Below are positions 1-64,000 of a stretch of DNA of 64,000 nucleotides, piece after piece (positions within the stretch are counted from its first letter, which is position 1; each line of letters begins with the position of its first letter). The position numbers and the translations under genes were made by a program. The notes under the pieces were generated by a model. It was given only the letters and a program-made list of their open reading frames with translations, was not told where the DNA came from and did not search any database. The DNA lies in NCBI GenBank assembly GCA_963699755.1, contig CAVOVB010000007.1, positions 96,001 through 160,000 on the forward strand. Direction: 5' to 3'. Source of the stretch: an uncultured delta proteobacterium (GTDB lineage Bacteria; Myxococcota_A; Polyangia; Polyangiales; Houyiibacteriaceae).

Positions 1-32
1 GACGTGCTTCCTTCGGCGATCAGCCTCGTCGT

Positions 33-779
33 ATGACCGAGACCACGACAATCTGGGATCGGATCGTGAGCCTCGTCATCTGGATCATCGCCGGAGGCTT
101 CCTAGTCGTCGCCCTCTCGTTCTTGACGATCCTCTACCAGTTCGTCCGGCCTGATCGCGTTCAGTTCCTGGAACGTTTGTACTGCAGGGTCCAACTCGCG
201 CTGACTTTCAACCGGCAGCGACACCAGGTACACCCCGACGTCGACCCCGGCACTCAGTACATCTTCATTCAGAACCACAGCAGTCATCTCGATCATGTCG
301 CCATGTACAACGCGACGCCACACTTCAAGCAGGGCATCGAGCTCGAAAGCCATTTCGACTATCCTTTCTACGGCTGGTTCATGAAGGCCCGAGGCACCAT
401 TGCCGTGCCAAAAGACCGCGCTGGCGCACTCGACGCGCTCGGCAAGGCCGTTCGTGCCGAAGTCGATGTCGGACACTCGATCCTCGGCTTTCCCGAGGGC
501 CACCGAACCAGGACCGGTCACGTGGGCCCCTTCTACGACGGCTTGTTTCGCATCGCGATCGAGCTCGGCATTCCCATCGTTCCAGTTGCGGTGACCGGGC
601 TTTTCGAGGTGCTCCACAAGGGCTCACTCGTCATCCGTCCTGGAAACGAGATCTCGGTGTACGTCGAAGAACCGATTGCCACCGAAGCACTCACCGAAGT
701 CGACATCGCAAGCCTGCGCGACCGCGCGCGGAGCGCGATCGCGACTCGTGTGGACGCGCATTTGGCGGCCAGAAGCTAG
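33..779 (+). CDS. 1-acyl-sn-glycerol-3-phosphate (lysophospholipid) acyltransferase family protein
   Basis: NHSSHLD (NHxxxxD) and FPEGHRT acyltransferase motifs; N-terminal hydrophobic helix. Confidence 0.85.
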   Translation: MTETTTIWDRIVSLVIWIIAGGFLVVALSFLTILYQFVRPDRVQFLERLYCRVQLALTFNRQRHQVHPDVDPGTQYIFIQNHSSHLDHVAMYNATPHFKQGIELESHFDYPFYGWFMKARGTIAVPKDRAGALDALGKAVRAEVDVGHSILGFPEGHRTRTGHVGPFYDGLFRIAIELGIPIVPVAVTGLFEVLHKGSLVIRPGNEISVYVEEPIATEALTEVDIASLRDRARSAIATRVDAHLAARS

Positions 780-789
780 GCCAGCCGCG

Positions 790-1791
790 TTATTCTGCGG
801 CCGCCGCTTCGACGGCCTGAAGCAGGCTCTTCGGAAAAACGCGACCCGTCATGCGATCTCGTACCTTCTTGGCAGCGGCATCCCACTCCGCCTTGTACTT
901 GCTCGTATCGGTTGCCACGATCCCCTTCTTGAGGACGACGTCATAGGCCTTCTGGTCATCGCGGCGAATCGTCTTGTTGAGCAGCACTTCGACGCGCTCG
1001 GAAGAACGTAGGAGCGTTTCCTTGAGATCGGCCGGAAGCGCATCGACCTTGTCCTTGCGCATCACCATGCCGCCGGCGATGATCGCGGAGTTGTGCGCGG
1101 TCATATAATTCACTCGAGTATACCATTGAAGGGCAACTGCCGTGAGCGCCGAAGAGGTGACGACGTCCACCATCTTGGTTTGAAGCCCTGGGTACACTTC
1201 ATTGACGCCGAGCCGAACCCCATTGGCTCCTATCACGTCGTAGAACTCGATGAAGACCAAGTCGTCTTTCCACATCCAAGGTCGCATCGACTTGATATCG
1301 GAGGGCTTCTCGATCGCCTTCTGCGAAAAGAGCCGGGTCTTGCCCGCATCTCCCCAGGCCAGCATCGTGAAGCCTTCATCCTCGAACAGCTTTTCGAATT
1401 CGCCGGCCATTTTTAGCCGAACACGATCGAGCTTTTCGTACGTGTCGAGAAAGTTGGGCAAGACCAATATCACCATCGGCCGGACCAGCATGCTCATGCC
1501 GGTCATCGTAACGACGCCTCCATCGAGCTGACCCACGCGCATCTTTCGAACGAAGTCGCGCTCGTCGCCTTGAGCGCCGCCGGGGTAGAACCGCAGCTTC
1601 AGGCGGCCCTCGGTCTCGCTTTCCAGCGTCTTTTTCCAGGCGTTGAGGACCTTCATCCAGGACGAGCCTGCCGGCGCAAGAGAGGCGATTCGGAACGTGA
1701 CGGCCTCCTCGGCTCGGCTGCTCGGAACGGTGCCAGGGAGCCCCAAGACAACGATGACCAAGAGCAATACAAATGGGAAATATCGATTCAC
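790..1791 (-). CDS. dctP: TRAP transporter solute-binding protein (DctP/TatP-like), 333 aa
   Basis: GTG start at 1791, signal peptide, RIASLAPAGSSW and FYPGGAQGDE motifs; same length as and collinear with the 48983..49984 paralog. Confidence 0.85.
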   Translation of the reverse strand: MNRYFPFVLLLVIVVLGLPGTVPSSRAEEAVTFRIASLAPAGSSWMKVLNAWKKTLESETEGRLKLRFYPGGAQGDERDFVRKMRVGQLDGGVVTMTGMSMLVRPMVILVLPNFLDTYEKLDRVRLKMAGEFEKLFEDEGFTMLAWGDAGKTRLFSQKAIEKPSDIKSMRPWMWKDDLVFIEFYDVIGANGVRLGVNEVYPGLQTKMVDVVTSSALTAVALQWYTRVNYMTAHNSAIIAGGMVMRKDKVDALPADLKETLLRSSERVEVLLNKTIRRDDQKAYDVVLKKGIVATDTSKYKAEWDAAAKKVRDRMTGRVFPKSLLQAVEAAAAE

Positions 1792-1921
1792 GAAACGGTC
1801 TCTTACCGGAGCGGGCCCCCCTCGTCCAGCCCCGCGGAACCCGACCCTGCCGACCCCACCCGTGTTGCGCGGCCCAAACTTTAGCGGAATACTTCCGCTT
1901 CTAAGGGGTTGGGTAGCGGCG

Positions 1922-2302
1922 ATGGATGCCGAGTCACCATGGGGATGGAGCGTTGCGAGGTATCGGCCGGGCCGGTGCACCGCGCAGTTGGCGCTATTCC
2001 TGATCGCCATATCGGGGTTTTTTCCGCGAGTCGAGGCTGATTCGTCCGGGGAGAGGAGCAGCGCCGAAAGGGCCTCGGCCAATCCCCTTCAGGCTCTTGG
2101 CGGGCCCGCCGCGGAGCGCCCTACCGTGTTCGCCGACGAGCTCATCGATCCGCTCGAGGACGATCACCGTGGGGCGGCGTGCCCCTCTGCGCCATCTTTC
2201 CAGAGCTCGGAATCCTCAACGGCTTTCGACTCTAGTGCGGCCTCTCGCGACGGCCGACCAGTAGCGTCCGCGAATCCGGCTCGCGGTCCCCCTTCCGCCT
2301 GA
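1922..2302 (+). CDS. Small upstream ORF (126 aa) with N-terminal hydrophobic segment and C-terminal RGPP motif; putative translation-arrest leader peptide
   Basis: ATG 1922 in frame with listed ORF 1643..2302; hydrophobic LALFLIAISGFF; ends NPARGPPSA-stop 89 nt before sulP. Confidence 0.55.
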   Translation: MDAESPWGWSVARYRPGRCTAQLALFLIAISGFFPRVEADSSGERSSAERASANPLQALGGPAAERPTVFADELIDPLEDDHRGAACPSAPSFQSSESSTAFDSSAASRDGRPVASANPARGPPSA

Positions 2303-2362
2303 CGAAGCCCTCGTGGGCTTCGTCTCCGGCGTGTGCGATTGCCCCCGATCTTCGGGGCAATC
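2301..2362 (+). promoter_or_regulatory. Two tandem RNA hairpins between the RGPP uORF stop and sulP
   Basis: GACGAAGCCC-TCGT-GGGCTTCGTC (perfect 10-bp stem, 2301-2324) and GATTGCCCC-8 nt-GGGGCAATC (9-bp stem, 2337-2362). Confidence 0.6.
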
Positions 2363-2391
2363 TTGTGCTCTCAAGGCGAAGGCGGATTGTC

Positions 2392-3993
2392 ATGTCGAAT
2401 GTAGTGTCAAAGGACGGGCGACGAAGCTCGTTCCCAGTTGCCGATCTCAAGGCAGGGTTCTTGGTTTTCCTCATCGCCCTTCCCCTCTGCCTGGGGATCG
2501 CGATGGCCAGTGGTTTCCCTCCCATATCAGGCGTTCTGACCGCGATCATCGGCGGGGTGGTCGTTACGTTCCTGGGTAGCGCACGACTGACCATCAAGGG
2601 TCCGGCGGCCGGGCTCATCGTGATCGCGCTAGGCGCCGTGCAGGAGCTCGGCGGGGGAGATCCCATGCTCGGCTACCGTCGAGCCCTGGCGGTGGGGACT
2701 GTCGCGGCCGCGGTGCAGATCGCGCTTGCCGTCTTTGGAGCCGCCTCGATCGGAGTAGCGATGTCGCCTTCGGTCGTCCACGGGATGCTTGCAGCCATCG
2801 GCGTGATCATCATCTCGAAGCAAGCGCACACTTTGATGGGCGTGGCACCCGAGGCGAAGGAGCCGCTGGAGTTGCTCGCCGAAATCCCGCGCAGCATCGC
2901 GCATGCCAACCCGGAGATATTGATGCTTGGCGGCCTCTCCCTCCTCATACTCTTTGGCTGGCCGCTGATTCGGGCACGATGGGCAAAGGTCATACCCGCT
3001 CCGGTGGTCGTGCTCGCAATGGCGGTGCCACTGAGCCTGTGGCTTGGCCTAGACCACTCCCACGCATATCGATTCCTGTCGCACCAATTCGACGTTGGAC
3101 CCGAATTCCTCGTGCAGCTACCAGGCTCACTCCTCGATGCGATGGTCTTCCCCGATTTCTCGATGGTGTTCACTGCGGCGTCCCTGAAGTACGTAGTGAT
3201 GTTTGCCCTAGTCGGGACGATCGAATCGACCTTGAGCGTTCTCGCGGTTGACTCGATGGATCCCGAGAAGCGCCCGTCGAATCTCAATCGCGATCTACTG
3301 GCGCTTTCTCTCGGTAATCTCGGTTCGTCCCTGCTCGGCGGCCTTCCGATGATCTCCGAGATCGTGCGAAGCAAAGCGAACATCGACGCTGGTGCGAAGT
3401 CGCATTGGGCGAATTTCTTTCACGGTGCCTTCCTCTTGGTCTTCGTCAGCCTCGCTCCAGGCCTGCTGCATGAAATCCCGCTCGCCGCGCTTGCTGCAAT
3501 GCTCGTCTACACGGGTGCGAGACTCGCATCACCTCGGGAGCTCTGGCACGTCAGGCAAATCGGTCTAGATCAGCTCGCGCTCTTCGTCACGACGCTCCTC
3601 GTCACACTCGCTACCGACCTCCTGGTTGGCGTCGCTGCCGGACTAGTTCTGAAGGTCGTCTTGCATCGTGTTCGCGGGGCGACGTTCGCACAAATCTTTC
3701 GTGCCAGGGTCGAGAAGAGGCAGGAAGGGTCCGAGCTACACCTGACCTTGCGTGGTGCTGCCGCGTTCACGAGCCTCATTTCGGTCCGAAGGGCTCTCGC
3801 CGATCTCGATCCTGCGTGTAACAAGGTCGTGATCGACGTGAGCGACGCCGTGATCGTGGATCATACGTTCTTGAGTCGCCTCGACGGTCTGGCGAATGAG
3901 TGGCCCAACGTCGAGCTCGAGGTGATCGGCATCGAGGAGCTCACGCCCCATTCGCCCCATCCCCATGCAACGCGTCGAAGGACCGAAGCATGA
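2392..3993 (+). CDS. sulP: SulP/SLC26 anion (probably bicarbonate) transporter with C-terminal STAS-like region
   Basis: DLKAGFLVFLIALPLCLGIAMASG, IKGPAAGL, GGLPMISEIVRS, IPLAALAAML; many TM helices. Confidence 0.9.
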   Translation: MSNVVSKDGRRSSFPVADLKAGFLVFLIALPLCLGIAMASGFPPISGVLTAIIGGVVVTFLGSARLTIKGPAAGLIVIALGAVQELGGGDPMLGYRRALAVGTVAAAVQIALAVFGAASIGVAMSPSVVHGMLAAIGVIIISKQAHTLMGVAPEAKEPLELLAEIPRSIAHANPEILMLGGLSLLILFGWPLIRARWAKVIPAPVVVLAMAVPLSLWLGLDHSHAYRFLSHQFDVGPEFLVQLPGSLLDAMVFPDFSMVFTAASLKYVVMFALVGTIESTLSVLAVDSMDPEKRPSNLNRDLLALSLGNLGSSLLGGLPMISEIVRSKANIDAGAKSHWANFFHGAFLLVFVSLAPGLLHEIPLAALAAMLVYTGARLASPRELWHVRQIGLDQLALFVTTLLVTLATDLLVGVAAGLVLKVVLHRVRGATFAQIFRARVEKRQEGSELHLTLRGAAAFTSLISVRRALADLDPACNKVVIDVSDAVIVDHTFLSRLDGLANEWPNVELEVIGIEELTPHSPHPHATRRRTEA

Positions 3994-6980
3994 CGTCCGT
4001 CGGCGCCCAGATTCCCAGAATTGCGGGATCATCGAGCTCGGAATCCGATGCGGACGGGACGATTGACGAGATCCTCGAGCATGCGGCGGAGCTGCTTCCT
4101 CAGCAATCCCCACTGCACATGTTCGTTCACCACAACACCTTGCACGCCTTCGAGCACCTGCCCTTCGAGCAAGCCGTCCTCGCAGCCGCCGCGCGCTTTG
4201 GCACCGAGCCCTACCAGTCCGAGCAGGCGTTCGCCCAGTCTCTGAAGTCCGCGAGAATCCGTCCGTCGGACATCGCTGCGGTGATTCCCGAATCGGCCGA
4301 AGACGAGGGCGTGCCTGTGTTCGCCGGGGGTCCGACGCGACACGAGCTGCAGGCTCTTCGTCTACGCAACCTTTTCGAGATCCCGAAGGGCCCTGCGCTC
4401 CATTGGATGCTCGAGGAGACAGGGACGTTATTTCGCTTTCATCCTCGAGTTTCGGAAGCGGCGCGGGCCGCGATCCTTCAATCTGCTGAGCGACTCTCGG
4501 CGGACCGGAGCCCACTCACGCCAGAGGCGCGTGAGGAGCAGGCGCTCGAGCTGCTCTGGAGCGAGCTATTGGCGGTCGCGCCATCGTGCCCACGCACGCG
4601 TATCGGCATGAGGCGCCGCGACCAGATCCTCGATGCTTGCGGTGCCGACACGGATCACCTGGTGCATCCGCTTCTGATTCGTGTCTGCGCAGCGTTCGTC
4701 GATCAGGGGATCGCATACTGGGAGATGCCGGGGCGGGACAAGGGCTTGCTCGAAGTCTTTCGAACCCTGTATGGAATCGGCTCCGGACCTTCCGATCGCT
4801 GGCTGAAAGGGCTGTCCAAGGAGCTGCGACGCCAACACAACGATGGATGGAACGCGGAACGCACGGTGCGCTGGGCGTTGGAGGAGCTGGATGTTCCGCG
4901 CGATCGATGGGCTAGCTACATCGAGGAGACGCTTCTATCGCTTCCAGGTTGGGCGGGCATGATTCGGCAGCTGGAAGTCCGTCCGGACACGGCGCCGGTC
5001 AACCCTCCGCGCGCCCGACTGATCGACTACCTTGCCCTGCAGCTCACTCTCGATGCGCAGGCCGCGCGCTTCGTCGTTCGGACGCAGGCTGGCGGTCCAG
5101 ACGCATTCGCGGAGATGATGTCGCGCCACAGTGACGCCGACCAATCGAGAATGCTGGATCTCGAGCTCGTCTATGAGGCTTTCATCACGGCACAACTGGG
5201 AGGACTCGGGCCAGCGGAGATTACGGGGCCAGGACCAGCGAGGCGCTGGCTGGAAGAGATCCGTTCCTTCGACGCGAACGAACGGCGCAGACTCTTGCAT
5301 CTGGCTTACGAAAGGAGACATCGCATCGGCGTGCTCGACGGGATCGTGGGTCACTGCCAGTTTGAACGAGCGCAAGCAGACGAACCGAGTTTTCAGGCGG
5401 TATTCTGCATCGATGACCGCGAAGAGTCGCTTCGCAGGCACCTCGAAGAGATTCGACCAGACGTGGAGACTTTCGGATACGCAGGCTTCTTTGGCATTGC
5501 GATGGCATATCAGGGGATCGAGGACATTCGGCCGAGGCCGCTATGCCCGGTCGCCGTTCGACCGAGCCACTATGTCACCGAACGCGCCCTCGATGAGGAC
5601 GAAGCCGCCGTGTTCGCTGAGAAGCGCCGCAGACGAGGACAGCTAACCCACTCGATCGGCCTTGGAAGCAAGATGCTGACCCGCGGCGGGATCCTGTCTG
5701 CCTTGTTCGGCTTCCTGGCGGTCATCCCGCTGCTCGGAAGAAGCTTGTTTCCCCGCGCTACGGAGCGTCTCGCGCATTGGTTCTTGCACCGGACGGCGCC
5801 GACTCCTCCGACCCGCCTGTGTCTGGAACGCTCTGCGGCTGAGCGACGGGACGGACTAGAGCCGGGCTACACGCTAGACGAGATGGCCGGCATCGTGTCC
5901 GGCGCGCTGACAACGATGGGGATGGCTGGGAACTTGTCGTCGCTGGTGCTCATCGTCGGGCACGGGTCTTCGAGCCTCAACAACCCGCACGAGGCGGCTC
6001 ACGATTGCGGTGCGACCGGTGGGGGGCGCGGGGGACCCAACGCGCGCGCCTTTTCTCAGATGGCCAATGACCCGCGGGTTCGAGAGAGGCTTCGGACCCT
6101 CGGCTTGATCATCCCCGAGTCGAGCTGGTTCGTAGGCGCGTACCACAACACCTGCGACGACTCGATGACCTATTACGACGAGGACCTGTTGCCGGCGGAG
6201 TCTCTCGAGGCGCTCGAAGACGCAAAGCAAGCCTTTGCAGAGGCCTGCCTCCTGGACGCGCAGGAACGGTGCCGCCGCTTCGAGTCAGCGCCGTTGACTC
6301 TCGATCCCAAGGCAGCCCTCGCACACGCGGAGGCACATGCTTACGATCTGGCGCAGCCTAGGCCCGAGTACGGTCACGCAACGAACGCGGTTTGCATCGT
6401 TGGCCGCAGAAAACGCACACGCGGCCTGTTCTTGGACCGGCGCGCTTTTCTCGTGTCGTACGATCCGGAGAGCGATCCTACAGGAACGGTTCTGGCCCAG
6501 CTTCTTCGATCGGTCGGCCCGGTCGGCGCTGGAATCAACCTGGAATACTATTTCAGCTTCGTCGATCCCACGGGCTACGGCTGCGGTACCAAGCTCCCTC
6601 ACAACATCGTCGGGCTCATCGGGGTGATGGACGGGCACGCATCGGACTTGAGGACCGGCCTGCCCTGGCAGATGGTGGAGATTCACGAGCCCGTTCGCCT
6701 CTTGACCATCGTCGAGGCAGAAACCGCGACTTTGGCGCGCATCTTGGAGCAAGAACCGGCGCTTGCGAGCTTGGTGAACAATGAGTGGATCCAGTTGGTG
6801 GCCTGGGATCCCTCCGGTCATGCGTTCGCCGTCTATCAGAACGGACGATTTCAACCGTACATCCCAGAAAACCCGGCCATCGCCGTGGTCGACCGCTCGC
6901 TCGACTACTACTTCGGCAGACGGGGGCATCTTAGCCCTGCGCACATCAGGGCCGGATTGCCCGGATTCGGTGGAGCGTGA
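3990..6980 (+). CDS. dabA: DUF2309 DabA/MpsB-type soluble subunit of inorganic carbon pump (beta-CA-like)
   Basis: FVHHNTLHAFE, FCIDDREESLRRHLE, GHGSSSLNNPH..DCG, RPEYGHATNA, DLRTGLPWQMV; ATGA overlap with sulP. Confidence 0.9.
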   Translation: MTSVGAQIPRIAGSSSSESDADGTIDEILEHAAELLPQQSPLHMFVHHNTLHAFEHLPFEQAVLAAAARFGTEPYQSEQAFAQSLKSARIRPSDIAAVIPESAEDEGVPVFAGGPTRHELQALRLRNLFEIPKGPALHWMLEETGTLFRFHPRVSEAARAAILQSAERLSADRSPLTPEAREEQALELLWSELLAVAPSCPRTRIGMRRRDQILDACGADTDHLVHPLLIRVCAAFVDQGIAYWEMPGRDKGLLEVFRTLYGIGSGPSDRWLKGLSKELRRQHNDGWNAERTVRWALEELDVPRDRWASYIEETLLSLPGWAGMIRQLEVRPDTAPVNPPRARLIDYLALQLTLDAQAARFVVRTQAGGPDAFAEMMSRHSDADQSRMLDLELVYEAFITAQLGGLGPAEITGPGPARRWLEEIRSFDANERRRLLHLAYERRHRIGVLDGIVGHCQFERAQADEPSFQAVFCIDDREESLRRHLEEIRPDVETFGYAGFFGIAMAYQGIEDIRPRPLCPVAVRPSHYVTERALDEDEAAVFAEKRRRRGQLTHSIGLGSKMLTRGGILSALFGFLAVIPLLGRSLFPRATERLAHWFLHRTAPTPPTRLCLERSAAERRDGLEPGYTLDEMAGIVSGALTTMGMAGNLSSLVLIVGHGSSSLNNPHEAAHDCGATGGGRGGPNARAFSQMANDPRVRERLRTLGLIIPESSWFVGAYHNTCDDSMTYYDEDLLPAESLEALEDAKQAFAEACLLDAQERCRRFESAPLTLDPKAALAHAEAHAYDLAQPRPEYGHATNAVCIVGRRKRTRGLFLDRRAFLVSYDPESDPTGTVLAQLLRSVGPVGAGINLEYYFSFVDPTGYGCGTKLPHNIVGLIGVMDGHASDLRTGLPWQMVEIHEPVRLLTIVEAETATLARILEQEPALASLVNNEWIQLVAWDPSGHAFAVYQNGRFQPYIPENPAIAVVDRSLDYYFGRRGHLSPAHIRAGLPGFGGA

Positions 6981-8344
6981 TGGAAACCATCATCCATGGC
7001 TTGGTGATCGGCATCGTGGGATTCCCCGTGCTGGCCGTGTTCGTCCTCGGTCTGCGTGCCTGGCTCTATCGACCCTGGAGCGAGCGCGCGACCGTCGCGA
7101 TCGTAAGCTCGGCGTTCAGCGCTTCACTGACGGCATCCGCGATCACCACCGGCTGGCTTCTCGTGCGAGACGTCTCCGAAGCCCGCGTTCCCTTGGGCAG
7201 CTGGTTCTCCGCCGAGCACTATTCGTTCGATTGGTACCTCATAGCGGATCATCTGTCGATTCCCTTTGCGATGTTCTCGGCCGCGCTACTAGGTCTTGTC
7301 GCCGCGTTCTCGAGAAGGTACTTGCACCGCGAGCCGGGCTTCTCACGATTCTACCTCCTACTGACCATCTTCGGTGCCGCAGTAGCGTTCGTCGTGCTGG
7401 CAGGAAGCCTGGATTTGGCCTTCATCGGATGGGAGCTAGTTGGGCTGACGTCCGCTCTGCTGATCGCGTTCTTTCACGAGAGGCGAGCGCCAGTAGAGCA
7501 TGGCCTCCGTGCCTTCGTGACCTATCGACTCTGTGACGTCGGTTTGCTCGCCGCCGGGGTCGCACTTCACTTCATGGTCGGCACGTCGGATGTCGTGCCT
7601 TCCTCGACCGGTCCTTGGGCGGGCTTCGTCGTTCCGAACACCGTGCTCGAGGCGACCGTCGTCGGCTTGCTCCTTCTCTGGGCATCCATGGGCAAAGCGG
7701 CCCAAGCGCCGCTGTCCGGATGGCTGCCGCGCGCGATGGAAGGTCCCACCCCTTCGAGCGCCGTGTTCTACGGGGCGCTTTCCATCCATCTAGGACCCTA
7801 CCTTCTGCTTCGTGCCGCGTCGATCCTCGAGTTCTCGGGAATCGCAGCCGGTGCGGTGATCGCGGTGGGAGGGTCTACCGCCCTGCACGCGACTTTCGTA
7901 GGCCGTACGCAAACCGACATCAAGAGCGCCCTCGCGTACGCCTCGATGACCCAAGTGGGGCTGATCTATGTCGAGATCGGGCTCGGTTTCTACCACCTTG
8001 CGGTCGCCCACATCGTCGGACACGCCGCCATTCGAACGCTTCAAATCCTGAGGTCCCCAAGCTTGCTCCACGACTACCATCATCTCGAGCAAGCGATGGG
8101 AACGCAGCTTCCGCGAACCGGCGGACATCTCGAACGCCTCGTGCCTGGCGCTCTTCAGCCCTGGCTCTATCGCGTCGCCCTCGAGCGCGGTGGCTTCGAC
8201 GCCTTCCTCAGGGACCAGGTCGTTGCGCGGGCGCTGGGCGCCGTCTCGTGGTTGGACCGGGTGGACCGGGCCTGGGTAGACTATCTGACGAAACCAACGC
8301 GACCGAAGGAGCCGCGCCAGCAGCCGGACGAGGTCCGACCATGA
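6977..8344 (+). CDS. dabB: DabB/MpsA-type NuoL(ND5)-like proton-conducting membrane subunit
   Basis: GWELVGLTS, GKAAQAPLSGWLPRAMEGPTPSSA, QTDIKSALAYAS; overlaps the dabA stop. Confidence 0.85.
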   Translation: MMETIIHGLVIGIVGFPVLAVFVLGLRAWLYRPWSERATVAIVSSAFSASLTASAITTGWLLVRDVSEARVPLGSWFSAEHYSFDWYLIADHLSIPFAMFSAALLGLVAAFSRRYLHREPGFSRFYLLLTIFGAAVAFVVLAGSLDLAFIGWELVGLTSALLIAFFHERRAPVEHGLRAFVTYRLCDVGLLAAGVALHFMVGTSDVVPSSTGPWAGFVVPNTVLEATVVGLLLLWASMGKAAQAPLSGWLPRAMEGPTPSSAVFYGALSIHLGPYLLLRAASILEFSGIAAGAVIAVGGSTALHATFVGRTQTDIKSALAYASMTQVGLIYVEIGLGFYHLAVAHIVGHAAIRTLQILRSPSLLHDYHHLEQAMGTQLPRTGGHLERLVPGALQPWLYRVALERGGFDAFLRDQVVARALGAVSWLDRVDRAWVDYLTKPTRPKEPRQQPDEVRP

Positions 8345-9726
8345 CGATCGTGTTTACGGCTCTGCAGGTTCTCCTACTGGTTCCGATGGCCTGGTTCGTC
8401 GCGCGTTCGAGCACGCCGCGGACGGCTCGCCACCGAGCCAGCTACGCCATGGGTCTGGCGGGCATTCTTGCGCTGACCCAAATTGGATGGCGCGCTCTGG
8501 GCATCTCGATGCCAGCGCCGAACGCAGACTGGATTTCCATGGAAGACCCGCATTCCTGGGCTCCCGCGTTCTCTCTGATCACCTGCCTGATCGGTTACAC
8601 CGCGGTCGCCCTCAGCCCGATCAGCGGAACGCGTCCCAAGACGTTTGCGAGGATCTTGCTTCTCATTGCGGTCGCGTTGGTCTTCTTGGTGATTCGAAAC
8701 CCGATCGGGCTTGCCATCCTCTGGGGCGCTTCGGCGCTGCTCGTATGGCTCGAGCTGCGAGAGATGCGTGCGACTCAGACGACCGCAAGGCTCTTCGCCA
8801 TCTACCACATCCCGAGCGTGGTGGCGCTGGGCATTGGCGCCGTACTTCTCAGTCGAGGCCAGTCCGCTGTGGGGCTGGTGTTCCTGCTCATAGGCATCGG
8901 AATCCGCGAAGCGGTGATCCCGCTCCAGAGCTGGTTCCCGCCCTTCGTGCAATACGCACCCATGGGCCTGGTGGTTGCGTTCTTTGCTCCCCAGCTCGGT
9001 GTCTATGCGCACCTGGAGTTGCTCAAAGGCGAGCTCCCGCAGCAGCTAGCTCATGGTGTGGCAGCTCTTGGCGCGGTCACCGCAGTAGTCGCCGCGGGGC
9101 TGGGCATTGCGCAAACGGACGCGAGGCGTGCCCTCGGATTCCTGATCATCAGCCAGACGGGCCTCGTGGCCTTCGGCCTCGATGCGAGGTCTCCAGTTGC
9201 CCAGATCGGTGCATTGCTGACCTGGCAAGTGATCGGCCTGGCGACCGCTGGGTTCGCCATGACCCTGGCGTCACTCGAAGCCCGGCGGGGGAGCCTTTCG
9301 ATGCGGGTGCCAGCGGGCAGCTTCACCCGGACACCTCGCATGGCTGTTTCTTTTCTCTTCATGGGTTTCGCGAGCGTCGGTCTCCCGCTCACGCTCGGGT
9401 TCGTAGCCGAAGATCTGCTGGTACAGGGATCGGTCGACGAGTTCCCCTTGCTTGCCTTCGCGTTGATCGTGGCCACTGCGCTCAACGGCGTTTCGGTCAT
9501 GCGGGCCTTCTTCACGCTGTTCAGCGGTTCCGCGAAGCACATCGGAGAGCGCGATCTGACCAGGCGAGAAGCAGCGGTACTGACGGTATTGATGGCCACG
9601 CTGCTGATCACGGGGCTCTTTCCCGGTGGGACCGTACGCCGCCTCGAGGGAATCACCGAACCCCGACAAGCGCCCGCTACCCTCGTGGAGACTTCCGGCG
9701 TCTTGCGCGCCTTGCAACGGCCTTGA
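8341..9726 (+). CDS. Second proton-conducting transporter subunit (NuoM/MrpD-like), 461 aa
   Basis: ATG 8341 with ATGA overlap; multi-TM; IPLQSWFP and ASVGLPLTLGFVAEDLL. Confidence 0.8.
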   Translation: MTIVFTALQVLLLVPMAWFVARSSTPRTARHRASYAMGLAGILALTQIGWRALGISMPAPNADWISMEDPHSWAPAFSLITCLIGYTAVALSPISGTRPKTFARILLLIAVALVFLVIRNPIGLAILWGASALLVWLELREMRATQTTARLFAIYHIPSVVALGIGAVLLSRGQSAVGLVFLLIGIGIREAVIPLQSWFPPFVQYAPMGLVVAFFAPQLGVYAHLELLKGELPQQLAHGVAALGAVTAVVAAGLGIAQTDARRALGFLIISQTGLVAFGLDARSPVAQIGALLTWQVIGLATAGFAMTLASLEARRGSLSMRVPAGSFTRTPRMAVSFLFMGFASVGLPLTLGFVAEDLLVQGSVDEFPLLAFALIVATALNGVSVMRAFFTLFSGSAKHIGERDLTRREAAVLTVLMATLLITGLFPGGTVRRLEGITEPRQAPATLVETSGVLRALQRP

Positions 9727-10594
9727 ACACGCGCTGAAACATGGCGGCGTCTGCCGTCACGGGCTCGCGCTGGTCGTTCTTGTCACCCGACTCTGGATAC
9801 AGTCGGTAGGCGGCCTGGAGGATGCGATCGACGGCGTTCGGCGCAAGACCGTAGGCGAATTCGAAGAGGTTTCCGACCGGAGTGGCTACCCGCTTCGGCT
9901 GGTGAATGATGCCGTGCACCACGAGGTCGGCCGCCTCTTCGGCACTCCTCATGGGGAACGAGTCATAGATGGTCGTCGATTCCATCATTGGCGTCTTGAC
10001 GAGAGGCATGTAGATCGTCGTCACCTTGACCCCATCCTGCAGCGCTTCCACGGCCAGCACCCGGCTGAAGGCGTCGAGCGCGGCCTTGCTGGCGATGTAG
10101 GCCCCGTAACGCGGAACGTTCACTTGAACACCGATGGTCGACACGTTGAGGATCTGCCCGTTTCGCTGCGCGCGCATACCCGGAACGAAACCCATGATCA
10201 GGCGTACCGCGCCAAGGAAATTGAGCGCGAGCGTCCGCTCGAAGTCGTGCACGCGCTCGTACGACTTCTCTACACTTCGGCGAATCGAAATGCCTGCGTT
10301 GTTGACCAAAATGTCGATCTGCCCGTGCTCTGCGAGGATCGTGCCGATGAGGCGCTCGGTATCTTCAGCATTCGAAAGGTCGGCCGGATAGACGAATGCC
10401 GAGCCTCCTCGAGCCTCGATGCTCTGCTTGATCTCAGCAAGCTTGTCGGCGGAGCGGGCAATCAGCAGGACCTTGGCACCTGCCTCTCCCAATCGCATGG
10501 CGAGCGCTTCCCCAATCCCGCTCGAAGCCCCAGTGATGACCACAGAGCGCCCGGATACCCGTTCGCGCAACGCCTTCTCGTCGGTGTCAGTCAC
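9677..10594 (-). CDS. SDR oxidoreductase resembling Acr1-type fatty acyl-CoA reductase
   Basis: TGASSGIG, VNNAGISIRRS, HDFERTLALNF, YIASK, IYMPLVKTPM. Confidence 0.75.
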   Translation of the reverse strand: MTDTDEKALRERVSGRSVVITGASSGIGEALAMRLGEAGAKVLLIARSADKLAEIKQSIEARGGSAFVYPADLSNAEDTERLIGTILAEHGQIDILVNNAGISIRRSVEKSYERVHDFERTLALNFLGAVRLIMGFVPGMRAQRNGQILNVSTIGVQVNVPRYGAYIASKAALDAFSRVLAVEALQDGVKVTTIYMPLVKTPMMESTTIYDSFPMRSAEEAADLVVHGIIHQPKRVATPVGNLFEFAYGLAPNAVDRILQAAYRLYPESGDKNDQREPVTADAAMFQRVFKAVARRARRRKSPRG

Positions 10595-10667
10595 CGCCTA
10601 ATGGTAGCCGAACCGACCCGACCCACGACGGAAAACATCGGCAAATCGTCGAGCTCGCGCTCGGCTC

Positions 10668-12383
10668 TCAGGGCAAGCGTCGCTGCTCGTCGGGGAGGTC
10701 GAGCGCAAGGGTGCCACCTGGGTTTAGCACGTTCCGCGGATCGAAGTGCCGCTTGAGGGCGCGGAAGACCTCGAGCTCATTGGTTCCGATCTGGCCCTCG
10801 AGCCAGGGAGCGGTCATCTTCCCGATACCGTGGTGGTGGCTCATTGTCGCGCCGGACGCCTGGACGGCGTCGAGGATGCCGCGGTGGAACTCCAGAAACT
10901 CCTGATGCCCCATCTTCGCGATGAAGATGAAATACAAATTCGCACCCTGCGGGTAGCAGTGAGACATGTGCGTCATGCAGACGGTCTGCGGGCGGCTCTT
11001 CACATAGGCGCGCACCTGCTCATGCACTTTCGGAAGCTCTTCCCAGTTGGTCGCGCACTCGAGCGTATCGATCAGAATGCCATAGTCCTGCAAGTCCTCC
11101 CGCATGTAAGGATCGGCAAATCGTCCGTGCTCCCACTTCTTGGTGATGAAGCCGGTCGTGTACATCCCGCCTTGCGCTTTGCAAACCTGGCGGAGGCGGC
11201 GCTTGACCATCGCCGTGTAGGCACGATCGCCGTCGACGGTGCCTAGCATCAGGCATCGCTCTCCCTTCTTGAAGCCTCGTAGGCTCACGATGGTGTCGAT
11301 GGGCGTGCCTTCCACACCGTACAGCTTGAACGCAACGTCGGTCTCCTCTGGATCAGACAAGCGAAAAACCGAAGGAAAGCCGAACTCGCCCTGCATGATC
11401 TCGCGCACGGCCGTCGTCCCACTGTTCCAGTTCGGAAATATGAAGCTGAATCGCCGCGTATTCTCCGGCTGATAGCGAAAGATCTTCAAGGTCACCGAGA
11501 CCAGGATTCCGTAGGCGCCTTCACTGCCGATCATGATTTGGTCGAGGTTCGGTCCGGTGGCGTAGGCAGGGACATCGACGGTTTTGATCGTGCCTGCCGG
11601 CGTGATGTACTCCTGGCTGAGAACCAGGTCCTCAGCCTTGCCGTAGTAAGTCGAATTCTGCCCCGCTCCACGCGTGACCACCCAGCCGCCGGCCGACGAA
11701 AACTCGAACGACTGCGGAAAATGACCGCAGGTGTACGCGTGTGGCGCGTCGAATCGCTCGCGCGCACAGTTGAGCGCCGCTTCGAGCTCCGGCCCGAGGA
11801 TGCCGGGCTCCACCGTGACCGTTTGGTTGACCGCGTTGAGCGAGAGCACGCGCTTCATGTGAATGCCGAGGTGAATCGAAACTCCACCTTTGACGCACTC
11901 GGTGCCGCGGGTCACGCTCGAGCCCGCGCCGTAGGTGTACAGGGGAATCTCCTGCTCGTGACAGCAGCGAACGATCTTCTCGACGTCGTCGCGGTCGCGA
12001 GGATGGAGGACCAGGTCCGGAAGGTTCTCCACCTTGTGCTCACGAAGGCGGAGCGCGTCGATCATCGTCTTCCCGTAAGATGCGCGGAGCCTCGCATAGA
12101 CATCGTCAGTCACGTTCTCATCGCCAAGCAACTCGCGGAACAAGCTCACCTGCTCGGAGCTGAGCGCAATCGAAGCGTCTGCCGTGACCTCTTCGAGGCC
12201 GAGGTTCTGCGGCTTCTCGAAGTGATCGTCGCCGAGGTCAAACGTCTCCTTCATCAAGGCGTAGAGGCGCTGATTCGGGTGCTTGTAAGCCTCGGGGGCT
12301 CCCCACTTGAACGCCGAACGATAGGAACGCTTCGGGAGGGCTCCCTCGAACCACTGCGGAGTGAAGGACTCTCTATCCGTCAT
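10668..12383 (-). CDS. FAD-binding oxidoreductase, alkyl-dihydroxyacetone-phosphate synthase (AGPS) family
   Basis: GAGSSVT, GHFPQSFEFSSAGGW, STYYGK, GSEGAYG, SHHHGIG; ATG 12383 overlaps the GST stop. Confidence 0.8.
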   Translation of the reverse strand: MTDRESFTPQWFEGALPKRSYRSAFKWGAPEAYKHPNQRLYALMKETFDLGDDHFEKPQNLGLEEVTADASIALSSEQVSLFRELLGDENVTDDVYARLRASYGKTMIDALRLREHKVENLPDLVLHPRDRDDVEKIVRCCHEQEIPLYTYGAGSSVTRGTECVKGGVSIHLGIHMKRVLSLNAVNQTVTVEPGILGPELEAALNCARERFDAPHAYTCGHFPQSFEFSSAGGWVVTRGAGQNSTYYGKAEDLVLSQEYITPAGTIKTVDVPAYATGPNLDQIMIGSEGAYGILVSVTLKIFRYQPENTRRFSFIFPNWNSGTTAVREIMQGEFGFPSVFRLSDPEETDVAFKLYGVEGTPIDTIVSLRGFKKGERCLMLGTVDGDRAYTAMVKRRLRQVCKAQGGMYTTGFITKKWEHGRFADPYMREDLQDYGILIDTLECATNWEELPKVHEQVRAYVKSRPQTVCMTHMSHCYPQGANLYFIFIAKMGHQEFLEFHRGILDAVQASGATMSHHHGIGKMTAPWLEGQIGTNELEVFRALKRHFDPRNVLNPGGTLALDLPDEQRRLP

Positions 12384-13561
12384 GTCTTCTGCCTTTCCGT
12401 CGTTTGGACCGGCATGTCCCACGGAGTGCCCATCAGCGCCAGCTTCATCCTCTGCAGCTTCGAGAGCTGGATACGATGGGGTCGAAGGGGAAGCTCGTGC
12501 TCCTCCATGAGCCCCGAGTCGAGCCCTTCGATGAGCTCGAGCGAACCGTAGGGACGGAGCAAGTCGTCGACGGCTTGCCGATCGGGCTTGCTGAGGCTCC
12601 GATACTCCTTCTGCAGAACTTCGAGGCAATAGACGCGGTAACGCACCACCTTGAGATTGCGATAGGTGACGCCATGCGCCTCGTGGTCCACGCGCGACTT
12701 CCCAGCCATCCATGCGCGCGCGGATCGGAGCAGGAACGGCCAGTAGCTCTGCGCGATGTCACGAAGGAAGTAGTTCCAACCCGGTTGCGAGAAATCGCTC
12801 ACAATGGGCTCCCGCCCAAGGCGATGCGCCCGCGCGTTCCAGACCCGTCCGACCCATGCGTAGACGGCCGGTGCTCGCTCCTCCATCACACGACTCGGTG
12901 TCGGATCCTGGGCATAGTGACGGAACATCGGCCCGAACAATCCGATGTCGACCAGGGTCGGATGGCTGCCGAGCAGATACGGTTGCTCTTCGAGAAGCTC
13001 GCTCATCGCATCCAGAAGATCCAGGTATTGCTGCTTCACCTGCGGCTCGGTTTCCGGGCTGACGCCATCGCCGCGCAGGTAGGTCGCCATTTGCCGGCGC
13101 CCGAAGTACCAGCCCGCAAGCCATTTGGGCGCGGGGAAATCGCCTAGCACCTCGTGACCGATCCGCCTCATCAGCAGCTTACGGGATTCGATCGGCTGCC
13201 AGCGCCAATAGAGCGCCGCCCGCCAACACCATTCGTCGGCATAGTCCTCGATCAGCTTCGACATGAAACGAAGGACCGGGTCGCGAGGGATCACCGGGAA
13301 CTCGGGATACGCCGACTCGAGCCAGTCGATCATTGGCGTCGTGTCCTTGAGCCATTGCCCGTTGGCCAGACGCAGGACTGGCACCTTCATCAGCCCGGTG
13401 GCGGGGAGGATTTCGTCTCGCAGGATCTTCACATCGACGACCCGGCGGTCGTATGGGATCTCCTTGTAGCGCAGGTAAGCCTCCATCTTGCCGCTGAAGT
13501 ACGACATGTCAGCGACGTAGGCGGTGATCGGCTCCCAATCGGGATGTCGTGACTCGGACAC
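12380..13561 (-). CDS. Glutathione S-transferase family protein
   Basis: SYFSGKMEAYLRYK, KVPVL, DTTPMI, YLLGSHPTLVDIGL; GTG start with GAGGA upstream. Confidence 0.8.
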   Translation of the reverse strand: MSESRHPDWEPITAYVADMSYFSGKMEAYLRYKEIPYDRRVVDVKILRDEILPATGLMKVPVLRLANGQWLKDTTPMIDWLESAYPEFPVIPRDPVLRFMSKLIEDYADEWCWRAALYWRWQPIESRKLLMRRIGHEVLGDFPAPKWLAGWYFGRRQMATYLRGDGVSPETEPQVKQQYLDLLDAMSELLEEQPYLLGSHPTLVDIGLFGPMFRHYAQDPTPSRVMEERAPAVYAWVGRVWNARAHRLGREPIVSDFSQPGWNYFLRDIAQSYWPFLLRSARAWMAGKSRVDHEAHGVTYRNLKVVRYRVYCLEVLQKEYRSLSKPDRQAVDDLLRPYGSLELIEGLDSGLMEEHELPLRPHRIQLSKLQRMKLALMGTPWDMPVQTTERQKT

Positions 13562-13666
13562 AATGGGTTCCTCAGGATTCTCCGGATCAAATCTTTGGCG
13601 GCACAAGTACCATGTCACAGGACCGGCCGACGCTCACGTTGGGGCGCCAACTTGAAGGAGAGCCAA

Positions 13667-14115
13667 ATGAACGGCAGAGAAATCGCCTCGATCAGCGGTG
13701 CCTCGATGGGCATCGGGAAAGAGCTCGCGAAGATCTCCGCGGCGGACGGTCGCGACTACTCGGTCAACAACGCTGGCTTCGGAGCGAACGGCGCCTGCGC
13801 AGAGCTTTCGCTTCGGTCGTAGATGGATCCGAGGGGATCGCTGAAGAGGTCAAGGGCGCAGGCGTCACCGTGACGGCCCATTGCCCTGGTGCGGCGGCCA
13901 CGAACTTCGCTGGCACGGCGGGCAACGACATGAGCATCCTTTTCAAGCTCGGGGCCGCGCCGGCGGACAAGGTCGCCCGACATGCCTACCGTTCCATGAT
14001 GAAGGGAAAAGCCGTCGGCATCGAAGGCTTGATGAACTGGCTCGCGGCCTTCAGCATCCGATTCAGCCCCCAAGCCCTAGTTCGAAAGATGACTCGCTGG
14101 ATGAATCAGACATGA
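13667..14115 (+). pseudogene. Degraded short-chain dehydrogenase
   Basis: ISGASMGIG followed almost directly by VNNAGFG, then a stop and frame change; SDR C-terminus (VTVTAHCPG) in another frame; no YxxxK. Confidence 0.7.
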
Positions 14116-14819
14116 TGAGAACCGGAGTTCTGACCGTAGCTGGGACGCTGTCCCTTTTCCTCGTCACCTCGTTTGCGTCAGCGCAGGGAGCCTGGTCGTA
14201 CGAACCGACTCCAAGCTCGCCCTACACGAGCAGCCCGATCGAACAGTACCGGCCGCCGTCATCGGCTAGGCAGCAAGCCATGCACCGGGGCTACCTGGGC
14301 TCCTTCAGTCTGGGCGTCCCGGTTTGGTTGAGGGGCGACGGAGACGTGGTGCGGCCAGGCGCGGACCTGGATTTCTTTGGTGGCTTCGACATGGGCTACG
14401 TGGCTTTCGGCCTCGGGCTTGGGGCGATGTGGACACCGATCAACTTCTACAACATCCCCGGGATCGGGGCGGGCTACGACCGTCGGCCGATGACCCGGCT
14501 CTATCTCGCGCCGGAGTTTCGGGTTCAGGCGCCCAACAAGAGCTCGCTCCTGCCGTACGTCGGCATCACCTTCGATTCGAACTGGTGGCGCCTGAGGGAA
14601 ACCGACATCGTCTGTGGAAGCGCGTATTACTACTACTGCGCGCGGACCTCGGTCTTCCGCTTCACCCCTGGAATGACCGCGAAGCTCGGCTTGGCCATCC
14701 GCGTCGCGACCGGAAGCCACATCGACATTGGTGTGAAGTACTCGCTGACCGGCCCCGGGAGTTTCTTCTTCCGACGTGAGCAGTGGATCACCCCATACAT
14801 TGGCATGCTCTTTCGCTGA
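14112..14819 (+). CDS. Secreted protein, probable outer-membrane beta-barrel
   Basis: Signal peptide (FASAQ), alternating amphipathic strands, C-terminal YIGMLFR. Confidence 0.55.
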   Translation: MMRTGVLTVAGTLSLFLVTSFASAQGAWSYEPTPSSPYTSSPIEQYRPPSSARQQAMHRGYLGSFSLGVPVWLRGDGDVVRPGADLDFFGGFDMGYVAFGLGLGAMWTPINFYNIPGIGAGYDRRPMTRLYLAPEFRVQAPNKSSLLPYVGITFDSNWWRLRETDIVCGSAYYYYCARTSVFRFTPGMTAKLGLAIRVATGSHIDIGVKYSLTGPGSFFFRREQWITPYIGMLFR

Positions 14820-14830
14820 GGCCAATCGCA

Positions 14831-16039
14831 CTAGACGTACTTCTTGAGCTCTAGCCGCGCGACCATGCCGCGGTGCACTTCGTCTGGCCCATCTGCGATG
14901 CGAAGGGCGCGCGCCATGGCCAGTAGCCGGGTGAGCTCGAGATCGGACATACCCTCACCACCGTGGATCTGAATCGCCGCATCGACCACCGATTGCAGAA
15001 CATTTGGGGCGATGACCTTGATCGCGGAAATGTCGACCAGCGCGCCGAAGGTGCCCATCGTGTCGAGCGCCCAGGCGGCTTTCATGGTCAAGAGACGTGC
15101 CTGATCGATCGCCATGCGCGAGTTCGCAATGATATCGCGGTTGCCGCCCAGGTTCGAGAGCGGCTTGCCGAAAGCGACCCGAAGCACGGCCCGCTGACAA
15201 AGACGCTCGAGCGCCCGCTCCGCTGCACCGATCGCGCGCATGCAGTGATGGATTCGCCCTGGACCCAAGCGGCCCTGGGCGATCTCGAAACCTCGCCCGG
15301 GGCCGGCAATGATGGCGCTCGCCGGGAGTCGCACGTCCTCGAAGAGGACCTCTGCGTGACCATGCGGCTCGTCGGGATGGCCAAAGACGGGCAACATGCG
15401 CAAGACCTTCACGCCGGGGGCGTCGACCGGCACCAGAACCATGGAATGACGTTCGTGCCGACCGGCGTTCGGATCGGTGACGCCCATGAAGATGTAAAAT
15501 CCGCAGCGCGGGTCACCCGCACCGCTGGTCCACCACTTCTGACCGTTGAGCACGACCTCGTCGCCGACGACCTCGCAAGTCGCCTGCATGTTCGTCGCGT
15601 CGCTCGACGCGACGGCGGGCTCGGTCATCGCAAACGCGGAGCGGATTTCGCCAGCGAGCAGCGGCTCGAGCCACTGCTTCTTCTGCCCTTCGGAACCGTA
15701 CTTGACCAGGACCTCGGCGTTGCCGGTGTCGGGCGCGCTGCAGTTGAAGACCTCCGGCGCCAGAAAGCTTCGCCCCGTGATCTCGGCCACCGGAGCGTAG
15801 TCACGGTTGTCGAGACCGGCGCCGTACTTCTGGTCCGGCAGGAAGAGGTTCCAGAGCCCCAGCTCCTTCGCCTCCGCCTTCAACTCCTCGACGATCGCGG
15901 GAATCTTCCACTCTCTCCAGTCGTCGGTGCCCACCAGCTGGTCGAGATAGGTCTGCTCGTTGGGCACGATGCGCTCGCGGACGAAGCGCTCCGCCTGCGC
16001 CATCACGTTCCGAGCCCGCTCTGAATGCGTGAAATCCAT
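14831..16039 (-). CDS. Acyl-CoA dehydrogenase (ACAD10/11-like)
   Basis: [48 protein letters not shown]. Confidence 0.9.
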
Positions 16040-16132
16040 ATTTCGTCTTGATACCGCATGCAAAGGAACAATTCACGCGGGAACTGCCCAGTTGCGGTGC
16101 TAGGTTTCTCCGGACCGAAGCAGGCGAAGAGC

Positions 16133-17917
16133 ATGGCAGCACAAGGCAACCCTCTGATCGACGACGGCCTCGTCGATTTCATCCTCTACTCGGTTCTCGA
16201 TGCCGAGTCCCTTTGCGAGCTCGAGGTCTATCGGCAGCACTCCAAGGAGACCTTCGACCTCTACATCGACAGCGTGCGCCGATTCTCCAGACGGGATCTA
16301 CTTCCCACATACAAGCCGATGGACGAAGAGCCTCCGGTCTTTCGCGACGGGCGCATCCATACCCATCCTGCACTTCCAGGGCTCTATGAGCAGATGATCG
16401 ATCTGGGCGTGCTCACCGCTACGCGCCCCGAATCGGTCGGCGGCCAGCAGATGCCGATGCTCATCCATACGATGGCAAGCGCCTACCTGATGGCCGCCAA
16501 CCTCAGCGCATATGGCTACATCGGCCTCACGCTGGGTGCGGGACACCTGATTGAAGCCTTTGGCAGCGACGAGCTCAAAGAGCGCTTCATGACCAAGATG
16601 TACGCCGGCGACTGGACGGGCACGATGGCGCTGACCGAGCCGCAGGCGGGAAGCAGCTTGGCCGACATCAGCACCACGGCAAAGCCCACGGACGATGGTC
16701 ACTACCTCATCAAGGGCAGCAAGATCTTCATTTCGGGCGCGGACCACCAAATCGGGGAAAACGTCGTCAATCTCGCCCTCGCTCGAATCGAGGGCGCACC
16801 TGAAGGTACGAAGGGCATCTCGCTCTTCGCAATCCCGAGGCTTCGCCAGGAGGGAGGCGAGCTCGTATCAAACGATGTGACGATCGCGGGAATGATCCAC
16901 AAGATCGGCTGGAGGGGACTGCCGAGCCTGGCTCTGGAGTTTGGCGACGAGGGTGACTGTCACGGCTGGCTCGTCGGAGAGCCCAATCGAGGCCTGCGCT
17001 GCATGTTTCAGATGATGAACGAGGCCCGGATCATGGTCGGCGTCAACGGATTCGCCACGGCTTCGGTCGCCTATCACGAGTCGCGGCTTTACGCGCTGGA
17101 CCGGAAGCAGGGGCGGGCCTTCGGCCAACGTGGCGGCGAGCAGGCTTGCATCATCGAGCACGCAGACGTTCGGCGCATGCTCCTGCGCCAAAAGGCCATC
17201 GTCGAGGGGAGCTTGGCCTTGCTTGGCGCCGTCTCTCTCTACGCGGACCTCGCTGCACATGGAGCTTCGGAAGAGGAACGGGACCGCGCGGACCTGCTGC
17301 TCAATTTGCTCACGCCGGTCGCCAAGACCTTTCCGGCCGAGCGCGGCTTCGAGGCCAACGTGCTCGCCATTCAAATTCACGGCGGCTACGGTTACACGAG
17401 CGAGTACCTACCCGAAGCATACATGCGCGATCAGAAGCTCAACACACTCCATGAAGGGACCAACGGGATCCAGAGCATGGACCTGCTCGGCCGCAAGGTG
17501 ATGACCAAAGGCGGAGCCCCGCTCCGGGCCCTAGCCGAAGAGATCGGCCGTAGCATCGCTCGCGCGCGAGAGGCCCAGTGCGATTCGGAGCTTTGCGTGG
17601 CGCTCGAAGAAGCGGTCGCAACGGTCGGGGCAGTCACCATCGAGCTTGCCCAGCGCGGCATGGCAGGCGACGCCGATGGGATGCTCGGCCATAGCTGGGA
17701 CTATCTCGACATGTTCGCCACGCTGGTCATCGGCTGGCAGTGGCTCAACATGGCCGCGGCAGCAAAGACAGCGTCGATTTCGGAGGCGCGCAGGCGAGCG
17801 ACGGATGCGGCAACGCAGTACTGGATTCGCACCGAAATCCCGCGCATTGCGCTGCTCGCAAACCTGTGTCGCACGAACGAGGATTCGTACATCAGAGCGG
17901 AAGCCGATTGGTTCTGA
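16133..17917 (+). CDS. Long-type acyl-CoA dehydrogenase (about 594 aa)
   Basis: GTMALTEPQAGSSL, KIFISG, MFQMMNEARI, IQIHGGYGY, HEGTNGIQSMDLLGRK. Confidence 0.9.
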   Translation: MAAQGNPLIDDGLVDFILYSVLDAESLCELEVYRQHSKETFDLYIDSVRRFSRRDLLPTYKPMDEEPPVFRDGRIHTHPALPGLYEQMIDLGVLTATRPESVGGQQMPMLIHTMASAYLMAANLSAYGYIGLTLGAGHLIEAFGSDELKERFMTKMYAGDWTGTMALTEPQAGSSLADISTTAKPTDDGHYLIKGSKIFISGADHQIGENVVNLALARIEGAPEGTKGISLFAIPRLRQEGGELVSNDVTIAGMIHKIGWRGLPSLALEFGDEGDCHGWLVGEPNRGLRCMFQMMNEARIMVGVNGFATASVAYHESRLYALDRKQGRAFGQRGGEQACIIEHADVRRMLLRQKAIVEGSLALLGAVSLYADLAAHGASEEERDRADLLLNLLTPVAKTFPAERGFEANVLAIQIHGGYGYTSEYLPEAYMRDQKLNTLHEGTNGIQSMDLLGRKVMTKGGAPLRALAEEIGRSIARAREAQCDSELCVALEEAVATVGAVTIELAQRGMAGDADGMLGHSWDYLDMFATLVIGWQWLNMAAAAKTASISEARRRATDAATQYWIRTEIPRIALLANLCRTNEDSYIRAEADWF

Positions 17918-17920
17918 CTC

Positions 17921-18382
17921 TCAGCGTGACTTCTTCTCCGTAATCTTGCGGCGACAGACCTTGTTGATGAGTCGGAGCTCTTCGATCTTCTCTTCGATTT
18001 GCCGCTTCTTGGTTTCGAGCTCGGCGATCATCTCCGCACTTCGCGCCGCCGAAATCTCGAGTTGCTTCAGGCGTCCCTCACCCTGGTTGCCGTAGAGGTC
18101 CAAGTAGTCCTTGGTTTCCCCGAGGCTGTAGCCGAGAGACTTGGCGCGAACGATGATGTGAAGGCGTGCCCGATCGCGGCGCGAGTAGATTCGAGCTCCG
18201 CTCAGTCTCTTCGGTGACAGAAGCCCCTTGGACTCGTAGAAGCGGATCGCCCGGTGGGTAATGCCGAACTCATCGGCAAGCTCGGATATCGAGAAGAAAT
18301 CGGGCGCTTCGCCCTCACCGTGTGCCTGGACGAATGCCTTTGCCCCGTCGTCCCGGGCAGTGGTCTTCGATGGCGCGGTCAT
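17921..18382 (-). CDS. MerR-family transcriptional regulator, LiuR-like
   Basis: FSISELADEFGITHRAIRFYESKGLLSP, RIYSRRDRARL, LGYSL, C-terminal coiled coil. Confidence 0.85.
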   Translation of the reverse strand: MTAPSKTTARDDGAKAFVQAHGEGEAPDFFSISELADEFGITHRAIRFYESKGLLSPKRLSGARIYSRRDRARLHIIVRAKSLGYSLGETKDYLDLYGNQGEGRLKQLEISAARSAEMIAELETKKRQIEEKIEELRLINKVCRRKITEKKSR

Positions 18383-18446
18383 CCAGGCGGACAATAGCGC
18401 TATGCGCTTTCCACATCAAGAGTTGAGTTACGTCTATCGTCATTAC

Positions 18447-18462
18447 TTGACGTTAACGTAAA
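18447..18462. promoter_or_regulatory. Palindromic operator (LiuR-box-like) in the divergent promoter
   Basis: TTGACGTTAACGTAAA, one mismatch from a perfect palindrome, between the regulator and the BKACE operon. Confidence 0.7.
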
Positions 18463-18507
18463 GATAGCTTAGGAGTGCAGCGTAGCTCTGGAAGCTGGAG
18501 GAAGCAG

Positions 18508-19365
18508 ATGGACAAGGCGATCATCACCTGCGCGCTCAATGGCGTGCTCACCAATCCGAAGCAGCATCCCGTTCCGGTTACGCCCGAAGAAATGGCGGCT
18601 TCGGCACGCGACGCCTACGACGCGGGCGCCGCGATTGTGCACATCCATTTCCGCCGACAGGAGCCTGGGATGGGTCACTTCCCCTCTTGGGACCCCGAGG
18701 TGGCAGCGGCCGCCAGTGATGCGATCCGCGCGGCCTGCCCCGGCATCATCATCAATCAGACGACGGGTGTGATCGACGAGGACGTTTCGGGACCGATCGC
18801 CTGCCTTCAGCGGATCAAGCCTGAGATCGCCGCCTGCAACGCTGGCAGCCTCAACTACCTCAAGCTCAAAAAGGACAACACCTGGGCCTGGCCGCCGATG
18901 GTCTTCATCAACGGTGTCGACAAGGTTCAGAAGATGCTCGATGCGATGGCAAAGACCAAGACCACCCCGGAGATGGAGTGCTTCGACGTAGGCATCGTGC
19001 GCTCGGTCGGCCTCTACCTCCGAGCGGGAATGGCGAAGGAGATGCACTACAACTTCGTCATGGGCGTTGCCTCGGGCATGCCTTGCGACGCCGAGCTTCT
19101 CGAGCTTCTCATGAAGTACAAGAGTGAGGATGCGCACTGGCAGGCGACACTGATCGGCCGCGAAGAAATTTGGGAAACCCACCAGCGCGCGGCAGACCTC
19201 GGCGGGATGCTTCGCACCGGCGTCGAGGACACCTTCTACCTCCCGAACGGCCGCAAGACGACCGGCAACGGACCGCTGATCGAAGCTCTCGCTCAGTGCG
19301 CGCGCAACGCAGGCCGCGAGGTGGCTTCGCCTGCCGAAGCAAGAGCGATGCTGGGCTTTCACTAG
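18508..19365 (+). CDS. Beta-keto acid cleavage enzyme (BKACE/DUF849, Kce family)
   Basis: IITCALNG, PVTPEE, GAAIVHIHFR, PEMECFD, LRTGVEDT. Confidence 0.9.
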   Translation: MDKAIITCALNGVLTNPKQHPVPVTPEEMAASARDAYDAGAAIVHIHFRRQEPGMGHFPSWDPEVAAAASDAIRAACPGIIINQTTGVIDEDVSGPIACLQRIKPEIAACNAGSLNYLKLKKDNTWAWPPMVFINGVDKVQKMLDAMAKTKTTPEMECFDVGIVRSVGLYLRAGMAKEMHYNFVMGVASGMPCDAELLELLMKYKSEDAHWQATLIGREEIWETHQRAADLGGMLRTGVEDTFYLPNGRKTTGNGPLIEALAQCARNAGREVASPAEARAMLGFH

Positions 19366-19409
19366 TGTCCGGTATTGTCACCGGACTGAGCCGGAGGTAA
19401 AGACGAGCC

Positions 19410-20114
19410 ATGGCCAATAAGGTGTATCCCGATGCGACCGCGGCCCTTGACGGGTTACTGAGCGACAACATGAGCTTGATGTCTGGCGGTTTTGGCCTCT
19501 GCGGCATCCCCGAATCGCTTATCGAAGCCGTGGCGAAGTCCGGCGTCAAAGGCCTGACGGTGATCTCGAACAATGCTGGCGTCGATGGCATCGGCCTCGG
19601 AGTGATGCTGGAGACCCGCCAGATCTCGAAGATGGTCTCGTCCTACGTTGGAGAGAACAAGCTCTTCGCCAAGCAGTTTCTCGACGGTGACCTGACCGTC
19701 GAGTTCAACCCGCAGGGCACCTTGGCCGAACGCATTCGCGCAGGTGGCGCTGGAATTCCTGCGTTTTACACGAAGACCGGTGTGGGAACCTTGGTCGCCG
19801 AGGGCAAAGAGGTCCGCGAGTTCGACGGCGAGCAATATGTGATGGAACGGGGCCTGGTCGCCGACGTGGCGATCGTGCATGCCTGGAAGGGCGATACCGA
19901 GGGCAATCTGATCTATCGGAAGACCGCGCGGAACTTCAATCCAATGATGGCGACCGCCGGCAGAATCACGGTCGCCGAGGTGGAGCATCTGCTCGAGCCC
20001 GGCGAGTTGGCGCCGGATCAGATCATGACTCCTGGCATCTATGTCGATCGCATCATTCACTACAGAACTCCCTCGAAGCACATCGAGCAACGGACCACGC
20101 GCCCCCGCGCCTGA
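19410..20114 (+). CDS. scoA: 3-oxoacid CoA-transferase subunit A
   Basis: [41 protein letters not shown]. Confidence 0.92.
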
Positions 20115-20124
20115 GGAGAGAACG

Positions 20125-20772
20125 ATGGCCTGGACCCGCGAACAAATGGCTGCACGCGCCGCGCAGGAGCTTCGAGATGGCTTCTACGTGAACCTCGGGA
20201 TCGGCATTCCGACCTTGGTTTCGAATCACATCCCAGCGGGAATGACCGTCCAGCTGCAGAGTGAGAACGGAATGCTCGGCATGGGCCCCTTCCCTTATGA
20301 GGGCGACGAAGACGCGGACCTGATCAACGCTGGCAAGCAGACGGTGACCGAGCTACCGACGACGAGCTTCTTCTCCAGCGCCGAGTCCTTCGCGATGATT
20401 CGCGGCGGGCACATCAATCTCTCGATTCTCGGGGCAATGCAAGTCGCCGAAAACGGCGATCTGGCGAACTGGATGATTCCCGGCAAGATGGTCAAGGGAA
20501 TGGGTGGCGCGATGGACTTGGTCGCAGGCGTTCCGAGGGTCGTCGTGGTCATGGAGCACACGGCAAAAGGCAAGCCCAAGCTCCTGAAGCGTTGCACCCT
20601 ACCCCTGACCGGCACACGCGTTGTCGACCTGGTCATCACCGATCTCGGTGTCTTCGAAATCGACAAGAAGGGGACCGGCGGAATGAAGCTCGTCGAGCTC
20701 GCCGAGGGTGCGACACGCGAGCAAATCGCCGAGCGGACCGAAGCGACCTACTGCGTCGCGCCGGGGGTCTAG
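20125..20772 (+). CDS. scoB: 3-oxoacid CoA-transferase subunit B
   Basis: [25 protein letters not shown]. Confidence 0.92.
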
Positions 20773-22064
20773 CTGAGAATCAACAAGACGAGCCCGACGT
20801 AGAGCCCCATGCCGATCGCAAGAATCGCAGTGTAGCCGGCGATCTGACGCGCCTTGAGGCCGGTAATCGCAAGGAGCGGAAGCGCCCAGAATGGCTGCAG
20901 GAGATTGGTCCATTCGTCGCCGTAGGCAAAGGCCATGACCGTGCGCGCAGGGTCGAGTCCGAGCGTCGAAGCCGTCGTCAGGAGCACGTCACTTTGAAGT
21001 GCCCACTGCCCGCCTCCTGAGGGCACGAAGAAGTTCACGAGGCCCGAGCTGAGGAACGTCAGCAAGGGGAACGTCTTAGCCGATGCGATGGAAGCCATCG
21101 CCGACGAGAGCCTCCCAGTCATCCCGCTCGCCTGCATCACGCCGAGAATCCCGAAGTAGAGGGGAAACTGAACGATGATCGCCCCAGCGCCACGAGCGCC
21201 TTCGGCTATCGAAGCGAGAAAGCTGCGAATGGATCCGTGGGTCGCAAGCGCCAGCGCAAAAAAGAAGAGATTCACCGAGTTGAGATCGAATGAGACTTCG
21301 CCGCGAAACCAGCCGTACACGACCAGAAGCACCGCCAAGAGACCGACCAGGAGAGCGAGGAGAGACCGCCTCGCTTGCTGAGAGCCCGTAATAAGCGCCG
21401 TAGGCGGTTCCGGAACCGATGCGGCCTTGGGCGCCAGCGCGACACAGATCAGCGGCAAGAGGATCAGCAAGCCGCCACTGACCACGAAGTTCAAAGAGGA
21501 GAAGAGCGTATCGCTGACGGGGATGGCTTGCGTCAGGCCCTGGGTGAACTGCGCCGATTCCGCCGCCTTCAGGGGAGCCGAGCCGCTGAGCCCACCGTGC
21601 CAGACCGCGAGCCCGGCGTATGCGGCGGCGCCAAGCACCGGGATGTCCATCGGTCGCTGCTCCTCCGCGGCGCCCTGGGCGATTTCGCGAACGACGAAGG
21701 CCGCAACCACAGCGCCGAGCCCCCACTGAATCAGGCCGGTCAAGCAAGCGATCACCGCGACCAAGCCGGCGGCCGCAGGAGTTCGCTTGGGCAAGCGGGC
21801 GACTGCGCGGACGACTCGCTGAACGGGAGGGCTCGACGCCAAGGCCTGCCCGGTCACCAAGATCAGGCACATCTGTAGGGCGAAGGCGAGAAGCGGCGTG
21901 CTCGAAAAGCCGCTGTACCAGCCTCGGAGCACCATACTCACGGAGCCCGAGAGCACGAAGCCTCCAACCAGCGTCGTCAAGGTCAATACCAGCGCGAGGA
22001 CGAACGGATCGGGAACCCATCGTTCCGCCCAGCGGCTGAAAACCTCACCAAGCCTAGCCAGCAT
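20769..22064 (-). CDS. atoE: Short-chain fatty acid transporter (AtoE family)
   Basis: [50 protein letters not shown]. Confidence 0.88.
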
Positions 22065-22150
22065 GCCGCGGACCATACCATCAAGTGCCAGAGCCCGGCC
22101 CATGCTTAGAGGCCGCCTCTGGCGGCTGCTCGCCCCGACTGGCAGTGCGC

Positions 22151-22957
22151 TCAGCGAAGACGCCTGATCGCGATGAAGGTGAGGTCGTCCGGCTTCGAGG
22201 GAGCGCCTTCCTCCGGTGCCTCCATGCGTTGACGGGCGAGAGCGGCTAGGCCGTCGACAGACCGTGGCAACGGCCCTTTTCGCAGCTGCTCGACGATTTC
22301 GGGCAGGTGAAGGTTGTCGCTGAGCCCATCACTGGCCAAGACCGCGGTATCGCGCCGTGCCAAGCTCAAAGTGGCACTGAGCTCGATTCGCGTGTCCTTG
22401 GTGCCCAGAAGATTGGAGACGATGTGCAGATCCTCGTGGTGCAGCGCCTCTCCAGCATCCAGTAAGCCGGCTTCGACCGCATAGCCGACGGGGGAGTGTG
22501 GGATGGTTTGCCATTTGATGCGCCCACGCTGCCCGGTGACGAGCACCATCGAATCGCCCGCATGATAGGAACGCATCTTGGTGCCCTGAACCTCGATAGC
22601 CGCTAGAGTGGCGGCGGCGCCCGTCCCAAGCGCCGCGATCGCGTGGTCGGCCGACTCGAAGCCATTGATGATCGCGCCTCGCAAGTTCTCGACGTCCGTT
22701 CCCAGCTCTTCAACGGCGTCACAGACCGATCGCACTGCAAGCTGCGCCGCCTCTGCTCCACCTGGATGGCCGCCAGCACCGTCGGACACCACGGCTACCC
22801 CAGCCTCATCACCAATCGCGATCAACGCGGCCGCGTCCTCGTTGGGCCCGTCTCGGCCTGGTTTCCGGATGCTGAGCACCACCGCCTCGCAGGCGCCAAG
22901 CCGGAAGCGCTCACCCCGCGCCATGTCCACATCCTCGAAGACGTGGACTTCGTTCAC
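22151..22957 (-). CDS. PP2C/PPM-family Ser/Thr phosphatase
   Basis: NEDA, VSDGAGGH, HAGDS, LASDGLSDN, DDLT; GTGA overlap with the kinase. Confidence 0.85.
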   Translation of the reverse strand: MNEVHVFEDVDMARGERFRLGACEAVVLSIRKPGRDGPNEDAAALIAIGDEAGVAVVSDGAGGHPGGAEAAQLAVRSVCDAVEELGTDVENLRGAIINGFESADHAIAALGTGAAATLAAIEVQGTKMRSYHAGDSMVLVTGQRGRIKWQTIPHSPVGYAVEAGLLDAGEALHHEDLHIVSNLLGTKDTRIELSATLSLARRDTAVLASDGLSDNLHLPEIVEQLRKGPLPRSVDGLAALARQRMEAPEEGAPSKPDDLTFIAIRRLR

Positions 22958-23814
22958 GGCACCGCTCTCCGTCTCCGGGCCACGCTTCGAAGCGCGTTCG
23001 GCGCAACTGCTTGAAACGCCCTTTGCATCTGCACGCCGTCGCGAAATCGCTTGCGCTCTCGCACCTCGATCGAGCGGCGAAGGAATGCAATGAAATCGCG
23101 ACTGACGGTGCGGCGAAGCCTTTCGGCCCCAGGGAGGGGCCAATCGAAAGGCCAAGCGGGAAGCTCCCCGGAAAACATGCGATAAATCAGCAAGCCCATC
23201 GAAAACACGTCAGAGCGAAACGAGGGTTTCCCCATTGCCTGCTCCGGCGCGATGTAACCAACCGTTCCTTGCCCCGACCCCATGATCGTCCGGGTTCTGA
23301 GCGCAACTTTCGCGATGCCAAAATCGGCCAGGCGAGCTTGCCCGTCAGGAAAGAGAATCACGTTGTCCGGCTTGATGTCACAATGAATGATTCGCACCTC
23401 ATGCGCGTACGCTAGCGCATCGATCAGCTGCTCGGCGTAGGAGAGCGCGGTCTTCGGGCCGAGGCGGTAGTGCAAGCGGTCGGTTAAGGTCTGGGCCCCG
23501 AGCGGCGTCGCGATCACGAAGTGGCCATCGATCATCATGGCGTTGCGAAGCGGTAAGATGTTGTGGTGCTCCAGGCGGGCGGTGAGCCGGACCTCGCGGT
23601 GGATGTCACTCAGAGCCTCCTTGTCGAGTTGATCGAGATTCGGGACTTTGAGCGCAATCGGGATGCCCTCGATCGTATCGTACGCCTCGTACACGGTCGC
23701 AAACGCACCGGCCCCGATTCGGCGGCGAATTCGATACTTGCCGACCATCTGCCGAGCCTTGAGAGGCTGACTTGATGCGGCGAGGTCCTTGCCGTTGAGA
23801 AGGTTGGGTTTCAT
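22954..23814 (-). CDS. Hanks-type Ser/Thr protein kinase (catalytic domain only)
   Basis: GAGAFA, ALK, HCDIKPDN, DFG, YIAPEQ, DVFSMG. Confidence 0.92.
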   Translation of the reverse strand: MKPNLLNGKDLAASSQPLKARQMVGKYRIRRRIGAGAFATVYEAYDTIEGIPIALKVPNLDQLDKEALSDIHREVRLTARLEHHNILPLRNAMMIDGHFVIATPLGAQTLTDRLHYRLGPKTALSYAEQLIDALAYAHEVRIIHCDIKPDNVILFPDGQARLADFGIAKVALRTRTIMGSGQGTVGYIAPEQAMGKPSFRSDVFSMGLLIYRMFSGELPAWPFDWPLPGAERLRRTVSRDFIAFLRRSIEVRERKRFRDGVQMQRAFQAVAPNALRSVARRRRAVP

Positions 23815-23824
23815 CAGCGAGCGC

Positions 23825-24832
23825 TCAGAACGTCTTACGGATCGCCTTCAGAAGTGCAACCCCCTCAGGCCCCATTTCCTTCGCCACGCGGTCGGGAACG
23901 CCCTTCTGCTTCGCCTGGAACGCGGCAAGCTCCTCGGCGGACGGCTCGTAGATGTCATAGCCATAGCGTTGCAGGTTCTTGAGCAGCACAGGCTCGACCT
24001 TTCGAACCTGCTGGCGACCCCAGACGGTCATGTCGTGGGAAACCGTCGTGATGACCTCTTGAATGTCCTTTGGAAGCGTATCAAACCACTTCTTGGAGTA
24101 GACCAGGAGCGCAGGCTGGTAGCAGTGACGGCTGAGGAATAGGTTGCGCTCCCCCTCTTTGAGCCCTTGATACCAGCTCCCAGCCATCGCAAAGAGCGGT
24201 GTGTTGTCGAAGCCGTCGACGACTCCGGTCTGCACGCTCATGAGCGTGTTGCCGTTGTCGATGGGGACTGGAGTTGCGCCGAAGGCCTCATAGGTCTCGA
24301 CATGCACCATCGATTCCTGGGAACGGAAGCGAATGCCGCTCATGTCGCTCGGCTTTCGGATCTTCTGCCTGCTGAAATAGGAGCGAAAGCCGTTCTCGGA
24401 CCAGATCCCGAACACCAAGCCGCGCCGCAGTAGCGCCTTCTTGACCAAGTCGGTCACCGCCGGCGTATCGAGTGCCTTGTCCGCCGCCTCGAAGCTGGTG
24501 AAGACGTACGGCGCTTCTATGACGTTGACCTCGCGAACGATGGAGCTCATCCCGCCGACGGAGCCGGCGAACGCCTGCATGCTGCCCATTTGAACGCGGC
24601 GTGCCAACGAACGCTCATTCCCCCGTCCGAGCCGAAGCTTCACCTTCAAACGGCCGTTCGTCCTTTCCTGAACTTCCGATTTGTAGCGCTGAAGCTGGTC
24701 AGCCCAGGGGCTCCCCTTGGGAGCGACCGTTCCAACCTCCATGATGAACTCGGGCTCTTCCGCGACGGCGGGACCGACGAGGGACGAGGATAGAACGAGC
24801 AGAGCTCCGACGAAGAAGAACGAATTGCGCAT
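23825..24832 (-). CDS. dctP: TRAP transporter solute-binding protein DctP
   Basis: Signal peptide, GTVAPKGSPW, ENGFR, GIRFRSQES, QTGVVDG. Confidence 0.85.
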   Translation of the reverse strand: MRNSFFFVGALLVLSSSLVGPAVAEEPEFIMEVGTVAPKGSPWADQLQRYKSEVQERTNGRLKVKLRLGRGNERSLARRVQMGSMQAFAGSVGGMSSIVREVNVIEAPYVFTSFEAADKALDTPAVTDLVKKALLRRGLVFGIWSENGFRSYFSRQKIRKPSDMSGIRFRSQESMVHVETYEAFGATPVPIDNGNTLMSVQTGVVDGFDNTPLFAMAGSWYQGLKEGERNLFLSRHCYQPALLVYSKKWFDTLPKDIQEVITTVSHDMTVWGRQQVRKVEPVLLKNLQRYGYDIYEPSAEELAAFQAKQKGVPDRVAKEMGPEGVALLKAIRKTF

Positions 24833-24890
24833 TGAGGGTCTTTCTAGTCACTCGGGCAGAGAAAATAAAGCGTCAAAGTACTTGCGCGGC

Positions 24891-26729
24891 TCACAAGAAT
24901 TGCCCGACGTCGGACGAACGACTCGTTTCGGACGCATACATGCCGTCGATGATCGCCTTGTACTTGTGATTGATGACGTTGCGCTTGACCTTCATGGTCG
25001 GGGTGAGCTCTCCGCCGTCGACGCTGAGCATCTGAGCTAGTACGTCGAATTTCTTGATGCTTTGGTAGCGCGCCACCTTGCTGTTGCAATCGGACTCGAT
25101 TCGACCCGCCAAAAACGCGCGGACCTTCTCGTCCTTGGCCACCTCGGCCAAAGGCGCGACAGGCACCCCGGCCTCCCTGCACAACTCGGGAACTGCCTCT
25201 TCTTCGAGGGCCAAAATTGCGCAAAGATAGGGCTGACGATCGCCGACGACGACGGCCTGACCAACACCGGGAATCCCTTGGAGGTGATTTTCCATCTCAG
25301 CGGGTGCGACGTTCTTGCCCCCGGCGGTAATCAATAGGTCCTTCTTTCGCCCGGTAACCGTGAGGAATCCGTCGCTATCGAGCGCCCCGAGGTCCCCGGT
25401 ACGCATCCAGCCATCGTCGGTATAGAGCGAGGCGGTTTCGCCGGACATGTAGAGGTATCCGGGGACCATGTTGGCGCCCCGGAGAAGGATCTCGCCATCC
25501 TCGGCGATTCGAATCTCGACGCCCGGAAGCGCCCGACCGACAGTTCCAAAACGCGGTCGGTGCAAGGGCTGCGCCGTCGCCATGCCGGTGGTTTCGGTCA
25601 TTCCAAAACCCTCGTGAATGATGAGACCGATCGAGGCGAAGAACTCGAGCGTCGAGCGGGCCGCCGGCGCCGCACCCGAACCGGCGCCGAAAAGCTCATC
25701 GAGGCCGATGGCGCTCTTGATCTTGGAGATGACCAACTTGTTCGCGAGGCGGCGTTGGAATGTGTCGACATCTCGTCCGGTCTCTATCGAACGCATGACG
25801 GCTTCAAATTCGACGCGCCGCGCCCAGGCCGTCAGCCTAGCCTTGAGCCCGGTGGCCGATGACAGGTTCGCGGTTAGAGCAGCCTCGAACTTCTCCCAAA
25901 CGCGCGGCACAGCGAAGAAGAAATGCGGGCGTGCCGCCACCAAGTGGTCTCTGATCTTGGAGAGGTCCGCACAGAAGTAGGTTTCGCTGCCGGTACGCAA
26001 CCCGATGAAGTTGGTGAAGATCTGCTCGGCGACGTGGCAGAGCGGAAGGTAGCTCACGTAACGAAAGTGATCGAAGCCCAGAAGCTCGGGATAGGTTTCG
26101 ATGAAGGATGTCGCCATCGCGTTGATCCCGCGATGTGTACACATGGCGCCCTTGGGAACACCCGTCGTGCCCGAGGTGTAGATGAGCAGTGCGAGGTCGT
26201 CGGGTTTGGCTTCGCCGATGCGTCGCTCGACCTCATCGTTTGATTGCGAAGCGCCCTTGGCGATTACCTGAGCCAGCGAGATCACCATCTCTTGGTCGCT
26301 CTCGATCGGATCCATCGTGATGATGTGCTCGAGATGGATCAAGCCACGGTCGAATGCTTCCAGGTATCTGTCGAGTTGAGTCTGGCTGTCACAGATCGCG
26401 ATCTTGGCACGGCAGTGATTCACGATGTAGGCGACCTGATCGATCGTGTTGGTGACGTAGATCGGAGCGGGAACCGCGGCCGCGGCACTGATCCCCATCT
26501 GGGAGATGACCCAGTCACGCCGGTTGTTACCGATGAGCGCAACGCCATCGCCCGGCTGGACGCCAAGCTCGATGAGCCCCCTCGCTAGGTCGCGTACCGT
26601 AAGCCAGTATTCGCCCCAAGTCGTCGATACCCAGCCCCCGCTCGAAGCCAGCTCTACGAGCGCCTTGCGGTCAGGTCGCTTCTGCGCCTGCAGCGCGATG
26701 AAGCCAGGCAGGGTGATCGGCTCGGACAC
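24891..26729 (-). CDS. Long-chain fatty acid-CoA ligase
   Basis: IYTSGTTGVPKG, SYLPLCHVAE, EGFGMTET, RTGDLG, TAGGKNVAP. Confidence 0.92.
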   Translation of the reverse strand: MSEPITLPGFIALQAQKRPDRKALVELASSGGWVSTTWGEYWLTVRDLARGLIELGVQPGDGVALIGNNRRDWVISQMGISAAAAVPAPIYVTNTIDQVAYIVNHCRAKIAICDSQTQLDRYLEAFDRGLIHLEHIITMDPIESDQEMVISLAQVIAKGASQSNDEVERRIGEAKPDDLALLIYTSGTTGVPKGAMCTHRGINAMATSFIETYPELLGFDHFRYVSYLPLCHVAEQIFTNFIGLRTGSETYFCADLSKIRDHLVAARPHFFFAVPRVWEKFEAALTANLSSATGLKARLTAWARRVEFEAVMRSIETGRDVDTFQRRLANKLVISKIKSAIGLDELFGAGSGAAPAARSTLEFFASIGLIIHEGFGMTETTGMATAQPLHRPRFGTVGRALPGVEIRIAEDGEILLRGANMVPGYLYMSGETASLYTDDGWMRTGDLGALDSDGFLTVTGRKKDLLITAGGKNVAPAEMENHLQGIPGVGQAVVVGDRQPYLCAILALEEEAVPELCREAGVPVAPLAEVAKDEKVRAFLAGRIESDCNSKVARYQSIKKFDVLAQMLSVDGGELTPTMKVKRNVINHKYKAIIDGMYASETSRSSDVGQFL

Positions 26730-26844
26730 GGCTACCTCCGCAGACGAACCTCACCATACCCGAATTCGCGAAACCAGTCAGCAGTGAGTAGCCGGCGCCG
26801 AGCGCCCAATTTGACGCGCACGGGAGACGCCTCAAGATCCCGCC

Positions 26845-27396
26845 GTGCAGATCCCGCGACTCCTCATGCTAGGCCTTGGCCTAGTTGTACTCGCGAACGC
26901 CACCCCAGCCGCGGCGGACCAGGCGAGCGACGAGCAACTCGCGGCGGACGTCCGTGATGCGATGCAGCGCTTCGAGGAGAAGGATCGCAGCTTCAAGGCC
27001 ACGATCAAGGGGCTCGTCGGCTACGCCATCTTCCCTGAAGTCGCCAAGGGTGGCTTCATCGTCGGTGGCGCCGGCGGCCGGGGCGAAGTCTATGCGGGCG
27101 GGAACTTGATCGGGCACGTCAAGCTCTCGCAAGGAACCGTAGGTGCGCAGATCGGCGGGCAGAAGTTCGCCGAGATCGTCTTGTTCAAGACCAAGTCAGC
27201 GCTCAACCGCTTCAAGAAGAACAGGCTGGAGCTGAGCGCGCAGGCGACCGCCATCGTAGCCGACCAAGGCGCTGCTGCCACGGCCAAGTACGCCGACGGA
27301 GTGGCGATCATAGTCCTTCCGACGTCCGGCCTGATGGCGGAGGCCAGCGTTGGAGGCCAAAAGCTCAAGTTCTCGCCGCTCGGGGAGTCACGATGA
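26845..27396 (+). CDS. Secreted Ysc84/SYLF lipid-binding domain protein
   Basis: AIFPEVAKGGFIVGGAGGRG, VGAQIGGQ, GLMAEASVGGQK. Confidence 0.8.
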   Translation: MQIPRLLMLGLGLVVLANATPAAADQASDEQLAADVRDAMQRFEEKDRSFKATIKGLVGYAIFPEVAKGGFIVGGAGGRGEVYAGGNLIGHVKLSQGTVGAQIGGQKFAEIVLFKTKSALNRFKKNRLELSAQATAIVADQGAAATAKYADGVAIIVLPTSGLMAEASVGGQKLKFSPLGESR

Positions 27397-27809
27397 TGGA
27401 TGAAGCGATTGGAGGCTCCTGTGTGTGCGGCGCGGTAGCGTTCCGTATCGAAGGCCCGTTCCGCGGGTTTCAGTACTGCCATTGCAGCCGGTGTCGGAAG
27501 AAGACCGGCTCCTCGCACGTCGCCAATATTTTCGTCCCGGTCGGCCAGTTCAGCTGGGAGCGGGGGGAAGAGAAGGTTCGGCGATTCGAGCTGCCGACGG
27601 CGAAGTACTGGGCCACCGCATTTTGCAGCGATTGCGGCTCGGCGATGCCCTGGCTGACGAGGAATGGCAAAGTGATGGTCGTGGGCGCTGGCACACTCGA
27701 TGGCGATCCGGGGGTCAAGCCCCAGTTCAGCGTCTACTTCGACTCCCGGGCCCCCTGGTACGTCCACGTCTCCGATCTCGAAATGCACGGGACGATTCCC
27801 AAGTCCTAG
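27393..27809 (+). CDS. GFA (glutathione-dependent formaldehyde-activating/CENP-V) family protein
   Basis: GSCVCGAV, CHCSRCRK, FCSDCGS. Confidence 0.88.
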   Translation: MMDEAIGGSCVCGAVAFRIEGPFRGFQYCHCSRCRKKTGSSHVANIFVPVGQFSWERGEEKVRRFELPTAKYWATAFCSDCGSAMPWLTRNGKVMVVGAGTLDGDPGVKPQFSVYFDSRAPWYVHVSDLEMHGTIPKS

Positions 27810-27847
27810 GTTACCCTCACGACCTAGTGGAGAATGAACCTGTGCGG

Positions 27848-28911
27848 ATGACGCGCCTGCGTGCGAGATGGATCGGGTTGCTGCTTCTTGTGTTTGGCTG
27901 CGGCTCTTCGTCCGGTCCTGCGCCCATCGACCCTGTGGCAACCGCATACTGCGCGGCGTGCTCCGAATTCCTAAGCTGCGAGCGCTTGATCACCGAGACA
28001 ATCAGCGCCCAATGCACCGACGAAACCCGAGCCTGGTACTCGTGCATGGCCGAAGCCGCGAATGCCTGCGATAGCACGGCGTGCGACGCGGAGTGGAACC
28101 AACGTGAGATTTGCATGGGGAGCGCGCCCGCCGACTAGGCGCACGATCGCATTCGGCTCCTCGCGCCTTCCGCCAACCTCGGCCATCGTGGGACCGGGCC
28201 GACGAGGCCGGGACATTCCTTCCTGGAATACTCGATTTCTTCCTTCCGTGCCGCCATGGAAGAAGGCGCCGATGGGATCTCGCTCGACGTCGAGATCACC
28301 GAGGACGGTCAGCTGATCATCATGCGCGACGATAGAGTCGATCGAACCATAAACTGCACCGGCTGCGTCAGCGAGATGACCTTCGCCGAGGTTCGTGCGT
28401 GTCGTTTGCTCGACGGCGAGGGGGCAGTGACGGAGGAAGCGCCACCGACCTTAGAAGAGGCCTACGAGGCGGTCGGGGCAAGCGCGCTCATGGACGTCGA
28501 GCTGAAGGTGTTCGGAGAAAGCTGTCTCACCGACACCACAGGGCCCGAGCAGCTTACTTTGGCGGTGCTCGCCGAAGTCACTCGAATCCGAGGAGAAAAC
28601 CAAACCATCTTCTCGTCGTTCCAACCAACCGTGGTCGAGCGCGTCAAGACTGAACGCTCCGGACATTACTCCGCCCTTCTATCGGTGGTCGCCATGCCGG
28701 CGCTGGTCGACCAGGCGGTTCTCCTCGGCCCAAACGCGATCCATCCGGTCTTCGCGGTCACTGCCGAGACAGTCGAAGCCGCGCTGGAGGCCTGCAGGTC
28801 AATGTATGGACGGTAAACACCGACGAGGAGATGCAGGACCAGCTCGCGAAGGGCGCCACCGCGATCATTACCGACAACCCGGCCGTCCCAGCGGAGCTAC
28901 TCGGGCGCTAA
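27848..28911 (+). pseudogene. Glycerophosphodiester phosphodiesterase lipoprotein with Cys-rich N-terminus, disrupted
   Basis: Lipobox VFGC; in-frame TAG 28136-28138 then GHRG..GADGISLDV; frameshift near 28790 separates VNVWTVN..AIITDNP, which ends TAA 28911. Confidence 0.75.
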
Positions 28912-30332
28912 CCCGTCAAGGCAGGCCAGGGCGCGGCCGCTTCAATCTCGAGAGCAAGCTCGAGAAGCGTTCGTTCGTCGCCGAGCGGCGCAGCGAACTG
29001 AACCCCGAGGGGCAATCCGTCCCGGCTCCGCCCCAAGGGTAGCGAGATGGCAGGACCACCCGAAACGTTCTGGGTCGGCGTGAATGGGATGAACCACTTC
29101 AATCGCTCCAACGCGATCTCGAATGGAACCTCTGGTCCGATGTAGCCGTGCTCGGGCGTGGGCGCCGCTACGGTGGGATTCATCAGGATATCGTAGTCGT
29201 TGAAGCGGCGGGCGTATTGTCGTGCGAACTTCCTCAGCCGCCAAAGGGCGGCCGGGGCATTCTGGGCGTTTTCCTTGAAGTACCGTGCAAGGCCTTCGGT
29301 GAAGTCCTCGACTTTCGACCGGTCGAAATCAGGATGAACGAGCAGCTTGCCAAACCGAGTGACTGTGAAGCTGAGCATCGCCCAGAGCAAGAAGAAGTCC
29401 TCTAGAAATCCATCGTCAAACGGACGTGCGACCGGCTCGACCGAGTGTCCAAGGTTTTCGAGCAACTTCGCCGCGTTCGTCACGGCCTCGACGCAGTCCG
29501 GATGGGAAGGCGTTGCTTCATCGAGGTTCGCGAAAAAACCAACTCGCAGCCGCCGGCCCGGATGGGTCACCTCGCCGATCTCGGGCAGACTGGAATTCCG
29601 ATAATACTCCTCGGCGGACTGATAGAAGACCGCCGTGTCGCGAACCGAGCGACTAAGCATCCCCTGGTGGACGATCTTGACCGGAAAAAACGCCGCGCCT
29701 TCGATGTCTTTGAGTCGGCCGCGCGATGGCTTCAAGCCCACCAAGCCGCAACACGATGCAGGGATCCGCGTAGAGCCTCCCCCGTCATTCCCATGCGCGA
29801 TCGGGACGACTCCTGCTGCCACGAGCGCCGCAGAGCCGCCAGACGAGCCGCCAGGAGAGAAGCCCAGCTTCCAAGGGTTGTGCGTCCGCCCATAGACTAG
29901 CGCCTCGGTCGTCCCCGTGAGCCCGAACTCTGGCATGGTCGTCTTGCCTAGGTTGATCAGTCCGAGCGACAAGAACTGCTCGACGAATGGTGAGCTTCGT
30001 TCCGATGGCTGTTTCGGAAGCCCACGCGAGCCGTGCAAGACCGGAGAGCCTGCAACAGCTTCGTTGTCCTTGATGAACGAAGGCACACCGGCGAAGGCCC
30101 CGGACCCGGGCCGGCCTGCTTCCTCGAGCGCAGACTCAAAAAGCGGGGTGGCAATCGCATTGAGAGCAGGGTTCACTCGCTGCGCGCGCGCAATCGCGGC
30201 CTCGACGGCTTCGCGCGCCTGAATCTGCCCGCTCCGAATTCGCCGTGCGATTTCGACCGCATCCGCAGTACCGAGAACATCATCGGAGACCGCACTCACC
30301 GGCTTTCCTGTTGTCACTGCCTCAGCTCGCAC
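28908..30332 (-). CDS. Amidase signature family protein
   Basis: GVPSFIKD, GKTTMPEFG, GGSSGGSAA, NDGGGSTRIPAS. Confidence 0.92.
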   Translation of the reverse strand: MRAEAVTTGKPVSAVSDDVLGTADAVEIARRIRSGQIQAREAVEAAIARAQRVNPALNAIATPLFESALEEAGRPGSGAFAGVPSFIKDNEAVAGSPVLHGSRGLPKQPSERSSPFVEQFLSLGLINLGKTTMPEFGLTGTTEALVYGRTHNPWKLGFSPGGSSGGSAALVAAGVVPIAHGNDGGGSTRIPASCCGLVGLKPSRGRLKDIEGAAFFPVKIVHQGMLSRSVRDTAVFYQSAEEYYRNSSLPEIGEVTHPGRRLRVGFFANLDEATPSHPDCVEAVTNAAKLLENLGHSVEPVARPFDDGFLEDFFLLWAMLSFTVTRFGKLLVHPDFDRSKVEDFTEGLARYFKENAQNAPAALWRLRKFARQYARRFNDYDILMNPTVAAPTPEHGYIGPEVPFEIALERLKWFIPFTPTQNVSGGPAISLPLGRSRDGLPLGVQFAAPLGDERTLLELALEIEAAAPWPALTG

Positions 30333-30361
30333 ATGGAGCCATTATCACATAGCCTCGCGCC

Positions 30362-31318
30362 ATGGCATCCGGTTCCACCAAAGCAATTTTGGCCGCCCTT
30401 TTCGCGAATTTCGGCATAGCAATCGCGAAGTTTGCTGGCTATCTGTTTACTTCGTCATCGTCGATGTTGGCCGAGGCCATTCACTCTCTCGCCGATACCT
30501 CCAACCAGGCGCTTCTCCTGCTCGGAAGCAAGCGCGCTTCCAGAGATGCGACGCCCGATCATCCATTTGGCTTTGGACGAGAACGTTACTTCTGGTCGTT
30601 CATCGTCGCGCTCGTGCTCTTCACGCTGGGCGGGCTTTTTGCGATCTATGAGGGCGTGCACAAGCTCCGTGAAGCAAGCCACGAGGTCTCCAATCTGCAA
30701 TGGGCGATCGGAATTCTCGTAATCGGGATCTTCTTGGAGGGCTACTCGTTCTTCATCGCCGCCAAGGAGTCGCTAACGCTGAAGGGTCGTGCCTCTTGGT
30801 GGGAGTTCATTCGTCACTCGCGTACGCCGGAGCTCCCTGTCGTGCTCCTCGAGGATTTCGGCGCGCTCATGGGATTGGCGATCGCGCTGCTCGGCGTGTC
30901 GATTGCAGCCATCACCGGTGATGTGCGCTGGGACGCGTACGGCACCATCGCGATCGGCGTGCTTCTCGTCGTGATCGCTGCCGTGCTCGTGTTCGAGATG
31001 AAGAGCCTGTTGATTGGTGAGTCGGCGCTCGCGCCCATGCGAATTGCGATAGCGCGGGCAATCGAAGAAACGCCGGATGTGAACCGAGTCCTCCACATGC
31101 GGACCCAACACATTGGCCCTGACGAGCTCCTGGTAGCCGCCAAAGTGCAGCTCAAGCAGGGCCTCGACACGGCCGGGGTTGCGGCCGCGGTCAACCGAGC
31201 CGAACGCCGCATCCGAGAATCTGTTCCGATCCACTGTATGATTTATCTCGAGCCGGACCTGTTCGATCCCAACCACCCTGACCTACTGAAGACTGAGCCC
31301 AAACCAAGCGAGAGCTGA
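30362..31318 (+). CDS. Cation diffusion facilitator (CDF) transporter
   Basis: SMLAEAIHSLAD, HPFGFGRERY, SLLIGES; about six TMs. Confidence 0.9.
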   Translation: MASGSTKAILAALFANFGIAIAKFAGYLFTSSSSMLAEAIHSLADTSNQALLLLGSKRASRDATPDHPFGFGRERYFWSFIVALVLFTLGGLFAIYEGVHKLREASHEVSNLQWAIGILVIGIFLEGYSFFIAAKESLTLKGRASWWEFIRHSRTPELPVVLLEDFGALMGLAIALLGVSIAAITGDVRWDAYGTIAIGVLLVVIAAVLVFEMKSLLIGESALAPMRIAIARAIEETPDVNRVLHMRTQHIGPDELLVAAKVQLKQGLDTAGVAAAVNRAERRIRESVPIHCMIYLEPDLFDPNHPDLLKTEPKPSES

Positions 31319-31326
31319 GATCGGCG

Positions 31327-32358
31327 CTACCAGTCGATGATCGCAGCACCCCAGGTGAAGCCGGAACCAAATGCGACGGCTGCGATCTTCATTCCGCGCT
31401 CTAGCCGGCCCTGCCCCTGCGCCTCGGCGAGCATGATCGGGATGGTCGCGGCGGTCGTGTTGCCATAGCGCTCGATGTTGTGAACGAGCTTGTCGTCGGG
31501 GATGCCAAGTCGCGTAGCGACGTACTGATTAATCCTCAGGTTGGCCTGGTGAAAGAAAAACAGGTCGACGTCGTCGAGCGTCAGGCTCTGCTTCTGAAAC
31601 TCTTTCAGGAGCGCAGCGATCATTCGCTCGACGGCGTTTTTGAACACCAGGCGCCCGGCCATGCGCGCAAACATGTAGTCGGGCTCGACCTGCCCGACGC
31701 CTTCTTCGTTCTGCGGGATGAACGGACGCTTGCTGATGTCCCAAATCTTCTGGGAGAGCGCATCTGCGTGACGCCCATCGGCCCCGAGGTGCCAGCTGCG
31801 AATGCCGCGGTCCTCGTCCGTTGCGCTGACGACCACCGCGCCCGCGCCATCACCGAAGAGCGAAGCGACGTCGCGCCCAGCAGTTCTCAGATCGAGCGCG
31901 GCCGAATGGACCTCCGCTCCGACGAGGACGATGTTGTCCACCGAGCCTGTTTGCACCATTGATGAAGCGGTGGCGAGCCCATACAGAAACCCGGAGCATT
32001 GATTTCGGATATCGAGACAACCGACGAAGTGGCCCAGGTTCTCGTCGGTCAGTCCTAGCTTGGCCTGGAGGTAGACTCCCGAGCCCGGGAATGCGTGATC
32101 AGGCGAAAGGGTCGCGAAAATGATCATGCCGATGTCGGTCTTTGCAAGCCCGGCGCGGTCGAGCGCCATTTCTACGGCGGGAACGGCGAGATCGGACGTA
32201 CCAACGCCCGCAGGAGCGAAGCGGCGCTCCTTGATCCCCGTGCGCTGCTCGATCCACTCGTGGCTGGTTTCAATCCCATAGCGCTTCGAGAGCTCTTCGT
32301 TGCTGATGACGTCGTCCGGTACGTAGAAGCCGGTCCCAGAAATGTACGCGTTCGCCAA
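31327..32358 (-). CDS. fabH: 3-oxoacyl-ACP synthase III (FabH family)
   Basis: WIEQRTGIKERR, NQCSGF, FGDGAGA, HQANLRI, YGNTTAA, FGSGFTWG; TTG start after GGAGG. Confidence 0.88.
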   Translation of the reverse strand: MANAYISGTGFYVPDDVISNEELSKRYGIETSHEWIEQRTGIKERRFAPAGVGTSDLAVPAVEMALDRAGLAKTDIGMIIFATLSPDHAFPGSGVYLQAKLGLTDENLGHFVGCLDIRNQCSGFLYGLATASSMVQTGSVDNIVLVGAEVHSAALDLRTAGRDVASLFGDGAGAVVVSATDEDRGIRSWHLGADGRHADALSQKIWDISKRPFIPQNEEGVGQVEPDYMFARMAGRLVFKNAVERMIAALLKEFQKQSLTLDDVDLFFFHQANLRINQYVATRLGIPDDKLVHNIERYGNTTAATIPIMLAEAQGQGRLERGMKIAAVAFGSGFTWGAAIIDW

Positions 32359-32486
32359 GAGTCCTCCCGAGCGTTTCTCGCGCGAGTATGCCAGCAAATG
32401 CCGCATGCCCGACCGAAATTCTAATCAGTCGACGACCTGATGGCCGTCTGGCAGGATTCCAGCTCTCTCGCGAAAGAGGTCGTGTC

Positions 32487-33320
32487 GTGAAAAGCTTCGA
32501 AAACAAAGTGGCCGCCATCACCGGCGCGGGCTCCGGCATCGGCCGCGCACTTGCGATCGAGCTCGCGCGCAAGCGCTGTCATCTGGCGCTCTCCGACCTG
32601 AACGAGGAAGGCTTGCAGGGCACCATCGAGCAGGTGCGCGGGTTCGGCGTTCAGGTGACCTCCCGGCGAGTCGACGTGGCCGACCGCGAGGCGGTTCATC
32701 GCTGGGCCGATGAAGTAGTGACCGAGCATGGGAAGGCCAACTTGATCTTCAACAACGCCGGTGTGGCGCTCGCCAGCACCGTCGAAGGAATGAGCTACGG
32801 AGACTTCGAGTGGTTGATGGACGTGAACTTCTGGGGCGTCGTTCACGGGACCAAAGCATTTTTGCCCCATCTCAGAGCCTCCGGCGACGGCCACATCGTC
32901 AACGTTTCGAGTGTATTCGGCTTGGCCGGGATCCCGAGTCAAAGCGCATACAATTCGGCCAAGTTCGCCGTGCGCGGCTTTACCGAGTCGCTCCGCCAAG
33001 AGCTCGACATGATGCGCTGCGGCGTCAGCGCGTCGAGCGTTCACCCGGGCGGAATCAAGACCGGCATCGCCCGGTCTTCCCGGATTGACGAAAACATCCG
33101 CGACCTCGGAATCAACGATGTCGACAGCAGGGAGAAGTTCGAAAAGACGTTCATCACCAGTGCCGACAAGGCAGCGCGCGCGATCCTCGATGGGGTTCGA
33201 CGCAATCAACGACGTATTCTGGTCGGACCAGACGCCCGTGTCTTCGACTGGGTCGTGCGACTGCTGCCGTCCACCTACCAGCGAATCGCCGTCGGCTATT
33301 CCAAGTTCAGCGCAAAGTAG
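32487..33320 (+). CDS. SDR oxidoreductase
   Basis: TGAGSGIG, FNNAG, YNSAKF. Confidence 0.9.
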   Translation: MKSFENKVAAITGAGSGIGRALAIELARKRCHLALSDLNEEGLQGTIEQVRGFGVQVTSRRVDVADREAVHRWADEVVTEHGKANLIFNNAGVALASTVEGMSYGDFEWLMDVNFWGVVHGTKAFLPHLRASGDGHIVNVSSVFGLAGIPSQSAYNSAKFAVRGFTESLRQELDMMRCGVSASSVHPGGIKTGIARSSRIDENIRDLGINDVDSREKFEKTFITSADKAARAILDGVRRNQRRILVGPDARVFDWVVRLLPSTYQRIAVGYSKFSAK

Positions 33321-33335
33321 CTCCTCGAGTCCCTC

Positions 33336-33887
33336 GTGAATCCCAAGTACATCCCCAACGCGATCTGCATCGTGCGCATCATCTTGGTAGCGCCGATCGT
33401 CTGGAGCCTGCTCGAGGGTCGCTACGGTCTCGCCCTGGGGCTGATTCTGATCGCCGGGCTCTCTGACGCCCTGGATGGCTTCCTCGCGAGGCGCTTCGAT
33501 TGGAGAACGCGACTGGGTGGGCTTCTTGACCCTGCCGCGGACAAGCTCTTGATGTTCTCCGCTTACGTTACTCTAGCGGTGATCGGATGGGTTCCATTCT
33601 GGTTCTCCGCGATCGTGGTTGGGCGCGACATCATCATCATCACCGGAACCATCGTCTACCAACTCCGCGTCGCCCCGATCCACGGTGAGCCGACCGGCGT
33701 CAGCAAGCTGAACACCTTCCTCCAGATTCTCTTCGTTCTGCTCACGATCAGTCACGCCTGGCGCGGCCAACCCCCCATGCTCGCCCTAGAAATCCTGGGC
33801 GCTGCTATCCTCGTCACCATCATTGTCAGCACTATCCAATACGTAACGACCGGCCTCACCCGCCTAAGGGACACGCGGGGGGTCTAA
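33336..33887 (+). CDS. CDP-alcohol phosphatidyltransferase
   Basis: SDALDGFLARR..LGGLLDPAADK. Confidence 0.9.
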   Translation: MNPKYIPNAICIVRIILVAPIVWSLLEGRYGLALGLILIAGLSDALDGFLARRFDWRTRLGGLLDPAADKLLMFSAYVTLAVIGWVPFWFSAIVVGRDIIIITGTIVYQLRVAPIHGEPTGVSKLNTFLQILFVLLTISHAWRGQPPMLALEILGAAILVTIIVSTIQYVTTGLTRLRDTRGV

Positions 33888-33926
33888 ACGACCCCTATTT
33901 CAGCACCTCATGTGCGTAGCGTGTCA

Positions 33927-34610
33927 CTAGAGTTGGGGGAGCGGGGCGTCCGGGGTCTTGCCTTCCATTCGGTGGGCGATGAAGGCTTCCAGGGTCGGAT
34001 GCTGGAGGTAGGGGTTTTCTTTGAGCTCGGCATCGAGGGTCGAGACGGTGACGGGACCGTAGTTGTGACCTGGGTACATGCGGGTTTCTCTCGGAAGCGC
34101 TCCGGTCAAAGTCTTCAGCGTCTTGTACATGACCTCCGGATCTCCACCCACGAAGTCGCAACGGCCGCAGCCCTGGATGAAGAGGGTATCGCCGGTGACG
34201 ATGGCGTCACGGATACGATAGGTCGTCGAGCCTGGCGTGTGCCCAGGGGTGTGCATCATCGCAACCTCGAGATGATCCCCGACCCGCAGGACATCGCCCG
34301 CGCTTTGGCGTTGTAGATTCTCGCAACGAAAGCCAGAGAAATCGATCTCTTCGCCGAGCATGTGTACCGGAACGTCTCGCTTGTCGAGAAGCGCGTCCAC
34401 ACGATTCACGTGGTCGAAGTGACTGTGCGTGCAGAGGATGTTGCTGATCTCGACGTCGAGCCGCTCGGCCTCCTCGAGGATGAAGTCCGCATCCCAGGCG
34501 GGATCGACGACCGCGCACTTGCGAGTCGCCTTGTCCCCGATGAAATAGATGAAGTTGTCCCATGGACCAAGCTCGAACTGATGAACGAAGATCTCGGAAT
34601 CGGTTCCCAT
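33927..34610 (-). CDS. Metallo-beta-lactamase-fold hydrolase (glyoxalase II-like)
   Basis: THSHFDH, HTPGHTPG, TGDTLF..GCGR, YPGHNY. Confidence 0.85.
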   Translation of the reverse strand: MGTDSEIFVHQFELGPWDNFIYFIGDKATRKCAVVDPAWDADFILEEAERLDVEISNILCTHSHFDHVNRVDALLDKRDVPVHMLGEEIDFSGFRCENLQRQSAGDVLRVGDHLEVAMMHTPGHTPGSTTYRIRDAIVTGDTLFIQGCGRCDFVGGDPEVMYKTLKTLTGALPRETRMYPGHNYGPVTVSTLDAELKENPYLQHPTLEAFIAHRMEGKTPDAPLPQL

Positions 34611-34611
34611 C

Positions 34612-35721
34612 TCAGAACTCCACGACGCTGCGAATCGACTTGCCTTGGTGCATCAGGTCGAACGCGTCGTTGATCCGTTCGAGAGGCATCTTGTGGGTGA
34701 TCAAATCGTCGATGTTGATCTTGCCTTCCATGTACCAATCGACGATCTTCGGCACGTCAGTCCGCCCCCTGGCCCCGCCAAAGGCCGTCCCGCGCCAAAC
34801 TCGGCCGGTGACCAACTGGAAGGGGCGCGTGGCGATCTCCTCGCCGGCCCCCGCGACGCCGATGATGACGCTTTCCCCCCATCCTTTGTGGCAGCACTCG
34901 AGCGCCTGACGCATCACGTCGACATTGCCGATGCACTCGAAGCTGTAGTCCGCCCCGCCCCCGGTCAGGTCGACCAGGTACGGTACCAGATCGCCTTCGA
35001 CTTCCCCGGGATTGACGAAGTGGGTCATCCCGAACTTCTCAGCAAGCTCGCGCCTCGCCGGGTTGAGGTCGACACCGACGATTTTGTCCGCGCCGACCAT
35101 GCGAGCCCCCTGAACCACGTTTAGCCCAATGCCACCAAGCCCGAACACCACCACATTGGCACCAGGCTTGACCTTGGCCGTATTGATTACCGCTCCAATC
35201 CCCGTGGTCACGCCGCAACCGATGTAACAAACCTTGTCGAACGGCGCGTCTTCTCGAATCTTCGCGACGGCGATCTCCGGAACCACCGTGTACTGAGCAA
35301 AGGTCGAAGTGCCCATGTAGTGGAAGACCGTCTCCTCGCCGATTGAGAAGCGACTGCTCCCGTCGGGCATCAGCCCTCGCCCCTGCGTCGCGCGCACGGC
35401 TTGGCACAGATTGGTTTTCCCCGAGGTGCAGTATTCGCAGTTGCGACACTCCGGAACATAAAGGGGAATCACATGGTCGCCGGGCTTCAACGACCTCACG
35501 CCGGACCCCAGCTCGACGACCACTCCGGCACCTTCGTGCCCGAGCACCGACGGAAAGATTCCCTCCGGGTCTGCCCCCGACAAGGTATATGCGTCGGTGT
35601 GGCAGATCCCGGTCGCCTTCATTTCGATCAGCACCTCACCGGCGCGGGGGGCGTCGAGGTGCACGGTCTCTATCGAGAGCGGTTGGCCCGCCTGGTGAGC
35701 GATTGCAGCGCGAACGTCCAT
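34612..35721 (-). CDS. frmA: S-(hydroxymethyl)glutathione dehydrogenase / class III alcohol dehydrogenase
   Basis: [42 protein letters not shown]. Confidence 0.95.
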
Positions 35722-35740
35722 TCGTTTCTCCCTTTCTACC

Positions 35741-36496
35741 CTAGGTAGACCTCTCGGCAGCATCGAACCGGCCCTTCATTTTTCCTAGCCACAGGCTCAT
35801 CAGCGCCGGCTTTGGAAGACCAAGCGAACGCAGCTCGTCCGCAATCGGGTGTGCACCGAGCGCCGTTGTGACGCCACCGAGCCGAATGCCGAGATTCTCG
35901 GCGCTCGAGATGAACGGCGTCCGATGGAGCACACCGTCGATGTAGCTGTAGGTACAGAGCTCTTGCTCCGGGAAGTCGCGGTCTCCGCCCATAGGGAAGC
36001 TGATCTTCAGCACATTCTGCCCGTCTTTGTTCCAAACGCATCGGGCGCGGTCGCCACTCGTGTCGAAGTCGATTTCATCGACCGTTTTCGGGAAACCCCA
36101 AATCATTCGGCCTGCCTCGCAGGTGAACGACTGATTCACCGGAAGATGAATGATGTGCGTTGGAAGGATGCCGCGGATCATGTCGAGCGCTGCACCCATG
36201 AAGGGAACGCCCTTTCGATCACCGCGTTTGCGAACGAAGAACGCGATCGAAACTTCATTGTATTCACCCAGATCATTGTCGCGGTAATCGATGCACGCGA
36301 TGCTGAGCAGCCCGCGCCCTGGAAGCACTTGGGCGATCTCGAGCTCGGGCCCGGGGAGCAGCGCCTGGGCCGCTCCCGCGCTGACGAGCCAGGTTGCCGT
36401 CGCAGAGCATGCGTCGCGAACGACGCATGGCATCGTCACGTTGCGGCCCTGAATCAGATAACGGTTGGGGCGGCGCTCAGGGTGCTCGGCTTTCAT
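35741..36496 (-). CDS. Acetoacetate decarboxylase-like family protein
   Basis: [22 protein letters not shown]. Confidence 0.75.
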
Positions 36497-36549
36497 TGCA
36501 GCTGAGTATATGGAAGGCTTCGCTGCGCCGCCACGCAAAGCGCCACACG

Positions 36550-37611
36550 ATGACCCAACAGAAGCGCCGCCTTTCATTTCTCGACCGCTACCTGACGCTA
36601 TGGATCTTCGTCGCCATGGCTCTTGGCATCGGTCTCGGCTATCTGGCACCGGGATTCGCCGACGCGCTCAACGCAATGAGCATCGGTACGACGTCCATCC
36701 CGATCGCGGTGGGATTGATTCTGATGATGTACCCGCCCTTGGCGAAAGTGCGGTACGAGGAGATGGGGCGCGTCTTCACCAACAGGAAGGTGCTGAAGCT
36801 GTCGCTGATTCAGAACTGGGTCATCGGCCCGGTGCTCATGTTTGCCCTGGCGGTCACGTTCCTTCCCGACAAACCGGACTACATGGTCGGGTTGATCATC
36901 ATCGGTCTGGCACGCTGCATCGCCATGGTTATCGTCTGGAACGACCTCGCGCTCGGGGATCGAGAGTTCGCCGCGGGCTTGGTGGCGTTCAACTCGATCT
37001 TCCAAATCCTGTTCTTCTCGGTCTACGCATGGTTCTTCGTGACCTGGCTGCCGACGCAGCTAGGCCTCGAAGGGGTGGTCGTCGACATCACGATCACCGA
37101 AATCGCCAAGAGCGTGGCGATCTATCTCGGCATTCCCTTCGCTGCTGGCTTCCTCACGCGAACAGGGCTCATCAAGGTGAGGGGACGCGACTGGTACGAC
37201 GAATCATTTGCGCCGCGCATCGGTCCGATCACGCTAGTCGCTCTTCTCTTCACGATCGTGGTCATGTTCTCCCTCAAAGGAGACACGATCGTCGCCCTAC
37301 CGTTCGACGTGGTTCGCATCGCCATACCGCTCCTCATCTACTTCGTCGCCATGTTCTTCATTTCGTTCTGGCTCTCGATGGCTGCAGGGGCCGACTACCC
37401 GGTCGCGGCGACACTGTCCTTTACGGCTGCCTCGAACAACTTCGAGCTTGCGATCGCCGTTGCCGTAGCGACCTTTGGCATTCATCACGGGGCGGCCTTT
37501 GCCGCGGTGATCGGGCCATTGGTCGAGGTGCCGGTGATGATCGGCCTGGTCGGCATCGCCCTCAGGATGCGGAAGAGATACTTCCCTCCAGCGGTCATGC
37601 TAGAAGCCTAG
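36550..37611 (+). CDS. acr3: ACR3 arsenite efflux transporter
   Basis: [46 protein letters not shown]. Confidence 0.95.
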
Positions 37612-37615
37612 CGCC

Positions 37616-38491
37616 ATGAAGGAGAGCCGAGAAAGAGTTGCCGTCGTCACCGGCGCCAGCCGTGGCGTCGGAAAGGGCATTGCCATCGCCATGGGTACTG
37701 CGGGTGCCACGGTGTACGTCAGCGGACGGAGCCAGGAGGGCGACAAGAAGCATCCGCTTGGCGGGACGGTGCAGGCCACGGCGGCAGCGGTCACCGATGC
37801 CGGCGGCCGAGGCATCGCCGTTCCTTGCGACCACTCCGACGACGAGCAGGTTCGCCAGTTGTTCGAGCGCGTCGGCGACGAGCAAGGTCGACTCGACATC
37901 CTGGTGAACAATGCGTCCGCGGTTCCGAGGGAGCTCGCCAAGCCAGGTCCGTTTTGGGAGAAGTCGCTCGACCTTTTGCGCATTCTCGACGTGGGGCAAC
38001 GCTCACACTACGTCGCCAGCTACTTTGCTGCGCCGATCCTAGTTCGAACCGGAGGGGGCCTCGTCGTGTTCACCTCGAGCTACGGCGGGCGCTGCTACAT
38101 GCACGGCCCCGCTTACGGTGCGGGCAAAGCAGGAGTCGACAAGATGGCGATGGACATGGCCGTGGACTTTCGCGATCACGATGTGGCGGTGATGAGCCTC
38201 TGGCTTGGCTTCGTTCGAACCGAGCGAAATGAACCCCTCTTCCAGCATCCCGATGCCATGAAGGGCCCATATGGTAGGTTTCTCGCCAACGCGGAGAGCC
38301 CCGAGCTCATCGGCCGTGTCATCGAAGCGCTCCATCGCGACCCCAAGCGAATGGAACGGTCGGGCCGGGTGCTCATCGTCGCGGAGCTCGCTGCAGAATT
38401 CGATGTCTGCGAGGCCGACGGACGGCAGCCCAAGTCGAATCGCGAAGCCCTGGGCGCACCGCCCGAGCCGAGCTCGGTCATCGTTCGCTGA
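37616..38491 (+). CDS. SDR oxidoreductase (DHRS1-like)
   Basis: TGASRGVGKG, LVNNA, YGAGKA. Confidence 0.88.
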   Translation: MKESRERVAVVTGASRGVGKGIAIAMGTAGATVYVSGRSQEGDKKHPLGGTVQATAAAVTDAGGRGIAVPCDHSDDEQVRQLFERVGDEQGRLDILVNNASAVPRELAKPGPFWEKSLDLLRILDVGQRSHYVASYFAAPILVRTGGGLVVFTSSYGGRCYMHGPAYGAGKAGVDKMAMDMAVDFRDHDVAVMSLWLGFVRTERNEPLFQHPDAMKGPYGRFLANAESPELIGRVIEALHRDPKRMERSGRVLIVAELAAEFDVCEADGRQPKSNREALGAPPEPSSVIVR

Positions 38492-39120
38492 GAAACCCGA
38501 GAGAACAGGTACAGCATCTCCGTCGCGATCTGCAGACACCGCGCGTCATACGCTGTGGGTTCTTCGGGCGTGCCGTCGAAAATCTTGGGGTCTTCGTACC
38601 GAATCGGCGTCCGAAGAGCTGCGCCAAATACGACTGGGCAGGCCTCGTCCGCCTCGGAGCAGGTCATGATGGCCGCGAAGCCGGTCGAGGGATTGAGGGG
38701 GTCATCGTAGGTCTTGGAGAAGCATTCGATGACCGGACCGTCTTCATCGTAGGTGACCTGGTAGCGCGGATTGTGGCCTTCGGCGTTGTCGACGACGAAC
38801 CCCGCGCGCTGCATCGCTGCGACCGCGCGCGGGTTGAACGCTGTGGCTTCAGTGCCACCCGAGTACGTGCGCACGTGCTCTATTCCGAAGTGCGCGGCCG
38901 CGGCCGCGGCCCAAAGCTGCCCCATCTGACTTCGCCGAGAGTTGTGTGTGCAAATGAAGGTTAGATCGGCCGGCTTCCCTGCTCGATGCTTCGACGAGAT
39001 GAATGCCGCTACCTCTTCGAGTGAATGCTTTCTCTCGGTTCGAATCTCGGAGATCTGCAAGAAAGCGCGATCGATGTATCGTTGGAGATCCGGGTACACC
39101 GATCGAATGCGTAACTCCAT
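38176..39120 (-). CDS. arsC: LMW-PTP-type arsenate reductase / protein-tyrosine phosphatase; frame runs about 100 codons into the convergent SDR
   Basis: FICTHNSRRSQ, SGGTEATAFNP, MTCSEADEACP, YEDPK; recognisable domain ends near MLYLFSRVS (about 38492). Confidence 0.75.
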   Translation of the reverse strand: MELRIRSVYPDLQRYIDRAFLQISEIRTERKHSLEEVAAFISSKHRAGKPADLTFICTHNSRRSQMGQLWAAAAAAHFGIEHVRTYSGGTEATAFNPRAVAAMQRAGFVVDNAEGHNPRYQVTYDEDGPVIECFSKTYDDPLNPSTGFAAIMTCSEADEACPVVFGAALRTPIRYEDPKIFDGTPEEPTAYDARCLQIATEMLYLFSRVSQRTMTELGSGGAPRASRFDLGCRPSASQTSNSAASSATMSTRPDRSIRLGSRWSASMTRPMSSGLSALARNLPYGPFMASGCWKRGSFRSVRTKPSQRLITATS

Positions 39121-39267
39121 CGCTGAGAGGATGCGAGATCTTTCGCGAAACATCACTAATACATCGCTCTTGGACGCCGTGGCCGAGAGGGAGACTCGCG
39201 GACCGCACCGCCATTGGAAAACCCACCCCGGCGAACGCCCGCCCAGGGAGCGAGGCCGACGGATACG

Positions 39268-41511
<2,244 letters not shown>

Positions 41512-41588
41512 GGCCTCCTACCCTCCCCGCTATGGGGCAAAAACGACGCGACCGCACCTGGCGGGCGCTGTGCTAGAATGACCGCCGA

Positions 41589-41972
41589 ATGCTGCGAGCA
41601 GCCACAGCCCTTTTGACGCTCATGTTCGTGGCCACCACCGGGGTGGCTGGGGCGGCGCTGCATCTGTGCGCCATGGAAGGCCTCGTCGTGAGGACCTGCT
41701 GCTGCCACAGCGAACACGAGGGGCCTCCCGTCCAGCTCGAGCCTGTCGATGATTGCTGCGGCGCGCTGATCTCGAAGAGCGAGCATCCGCCGGTCGCGAC
41801 CGGCAGCGACAAGGCCGGCGTGGATGCGCCCCTTTTGATTTCCTTGGCCGTCCAGATGGACGAGGCCGGCGATGCACCCCTCACCGACGCGGGGTGGATT
41901 CCGCTGGCGCGCGGCTCTCCTGGAGTACACGGCCCACCTCTCTTTGTTTGGAACTGCTCCTATCTGATTTGA
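41589..41972 (+). CDS. Small secreted Cys/His-rich upstream ORF (HYC_CC_PP/DUF2946-like leader)
   Basis: Signal peptide, HLC, CCCH, DDCC, C-terminal ARGSPGVHGPPLFVWNCSYLI; lies 98 nt upstream of tolC. Confidence 0.65.
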   Translation: MLRAATALLTLMFVATTGVAGAALHLCAMEGLVVRTCCCHSEHEGPPVQLEPVDDCCGALISKSEHPPVATGSDKAGVDAPLLISLAVQMDEAGDAPLTDAGWIPLARGSPGVHGPPLFVWNCSYLI

Positions 41973-41974
41973 GA

Positions 41975-42058
41975 CCTCTGCGCGTCTTGGGCTGAGCGGC
42001 GCGTATCGCCGTTCGAGGCGGGTCTGCGTTTGAAGCAGGCCCTGGTCATGTGCAGAGG
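41975..42058 (+). promoter_or_regulatory. Branched RNA structure predicted to sequester the tolC Shine-Dalgarno
   Basis: CCTCTGCGC (41975-83) pairs with GTGCAGAGG (42050-58); inner stems 41994-42001/42007-14 and 42020-27/42035-42 (each with one G-U pair). Confidence 0.55.
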
Positions 42059-42070
42059 AGCAATGGAGCA

Positions 42071-43459
42071 ATGAATCGAATACCAATGGCCGCGGCCGTC
42101 GTGCCGTGGCTCGTATGGAATATGGGTCTCAGTGGCTGCGCGCACGGCCAGCGCGGTGAGTACCATACGCAAAAAAGCGCGCTCGACGCAGCGGCGCCAC
42201 GAAACGGGACCGACGGGGAACAACTCGAGGGGCAATCCCCGTTCCCCAGCGGCACCTCGTTAGAACGGGAGGCGCTCGTCCGTGCCGTCCTCGCGCGAAA
42301 CCCGAACTTGGAAGCGGCGAGGCAGGCTTGGCGCGCCACCCTCGCGGAACACCCGCAGGCACGATCGCTCGAAGATACGATGGCCAGCTACTCGCTTGCG
42401 CCTCTCAGCATACGCTCGGACGTGGTTCGGTTTGGCCAAGTCGTTCGGCTGGAGCAACGCTTCCCCACGCCCGGCAAGTTTCGGTTTGCCGGAGAGGTCG
42501 CGCTTGCAGAGGCCGAAGCAATGCGAGGCGGCTACGAAGCGGTGCGGCTGACGCTTGCCCTGATGGCCTCGTCGCTGTTCGACGAATACCACCGAGTGAC
42601 GCGCGTGCTCACGCTCAACGACGAGCATCGCGAGCTGATCGAGGACATCAAAGCAAGCGCGCTGGTGCAATACGAATCAGGACGCGCTTCTCAGCAAGAT
42701 GTGCTGCAAGCCGAGGTGGAGCTGGCGCACATCATCCATCAACGCGTCATGCTCGAATCGGAGCGGAGGGTCATCATGGCGCAGCTCAACGGCCTGCTCC
42801 ATCAGCGCCCTGATCTCGAGCTCCCTGCGCCCCCTCGAACGACGGCAACACCGTCGATCGAGGTGCCGCAGACGGAGCAATTGCAGCGAGACGCGCTCGA
42901 CAACCGGCCCGAGCTCCACGCTGCGCGGTCTCAGCAGCAGGCTGCGGATTCCGGCGTCAATCTCGCCAAACGCAACTACGCTCCCGCAATAGGGTTCACG
43001 GGAGAATACAACTCGATGTGGGCTGAAACGGACCATCGGTGGATGACCGGCGTTTCGCTGAACCTGCCACTGCAGATCAGGTCGCGAAAAGGCGCCGTCG
43101 ACGAAGCGCAGGCCCGTGCCCAGCAGGCCTCCGCCGAGCTCTCTGTGAAACGAGACGAGGTGCGGGTCGAAGTCGATCAAGCGCGCCAGCGCGTGCTCGA
43201 AGCCGCGCATGTGGTCCAGTTGTACGAGACGCGACTGATACCCGCAGCGCGGGCTCAAATCGACGCAGCCGGGTTCGGTTACGACACCGGACGGAATAGC
43301 TTTCAGGCGCTGATCGACGCGGAACGTTCGCTTCGAACACTCGAGGTCGAATACGAGGAGGCGATGGCGAGCTTCGGACAGCGGGCCGCCGAGCTCGATC
43401 GGGCACGAGGAATCCTACCGGGTCTGGGAGATCAAGGAGGACCGAATGAGCGTCCGTGA
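42071..43459 (+). CDS. TolC/CusC-family outer membrane efflux lipoprotein
   Basis: LSGC lipobox, ARNPNL, QYESGRAS, SLNLPL, YDTGR; precedes cusB. Confidence 0.85.
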   Translation: MNRIPMAAAVVPWLVWNMGLSGCAHGQRGEYHTQKSALDAAAPRNGTDGEQLEGQSPFPSGTSLEREALVRAVLARNPNLEAARQAWRATLAEHPQARSLEDTMASYSLAPLSIRSDVVRFGQVVRLEQRFPTPGKFRFAGEVALAEAEAMRGGYEAVRLTLALMASSLFDEYHRVTRVLTLNDEHRELIEDIKASALVQYESGRASQQDVLQAEVELAHIIHQRVMLESERRVIMAQLNGLLHQRPDLELPAPPRTTATPSIEVPQTEQLQRDALDNRPELHAARSQQQAADSGVNLAKRNYAPAIGFTGEYNSMWAETDHRWMTGVSLNLPLQIRSRKGAVDEAQARAQQASAELSVKRDEVRVEVDQARQRVLEAAHVVQLYETRLIPAARAQIDAAGFGYDTGRNSFQALIDAERSLRTLEVEYEEAMASFGQRAAELDRARGILPGLGDQGGPNERP

Positions 43460-44714
43460 ACGAACTGGAAAGAGACGGGACTGGGCGCTCCTCGGCCTGC
43501 TCCTTGTCGGAATGGCTGGCGCCGCGATTTGGATGTTCGGCCGGCACACCGGCGAGCCGGAGGCAAGCCAGGAAGAGGTCGACCATTATGCACACGAAGA
43601 GGGGGTCGCGTACTACACGTGCCCGATGCACCCTTCGGTGCAGCAGCCGTCGCCAGGGAACTGTCCGATCTGCGGCATGGACCTCACCGCGGTGAAGCAG
43701 GAGGACTTGGACAGCGGGACCATCGTGGTCGACGAAGTGCGCCGGCAGCAGATCGGGGTCAGGACGGCAGCCGTCGAGCGACGAAACGTCTCGCGTCAGA
43801 TTCGCGCCGTGGGTCAGGTCAAGGTCGACGAGACGCGGCTCTCGGACGTGAACCTTCGCATGAGCGGCTGGGTGCACCGGCTCCATGTCGAGGAGACCGG
43901 GCAACGCGTCAAGCGAGGACAAGTCTTGTTTACGCTCTACAGCCCCGAGCTCTACGCGGCCGAACGCGAATACCTGACCACGCTAAAGCGGGACCGTGAA
44001 GCTCGCTCGGACACGAGCTCGGAGCTGACGCGCGCCTCAGAGCAACGGCTTCGTCTACTCGGGATGAGCCAAGCCCAGATTCGCGAGCTCAGACGGCGCG
44101 GCGAGGCCTGGGAGAACGTTCCCGTGGTGGCTCCGAGCACCGGATACGTCATCGACAAAGATGTGGTGGAGGGCGGGCGCATCGAGGCCGGCACACGCGT
44201 CTACCGAATCGCCGACCTGAGCCGTCTCTGGGTCGATGCGGAAGTGTACGAAGCCGATCTCGCGCAGGTGAAGAAAGGCCAGCCGGTGTCGGTGCAACTT
44301 CCCTACGTGCCCGGTCAGAGCTTCGAGGGCAAGGTGGACTACATCTACCCCACGTTGGACGGGATCACACGGACGGGTCGCGTGCGTGTGGCGCTCGACA
44401 ACCCAGGCTTGACGCTCAAGCCCGACATGTACGCCGACGTCGAGCTCGCGGTGGACCTCGGGGAACGACTCGTAATCCCCAATTCGGCGGTGATCTACAC
44501 GGGGCCTCGCCGCCTGGTATTCGTCGACCTCGGCGAAGGAAGGCTTCACCCGCAAGAGATCGAAGTCGGCGTACGAGCCGGCGAGTACGTCGAAGTGACC
44601 CGTGGCCTCGAACCGGGCGATGTCGTCGTGACTTCGGGGAATTTTCTCATCGCGGCCGAGAGCCGCATTCGATCCGCTACCGGCTTTTGGGGAGGCGGGC
44701 ATGGGGCTCACTGA
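43446..44714 (+). CDS. cusB: Heavy-metal RND periplasmic adaptor (CusB-like)
   Basis: YTCPMHP..CPICGMDL, LYSPEL, YIYPTLD..TRT, LKPDMY, SGNFLI. Confidence 0.9.
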   Translation: MSVRERTGKRRDWALLGLLLVGMAGAAIWMFGRHTGEPEASQEEVDHYAHEEGVAYYTCPMHPSVQQPSPGNCPICGMDLTAVKQEDLDSGTIVVDEVRRQQIGVRTAAVERRNVSRQIRAVGQVKVDETRLSDVNLRMSGWVHRLHVEETGQRVKRGQVLFTLYSPELYAAEREYLTTLKRDREARSDTSSELTRASEQRLRLLGMSQAQIRELRRRGEAWENVPVVAPSTGYVIDKDVVEGGRIEAGTRVYRIADLSRLWVDAEVYEADLAQVKKGQPVSVQLPYVPGQSFEGKVDYIYPTLDGITRTGRVRVALDNPGLTLKPDMYADVELAVDLGERLVIPNSAVIYTGPRRLVFVDLGEGRLHPQEIEVGVRAGEYVEVTRGLEPGDVVVTSGNFLIAAESRIRSATGFWGGGHGAH

Positions 44715-47700
44715 AGACGAGGCCAGCCTGAAGCCAACTCTGATTGCCCGCGTCATCGACGCGAGTGCGCGTCAGCCTTTCATGACGCTCTTGTTCGCCA
44801 TCGTGGCGGGCGTTTGGGGCTACTACGCGCTTTGGAACGCACCGCTCGACGCGATTCCAGATCTCTCGGACACGCAGGTCATCATTTTCACGGAGTGGCA
44901 GGGCCGGAGCCCCGACTTGGTCGAAGATCAGATCACCTACCCGATTTCGACCTTTCTGCTGGCAGCACCGGAGGTGAAGTTCGTGCGAGGCCAATCCTTC
45001 TTCGGCCTCTCGTTCGTTTCGGTAATCTTCGAAGACGGCACCGACATGTACTGGGCGCGAAGCCGAGTCTTGGAATACCTCAACTCTGCGCTCGCCGATC
45101 TGCCTGACGGCGTGCGCCCCACCCTGGGTCCGGATGCGACCGGCGTAGGCTGGGTATTCCAGTACGCCTTGGTGGACAGGAGCGGTAAGCACGACCTGCA
45201 AGAGCTGCGATCATTCCAGGACTGGAACCTGCGGTACGCGCTCGAGAGCGTGCCGGGCGTCGCGGAAGTGGCGTCCGTCGGCGGCTTCGTCAAGGAATAC
45301 CAGGTGCAGGTCGACCCCGTGAAGCTTCGCGCCTACGGCGTGGGCATCAGTGATGTCGTGCGGGCGGTACGCGAGTCCAACGAAGACGCCGGCGGCCGCA
45401 CAATCGAGATTGCGGGTCACGAACAGATCATCCGAGGGCGCGGCTACATCCATAGCGAAGACGATCTGCGCAAGATCCCGGTCAAGCTCGGCAAAGGCGG
45501 TACGCCGGTCTTGCTCGATCAATTGGCCGTCGTCAGCATCGGCCCTTCGATGCGTCGTGGAATCGCCGAGCTCGATGGCGAGGGCGAGGTCGTCGGTGGC
45601 ATCGTCATCATGCGCTACGGCGAAAACGCGCTGTCGGTGATCGACGCGGTGAAGCAGAAGATCGAAGATGTGAGGGCCGGCCTTCCCGATGGCACCGAGC
45701 TGGTCATCACCTACGACCGCTCCGACCTCATCAAGAGAGCGATCGGCACGCTCCGAAGCACCTTGATCGAAGAAATGATCGTGGTCAGCGTGATCATCTT
45801 CTTGTTTCTTCTTCACGCGCGAAGCGCGCTCGTTCCCATCATTACGCTGCCACTGGCCGTGATTTTGGCCTTCATCCCGATGTACTATCAAAACCTGACG
45901 GCGAATATCATGTCGCTGGGCGGAATCGCGGTCGCGATCGGGGCCATGGTCGATGCCTCGATCATCGTCATCGAGAACATCCACAAGAAGCTGGAGTACT
46001 GGGATGCCGAGGGACAGCCGGGGTCGAGACAGAAAACGATCGTGGCGGCCATGCAAGAGGTCGGTCCGTCGATCTTCTTCTCGCTTCTGGTGATCACGGT
46101 CTCGTTCTTGCCGGTGTTCACGCTGGAAAGCGCGGAGGGGCGTCTTTTCAAGCCGCTGGCCTTCACGAAGACCTATTCGATGGGCTTTGCCGCGATTCTT
46201 TCCGTCACTCTGATTCCGGCGCTGGCTGTACTCATGATCCGGGAAAAATTCGCCGCGAGGACGAGAACCCCCTCAACCGTTGGCTGATCGCGTCGTATGC
46301 GCCGGTCGTTCGCTTGGTCGTGGCGCACCAGCGGGCAGTGATCGTCTTTGCGCTCGTCGCCATGGGACTCACGGTCCCCGCCTTTCTCAAGCTGCAAAGC
46401 GAGTTCATGCCTCCGCTGAACGAGGGCACGGTTCTCTACATGCCGACCGCGCCGCCGGGGATGTCCGTGACGGAGGCCTCGAACGTGCTCCAGGCGATGG
46501 ACCGGCAGCTCAAATCCTTTCCGGAGGTCGTCTCGGTGTTCGGCAAGGCGGGACGAGCGGAAACCGCCACGGATCCGGCACCGATCGGCATGTTCGAAAC
46601 GACCATCGTGCTCAAGCCGCAGTCCGAATGGAGAGCCGGCCTCACGTGGAAGGACTTGATCCAGGAGATGGACGAAACCCTGCGCTACCCGGGCATGCCC
46701 AACATCTTCTGGATGCCGGTGCAAACTCGCACCGAAATGCTTGCGACCGGCATTCGAAGTCCCTTGGGCATCCAAGTGTTCGGGAATGACCTCGAGACCA
46801 TCGAGCGTACCGCGGTCGAGATCGAGCAGGCCGTGTCCAAGATTCCTGGGACGCGGAGCGCGTTTGCGGAGCGCTCAGCAGGCGGCTTTTTCATCGATTA
46901 CGAGATAGATCGCGAAAAGGCCGCGCGCTACGGCCTTCGGGTAGCCGATATCAACGAGGTGATCATGACAGCCGTCGGCGGCATGGTCGTCTCGGAAACA
47001 GTGGAAGGACGGGAACGCTATCCCATCACCGTCCGCTATGCGCGCGAGTTCCGCGATGACCCATCGCTGCTCGAAGCGATTCTCATCAGCACAAAGACAG
47101 GCGCGCAGGTGCCGATCAGCCAAGTTGCGGACCTGAAGTTCGTCACAGGACCCCCGATGGTTCGCAGTGAAGACGGCAAGCTCGTGGGCTTCGTCTTCGT
47201 AGACACCGACCGGCCGATCGGCCAGTACGTCGAAGACGCAAAGCGCGTCATCGCCGACGAGGTCACTCTTCCAGCGGGTGTGTGGTTGGGCTGGGCCGGC
47301 CAGTTCAAGTACCTCGAACGCGCTAAGGAAAAGCTCAAGTTGGTCGTACCCGTGACGCTGTTCTTGGTGATGATGCTTCTCTATTGGAACACCAAGTCCT
47401 GGGCGGAGACCGCGATGGTCATGCTCGCCGTGCCCTTCTCGCTGATTGGAGCGGTCTGGCTCCTGTTCTTCCTCGACTACAACATGAGCGTTGCGGTCTG
47501 GGTGGGCATGATCGCCTTGGCGGGCCTCGATGCGGAAACGGGCGTCGTCATGCTGCTCTACCTAACCCTCGCCCACAAGAAGTCGCAGGACGCCGGAACG
47601 CTCCAAACTCCGGCGGACCTGAGCGAGGCGATCGTCGACGGTGCAGCAAGGCGAATCCGGCCGAAGCTGATGACCGTGATGACCACCACGATTGCGCTCT

Positions 47701-47891
47701 TGCCGATCCTCTGGAGCACAGGCACCGGCGCAGACGTCATGAAACGCATTGCTGCGCCGATGGTGGGCGGTCTGGTAACGTCGTTCTTGCTGGAGCTCAC
47801 GGTCTATCCGGCGATCTTTGCGGCATGGAAGGGTCGCTCTCTTCCTGCGCTTCAGGTCAAGCACGCAGAAGGAAATGGAGGCAACGGATGA
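44701..47891 (+). pseudogene. cusA: CusA/CzcA heavy-metal RND pump split by a single frameshift (real or sequencing error)
   Basis: LDAIPDLSDTQV, GPDATGVGW in ORF 44701..46287; EFMPPLNEG, RIRPKLMT, MKRIAAPMVGG in ORF 46314..47891; break at GGGAAAAA 46241-46248. Confidence 0.85.
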
Positions 47892-48421
47892 TGGATGGAC
47901 GATCAGCGGCTCTGCTCACATGGGCCGCGATGGGTGCCGCGATCTTTTTGATTGGATGCAGCAAGAACCAGGAGTCGGCGCTGAAACCGTCGACGCTCCC
48001 TGCCGAAACGAGCGCCAGAATCGACGAAGCCGTCGCAGCCTATGACGTCGCGCGCGCTGCACTCGCCGAAGATCGCGGAGACGTAAGAGCCCCAGCTACC
48101 AAGTTGGCCAACGCCGCCCGGCTGGGCTCGGCATCGGCTCCCGAGAACCTCCGCCGGCCCCTCGAAGAGCTCTCGAGCGCCGCAGAGCGGCTCGCCGGCC
48201 TGGAGAGCGCGGACCTGAGCGAAGCGAGAAAGGCGTTTGGCGATGTGAGCCAGGCACTAATCGCATTACTCTCCGCCGAGCCGAGCCTCCAGGGGGGCCG
48301 ACAGGTCTACGAGTGCCCCATGGCCAAAGGCTACAAGAAGTGGGTGCAGGTCTCCAAAGGGGTCTCCAATCCCTACATGGGAAGCGAGATGCTCCAATGC
48401 GGCACCGAGGCTGGTTTCTAA
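47888..48421 (+). CDS. DUF3347-like metal-binding lipoprotein
   Basis: LIGC lipobox, ARKAF..S, YECPMA, NPYMGSEMLQCG; ATGA overlap with cusA. Confidence 0.75.
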   Translation: MMDGRSAALLTWAAMGAAIFLIGCSKNQESALKPSTLPAETSARIDEAVAAYDVARAALAEDRGDVRAPATKLANAARLGSASAPENLRRPLEELSSAAERLAGLESADLSEARKAFGDVSQALIALLSAEPSLQGGRQVYECPMAKGYKKWVQVSKGVSNPYMGSEMLQCGTEAGF

Positions 48422-48430
48422 GCGTGAGTC

Positions 48431-48793
48431 TCAACGCAAGAGCAGCACATAAAGCACGGCCCCACACGCGACCAGAATCGCGCCAAACGCCACGACAACC
48501 GGCCCCCGCATCGCCACCGGAAACATTCCACGTTCTAGGTTTTTGGCGACCCAGAGATAGCGGCTCACCGCATAGATCAGCGAAAGACCACCGAAGCTGA
48601 TGAAGCCGAGTCCCCCGGCGACCGCGAGCGCTTCGCCGTCCGCCCCTAACCGTGCGAGCAGAACACCTAGCCCAACCAGACCGAGCGCCGTCCGCACCCA
48701 TGCGAGGAACGTCCGCTCGTTGGCAAGGTGGTCGCGCGCCGTACTGTCGCGGTTTTCGATGAGGTCTCCGACCATCGGACCTGCACTTAGCAT
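48431..48793 (-). CDS. DUF202/YidH membrane protein
   Basis: RDHLANERTFLAWVRT plus three TMs. Confidence 0.88.
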   Translation of the reverse strand: MLSAGPMVGDLIENRDSTARDHLANERTFLAWVRTALGLVGLGVLLARLGADGEALAVAGGLGFISFGGLSLIYAVSRYLWVAKNLERGMFPVAMRGPVVVAFGAILVACGAVLYVLLLR

Positions 48794-48982
48794 AGCTCGC
48801 CCGGAAAGGTGACCGTGGGAGTCAGGATTGAGAAGGCAGTGAGTAAAAGCCCCGGCTGACTCGTCGAGCTACCCGAGGAAGAAGCGTCCGCGATGCTGGA
48901 GAAAGCAAACCATTCGTATTGACGAGGACGTAGTAACTTGTGACTCTCGGCGGGCTCCACGCGAGGGAAAAGGATTTAGAGA

Positions 48983-49984
48983 ATGAAGCGCCGTTTCGCA
49001 CCGATTTTGCTCATTTTGGTTGCCGCCATCCTGCTGCCGGGAACCAACACACCCACCAAAGCCGAAGAGGGCTACACCCTGCGCATCGCCTCGCTAGCGC
49101 CGGCGGGCTCATCCTGGATGAAGATCCTCAATGCCTGGAACAAATCGCTTCAAGAGAAGACCGACGGGAAGCTGAAGATGCGCTTCTACCCCGGCGGCTC
49201 TCAAGGCGACGAACGCGACTTCGTCCGCAAAATGCGGGTCGGGCAGCTCGACGGAGGCGTCGTCACCATGACTGGGATGAGCTTGCTAATACCCGCGATG
49301 AACGTCCTGGTGCTTCCGGGTTTGCTCCCCACCTATGAGCAGCTCGACCGAGTCCGCGGCAAGATGGCCCCTGAGTTCGAAGCGATGTTCGCGAAGGAGA
49401 ATATGAGGCTCGTCGGCTGGGGCGACGCTGGCAAGACGCGCCTGTTCTCCGTGAAGCCAATCAAATCGCCCGGGGACATCAAGTCGATGCGCCCCTGGGT
49501 CTGGAAGGACGACCCTATCTTCGTCGAATTCTATCAAGTCATCGGCGCGAGCGCGGTTCGGCTCGGCGTGCCCGAGGTCTACCCGGCGCTGCAAACCCGA
49601 ATGGTCGATGTGATCTCTTCCTCGGCGCTCACCGCGGTGGCGTTGCAGTGGTACACGCGCGTGAAATACATGACCGCGCACAACTCGGCAATCATCGCGG
49701 GTGGAACGATGATGCGCAAAGACAAGTACGACGAGCTTCCACCCGAGCTTCGAGAAGCGTTCGACAGCACCGCCGCCCGCGCACACGAGTTGCTCAACAA
49801 AGTCATTCGCAAAGACGACGAGAAGGCCTACCAGGTCGTCCTAGACAAAGGCATCGAGGCAGTGGGAGCCGGAGATGCCCAAGCTGCCTGGGACGCTGCT
49901 GATAAGAAGGTTCGCGACAACCTCACCGGACGGATGTTCTCGAAGAGCCTCATCAATGCGGTAGCAGAAGCGGCAAAGCCGTAA
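48983..49984 (+). CDS. dctP: TRAP transporter solute-binding protein (DctP/TatP-like), 333 aa
   Basis: Signal peptide, RIASLAPAGSSW, FYPGGSQGDE; paralog of 790..1791. Confidence 0.88.
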   Translation: MKRRFAPILLILVAAILLPGTNTPTKAEEGYTLRIASLAPAGSSWMKILNAWNKSLQEKTDGKLKMRFYPGGSQGDERDFVRKMRVGQLDGGVVTMTGMSLLIPAMNVLVLPGLLPTYEQLDRVRGKMAPEFEAMFAKENMRLVGWGDAGKTRLFSVKPIKSPGDIKSMRPWVWKDDPIFVEFYQVIGASAVRLGVPEVYPALQTRMVDVISSSALTAVALQWYTRVKYMTAHNSAIIAGGTMMRKDKYDELPPELREAFDSTAARAHELLNKVIRKDDEKAYQVVLDKGIEAVGAGDAQAAWDAADKKVRDNLTGRMFSKSLINAVAEAAKP

Positions 49985-50002
49985 CGACCGCGCGCGGAAG
50001 AC

Positions 50003-51043
50003 GTGAGCAGCGCCGAGCAACTGACGTTCGAATCGAACGGGATTCGCATCCACGCGGTCAGCCGCGGCAGGGGGCCAGCGGTCTTGTTCTGTCACGGATT
50101 TCCCGGCCTCTGGTACTCCTGGCGCCATCAGCTCCCGGTGGTCGCCGACGCCGGATTCAAAGCGATTGCCGTCGACATGCGCGGCTACGGCCGAAGCGAC
50201 AGACCCCTCTCGGCAAACGAGTACGGCAACCAAACCATCGTCGCCGATCTGACGGGGGTCCTCGACGCACTCGGGGAAGAGCAAGCCGTCGTCGTCGGCC
50301 ACGACTTCGGTGCACAGGCGGCATGGGCGGCGGCGCTTCACGCACCGGAGAGGGTTCGCGGCGTCGCGTCGATAGCCGTGCCCTACGGGGTCGGATTTGC
50401 GCGAGACGAGAAGGAGGCGTCCGAACCGAAGAGCGAGGCCAAAGACTCGCGACCTAGGGGCTCCAAGCCGAGCGAAACCTACGCGGCTATCGCGAGGAAC
50501 CATTTTCTCCATCTGCACTACTTCCAACAAGTCGGCCCTGCCGAAGCGGAGCTGGGGGCGAACCCCAGATTGTTCCTCGAGCGGATCTATTGGGCGCTCA
50601 GTGCGCGCGGAAGCTTGCTCGATTTCAAGAACTTCCCGTCAGAAGGCACCCGCTATCTAGATGTGCTCGCCGAGCCAAGCGAGCCCCTGCCGTGGCCCTG
50701 GCTCAGCGAGACGGACCTCGACTACCTAGTCCAGGAATATATGCAGACGGGGCCCGAGACCGCCTTCATCGGCGGCCTCAACTCCTATCGGGCGATGGAC
50801 GTGAACTGGGAGTGCGATCCCTACTACGGGCGCTCCAAGATCGACCACCCCGCCCTCTTCCTCTGCGGCGAGCAGGACCCGGTCCTCCAGATCATCACGC
50901 CCAAGACGCTCGAGACCATGCCCGAGCGCGTCTCCGACCTCCGAGGCATCGAGCTCATCCCCAATGCCGGCCACTTCGCCCAACAGGAGCAGCCCGAGGC
51001 GGTCAACCGCCACCTGCTGGGGTTTCTGAACAGCCTACGGTGA
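50003..51043 (+). CDS. Alpha/beta hydrolase, soluble epoxide hydrolase (EphA)-like
   Basis: HGFPGLWYSWRHQ, DMRGYG, GHDFGA, GHFAQQE. Confidence 0.88.
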   Translation: MSSAEQLTFESNGIRIHAVSRGRGPAVLFCHGFPGLWYSWRHQLPVVADAGFKAIAVDMRGYGRSDRPLSANEYGNQTIVADLTGVLDALGEEQAVVVGHDFGAQAAWAAALHAPERVRGVASIAVPYGVGFARDEKEASEPKSEAKDSRPRGSKPSETYAAIARNHFLHLHYFQQVGPAEAELGANPRLFLERIYWALSARGSLLDFKNFPSEGTRYLDVLAEPSEPLPWPWLSETDLDYLVQEYMQTGPETAFIGGLNSYRAMDVNWECDPYYGRSKIDHPALFLCGEQDPVLQIITPKTLETMPERVSDLRGIELIPNAGHFAQQEQPEAVNRHLLGFLNSLR

Positions 51044-51061
51044 GAAAAAGCAGGCGGGCGC

Positions 51062-52681
51062 CTAAGCCTGGAACTGCGTCGCCAGCTTGCTGGAGAGCTT
51101 GTAGACCAGGCCGTAGATCGAGAGTTGCGGGTTGGCCCCGATGCTCGTCGGGAAGAGTGAACCGTCCATGATGTACAGGTTGTCGAGGTGGTGGAACTTA
51201 CCGTCCGCGCTGGTGACACTCCGCTTCGGATCCTCTCCCATTGGGCAGCCGCCCATCACGTGTGCGCTACCGACCGTGGCCTTGTGCGCAACCACGTCGA
51301 GCGAGGCGACCGCCGCCTTGGCCTCCTTCCAGGACATGTAGTGCTTCGCCTGCTTGTGGGCCGGACGTGCGGACTTTGCGCCAGTGGCGAACTGCATCTC
51401 GAGCATCACGTTGAACGCGCGGCGCACGCCTTCCATGAGGTAGTCGTTGAGCGGATAGTCGAGAGTCGGCTCTCCCTTCTCGTTGAGCTCGACGGCGCCG
51501 CCTTGGCTCTGTTCGTGGAAGCCGTCGCGCATGAGCGCAATCATGCACTGGGTGTGGTTGAGCTGATCCATGCTCCGGGTGAGCTCTTCACCTGCGTCCG
51601 AGTAGAACCCGGCGGCGAACGCGGGTTGAAGTGGCGGCACTTCGAGCTTGAACCCGACCGGACCCGTGTGAACGTTCTGCCATTGGAAGTGATCCGAATA
51701 GATCGACTGCGGGGCCCCATAAAACGGATCGATCGACTCTTCGTAGATGGCCATCGTCAGGGTCGTCGGATGCAAGAAGGTACGCTTTCCGATCAGGCTG
51801 TGAGGATCGGGGGCATTCGAGCGCAGGAGGATCGCCGGTGAATTGATCGCCCCACCCGCCAGCACCGTACGGGTCGCCCTGACGGTGATCTTCTGGCCGC
51901 TCCTGCCTCGGACGTCGGCCGTGAGGGCCTGAGCTTCGACGCCCGTCACCGCATCGCCTTGGCGCAGCACGTTCACGACCCGCGCGCGGTGAACGAGCGT
52001 GGCTTTGTGATCCAGGGCCTCTGGAATCGTGGTCACGAGCATGGATTGCTTTGCGTCGACCGGGCAGCCAAGCCCACAGTAGCCGAGGTTCAGACAGCCG
52101 CGCACATTGCGGTGGATCTTCTCCCAGGAATAGCCGAGCGTCTCGGAAGCGCGCTGCAAGATGCCGTTGTTGTTGTTCGGGGCCTGAGGCCATTTGTGGA
52201 TGTTGAGCCTGGCTTCCATGTGCTCGAAGTACGGGGCCATCTCTTCGACGGAGCAGCCGCTCACGCCCATGTGCTCGCTCCAGAACTTCAGCGTCTCGGG
52301 CGGGGTGCGAAAGCTCGTCGTCCAGTTGACCGTCGTCGAGCCACCCACCGAACGGCCTTGCAGGATCACCATTCCGCCGTCTTTGGTGCCCCGGCCCGTG
52401 CCCTCTTGGTAGAGGTCCCGATACGCGGCGCGCTCCTGCATGTCGAACTGGCTCGAGGTCTTGAGTGGACCTTCTTCCAGGAGAACCACGCGCAGGCCGG
52501 CCTGGCTCAAGGTCTCGGCCGCGGTGCCGCCACCGGCGCCTGTGCCCACGATGACGACGTCGGCTTCGAGCTCCAAAGGTGCGGTGAGCTTGCTCGCATC
52601 CCGGATGTCCCAGCCGCGCTCGGCGGCTTTGTTGTAGGGGTCGGTGCTGCTGCCCAATTCGACTGTGGATAGATCGATCAC
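51062..52681 (-). CDS. GMC oxidoreductase (LaoA-like long-chain alcohol dehydrogenase family)
   Basis: VGTGAGG, GGSTTVN, CxxxGYCGLGC, SAHVMGGC, FPTSIGANPQ; GTGA overlap. Confidence 0.85.
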   Translation of the reverse strand: MIDLSTVELGSSTDPYNKAAERGWDIRDASKLTAPLELEADVVIVGTGAGGGTAAETLSQAGLRVVLLEEGPLKTSSQFDMQERAAYRDLYQEGTGRGTKDGGMVILQGRSVGGSTTVNWTTSFRTPPETLKFWSEHMGVSGCSVEEMAPYFEHMEARLNIHKWPQAPNNNNGILQRASETLGYSWEKIHRNVRGCLNLGYCGLGCPVDAKQSMLVTTIPEALDHKATLVHRARVVNVLRQGDAVTGVEAQALTADVRGRSGQKITVRATRTVLAGGAINSPAILLRSNAPDPHSLIGKRTFLHPTTLTMAIYEESIDPFYGAPQSIYSDHFQWQNVHTGPVGFKLEVPPLQPAFAAGFYSDAGEELTRSMDQLNHTQCMIALMRDGFHEQSQGGAVELNEKGEPTLDYPLNDYLMEGVRRAFNVMLEMQFATGAKSARPAHKQAKHYMSWKEAKAAVASLDVVAHKATVGSAHVMGGCPMGEDPKRSVTSADGKFHHLDNLYIMDGSLFPTSIGANPQLSIYGLVYKLSSKLATQFQA

Positions 52682-53244
52682 GGCGTGGCCTCCCGCGTCG
52701 GACCCGAAGCAGGCACAAGGCTCGCGACCTTTTGGGGTGGGCCAGGGTACCCGGTCGTGGCCGCGTTTTCCGGGATGAGGTACCAGGCGCTGATAACCAG
52801 TCGGATCACCGCCGCGTAGATCGCGTTCAACAGGCCAATGCTGCTGTCGCGCAAACGCCCGAGGGCGCTCTCGGCATCTTCCAACGAGGCTTTGGACCAT
52901 GCAGACCACTGACCCGTCATCAGCCCGCGGCTCGGGCCGAAGCTGAGAACGTCGAAGGCCTGGTGGACGCCTGCAACCACCGGCTCCGAAAGGTCCACCA
53001 ACAAGGTGTCGAACGATTGCAGGGTCTGGTCGATGGCCGCGGTATCTCCTGGCGCGATCTTGCCCTTCATTACCGCAGGCGCGAGCGCACGCAGAAGCTC
53101 CACGTCTTCGGGGCGAAGACGCTGCATGCCAGAGGCGGGTCGAGGGGAGGTACAGCCCGACAAGGCCGCGCCTGCGCTCATCATCGAGAGCGCGGCGGCC
53201 CCCGCCACAGACAGCTTCAAAAAATCGCGTCGGTCAGTTTCCAT
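52678..53244 (-). CDS. Twin-arginine signal accessory protein of the GMC enzyme (LaoB-like)
   Basis: DRRDFLK Tat motif, LSGC, C-terminal GYPGPP. Confidence 0.75.
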   Translation of the reverse strand: METDRRDFLKLSVAGAAALSMMSAGAALSGCTSPRPASGMQRLRPEDVELLRALAPAVMKGKIAPGDTAAIDQTLQSFDTLLVDLSEPVVAGVHQAFDVLSFGPSRGLMTGQWSAWSKASLEDAESALGRLRDSSIGLLNAIYAAVIRLVISAWYLIPENAATTGYPGPPQKVASLVPASGPTREATP

Positions 53245-53301
53245 GAGTGAGGAAAGTGTACCCACAAAGGCAGGCCTCCGGTCCAGCAGAAAACACTCCG
53301 T

Positions 53302-54030
53302 CTAGCCGTGCGAGCTGCGAACGAAATACTCGCTCATCGTGACACTGGTGATCTTCCAAATCGGGAGAAAGGCGGCAACGCTCTGCGCCATGATGCCCAT
53401 GTTCTTGAGGAGCTCGAATCGATTGCTAGCCCCATAAAAGAGGTATGGATTGGTCATGTGCTCGGGCGAGGGCCAGGATTCCTCGACGATTCCCTCGTAC
53501 GGAAACGCGCCGGGGGTGAGTACCTCCTCGACCAGATTTCGCACATACCGCGCGCGGGGCTGCATCTTTTCCGACATCGGCCCCTGACGATTAAACCAGT
53601 GCCGCATCCAGCGATCCTTGGGCATGCGTTTGGGACGCTCGAGCGGGGTCACCGAGACGACGTACGGCGAGCGTTCTCCGTCGGGCCAGTCGCGCGGCCT
53701 GCCGTGCCGGTTGCCGCCATAGTCGGTGTACAAGTGCTCGCGGACGCGGTAGCCGGCGATGTCGAAATCCGCGTCGAGCAAGACCGTCTCGAGTGCGCCA
53801 ACGACGTTCATGCTGTCCACCCAGAGGCTGACCTCGGCCGAGAATGGATCGCTGAGCTTGGTCGTTGGCGTCGGTGATGGGACGGTAGCGAGGTCGTCGT
53901 CGATGTTCATCAAGAGGTACCGGGCACCTGAATCGAGAAGCTTTGGGGCACAGCCGTCCAAGAGAGCAACGCGTCGCTCCGCAGGCTCCATCGGCCGTCG
54001 GGGCCAGAGCAGGTAGATGAGCTTGATCAT
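53302..54030 (-). CDS. EthD-like dimeric alpha/beta barrel protein
   Basis: RYVRNLV, YEGIVEESWP; ATGA overlap with the upstream HSD. Confidence 0.55.
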   Translation of the reverse strand: MIKLIYLLWPRRPMEPAERRVALLDGCAPKLLDSGARYLLMNIDDDLATVPSPTPTTKLSDPFSAEVSLWVDSMNVVGALETVLLDADFDIAGYRVREHLYTDYGGNRHGRPRDWPDGERSPYVVSVTPLERPKRMPKDRWMRHWFNRQGPMSEKMQPRARYVRNLVEEVLTPGAFPYEGIVEESWPSPEHMTNPYLFYGASNRFELLKNMGIMAQSVAAFLPIWKITSVTMSEYFVRSSHG

Positions 54031-55091
54031 TGGGCTGCCTTCAGTCGCTCGTGCGTCGCACGAAACTCGTCCATGAGCTCCGGAATGCCTCTTGCCGCGC
54101 TGGTTCGCGGCTCGTAGCCGAGATGCTTGCGCGCCTTGTCGACGCGGAATGAAGCGTCCCGACACACCGAGAGCACGCCGCGACGCGTGAGCATGGGAAA
54201 TGGGGCGCCGAAATAGTGCGCGAGCTCTCCGAGCTGGGCGATGGCATACGCGACCGAAAAGGGAATGTGGAGCTTTGGCCAGCGATACCCGAGCCCTTCG
54301 ACGATCGGACGATACCAGAGCACCGGATTGGTGGGCTCGTCATCGCTCACGAAATAGGCCTGGCCGCCCACGAGCTCCGGATCGTCGGTGAGCTTGGCCG
54401 CCACCAGAAGGTGCACGTCCACGACCGAGTCGACGTGGACATTGTCGGTCACCGACTTCCCGCTCCCGATCATGATCTTGAAGTCGCCCGCAGCGAGGTG
54501 CTCTAAGAAGTCCTGCACCATCATGGCGCCCTCGCCAGGGCCCCAGATGCCGCCGGGCCGAACCGCTGCCGTCCGAAGCCCATTCGGGTCGTTCGCCTCG
54601 AGGACCATCTTCTCCGCCTGGCTCTTGGTCTGCGAATAGAGATCGGGGAGCCCGTCGGATCCGACGTACGGAGCCGTTTCGTCGCCTTCGCGAATCGGGC
54701 CATCGACTGCAACGGTGATCGAGCTGGTGAAGACGAGCTTCTTCACGCCGGCCGCCTGACAGGCAAGGATCAGGCACCGGGTACCGAGCACGTTGACTCC
54801 GTAGACCTCTCGACGAACGCTCGCGCGTGCAAGCGTCAAGGTGTTGATGATCGCGGCGGTGTGAAAGACCGTATCGACGCCTTCGCAGGCTGGACGGACA
54901 TCGCTCATTCGTCGGACGTCGCCCACGATTCCCTTCACTCGCGAGTCGCCCTGAAAAGGCTCCAGATCGAAGGCTCGAACTTCACATCCTAGATCTAAGA
55001 GTCGGCGCACGAGATGCTTGCCGACGTAGCCATTACCGCCGGTCACCAGACAGACGGGACCGACCTGATTCGGATCGACGGGTAGCAGCAT
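54027..55091 (-). CDS. 3-beta-hydroxysteroid dehydrogenase/isomerase family (extended SDR)
   Basis: TGGNGYVG, VFHTAA, FTSS, YSQTK, RPGGIWGPG. Confidence 0.8.
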   Translation of the reverse strand: MLLPVDPNQVGPVCLVTGGNGYVGKHLVRRLLDLGCEVRAFDLEPFQGDSRVKGIVGDVRRMSDVRPACEGVDTVFHTAAIINTLTLARASVRREVYGVNVLGTRCLILACQAAGVKKLVFTSSITVAVDGPIREGDETAPYVGSDGLPDLYSQTKSQAEKMVLEANDPNGLRTAAVRPGGIWGPGEGAMMVQDFLEHLAAGDFKIMIGSGKSVTDNVHVDSVVDVHLLVAAKLTDDPELVGGQAYFVSDDEPTNPVLWYRPIVEGLGYRWPKLHIPFSVAYAIAQLGELAHYFGAPFPMLTRRGVLSVCRDASFRVDKARKHLGYEPRTSAARGIPELMDEFRATHERLKAAQ

Positions 55092-55137
55092 GAGTAGCTA
55101 CCGAACTTGAACCGGCATGCTAGCTTGCGCAATCGCT

Positions 55138-56757
55138 ATGAGCAGTCTCACGCCAATCGTGCTGGAGGATGTGGACGGCGCGCACTGGGACGAGCTGGCG
55201 GACCTGGTCGTGGTAGGCCTGGGTGCAGCGGGCATCGCGGCCGCCGTCGAAGCGCGGGAACGCGGCGCCGACGTGCTCCTCTTGGACCGATTCCAAGGAG
55301 GCGGCGCCACCGCGATCAGTGGGGGCGTATTCTATGCCGGGGGCGGGACGCACATCCAGGAAGCGGCCGGTGTCCAGGACACGGTCGAAAACATGTACCG
55401 CTACCTGTCGATGGAAGTGCAGGACGCGGTTTCCCCGGAAACGCTGCGTGACTTTTGCGAAACGAGCGCAGCGAACGTGAGGTGGCTGACCGATCGCGGC
55501 GTTCCCTTCTTGCCCAACCTCTGCCCGGTCAAGACTTCTTATCCCACGAGCGAGTACCATCTCTACTACTCCGGAAACGAGATCTTTCCTCCGTACAGCA
55601 CAGAGGCAAAGCCGGCACAGCGCGGCCACCGTGCCGACGGCGGCGCGTTTCCCGGGGCCAAGATCGTCGAGCCCCTCCGCGAAACCGCCATCGCGGAGGG
55701 AGTGCGAATCGAGCTTCAAGCGCGTGTCTGCCAGTTGATCGTCGATGCATCCGGCGCCGTGGTCGGTGCCGAGTACCGACAGATTCGGTCCGCTCTGTGG
55801 CGAGGCCTGCACAGGCGTTTGCACGAGCTCGAGACGAGCATCGCGAAGATCGCGCCAAGGCTCGCAGCCTGGCTCCGCGGACGCTGCGACGCCATCGAAG
55901 CCAAGCATTCGGCACCCAAACGCGTCCGATGCCGCCGCGGGCTGATTCTCAGCGCCGGGGGTTTCGTCTTCAACCGTGAAATGGTCGCCGAGCACATTCC
56001 CGAGTTCGTCCCGGGCTTGCCGCTCGGCACCGCTGGCGATGACGGCATCGGGATTCGACTCGGCCAGAGCGTCGGCGGCAAGCTCGAGCAAATGCACCGT
56101 GCTTCGGCATGGCGTTTTCTCTATCCGCCGAACGCGTTCGCTCAAGGCGTGCTCGTCAACGACAAGGGCGAACGCTTCGCAAACGAGTTCTGGTACGGGG
56201 CCAAGATCGGCGAAGCGATGGTCGAGGAGAACCACGGTATCGCCACTCTCGTCATCGACGAGGAGCTCAAGAAGCTGGCCCAACAGCAGTCCAAGAGGGG
56301 CGAGCTCCAGTGGTTTCAACGAGCCGCCGCGCTCATGAACCTCTACCTAAATTGTAAAAAGGCCGAAGACGTCGAAGCGCTCGCCAAGATGCTTCATGTG
56401 CCACGCGAAAACCTACAAAAGACGCTGGACGAGAACAACGCGGTCGCTCAAGGCATTCACGCAGATCGCTTCGACAAAGCCCGCGATAGCGTACATCTGC
56501 TGCGCAAGGGTCCGTACTACGCGATCGATTGCTCCCTCGGCTCGAAGCGACACCTCTGCGCGGTCATGACCCTTGGCGGCCTCGCGGTCGACGAGAAGAC
56601 GGGCCAAGTCCTGAGCGAGAACGGAGGCGTGGTTCCCGGCCTATACGCTGCAGGCCGCAATGCCGTCGGAATCTGCTCCCGACAGTACGTGAGCGGTTTG
56701 TCGATAGCCGACTGCATCTACTCGGGCTTGCGCGCCGCGAGGCACGCGATTCAATGA
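55138..56757 (+). CDS. FAD-dependent 3-ketosteroid dehydrogenase family (delta4-5alpha/TesI-like)
   Basis: VVGLGAAG, GGATAISGG, KTSYP..LYYSGNE, TLGGL, GLYAAG, YVSGLSIAD. Confidence 0.7.
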   Translation: MSSLTPIVLEDVDGAHWDELADLVVVGLGAAGIAAAVEARERGADVLLLDRFQGGGATAISGGVFYAGGGTHIQEAAGVQDTVENMYRYLSMEVQDAVSPETLRDFCETSAANVRWLTDRGVPFLPNLCPVKTSYPTSEYHLYYSGNEIFPPYSTEAKPAQRGHRADGGAFPGAKIVEPLRETAIAEGVRIELQARVCQLIVDASGAVVGAEYRQIRSALWRGLHRRLHELETSIAKIAPRLAAWLRGRCDAIEAKHSAPKRVRCRRGLILSAGGFVFNREMVAEHIPEFVPGLPLGTAGDDGIGIRLGQSVGGKLEQMHRASAWRFLYPPNAFAQGVLVNDKGERFANEFWYGAKIGEAMVEENHGIATLVIDEELKKLAQQQSKRGELQWFQRAAALMNLYLNCKKAEDVEALAKMLHVPRENLQKTLDENNAVAQGIHADRFDKARDSVHLLRKGPYYAIDCSLGSKRHLCAVMTLGGLAVDEKTGQVLSENGGVVPGLYAAGRNAVGICSRQYVSGLSIADCIYSGLRAARHAIQ

Positions 56758-56802
56758 CCCCGCCAAGTGGGGAGAACCACTTGTTGACTGGCCCTTGTGA
56801 GC

Positions 56803-58649
56803 TCAGCAGCCCTTGGCCGTAAGCGTCCCCGACGCGGTCGTGTAGGTCGCATCCAAGACATTGGATTCTTCGTCGTAGGACCAGTCGTCTTGGGAAAGGG
56901 TGGTGCCATCCAGACTGACAGCGCAGACATCGATCGGTTGCGAAAGCGTCCTCGTCGACGCCTCGAGATGGGCGGTGCGTTCCCTGCCGTTCTGCATGCT
57001 GAGGGTCCACGACCCCTCGGCTTCCGCGCTCGTCCACGAGCCATCGTCGTAGAACTTGCCCGACGTTTCTCCGCGCGGGAAGGCGAGGACGTGCAGCAGC
57101 TGGTCTCGGTCAGACGCATGGACGATCTCGGGGTCGTCGCCGTACTCGGCCAGCGCGAAGACGTCGGGCGCCAGCATCGGGATGACGGCGCCAGCCTTCA
57201 CGAATATCGGAATCTCGGGAATTGGCGCCGCAACCGTAACCGATCGCATCCCCTCGTGCAGCTCGGCAGCCCCCAAGTCGAAGGTGCCGCCCAGCTCTCC
57301 GTAGGTTACCGTCCGCCACCATTCGACCCAGGTGCCTTCGGGCAGATACGACAGCTCACGATCGGTGGCACCCTGGACGTAAACCGGCGCCACGAGGATG
57401 TCCGGACCAAACATGTACTGGTCATCGCGTGCGGTTGCTTGCGCATCGCCAGGGTGGGTAAGCAGGTGGTGCTGCATGATGGGCATTCCCGTGGCGTAGT
57501 ACTCATGAGCCGCCGCCTGGATGTACGGATACAGCTGGGTGTGGAGCTTCGTCCCTGTAGCGCCGTCCTCGGAGACCGCGTCCAGCGGCGTGTACTCGCC
57601 AAAGTCCTCCATCCAGCCATCATAGCCATGCTCGATCGCTTCATCGGTCAGAGTCTCGTACGCGGACACTCCGTTTTCCGCGGCGAAGTCGAACTGGCTC
57701 ACCGGGAAGCTGTTCTCGACGTTGGTGCTGTAGTCGTAAACGTATGTCCGACCGTCCTGGTCTTTGATGAGCGCATCCAAGGCTTCGGCGTCGCTGAACG
57801 CAGGTTCATAGCTGACGCAGATCATCGGGTTGAAGTAGGTGTGAATCGCCACGCCCATGTCGTGGTTGGCGGCGGTTCGAGCCTTCTGAGCCTCCTCGTT
57901 TCCCTGCTGAGAACCGCAGGGCAGGTAGTGAGTGTAGGTCGCATTGAGCGAGGTGGGCACATCGTCGAGGCGTGCCTCCAGCGCGTTCCCCAGGGCGGGA
58001 GTACCGTCCGCATGATGAAATACTCGCCAAGATCGTAGTAAGGCCCATCGGCGACGTAGTGCTCGAGTATCCAGCCCGCTTGGTTGACCGCGTTGCTGCG
58101 TTCACCAAAGCCAACGAACCGCTCCTCTTCCTCCGCCAGGAACCCAATGCCAAGTGCCTGCACGCCATCGGCGCTCGATGGCCGCACCGTGACCTCGATC
58201 ACGCCGTCGGACTCAGGCATTGCGACGAGCTCCAGCTTGCGGCCTGGGTCCGAGGTCGCAAGCGTCGCCACGTAGGATTCTCCCTCGTACGCGTACGACT
58301 CGACCGCGACAGCATGTACCCAGCCGCTGTCGCGCAGAGGCGGCACTGCCGGCTGGCCATCGTCAAGGGGCGGCAAGGTCGACTCCTGGCCGTTGCCGGG
58401 AGGCGGCGGACCGAGGTGCATCCCCAGACTTCCGCTCGGACCATCCCCGAGCTCGGGCAGCTCGACGAGCACCGGTGCGCCTCGAGCGTCGACGAACGTC
58501 ATGTTCCAAGGAGACTCGGTGACGCGCATTTTCAGGGCGCCCGAATCGAGGGTCCAATCATTGCCCGACGGAGCGTCGCTATTGGTGCGGCATCCACCAA
58601 GCGCGGGGGTCAGCAGGAAACCAAGTACGACGAAGCCAAGCAACCGCAT
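56803..58649 (-). pseudogene. Glycoside hydrolase family 31 lipoprotein, internally deleted and frameshifted
   Basis: LGGC lipobox, GFGER, YFNP, GWMEDFGE, LYPYI, DQYMFGPDILVAPV, YLPEGTW, IPIFVKAGAVIP; frame break near 57975; segment after the nucleophile is missing. Confidence 0.75.
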
Positions 58650-58699
58650 CTTCCACTCCCGAAACCGACGATTCCGGCGCCGAGTCTCGCCCCGGGGCG

Positions 58700-59107
58700 C
58701 TAGCGCACGCCGCTGCGCCGTTGCCGCGCGCGCATGCTGAGCTCGACGAGACTAATCACGACGAGCACCGAGGCCAAGCTCCAAAGAATCACCTGTCCGC
58801 GAAGCGGCATCCGCAAGTCGCCAAAGAGGAGCCAGCCCGTGAGCACGAGGCCGCCGGAGAGATTGATCGCAACGGCCCCGCCAAGCCCGAGACCCAGGAG
58901 CTGTCCCTCCCCGCGGACAGCTTCCCAAACCAGAGCGATCCCGATTCCGAATAGCACCGCTCCGAGAATGGTTGGATAAAACGCCGTATCGGACGCGGGA
59001 AGACCCAACCAGTCCGCAACGGGATGGAAGCATAGAAGCGCGACGCCCAGCAGGAGGTTGATGAAACCGTCGACGAACAGAACAAGTGCGCGTCGGGGGT
59101 TTGGCAT
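58700..59107 (-). CDS. Hypothetical four-TM membrane protein
   Basis: Four hydrophobic helices; FYPTILGAVLFGIG. Confidence 0.6.
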   Translation of the reverse strand: MPNPRRALVLFVDGFINLLLGVALLCFHPVADWLGLPASDTAFYPTILGAVLFGIGIALVWEAVRGEGQLLGLGLGGAVAINLSGGLVLTGWLLFGDLRMPLRGQVILWSLASVLVVISLVELSMRARQRRSGVR

Positions 59108-59248
59108 GCCGCAAGACGATACCACTACTCTCGGGAGGACGCAGAGCACGGCTTCGGTCTCAGATTTCACCCTGAAATCATATGGGAAAGCACTCGATTG
59201 AATGGCCGGCGCCAAGGAGCGTCTATCGCGAGAGAGAGGACTTTGGCC

Positions 59249-59683
59249 ATGCGACTTACAATGAATAAACGCCCCACATGGCTTGGGATCGCGCTGTTCG
59301 CCTCCATGCTTTCAGGCTGCATCTTCATCGGGGACTACGAAGACGTCTTCGAGCCCCAATCCAAAGCGATTACCTACGAGGTCTGCTATTCGAACGTCGA
59401 TTGCTTCGCAGGCGAGTATTGCGAAGAGCTCGCATTGCCGCGCGACCGCTACACCGACTTCGTCAATGCGATTTGCACGGTCGGCTGCTTCGACGACCTC
59501 GATTGCCCCATCTCCGAATTCAATGGCCTCCCGGGCGCATGCGTGGACCATGCTATCCTCGGCGGCCCGATCGGCCCGCGCCTGTGCATCGAGCGCTGTG
59601 AAATCGACGCGGACTGCGACGTGGCCGCCGGCTTTGGCTGTGAGTTCATCGCCGGCGACCGGCTCTGCGTCCCGATTCGATGA
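59249..59683 (+). CDS. Cys-rich lipoprotein (myxobacterial-type CxxDxDC repeats)
   Basis: LSGC lipobox; CYSNVDC, CFDDLDC, CEIDADC. Confidence 0.75.
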   Translation: MRLTMNKRPTWLGIALFASMLSGCIFIGDYEDVFEPQSKAITYEVCYSNVDCFAGEYCEELALPRDRYTDFVNAICTVGCFDDLDCPISEFNGLPGACVDHAILGGPIGPRLCIERCEIDADCDVAAGFGCEFIAGDRLCVPIR

Positions 59684-59746
59684 GCCGGCTGGGGTCGACA
59701 CTGTGCTAGGGGCGCTATGGTAGTCTTCGAAGCAAGGAAGGCATCC

Positions 59747-60406
59747 ATGGCAACGGTACTCATCACCGGCGCGAACAGGGGCATCGGTCTCGAGCTCTGC
59801 CGACAACTCCGCGGCCGGGGCGACGAGGTTGTGGCCCTTTGTCGGAAGGGCAGCCCGGAGCTCGAAGCGCTTGGCGTTCGACTCTTCGAAAAGGTGGATG
59901 TCACGGACCCCGCGGCACTGGAATCGGTGTCGCAGGAGCTCGGCGACACCAAAATTCACATCCTCATCAACAATGCGGGGATCTTCGGGAACGAATCCTT
60001 CGATCGCCTCGACTTCGACCGGATCCGCGGGCACTTCGAGGTCAATGCCCTCGGCGCCCTACGGGTCACATCGATCATGTCTCCCCATCTCGTGAAGGGC
60101 TCCAAGGTCATCCTCATCACGAGCAGGATGGGTTCGATCGGAGACAACGGCTCGGGCAGCTACTACGGCTACCGAATGGCGAAAGCAGCCTTGAACATGG
60201 CCGGGGTCAACCTCGCGCACGACTTGCGCGGCAGAGGCGTTTCCGTCGCGATCCTGCACCCGGGCTTGGTCGCTACCGAAATGACCGGCCGTCATGGCAT
60301 TCCCCCTGCGGAGTCGGCCAGGGGCCTGATCTCGCGAATGGACGACTTGCAGCTGGAGAGCTCCGGGACGTTCTGGCACGCGAACGGTGAACGGCTCCCC
60401 TGGTAG
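59747..60406 (+). CDS. SDR oxidoreductase, CsgA/sniffer-like subfamily
   Basis: TGANRGIG, INNAG, TSRMGSI, YRMAK, LHPGLVATEM, C-terminal LPW. Confidence 0.85.
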   Translation: MATVLITGANRGIGLELCRQLRGRGDEVVALCRKGSPELEALGVRLFEKVDVTDPAALESVSQELGDTKIHILINNAGIFGNESFDRLDFDRIRGHFEVNALGALRVTSIMSPHLVKGSKVILITSRMGSIGDNGSGSYYGYRMAKAALNMAGVNLAHDLRGRGVSVAILHPGLVATEMTGRHGIPPAESARGLISRMDDLQLESSGTFWHANGERLPW

Positions 60407-60469
60407 GAGAGCCTACACAGTCACACATGTCACCCTGGCAGGCCGGATGCCAGTTTGTTTCACTGAGAT

Positions 60470-61228
60470 GTGGGCAAAAGAGCGAAGACCGCACTTGGGG
60501 TTTGCCTGCTCATTGCGGTGACCACGCTGACTGCTTGCTTCGTGGACCGCTCAGGTCTCCCTGGCCTCGACGGGCCGGGGCCGCGTGCCAGCTGTACGCC
60601 CAGATGCGAGAACGGCGGCGTTTGCGTCGTCACCGACTGCTTCTGTGAACCGGTCGACTACATGGGCCCGAGCTGCACGGAATGGATCGACGACTGCTTA
60701 GAGGTCGATTGCATGCACGGCGAGTGTCTCGATCGCGTTCGCTCAGCGTCATGCGACTGCAACGAGGGATGGGCGATCGACGAAAGCGGATTGTGTAGTG
60801 TTCAGCTTCTGAGCTGCGCCACGCCCAATGCCTGCGTCCATGGGGACTGCGATGACAGCTCCGGTACGGTGGTCTGCACCTGTGAATCAGGGTTTGAAGG
60901 CACGAACTGCAACGTCCCCGTGGGCTGCGGAAGCCCACCGGAAGGTCCGCCCCACTCCGAGACTGGCGATATCACTGGCACCGAGTTCGGCGACGTCGTG
61001 GTCTACAGCTGCAAGTGGGGATTCGGACCGGGCTTTGACAGCATCGCCTGCCAAGGCGATGGCAACTGGGAGACACCCGTGCTCGAGTGTGACGACATCG
61101 ACGAGTGCGCCTGGGGCGTCGGTTTCTGCAATCCATTCGGCACGGAGAGCTGCGAGAACCAGGACGGAGGGTACGAGTGCCACTGTATGGATGGTTGGAG
61201 CGGAACCTACTGCCACCAATGGGAATGA
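60470..61228 (+). CDS. Lipoprotein with EGF-like repeats, a Sushi/CCP-like domain and a calcium-binding EGF domain
   Basis: LTAC lipobox; CENGGVC, IDDC..CMHGEC, CVHGDC..CTCESGFEG, CGSPP..YSC..C..GNW..C, DIDEC..C..C.N..GGYECHC. Confidence 0.75.
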   Translation: MGKRAKTALGVCLLIAVTTLTACFVDRSGLPGLDGPGPRASCTPRCENGGVCVVTDCFCEPVDYMGPSCTEWIDDCLEVDCMHGECLDRVRSASCDCNEGWAIDESGLCSVQLLSCATPNACVHGDCDDSSGTVVCTCESGFEGTNCNVPVGCGSPPEGPPHSETGDITGTEFGDVVVYSCKWGFGPGFDSIACQGDGNWETPVLECDDIDECAWGVGFCNPFGTESCENQDGGYECHCMDGWSGTYCHQWE

Positions 61229-61280
61229 GCGCCCCCTGACGGTTGTCGCCCGCAGCGAGATCCGTCAAGCTGCCAGGCCT

Positions 61281-62297
61281 GTGTATGCCGACTGGGAAAG
61301 CCTACCAACGGAGGAGCTCCTCGACGTTCGCCTGAGCGACCTCGGTCTCAGCATTGAGAATACCTGGCTCGAGGACTGTGTGGAACGACTCCGGGAAGAG
61401 TTTGCGGGCGCAGGGCTTCGGCGATTTCGAGTCCACTTCTGGCTCAGCGACGAATGGTGCTCGCCAGACGGAATCCCCGGGATCGGAGTACCGTTCTATC
61501 TCGCACATCCACGGTTGATGCGTCTCGAACGCCAAATGATGTTCGAGGTGGAGGGCGGCACTCGGGCGGAGTGCATGCGTCTTTTACGCCATGAGGCTGG
61601 ACACGCCTTGCAGCACGCATACAAGCTTCAACGAAGAAGCCTTTGGCAGCGCGCATTCGGCCGAGCGTCAGAGCCATACCCTGACTTCTATCGACCCAAC
61701 CCCTCGAGCAAAGATTTCGTGGAACACCTAGACGGCTGGTACGCGCAGGCTCACCCAGTCGAGGATTTCGCCGAAACCTTCGCGGTTTGGCTTGCCCCGC
61801 GCTCGAACTGGAAGACCCAGTATGCAGATTCCAGAGCACTCGAAAAGCTAGAGTATGTCGACGCGCTCGCCGCCGACCTCTCGATGAAGAAGCCGCAGGT
61901 CCGCTCCCGCGCCCGTCCCTATTCTCTTCCGCAGCTCCGCCATACGCTTCGACGTCACTATGAGCGACGGCAGGATCACTACAGCCCTGGGTTTAGCGTC
62001 GAGTACGACCGGGACTTGCTCAAGATCTTCAGCGACTCCGCCCGCTATCGGAACAACGAGACTGCGGCGTCGTTTCTGCGCCGAAATCGGCGACAAATTC
62101 GGGAACAAATATCCCTTTTCACCGGGGAGTATCAGTTCACCGTCGATCAGGTCCTTCGTGATATCATGGGACGGTGTCGGGAGCTGAGGCTCCGACTCAC
62201 CAGGGGGGAGCGTCAGACGAAGCTCGACTTTGCCATCATGTTGACGGTGCACACCGTGCACCTTCTGCACCGGCGGGATACATGGCATCCACTCTAA
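61281..62297 (+). CDS. Putative zinc-binding metallopeptidase (HExxH); start uncertain
   Basis: LLRHEAGH, YAQAHPVEDFAETFAVWL, PFYLAHPRL. Confidence 0.75.
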   Translation: MYADWESLPTEELLDVRLSDLGLSIENTWLEDCVERLREEFAGAGLRRFRVHFWLSDEWCSPDGIPGIGVPFYLAHPRLMRLERQMMFEVEGGTRAECMRLLRHEAGHALQHAYKLQRRSLWQRAFGRASEPYPDFYRPNPSSKDFVEHLDGWYAQAHPVEDFAETFAVWLAPRSNWKTQYADSRALEKLEYVDALAADLSMKKPQVRSRARPYSLPQLRHTLRRHYERRQDHYSPGFSVEYDRDLLKIFSDSARYRNNETAASFLRRNRRQIREQISLFTGEYQFTVDQVLRDIMGRCRELRLRLTRGERQTKLDFAIMLTVHTVHLLHRRDTWHPL

Positions 62298-63313
62298 AGC
62301 GACGGCGAATCATCGTTCTGGTGCATGAAAGCCTCATTCCTCCCCAAGACGTCAGCGATCTGACCGATGAGCAGATCGCACCGTTCAAAACGGAATTCGA
62401 GGTGCGCAAGGGTCTTCGGACGCTCGGGCACGAGGTCCTGATGGTCGGTTTGAGCGATGAGCTCGCGCCCCTTCGTGCCGCGATCGAGGAATTCAAGCCG
62501 CACGTCGTCTTCAACCTTCTCGAAGAGTTCGACGGCGAGGCGATCTTCGATGCGCACGTCGTTGGCTATTTGGAGCTCCAGCGCGCTGCCTATACCGGTT
62601 GCAACCCGCGCGGGCTCCTGCTCGCGCGGGACAAGGCGCTTTCGAAGAAGGTCCTCGCCTACCACCGGATTCAGGTGCCCCGGTTCCGCGTCTTTCCGCG
62701 CTACCGAAGGATCCGGCGGCCGCAGCGCCTCGCGTTTCCGCTGATCGTGAAGTCTCTGATCGAAGAGGGGAGCTACGGAATCGCCCAAGCTTCTGTCGTT
62801 CATACCGACAAGGCCCTCGAGGAAAGGGTGTCATTCATTCACGAGAAGATCCTCACGGACGCGGTCGTCGAGCAGTATATCGAAGGCCGTGAGCTCTACG
62901 TCTCGGTGCTCGGAAACCATCGTCTGCAAGTACTTCCGACCTGGGAGATCTTCCTCGACAAGCTTCCCGACGACGCTGCCAAGATTGCGACCCGCAAGGT
63001 CAAGTGGGACCTCGAGTACCAGCAGAAGCATGGCGTTCGGATCGGGCGAGCCAAAGGGCTCTCAGAGGAGATGGAACGTCGAATCGCCCGGCTGTCGCGA
63101 CGCATTTCCCGGAGCCTCGGCACCGACGGCTGCGTCCGAATCGACTTTCGACTCGACGAGTCGGGCGAGCTGTACTTCTTGGAAGCCAACCCCAACCCCG
63201 ACATCGGCGAGTTCGAAGAGTTCGCGAGCGCCGCCAAGGCAGCCGGAATGGGCTACCCGCAGCTCTTGCAGAAGATCGTCAACCTGGGGATCCTCCGCGC
63301 CGAGCGAGGCTGA
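62282..63313 (+). CDS. ATP-grasp ligase, D-Ala-D-Ala ligase-like
   Basis: YTG, DKALSK, FPLIVK, EGSYGI, EQYIEGRE, RIDFR, LEANPNP. Confidence 0.85.
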   Translation: MASTLKRRRIIVLVHESLIPPQDVSDLTDEQIAPFKTEFEVRKGLRTLGHEVLMVGLSDELAPLRAAIEEFKPHVVFNLLEEFDGEAIFDAHVVGYLELQRAAYTGCNPRGLLLARDKALSKKVLAYHRIQVPRFRVFPRYRRIRRPQRLAFPLIVKSLIEEGSYGIAQASVVHTDKALEERVSFIHEKILTDAVVEQYIEGRELYVSVLGNHRLQVLPTWEIFLDKLPDDAAKIATRKVKWDLEYQQKHGVRIGRAKGLSEEMERRIARLSRRISRSLGTDGCVRIDFRLDESGELYFLEANPNPDIGEFEEFASAAKAAGMGYPQLLQKIVNLGILRAERG

Positions 63314-63334
63314 CCCCCGAGGCTCGATAGATCG

Positions 63335-63829
63335 CTATTGCGGATACATCTCGTGCAGGTACGAGCGGAAGCAGTCCGCCTCTGCGCGGGTCCAGTAGCC
63401 CCCTGTGACCGGCATCCGGATCGACCCGATAGGCCGCTCCGTGACCTCCGACAGCATCAGGCTGCAGTCGGGATCGAGATCGTCCACTACGTCGTACCCG
63501 GGTGTCTCGCCCGGAACCGTCAGGGCAGAAAGCGCAGCTTCGACCGAACCCGACAGGTTCATCGTCCAACTCGTTGCCGCCGGCGCACTGTGGCAGCCGC
63601 CCGCCGCACAGGTATCGAGCTTCGCGCGAAGCGCGGAGTCGTCCTGCATCGAGTAGCCCGGCAAATCACAGGATGGTGCAGCGACGTCCGGATTGTCGCA
63701 GTACACGAGGTTCAAGCTGAAGGGCTCGCCCGTGTCGCTTTCCCCGCAGGCTGCGAGAACCGAGCCACAGGCCACCAACACCATGAATCGCAGCAAGTTC
63801 GTCCGTGTGTAAGACATTTTCTTGGTCAC
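63335..63829 (-). CDS. Cys-rich lipoprotein with CxxxxCH possible heme-attachment motif
   Basis: LAAC lipobox; TCAAGGCH; downstream RMP. Confidence 0.55.
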   Translation of the reverse strand: MTKKMSYTRTNLLRFMVLVACGSVLAACGESDTGEPFSLNLVYCDNPDVAAPSCDLPGYSMQDDSALRAKLDTCAAGGCHSAPAATSWTMNLSGSVEAALSALTVPGETPGYDVVDDLDPDCSLMLSEVTERPIGSIRMPVTGGYWTRAEADCFRSYLHEMYPQ

Positions 63830-64000
63830 TCCTAATAAAAATTTCTGTTGAGGCTCTAATGATGAGGGAAAGAAACCCCTTCTCCAAAGGAAAAATTCAC
63901 CCCCACTTTCTCGTTTGATCTTCGCAGACTAGAAACAACATGCAAGTTCGATTACCAAAAAAATTGACCCTTTAGGTGCAAAATTCGACTGTATTCCATT

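Follow-up and report, generated by a model that had tools for sequence, protein, structure and literature searches.

The stretch analysed here (the window, 64,000 nucleotides in full) carries a four-gene operon preceded by a short leader open reading frame (ORF), all on the forward strand (Table 1). The operon comprises sulP, dabA, a NuoL-like dabB and a gene for a NuoM-like subunit, linked by overlapping stop and start codons; the NuoM-like gene was missing from the operon list of the original prediction and was also found in distant copies of the operon. SulP scored under the NCBIfam cut-offs for BicA and DauA. The presence of both DabA and a NuoL-like DabB corresponds to the make-up of a DAB inorganic-carbon pump operon, which, judging from its gene content, likely serves bicarbonate/CO2 uptake. 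A RuBisCO large subunit was looked for in the organism's own genome and not found. A second DAB operon type (dabB-dabA) was located in the same genome at G000:C1:382,045-387,182. It adjoins a divergent gene that looks LysR-like by eye, and a RAPP leader was not found at it.

Table 1. Features of the leader-operon locus in the window, and leader copies at other loci.
Feature	Position	Strand	Basis or remark
Putative sigma70-like promoter motif, TTGCGC-17 nt-AATACT	1865..1893	+	aligned genus copies
Leader ORF, RGPP-type candidate arrest peptide	1922..2302	+	126 aa; translation and homologue comparison
Likely Sec signal peptide, residues 1-39	1922..2038	+	sequence pattern by eye
Acidic cluster D72-D81 (DELIDPLEDD)	2135..2164	+	42-51 residues before P-site Pro
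RGPP arrest motif	2282..2293	+	Pro123 (2288-2290) and Pro124 (2291-2293) predicted to occupy the P and A sites, respectively, at the stall
Predicted anti-Shine-Dalgarno strand CCGCCT (Ser-Ala-stop codons)	2295..2300	+	RNAalifold consensus
Hairpin P1	2301..2324	+	pairing 100% over 16 sequences; two-sided changes in 3 pairs
Hairpin P2	2337..2362	+	pairing 93.7%; two-sided changes in 4 pairs
sulP Shine-Dalgarno GAAGGCGGA	2378..2386	+	sequence
sulP, SulP/SLC26 anion transporter	2392..3993	+	PF00916, E 3e-52
dabA	3990..6980	+	PF10070, E 3e-244; CIDDR, GHG and CGA motifs visible in translation
dabB, NuoL-like	6977..8344	+	PF00361 and PF00662; best NCBIfam NuoL
NuoM-like fourth subunit	8341..9726	+	PF00361; best NCBIfam NuoM
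RND-linked leader copies	L194 (G084:C10 ~307.3k), L195 (G193:C9 ~811.9k), L213 (G012:C301 ~8.0k)		
Example of a TonB-receptor RAPP leader	L211:7033-7452 = G000:C1 ~329.0k	-	His-rich

The leader ends in ARGPPSA (codons CGC GGT CCC CCT TCC GCC TGA, with the Arg codon at 2282), and 89 nt separate the end of its stop codon from the sulP ATG at 2392. Upstream lies a divergent gene for a DctP (TRAP solute-binding) protein (790-1791, reverse strand), a neighbour that was not constant among leader loci; further DctP-like copies were seen in the window at about 49.1-50.0 kb and on other contigs. No family was matched in Pfam and NCBIfam scans of the leader protein, and an Rfam scan of 1700-2500 yielded only four weak matches, all far from the gathering score; a known riboswitch at the leader was therefore rejected.

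Of the reading frames in the organism's genome, 237 have R[AG]PP at most six residues from the stop, and just three of these have a hydrophobic segment 70-140 residues upstream, two of the three being the leader and its syntenic copy. The entire window (1-64000) is syntenic with G000:C1:1,841,535-1,899,654 at about 77-87% identity. A paralogous origin of this second copy was rejected, as it belongs to a block of 80% identity whose synteny extends over the whole window and the assembly is 9%-contaminated; it is likely a congeneric sequence from a second organism in the assembly. The leader frame was free of stops over 115 codons in all 16 genus copies examined, and stops occurred in the remaining two forward frames in 30 of 32 cases. 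Start codons aligned across the genus copies, mismatches by codon position were 0.44/0.38/0.55 with the third position highest, and the codons for Ala, Arg, Gly and the first Pro varied synonymously. For 12 of the 16 copies, mean pN was 0.41 and mean pS 0.58, with pN below pS in 66/66 pairs, which are non-independent.

Among 41 related genomes, an equivalent ORF ending AR[GAS]PP[SF][AS] before the stop was present at all in-genus loci with a close SulP (n = 10/10), in the syntenic C1 copy and at 1/4 loci of other families; these ORFs lie 87-95 nt from sulP. A homologue search with the single sequence recovered two close relatives only, and a profile search recovered 45 representatives sharing the leader architecture, genomic context not being part of that comparison. 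Matches of the phylum profile search above about 1e-5 lacked the motif end and were counted as noise; at two of them, L197 and L198, no leader was seen. The leader is thus confirmed as a genuine conserved coding gene, beyond chance. In one metatranscriptome run (0.12 word share), contigs spanned the sulP of mixed relatives, with the leader hardly covered.

The N-terminus has the appearance of a signal peptide when inspected by eye, with a basic RYRPGR stretch, a hydrophobic segment at residues 24-35 (LALFLIAISGFF) and V-E-A before D40. In an AF2 model (pTM 0.25), residues 16-31 formed the sole confident helix and the rest was coil. Nearly all leaders have a hydrophobic window 86-128 residues N-terminal of the Arg, with a mean hydropathy of 1.9-3.3 in 37 of 38. 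Mean column identity across 36 aligned leaders was 21%, and only R, P, P and the start were fixed, the invariance of R, P and P being built in by the choice of these leaders through an R[GAS]PP-type motif. The motif was found in all homologues, usually 2-4 residues from the stop and rarely more. Three features hold their position across leaders: the hydrophobic segment, the motif near the stop and an Asp/Glu cluster.

These properties agree with those of RAPP/RGPP upstream ORFs, which are shorter than 300 aa, carry an N-terminal localisation signal, precede a gene on the same strand and have their motif a few residues from the stop (PMC12992588, PMC10987492). RGPP gave the most robust arrest in the ApcA and SecM contexts, and 7/7 Streptomyces RAPP/RGPP leaders tested arrested (PMC12992588). 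By analogy, the leader fits the RAPP/RGPP kind of arrest peptide. The original prediction placed the stall at the Pro codons 2288-2293, which would agree with the P- and A-site positions toeprinted for CruR, and its proposal that sulP-dabA-dabB is headed by a leader of the RGPP/RAPP type, conserved and hydrophobic near the N-terminus, was supported. Alternatively, the product could be an ordinary small secreted protein, or the RNA element alone could matter, with RGPP not stalling. RAPP-like sequences of ordinary E. coli and B. subtilis proteins are indeed mostly inefficient at arrest (PMC10987492), but R-x-P-P is fixed near the stop across families despite synonymous variation, and distances are fixed in leaders with a fast-changing, unstructured body, so that we regard the absence of a stall as very improbable.

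Upstream of the leader, TTGC and GAATACT align 16 or 17 nt apart in 15/16 genus copies although the upstream gene varies; the promoter-like motif scored under threshold in a consensus scan. In the RNAalifold consensus of the 16 genus copies, CCGCCU at the end of the leader pairs with AGGCGG of the sulP Shine-Dalgarno (SD) sequence, enclosing hairpins P1, P2 and P3. P3 was 89.9% paired with zero two-sided changes; for the anti-SD helix, the evidence for which covers genus copies only, 93.8% of cells were paired, also with no two-sided change. The window's own copy of this region folded with a z of -4.4, and the RGPP codons were placed on the SD.

Opening the SD in the window was calculated to cost 14.9 kcal/mol in the free RNA, 5.9 with the ribosome footprint masked and 8.1 once the masked segment was shuffled. 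When the footprint of a ribosome stalled at Pro-Pro was masked, the initiation region became cheaper to open in 15/16 copies, and the real masked segment was costlier than the shuffle mean in 11/16, with no effect in L048; summed over the 16 copies, the real segment exceeded all 40 shuffles. A point against unmasking is that the masked RNA of the window can refold and hide the SD and AUG again by pairing them to 2327-2343. A stall is predicted to open the sulP SD, and the opening energies favour the helix in most copies. Such an output has been shown for SecM and a SecDF leader, in which the stall opens the SD (PMC10987492), and resembles that of CutF, whose stall melts an SD-hiding stem (bioRxiv 2025.02.05.636593).

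The output could instead be transcriptional, with termination in the spacer that either depends on Rho or is coupled to pausing, as in CruR, whose action is mediated by Rho (bioRxiv 2022.03.18.484875). Beyond the genus, the spacer between leader and sulP measures 50-340 nt and is often C-rich, and the genus fold is not shared by eye. Against this, the genus spacer is held at 87-102 nt with conserved hairpins, no U-tract terminator was found in it, and the Ser-Ala codons are nearly fixed in DNA across the genus and complementary to the SD. Termination is accordingly a quite unlikely alternative to unmasking of the SD.

The distribution of the leader was surveyed in SulP relatives from GTDB contigs (16 loci), 401 phylum genomes and metagenomes (best 80 of 570); duplicates and loci with <450 nt upstream were removed, and a leader was counted within 500 nt. 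The search for R[AG]PP ORFs before DUF2309/SulP operons that the original prediction had proposed proved productive, as a leader (hydrophobic start, R[GAS]PP near the stop) was present at 30/65 loci with dabA downstream. It was also found at 5/21 loci with unknown downstream genes, at 3/36 clade loci with no dabA in the available DNA and at none of 17 distant SulPs; one further leader, L076, lies at -568. In a FastTree phylogeny of 117 SulPs, a single clade (support 98) spanning several families carried the leader in 30/31 rows, indicating that leaders were mostly inherited together and are not independent samples; six leader rows fell outside it, and seven changes were needed on the tree. Some clade SulPs (L043, L116 and L159) have a PII-like domain at the C terminus, and at L011 a beta-carbonic anhydrase gene (118-795) lies directly upstream of the leader. 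Within the genus, the leader was matched in 16/55 genomes. DabA is encoded in every one of these 16, in 14 of them on the contig of the leader, and also in 11 genomes with no leader match; the nine checked of those 11 lacked a close SulP.

Upstream neighbours were compared by a Pfam scan covering 88 of 124 candidate frames. A histidine kinase, response regulator or ECF sigma factor adjoins upstream at 20/33 leaderless dabA-linked loci (Pfam-confirmed), and several more look regulator-flanked by eye, whereas the same regulator types were found at 1/28 leader-bearing loci, many of which had no match or little DNA upstream. Given this difference, the leader seems to take the place of a dedicated sensor system. 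The regulators that usually adjoin leaderless sulP-dabA loci are two-component systems of the sigma54, NarL or OmpR type or ECF sigma factors (L012, L014, L035, L039, L040, L043, L059-L063, L067, L070, L072, L091, L094, L097, L101, L118, L123 and L150), and are uncharacterised candidate inorganic-carbon or pH regulators.

In three genus genomes, copies of the leader, the spacer and a sulP-like start stub head RND efflux operons, in the order permease-adaptor-outer-membrane factor, with the acidic cluster kept; at L196 (G395), the leader lies before a sulP stub, beyond which come another SulP gene and an RND system. Since these paralogous leaders with the cluster head RND pumps, an energy signal suits the leader better than a CO2 signal.

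Counted from the Arg of the motif in 39 leaders, the D/E share was 52% at -41 to -45, 38% at -46 to -50 and 3-11% at -1 to -35. In the 22 leaders from outside the genus, 129/330 positions at -38 to -52 were D/E, and none of 2000 circular shifts reached as high a best window, a test that overstates the significance of the cluster because the leaders are kin. When distances were expressed as L+n, with the second Pro as the end point, the best acidic window fell at 45-56 in 33/39 leaders and elsewhere in six, and 37/39 had a net charge of -3 or more at 40-56, two being without it; outside the genus the 57-90 zone was acidic too (median -4). D76-D81 of the window leader lie at L+n 49.

Among the sensing options of the original prediction, pH or proton-motive force (PMF) gained specific support from this fixed position of the acidic cluster, and zinc sensing was not supported: no Cys or His was conserved in the leaders (1% and 0%, respectively, at -41 to -50), and a zinc-motif reading was rejected on that ground. 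More broadly, the leader could sense a periplasmic ligand in the manner of CruR or CutF, its carboxylates binding Zn, Ca, Mg, Na or protons and thereby altering the pull on the chain. The acidic cluster occupies the place of the CXXC of CruR, an exported leader with a proline-rich C-terminal stall, whose sensor element lies 45 residues before RAPP (bioRxiv 2022.03.18.484875). Leaders of TonB-dependent receptors in the same genus, a His-rich RAPP type found at 6/30 loci, carry a His pair at the equivalent place, within a conserved HGxGSxAH at -52 to -45, and have D/E at 7/90 positions of the -38 to -52 window, with acids at -56 to -65 instead. DabA is a zinc enzyme, and sensor kinases serve leaderless operons. 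Besides the missing Cys and His, ligand binding is opposed by the cluster itself, which keeps net charge and position but no spaced motif in the 36 aligned leaders, and by the unstructured AF2 model at this place; we consider it unlikely. CruR and CutF further differ in that the leader has an Asp/Glu cluster and no CXXC, and in that its target is inorganic-carbon uptake, not copper. Although the feature-level likeness between the leader and a cluster named DUF2946 was 0.91, the DUF2946 profile matched none of 36 leader members (E up to 0.5), and membership was rejected, there being no CXXC about 45 residues before RAPP either.

The cluster is not specific to the sulP-dab operon, as D/E runs are shared by a few SecD leaders (about 2/28, by eye) and by several gammaproteobacterial K+/H+ antiporter leaders, in which they lie about 37-48 residues before RAPP by eye; in ubiquinol-oxidase leaders a second hydrophobic segment is seen by eye in the same region (PMC12992588). 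In the phylum, secD had a leader within 1.5 kb at 0/30 loci and so provided no composition control. The scarcity of the cluster in SecD leaders speaks against a generic export monitor like SecM, ApdP or VemP, in which any Sec pull would release the stall, the acids would only aid it, and synthesis of the four membrane-linked proteins would follow translocon capacity or take place at the membrane. In favour of such a monitor, SecDF leaders likewise have an unstructured linker after a start that resembles a signal peptide, many membrane and envelope genes are headed by RAPP leaders, and leader copies are also used by RND pumps. However, inducing the operon on poor export would increase the load, and the near-exclusive alternation with two-component or ECF systems suggests a specific signal, which leaves a generic monitor with a small share of the probability. 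The predicted logic, in which a stall opens the SD and pull on the exported chain releases it, is like that of SecM, VemP and uDF_RQH_Enterobacterales, but these show no sequence match with the leader. Downstream there is no Sec or YidC component, which characterises SecM, ApdA, ApdP, VemP and MifM, but sulP-dabA-dabB-nuoM-like genes or RND pumps instead. The tie of VemP to ion-motive force is indirect, via SecDF.

Our preferred reading, to which we give a little short of an even chance, is that the leader stalls at RGPP and uncovers the sulP SD, that the membrane potential pulls on the acids and releases the stall, and that the operon is on at low potential. The leader product would likely enter the Sec channel by its signal peptide, co-translational docking being assumed. 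Arrest would occur, as in the RAPP/RGPP family, with Pro123 and Pro124 in the P and A sites, and the stalled ribosome is predicted to cover 2282 to about 2303 and to break the CCGCCU:AGGCGG stem; the freed SD would then start translation, which the overlapping stop and start codons would carry through the four genes. At the stall, the distance between D72-D81 and the arrest end would be 43-53 residues, which would put the cluster within the electric field of the membrane. With a high potential (inside negative), the chain would be pulled and the stall ended, turning the operon off, and a low potential, with acid outside or in a de-energised cell, would prolong the stall and turn the operon on. 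Acidification of the outside lowers the membrane potential, and under such conditions CO2, the substrate of DAB, prevails.

Five Asp at L+n of about 50 produced the dominant potential-dependent pulling peak in SecYEG, in experiment and simulation, with engineered E. coli constructs that used the SecM stall and a membrane-anchored start (bioRxiv 10.1101/310698, which also gives the charge-driven pulling of the primary report, Ismail 2015). MifM also uses acidic residues (PMC10987492), but its acidic run is at the stall site, whereas that of the leader is 40-50 residues upstream, outside the ribosome tunnel. DAB2 function needs the membrane potential, and, according to a title cited in the same paper, MpsA, the homologue in S. 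aureus, helps to generate that potential (PMC13144422). A point against the voltage model is that a cell has no obvious benefit from inducing a pump that consumes PMF when the potential is low.

RAPP/RGPP leaders precede genes of diverse function (Fujiwara et al., EMBO J 2025; PMC12992588), and the pairing with SulP, which the original prediction took to be undescribed, has a precedent there: at least 15 RAPP upstream ORFs before SulP are among the 8,420 rows listed in the source data of Figure 4, although SulP is outside the top 30 RAPP groups. In several leaders of these data (for example QQR89448.1, MCB9846763.1, WP_152629771.1 and WP_143206517.1), acidic residues cluster by eye some 43-49 positions ahead of RAPP. 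The main text of that paper mentions neither "transporter" nor "carbon"; DabA, DUF2309 and inorganic carbon were not found in the supplementary data covered, and the sections covered include no SulP leader among those tested and no acidic-cluster or voltage model. Searches of open-access literature listed no RAPP leader-DAB pairing and no acidic voltage-sensing RAPP leader. The present analysis adds to the catalogue the DAB link, the predicted anti-SD stem, the apparent exchange with two-component systems, an acidic cluster at a kept position and the leader copies ahead of RND pumps.

Thousands of RAPP/RGPP leaders have been catalogued and the releasing force is known for few of them (Sec pull, copper), its source being called an open question by Fujiwara et al. 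(PMC12992588). The present family offers a testable answer for one class, namely that the potential pulls electrophoretically on a patch of acidic residues, an effect so far seen only in engineered constructs. The family would also place DAB-type carbon uptake under translational control in bacteria without RuBisCO. It is possible, though we propose it only tentatively and with less confidence than the stall-and-release mechanism, that these leaders are a natural genetically encoded voltmeter, reading the membrane potential through SecYEG and setting the expression of a CO2/bicarbonate pump and, in copies, of RND pumps. More generally, the region at about -45 in RAPP leaders would then be a modular sensor slot, filled by CXXC for copper, by a His pair for a metal-uptake receptor and by acids for voltage or pH, and able to replace a two-component system.
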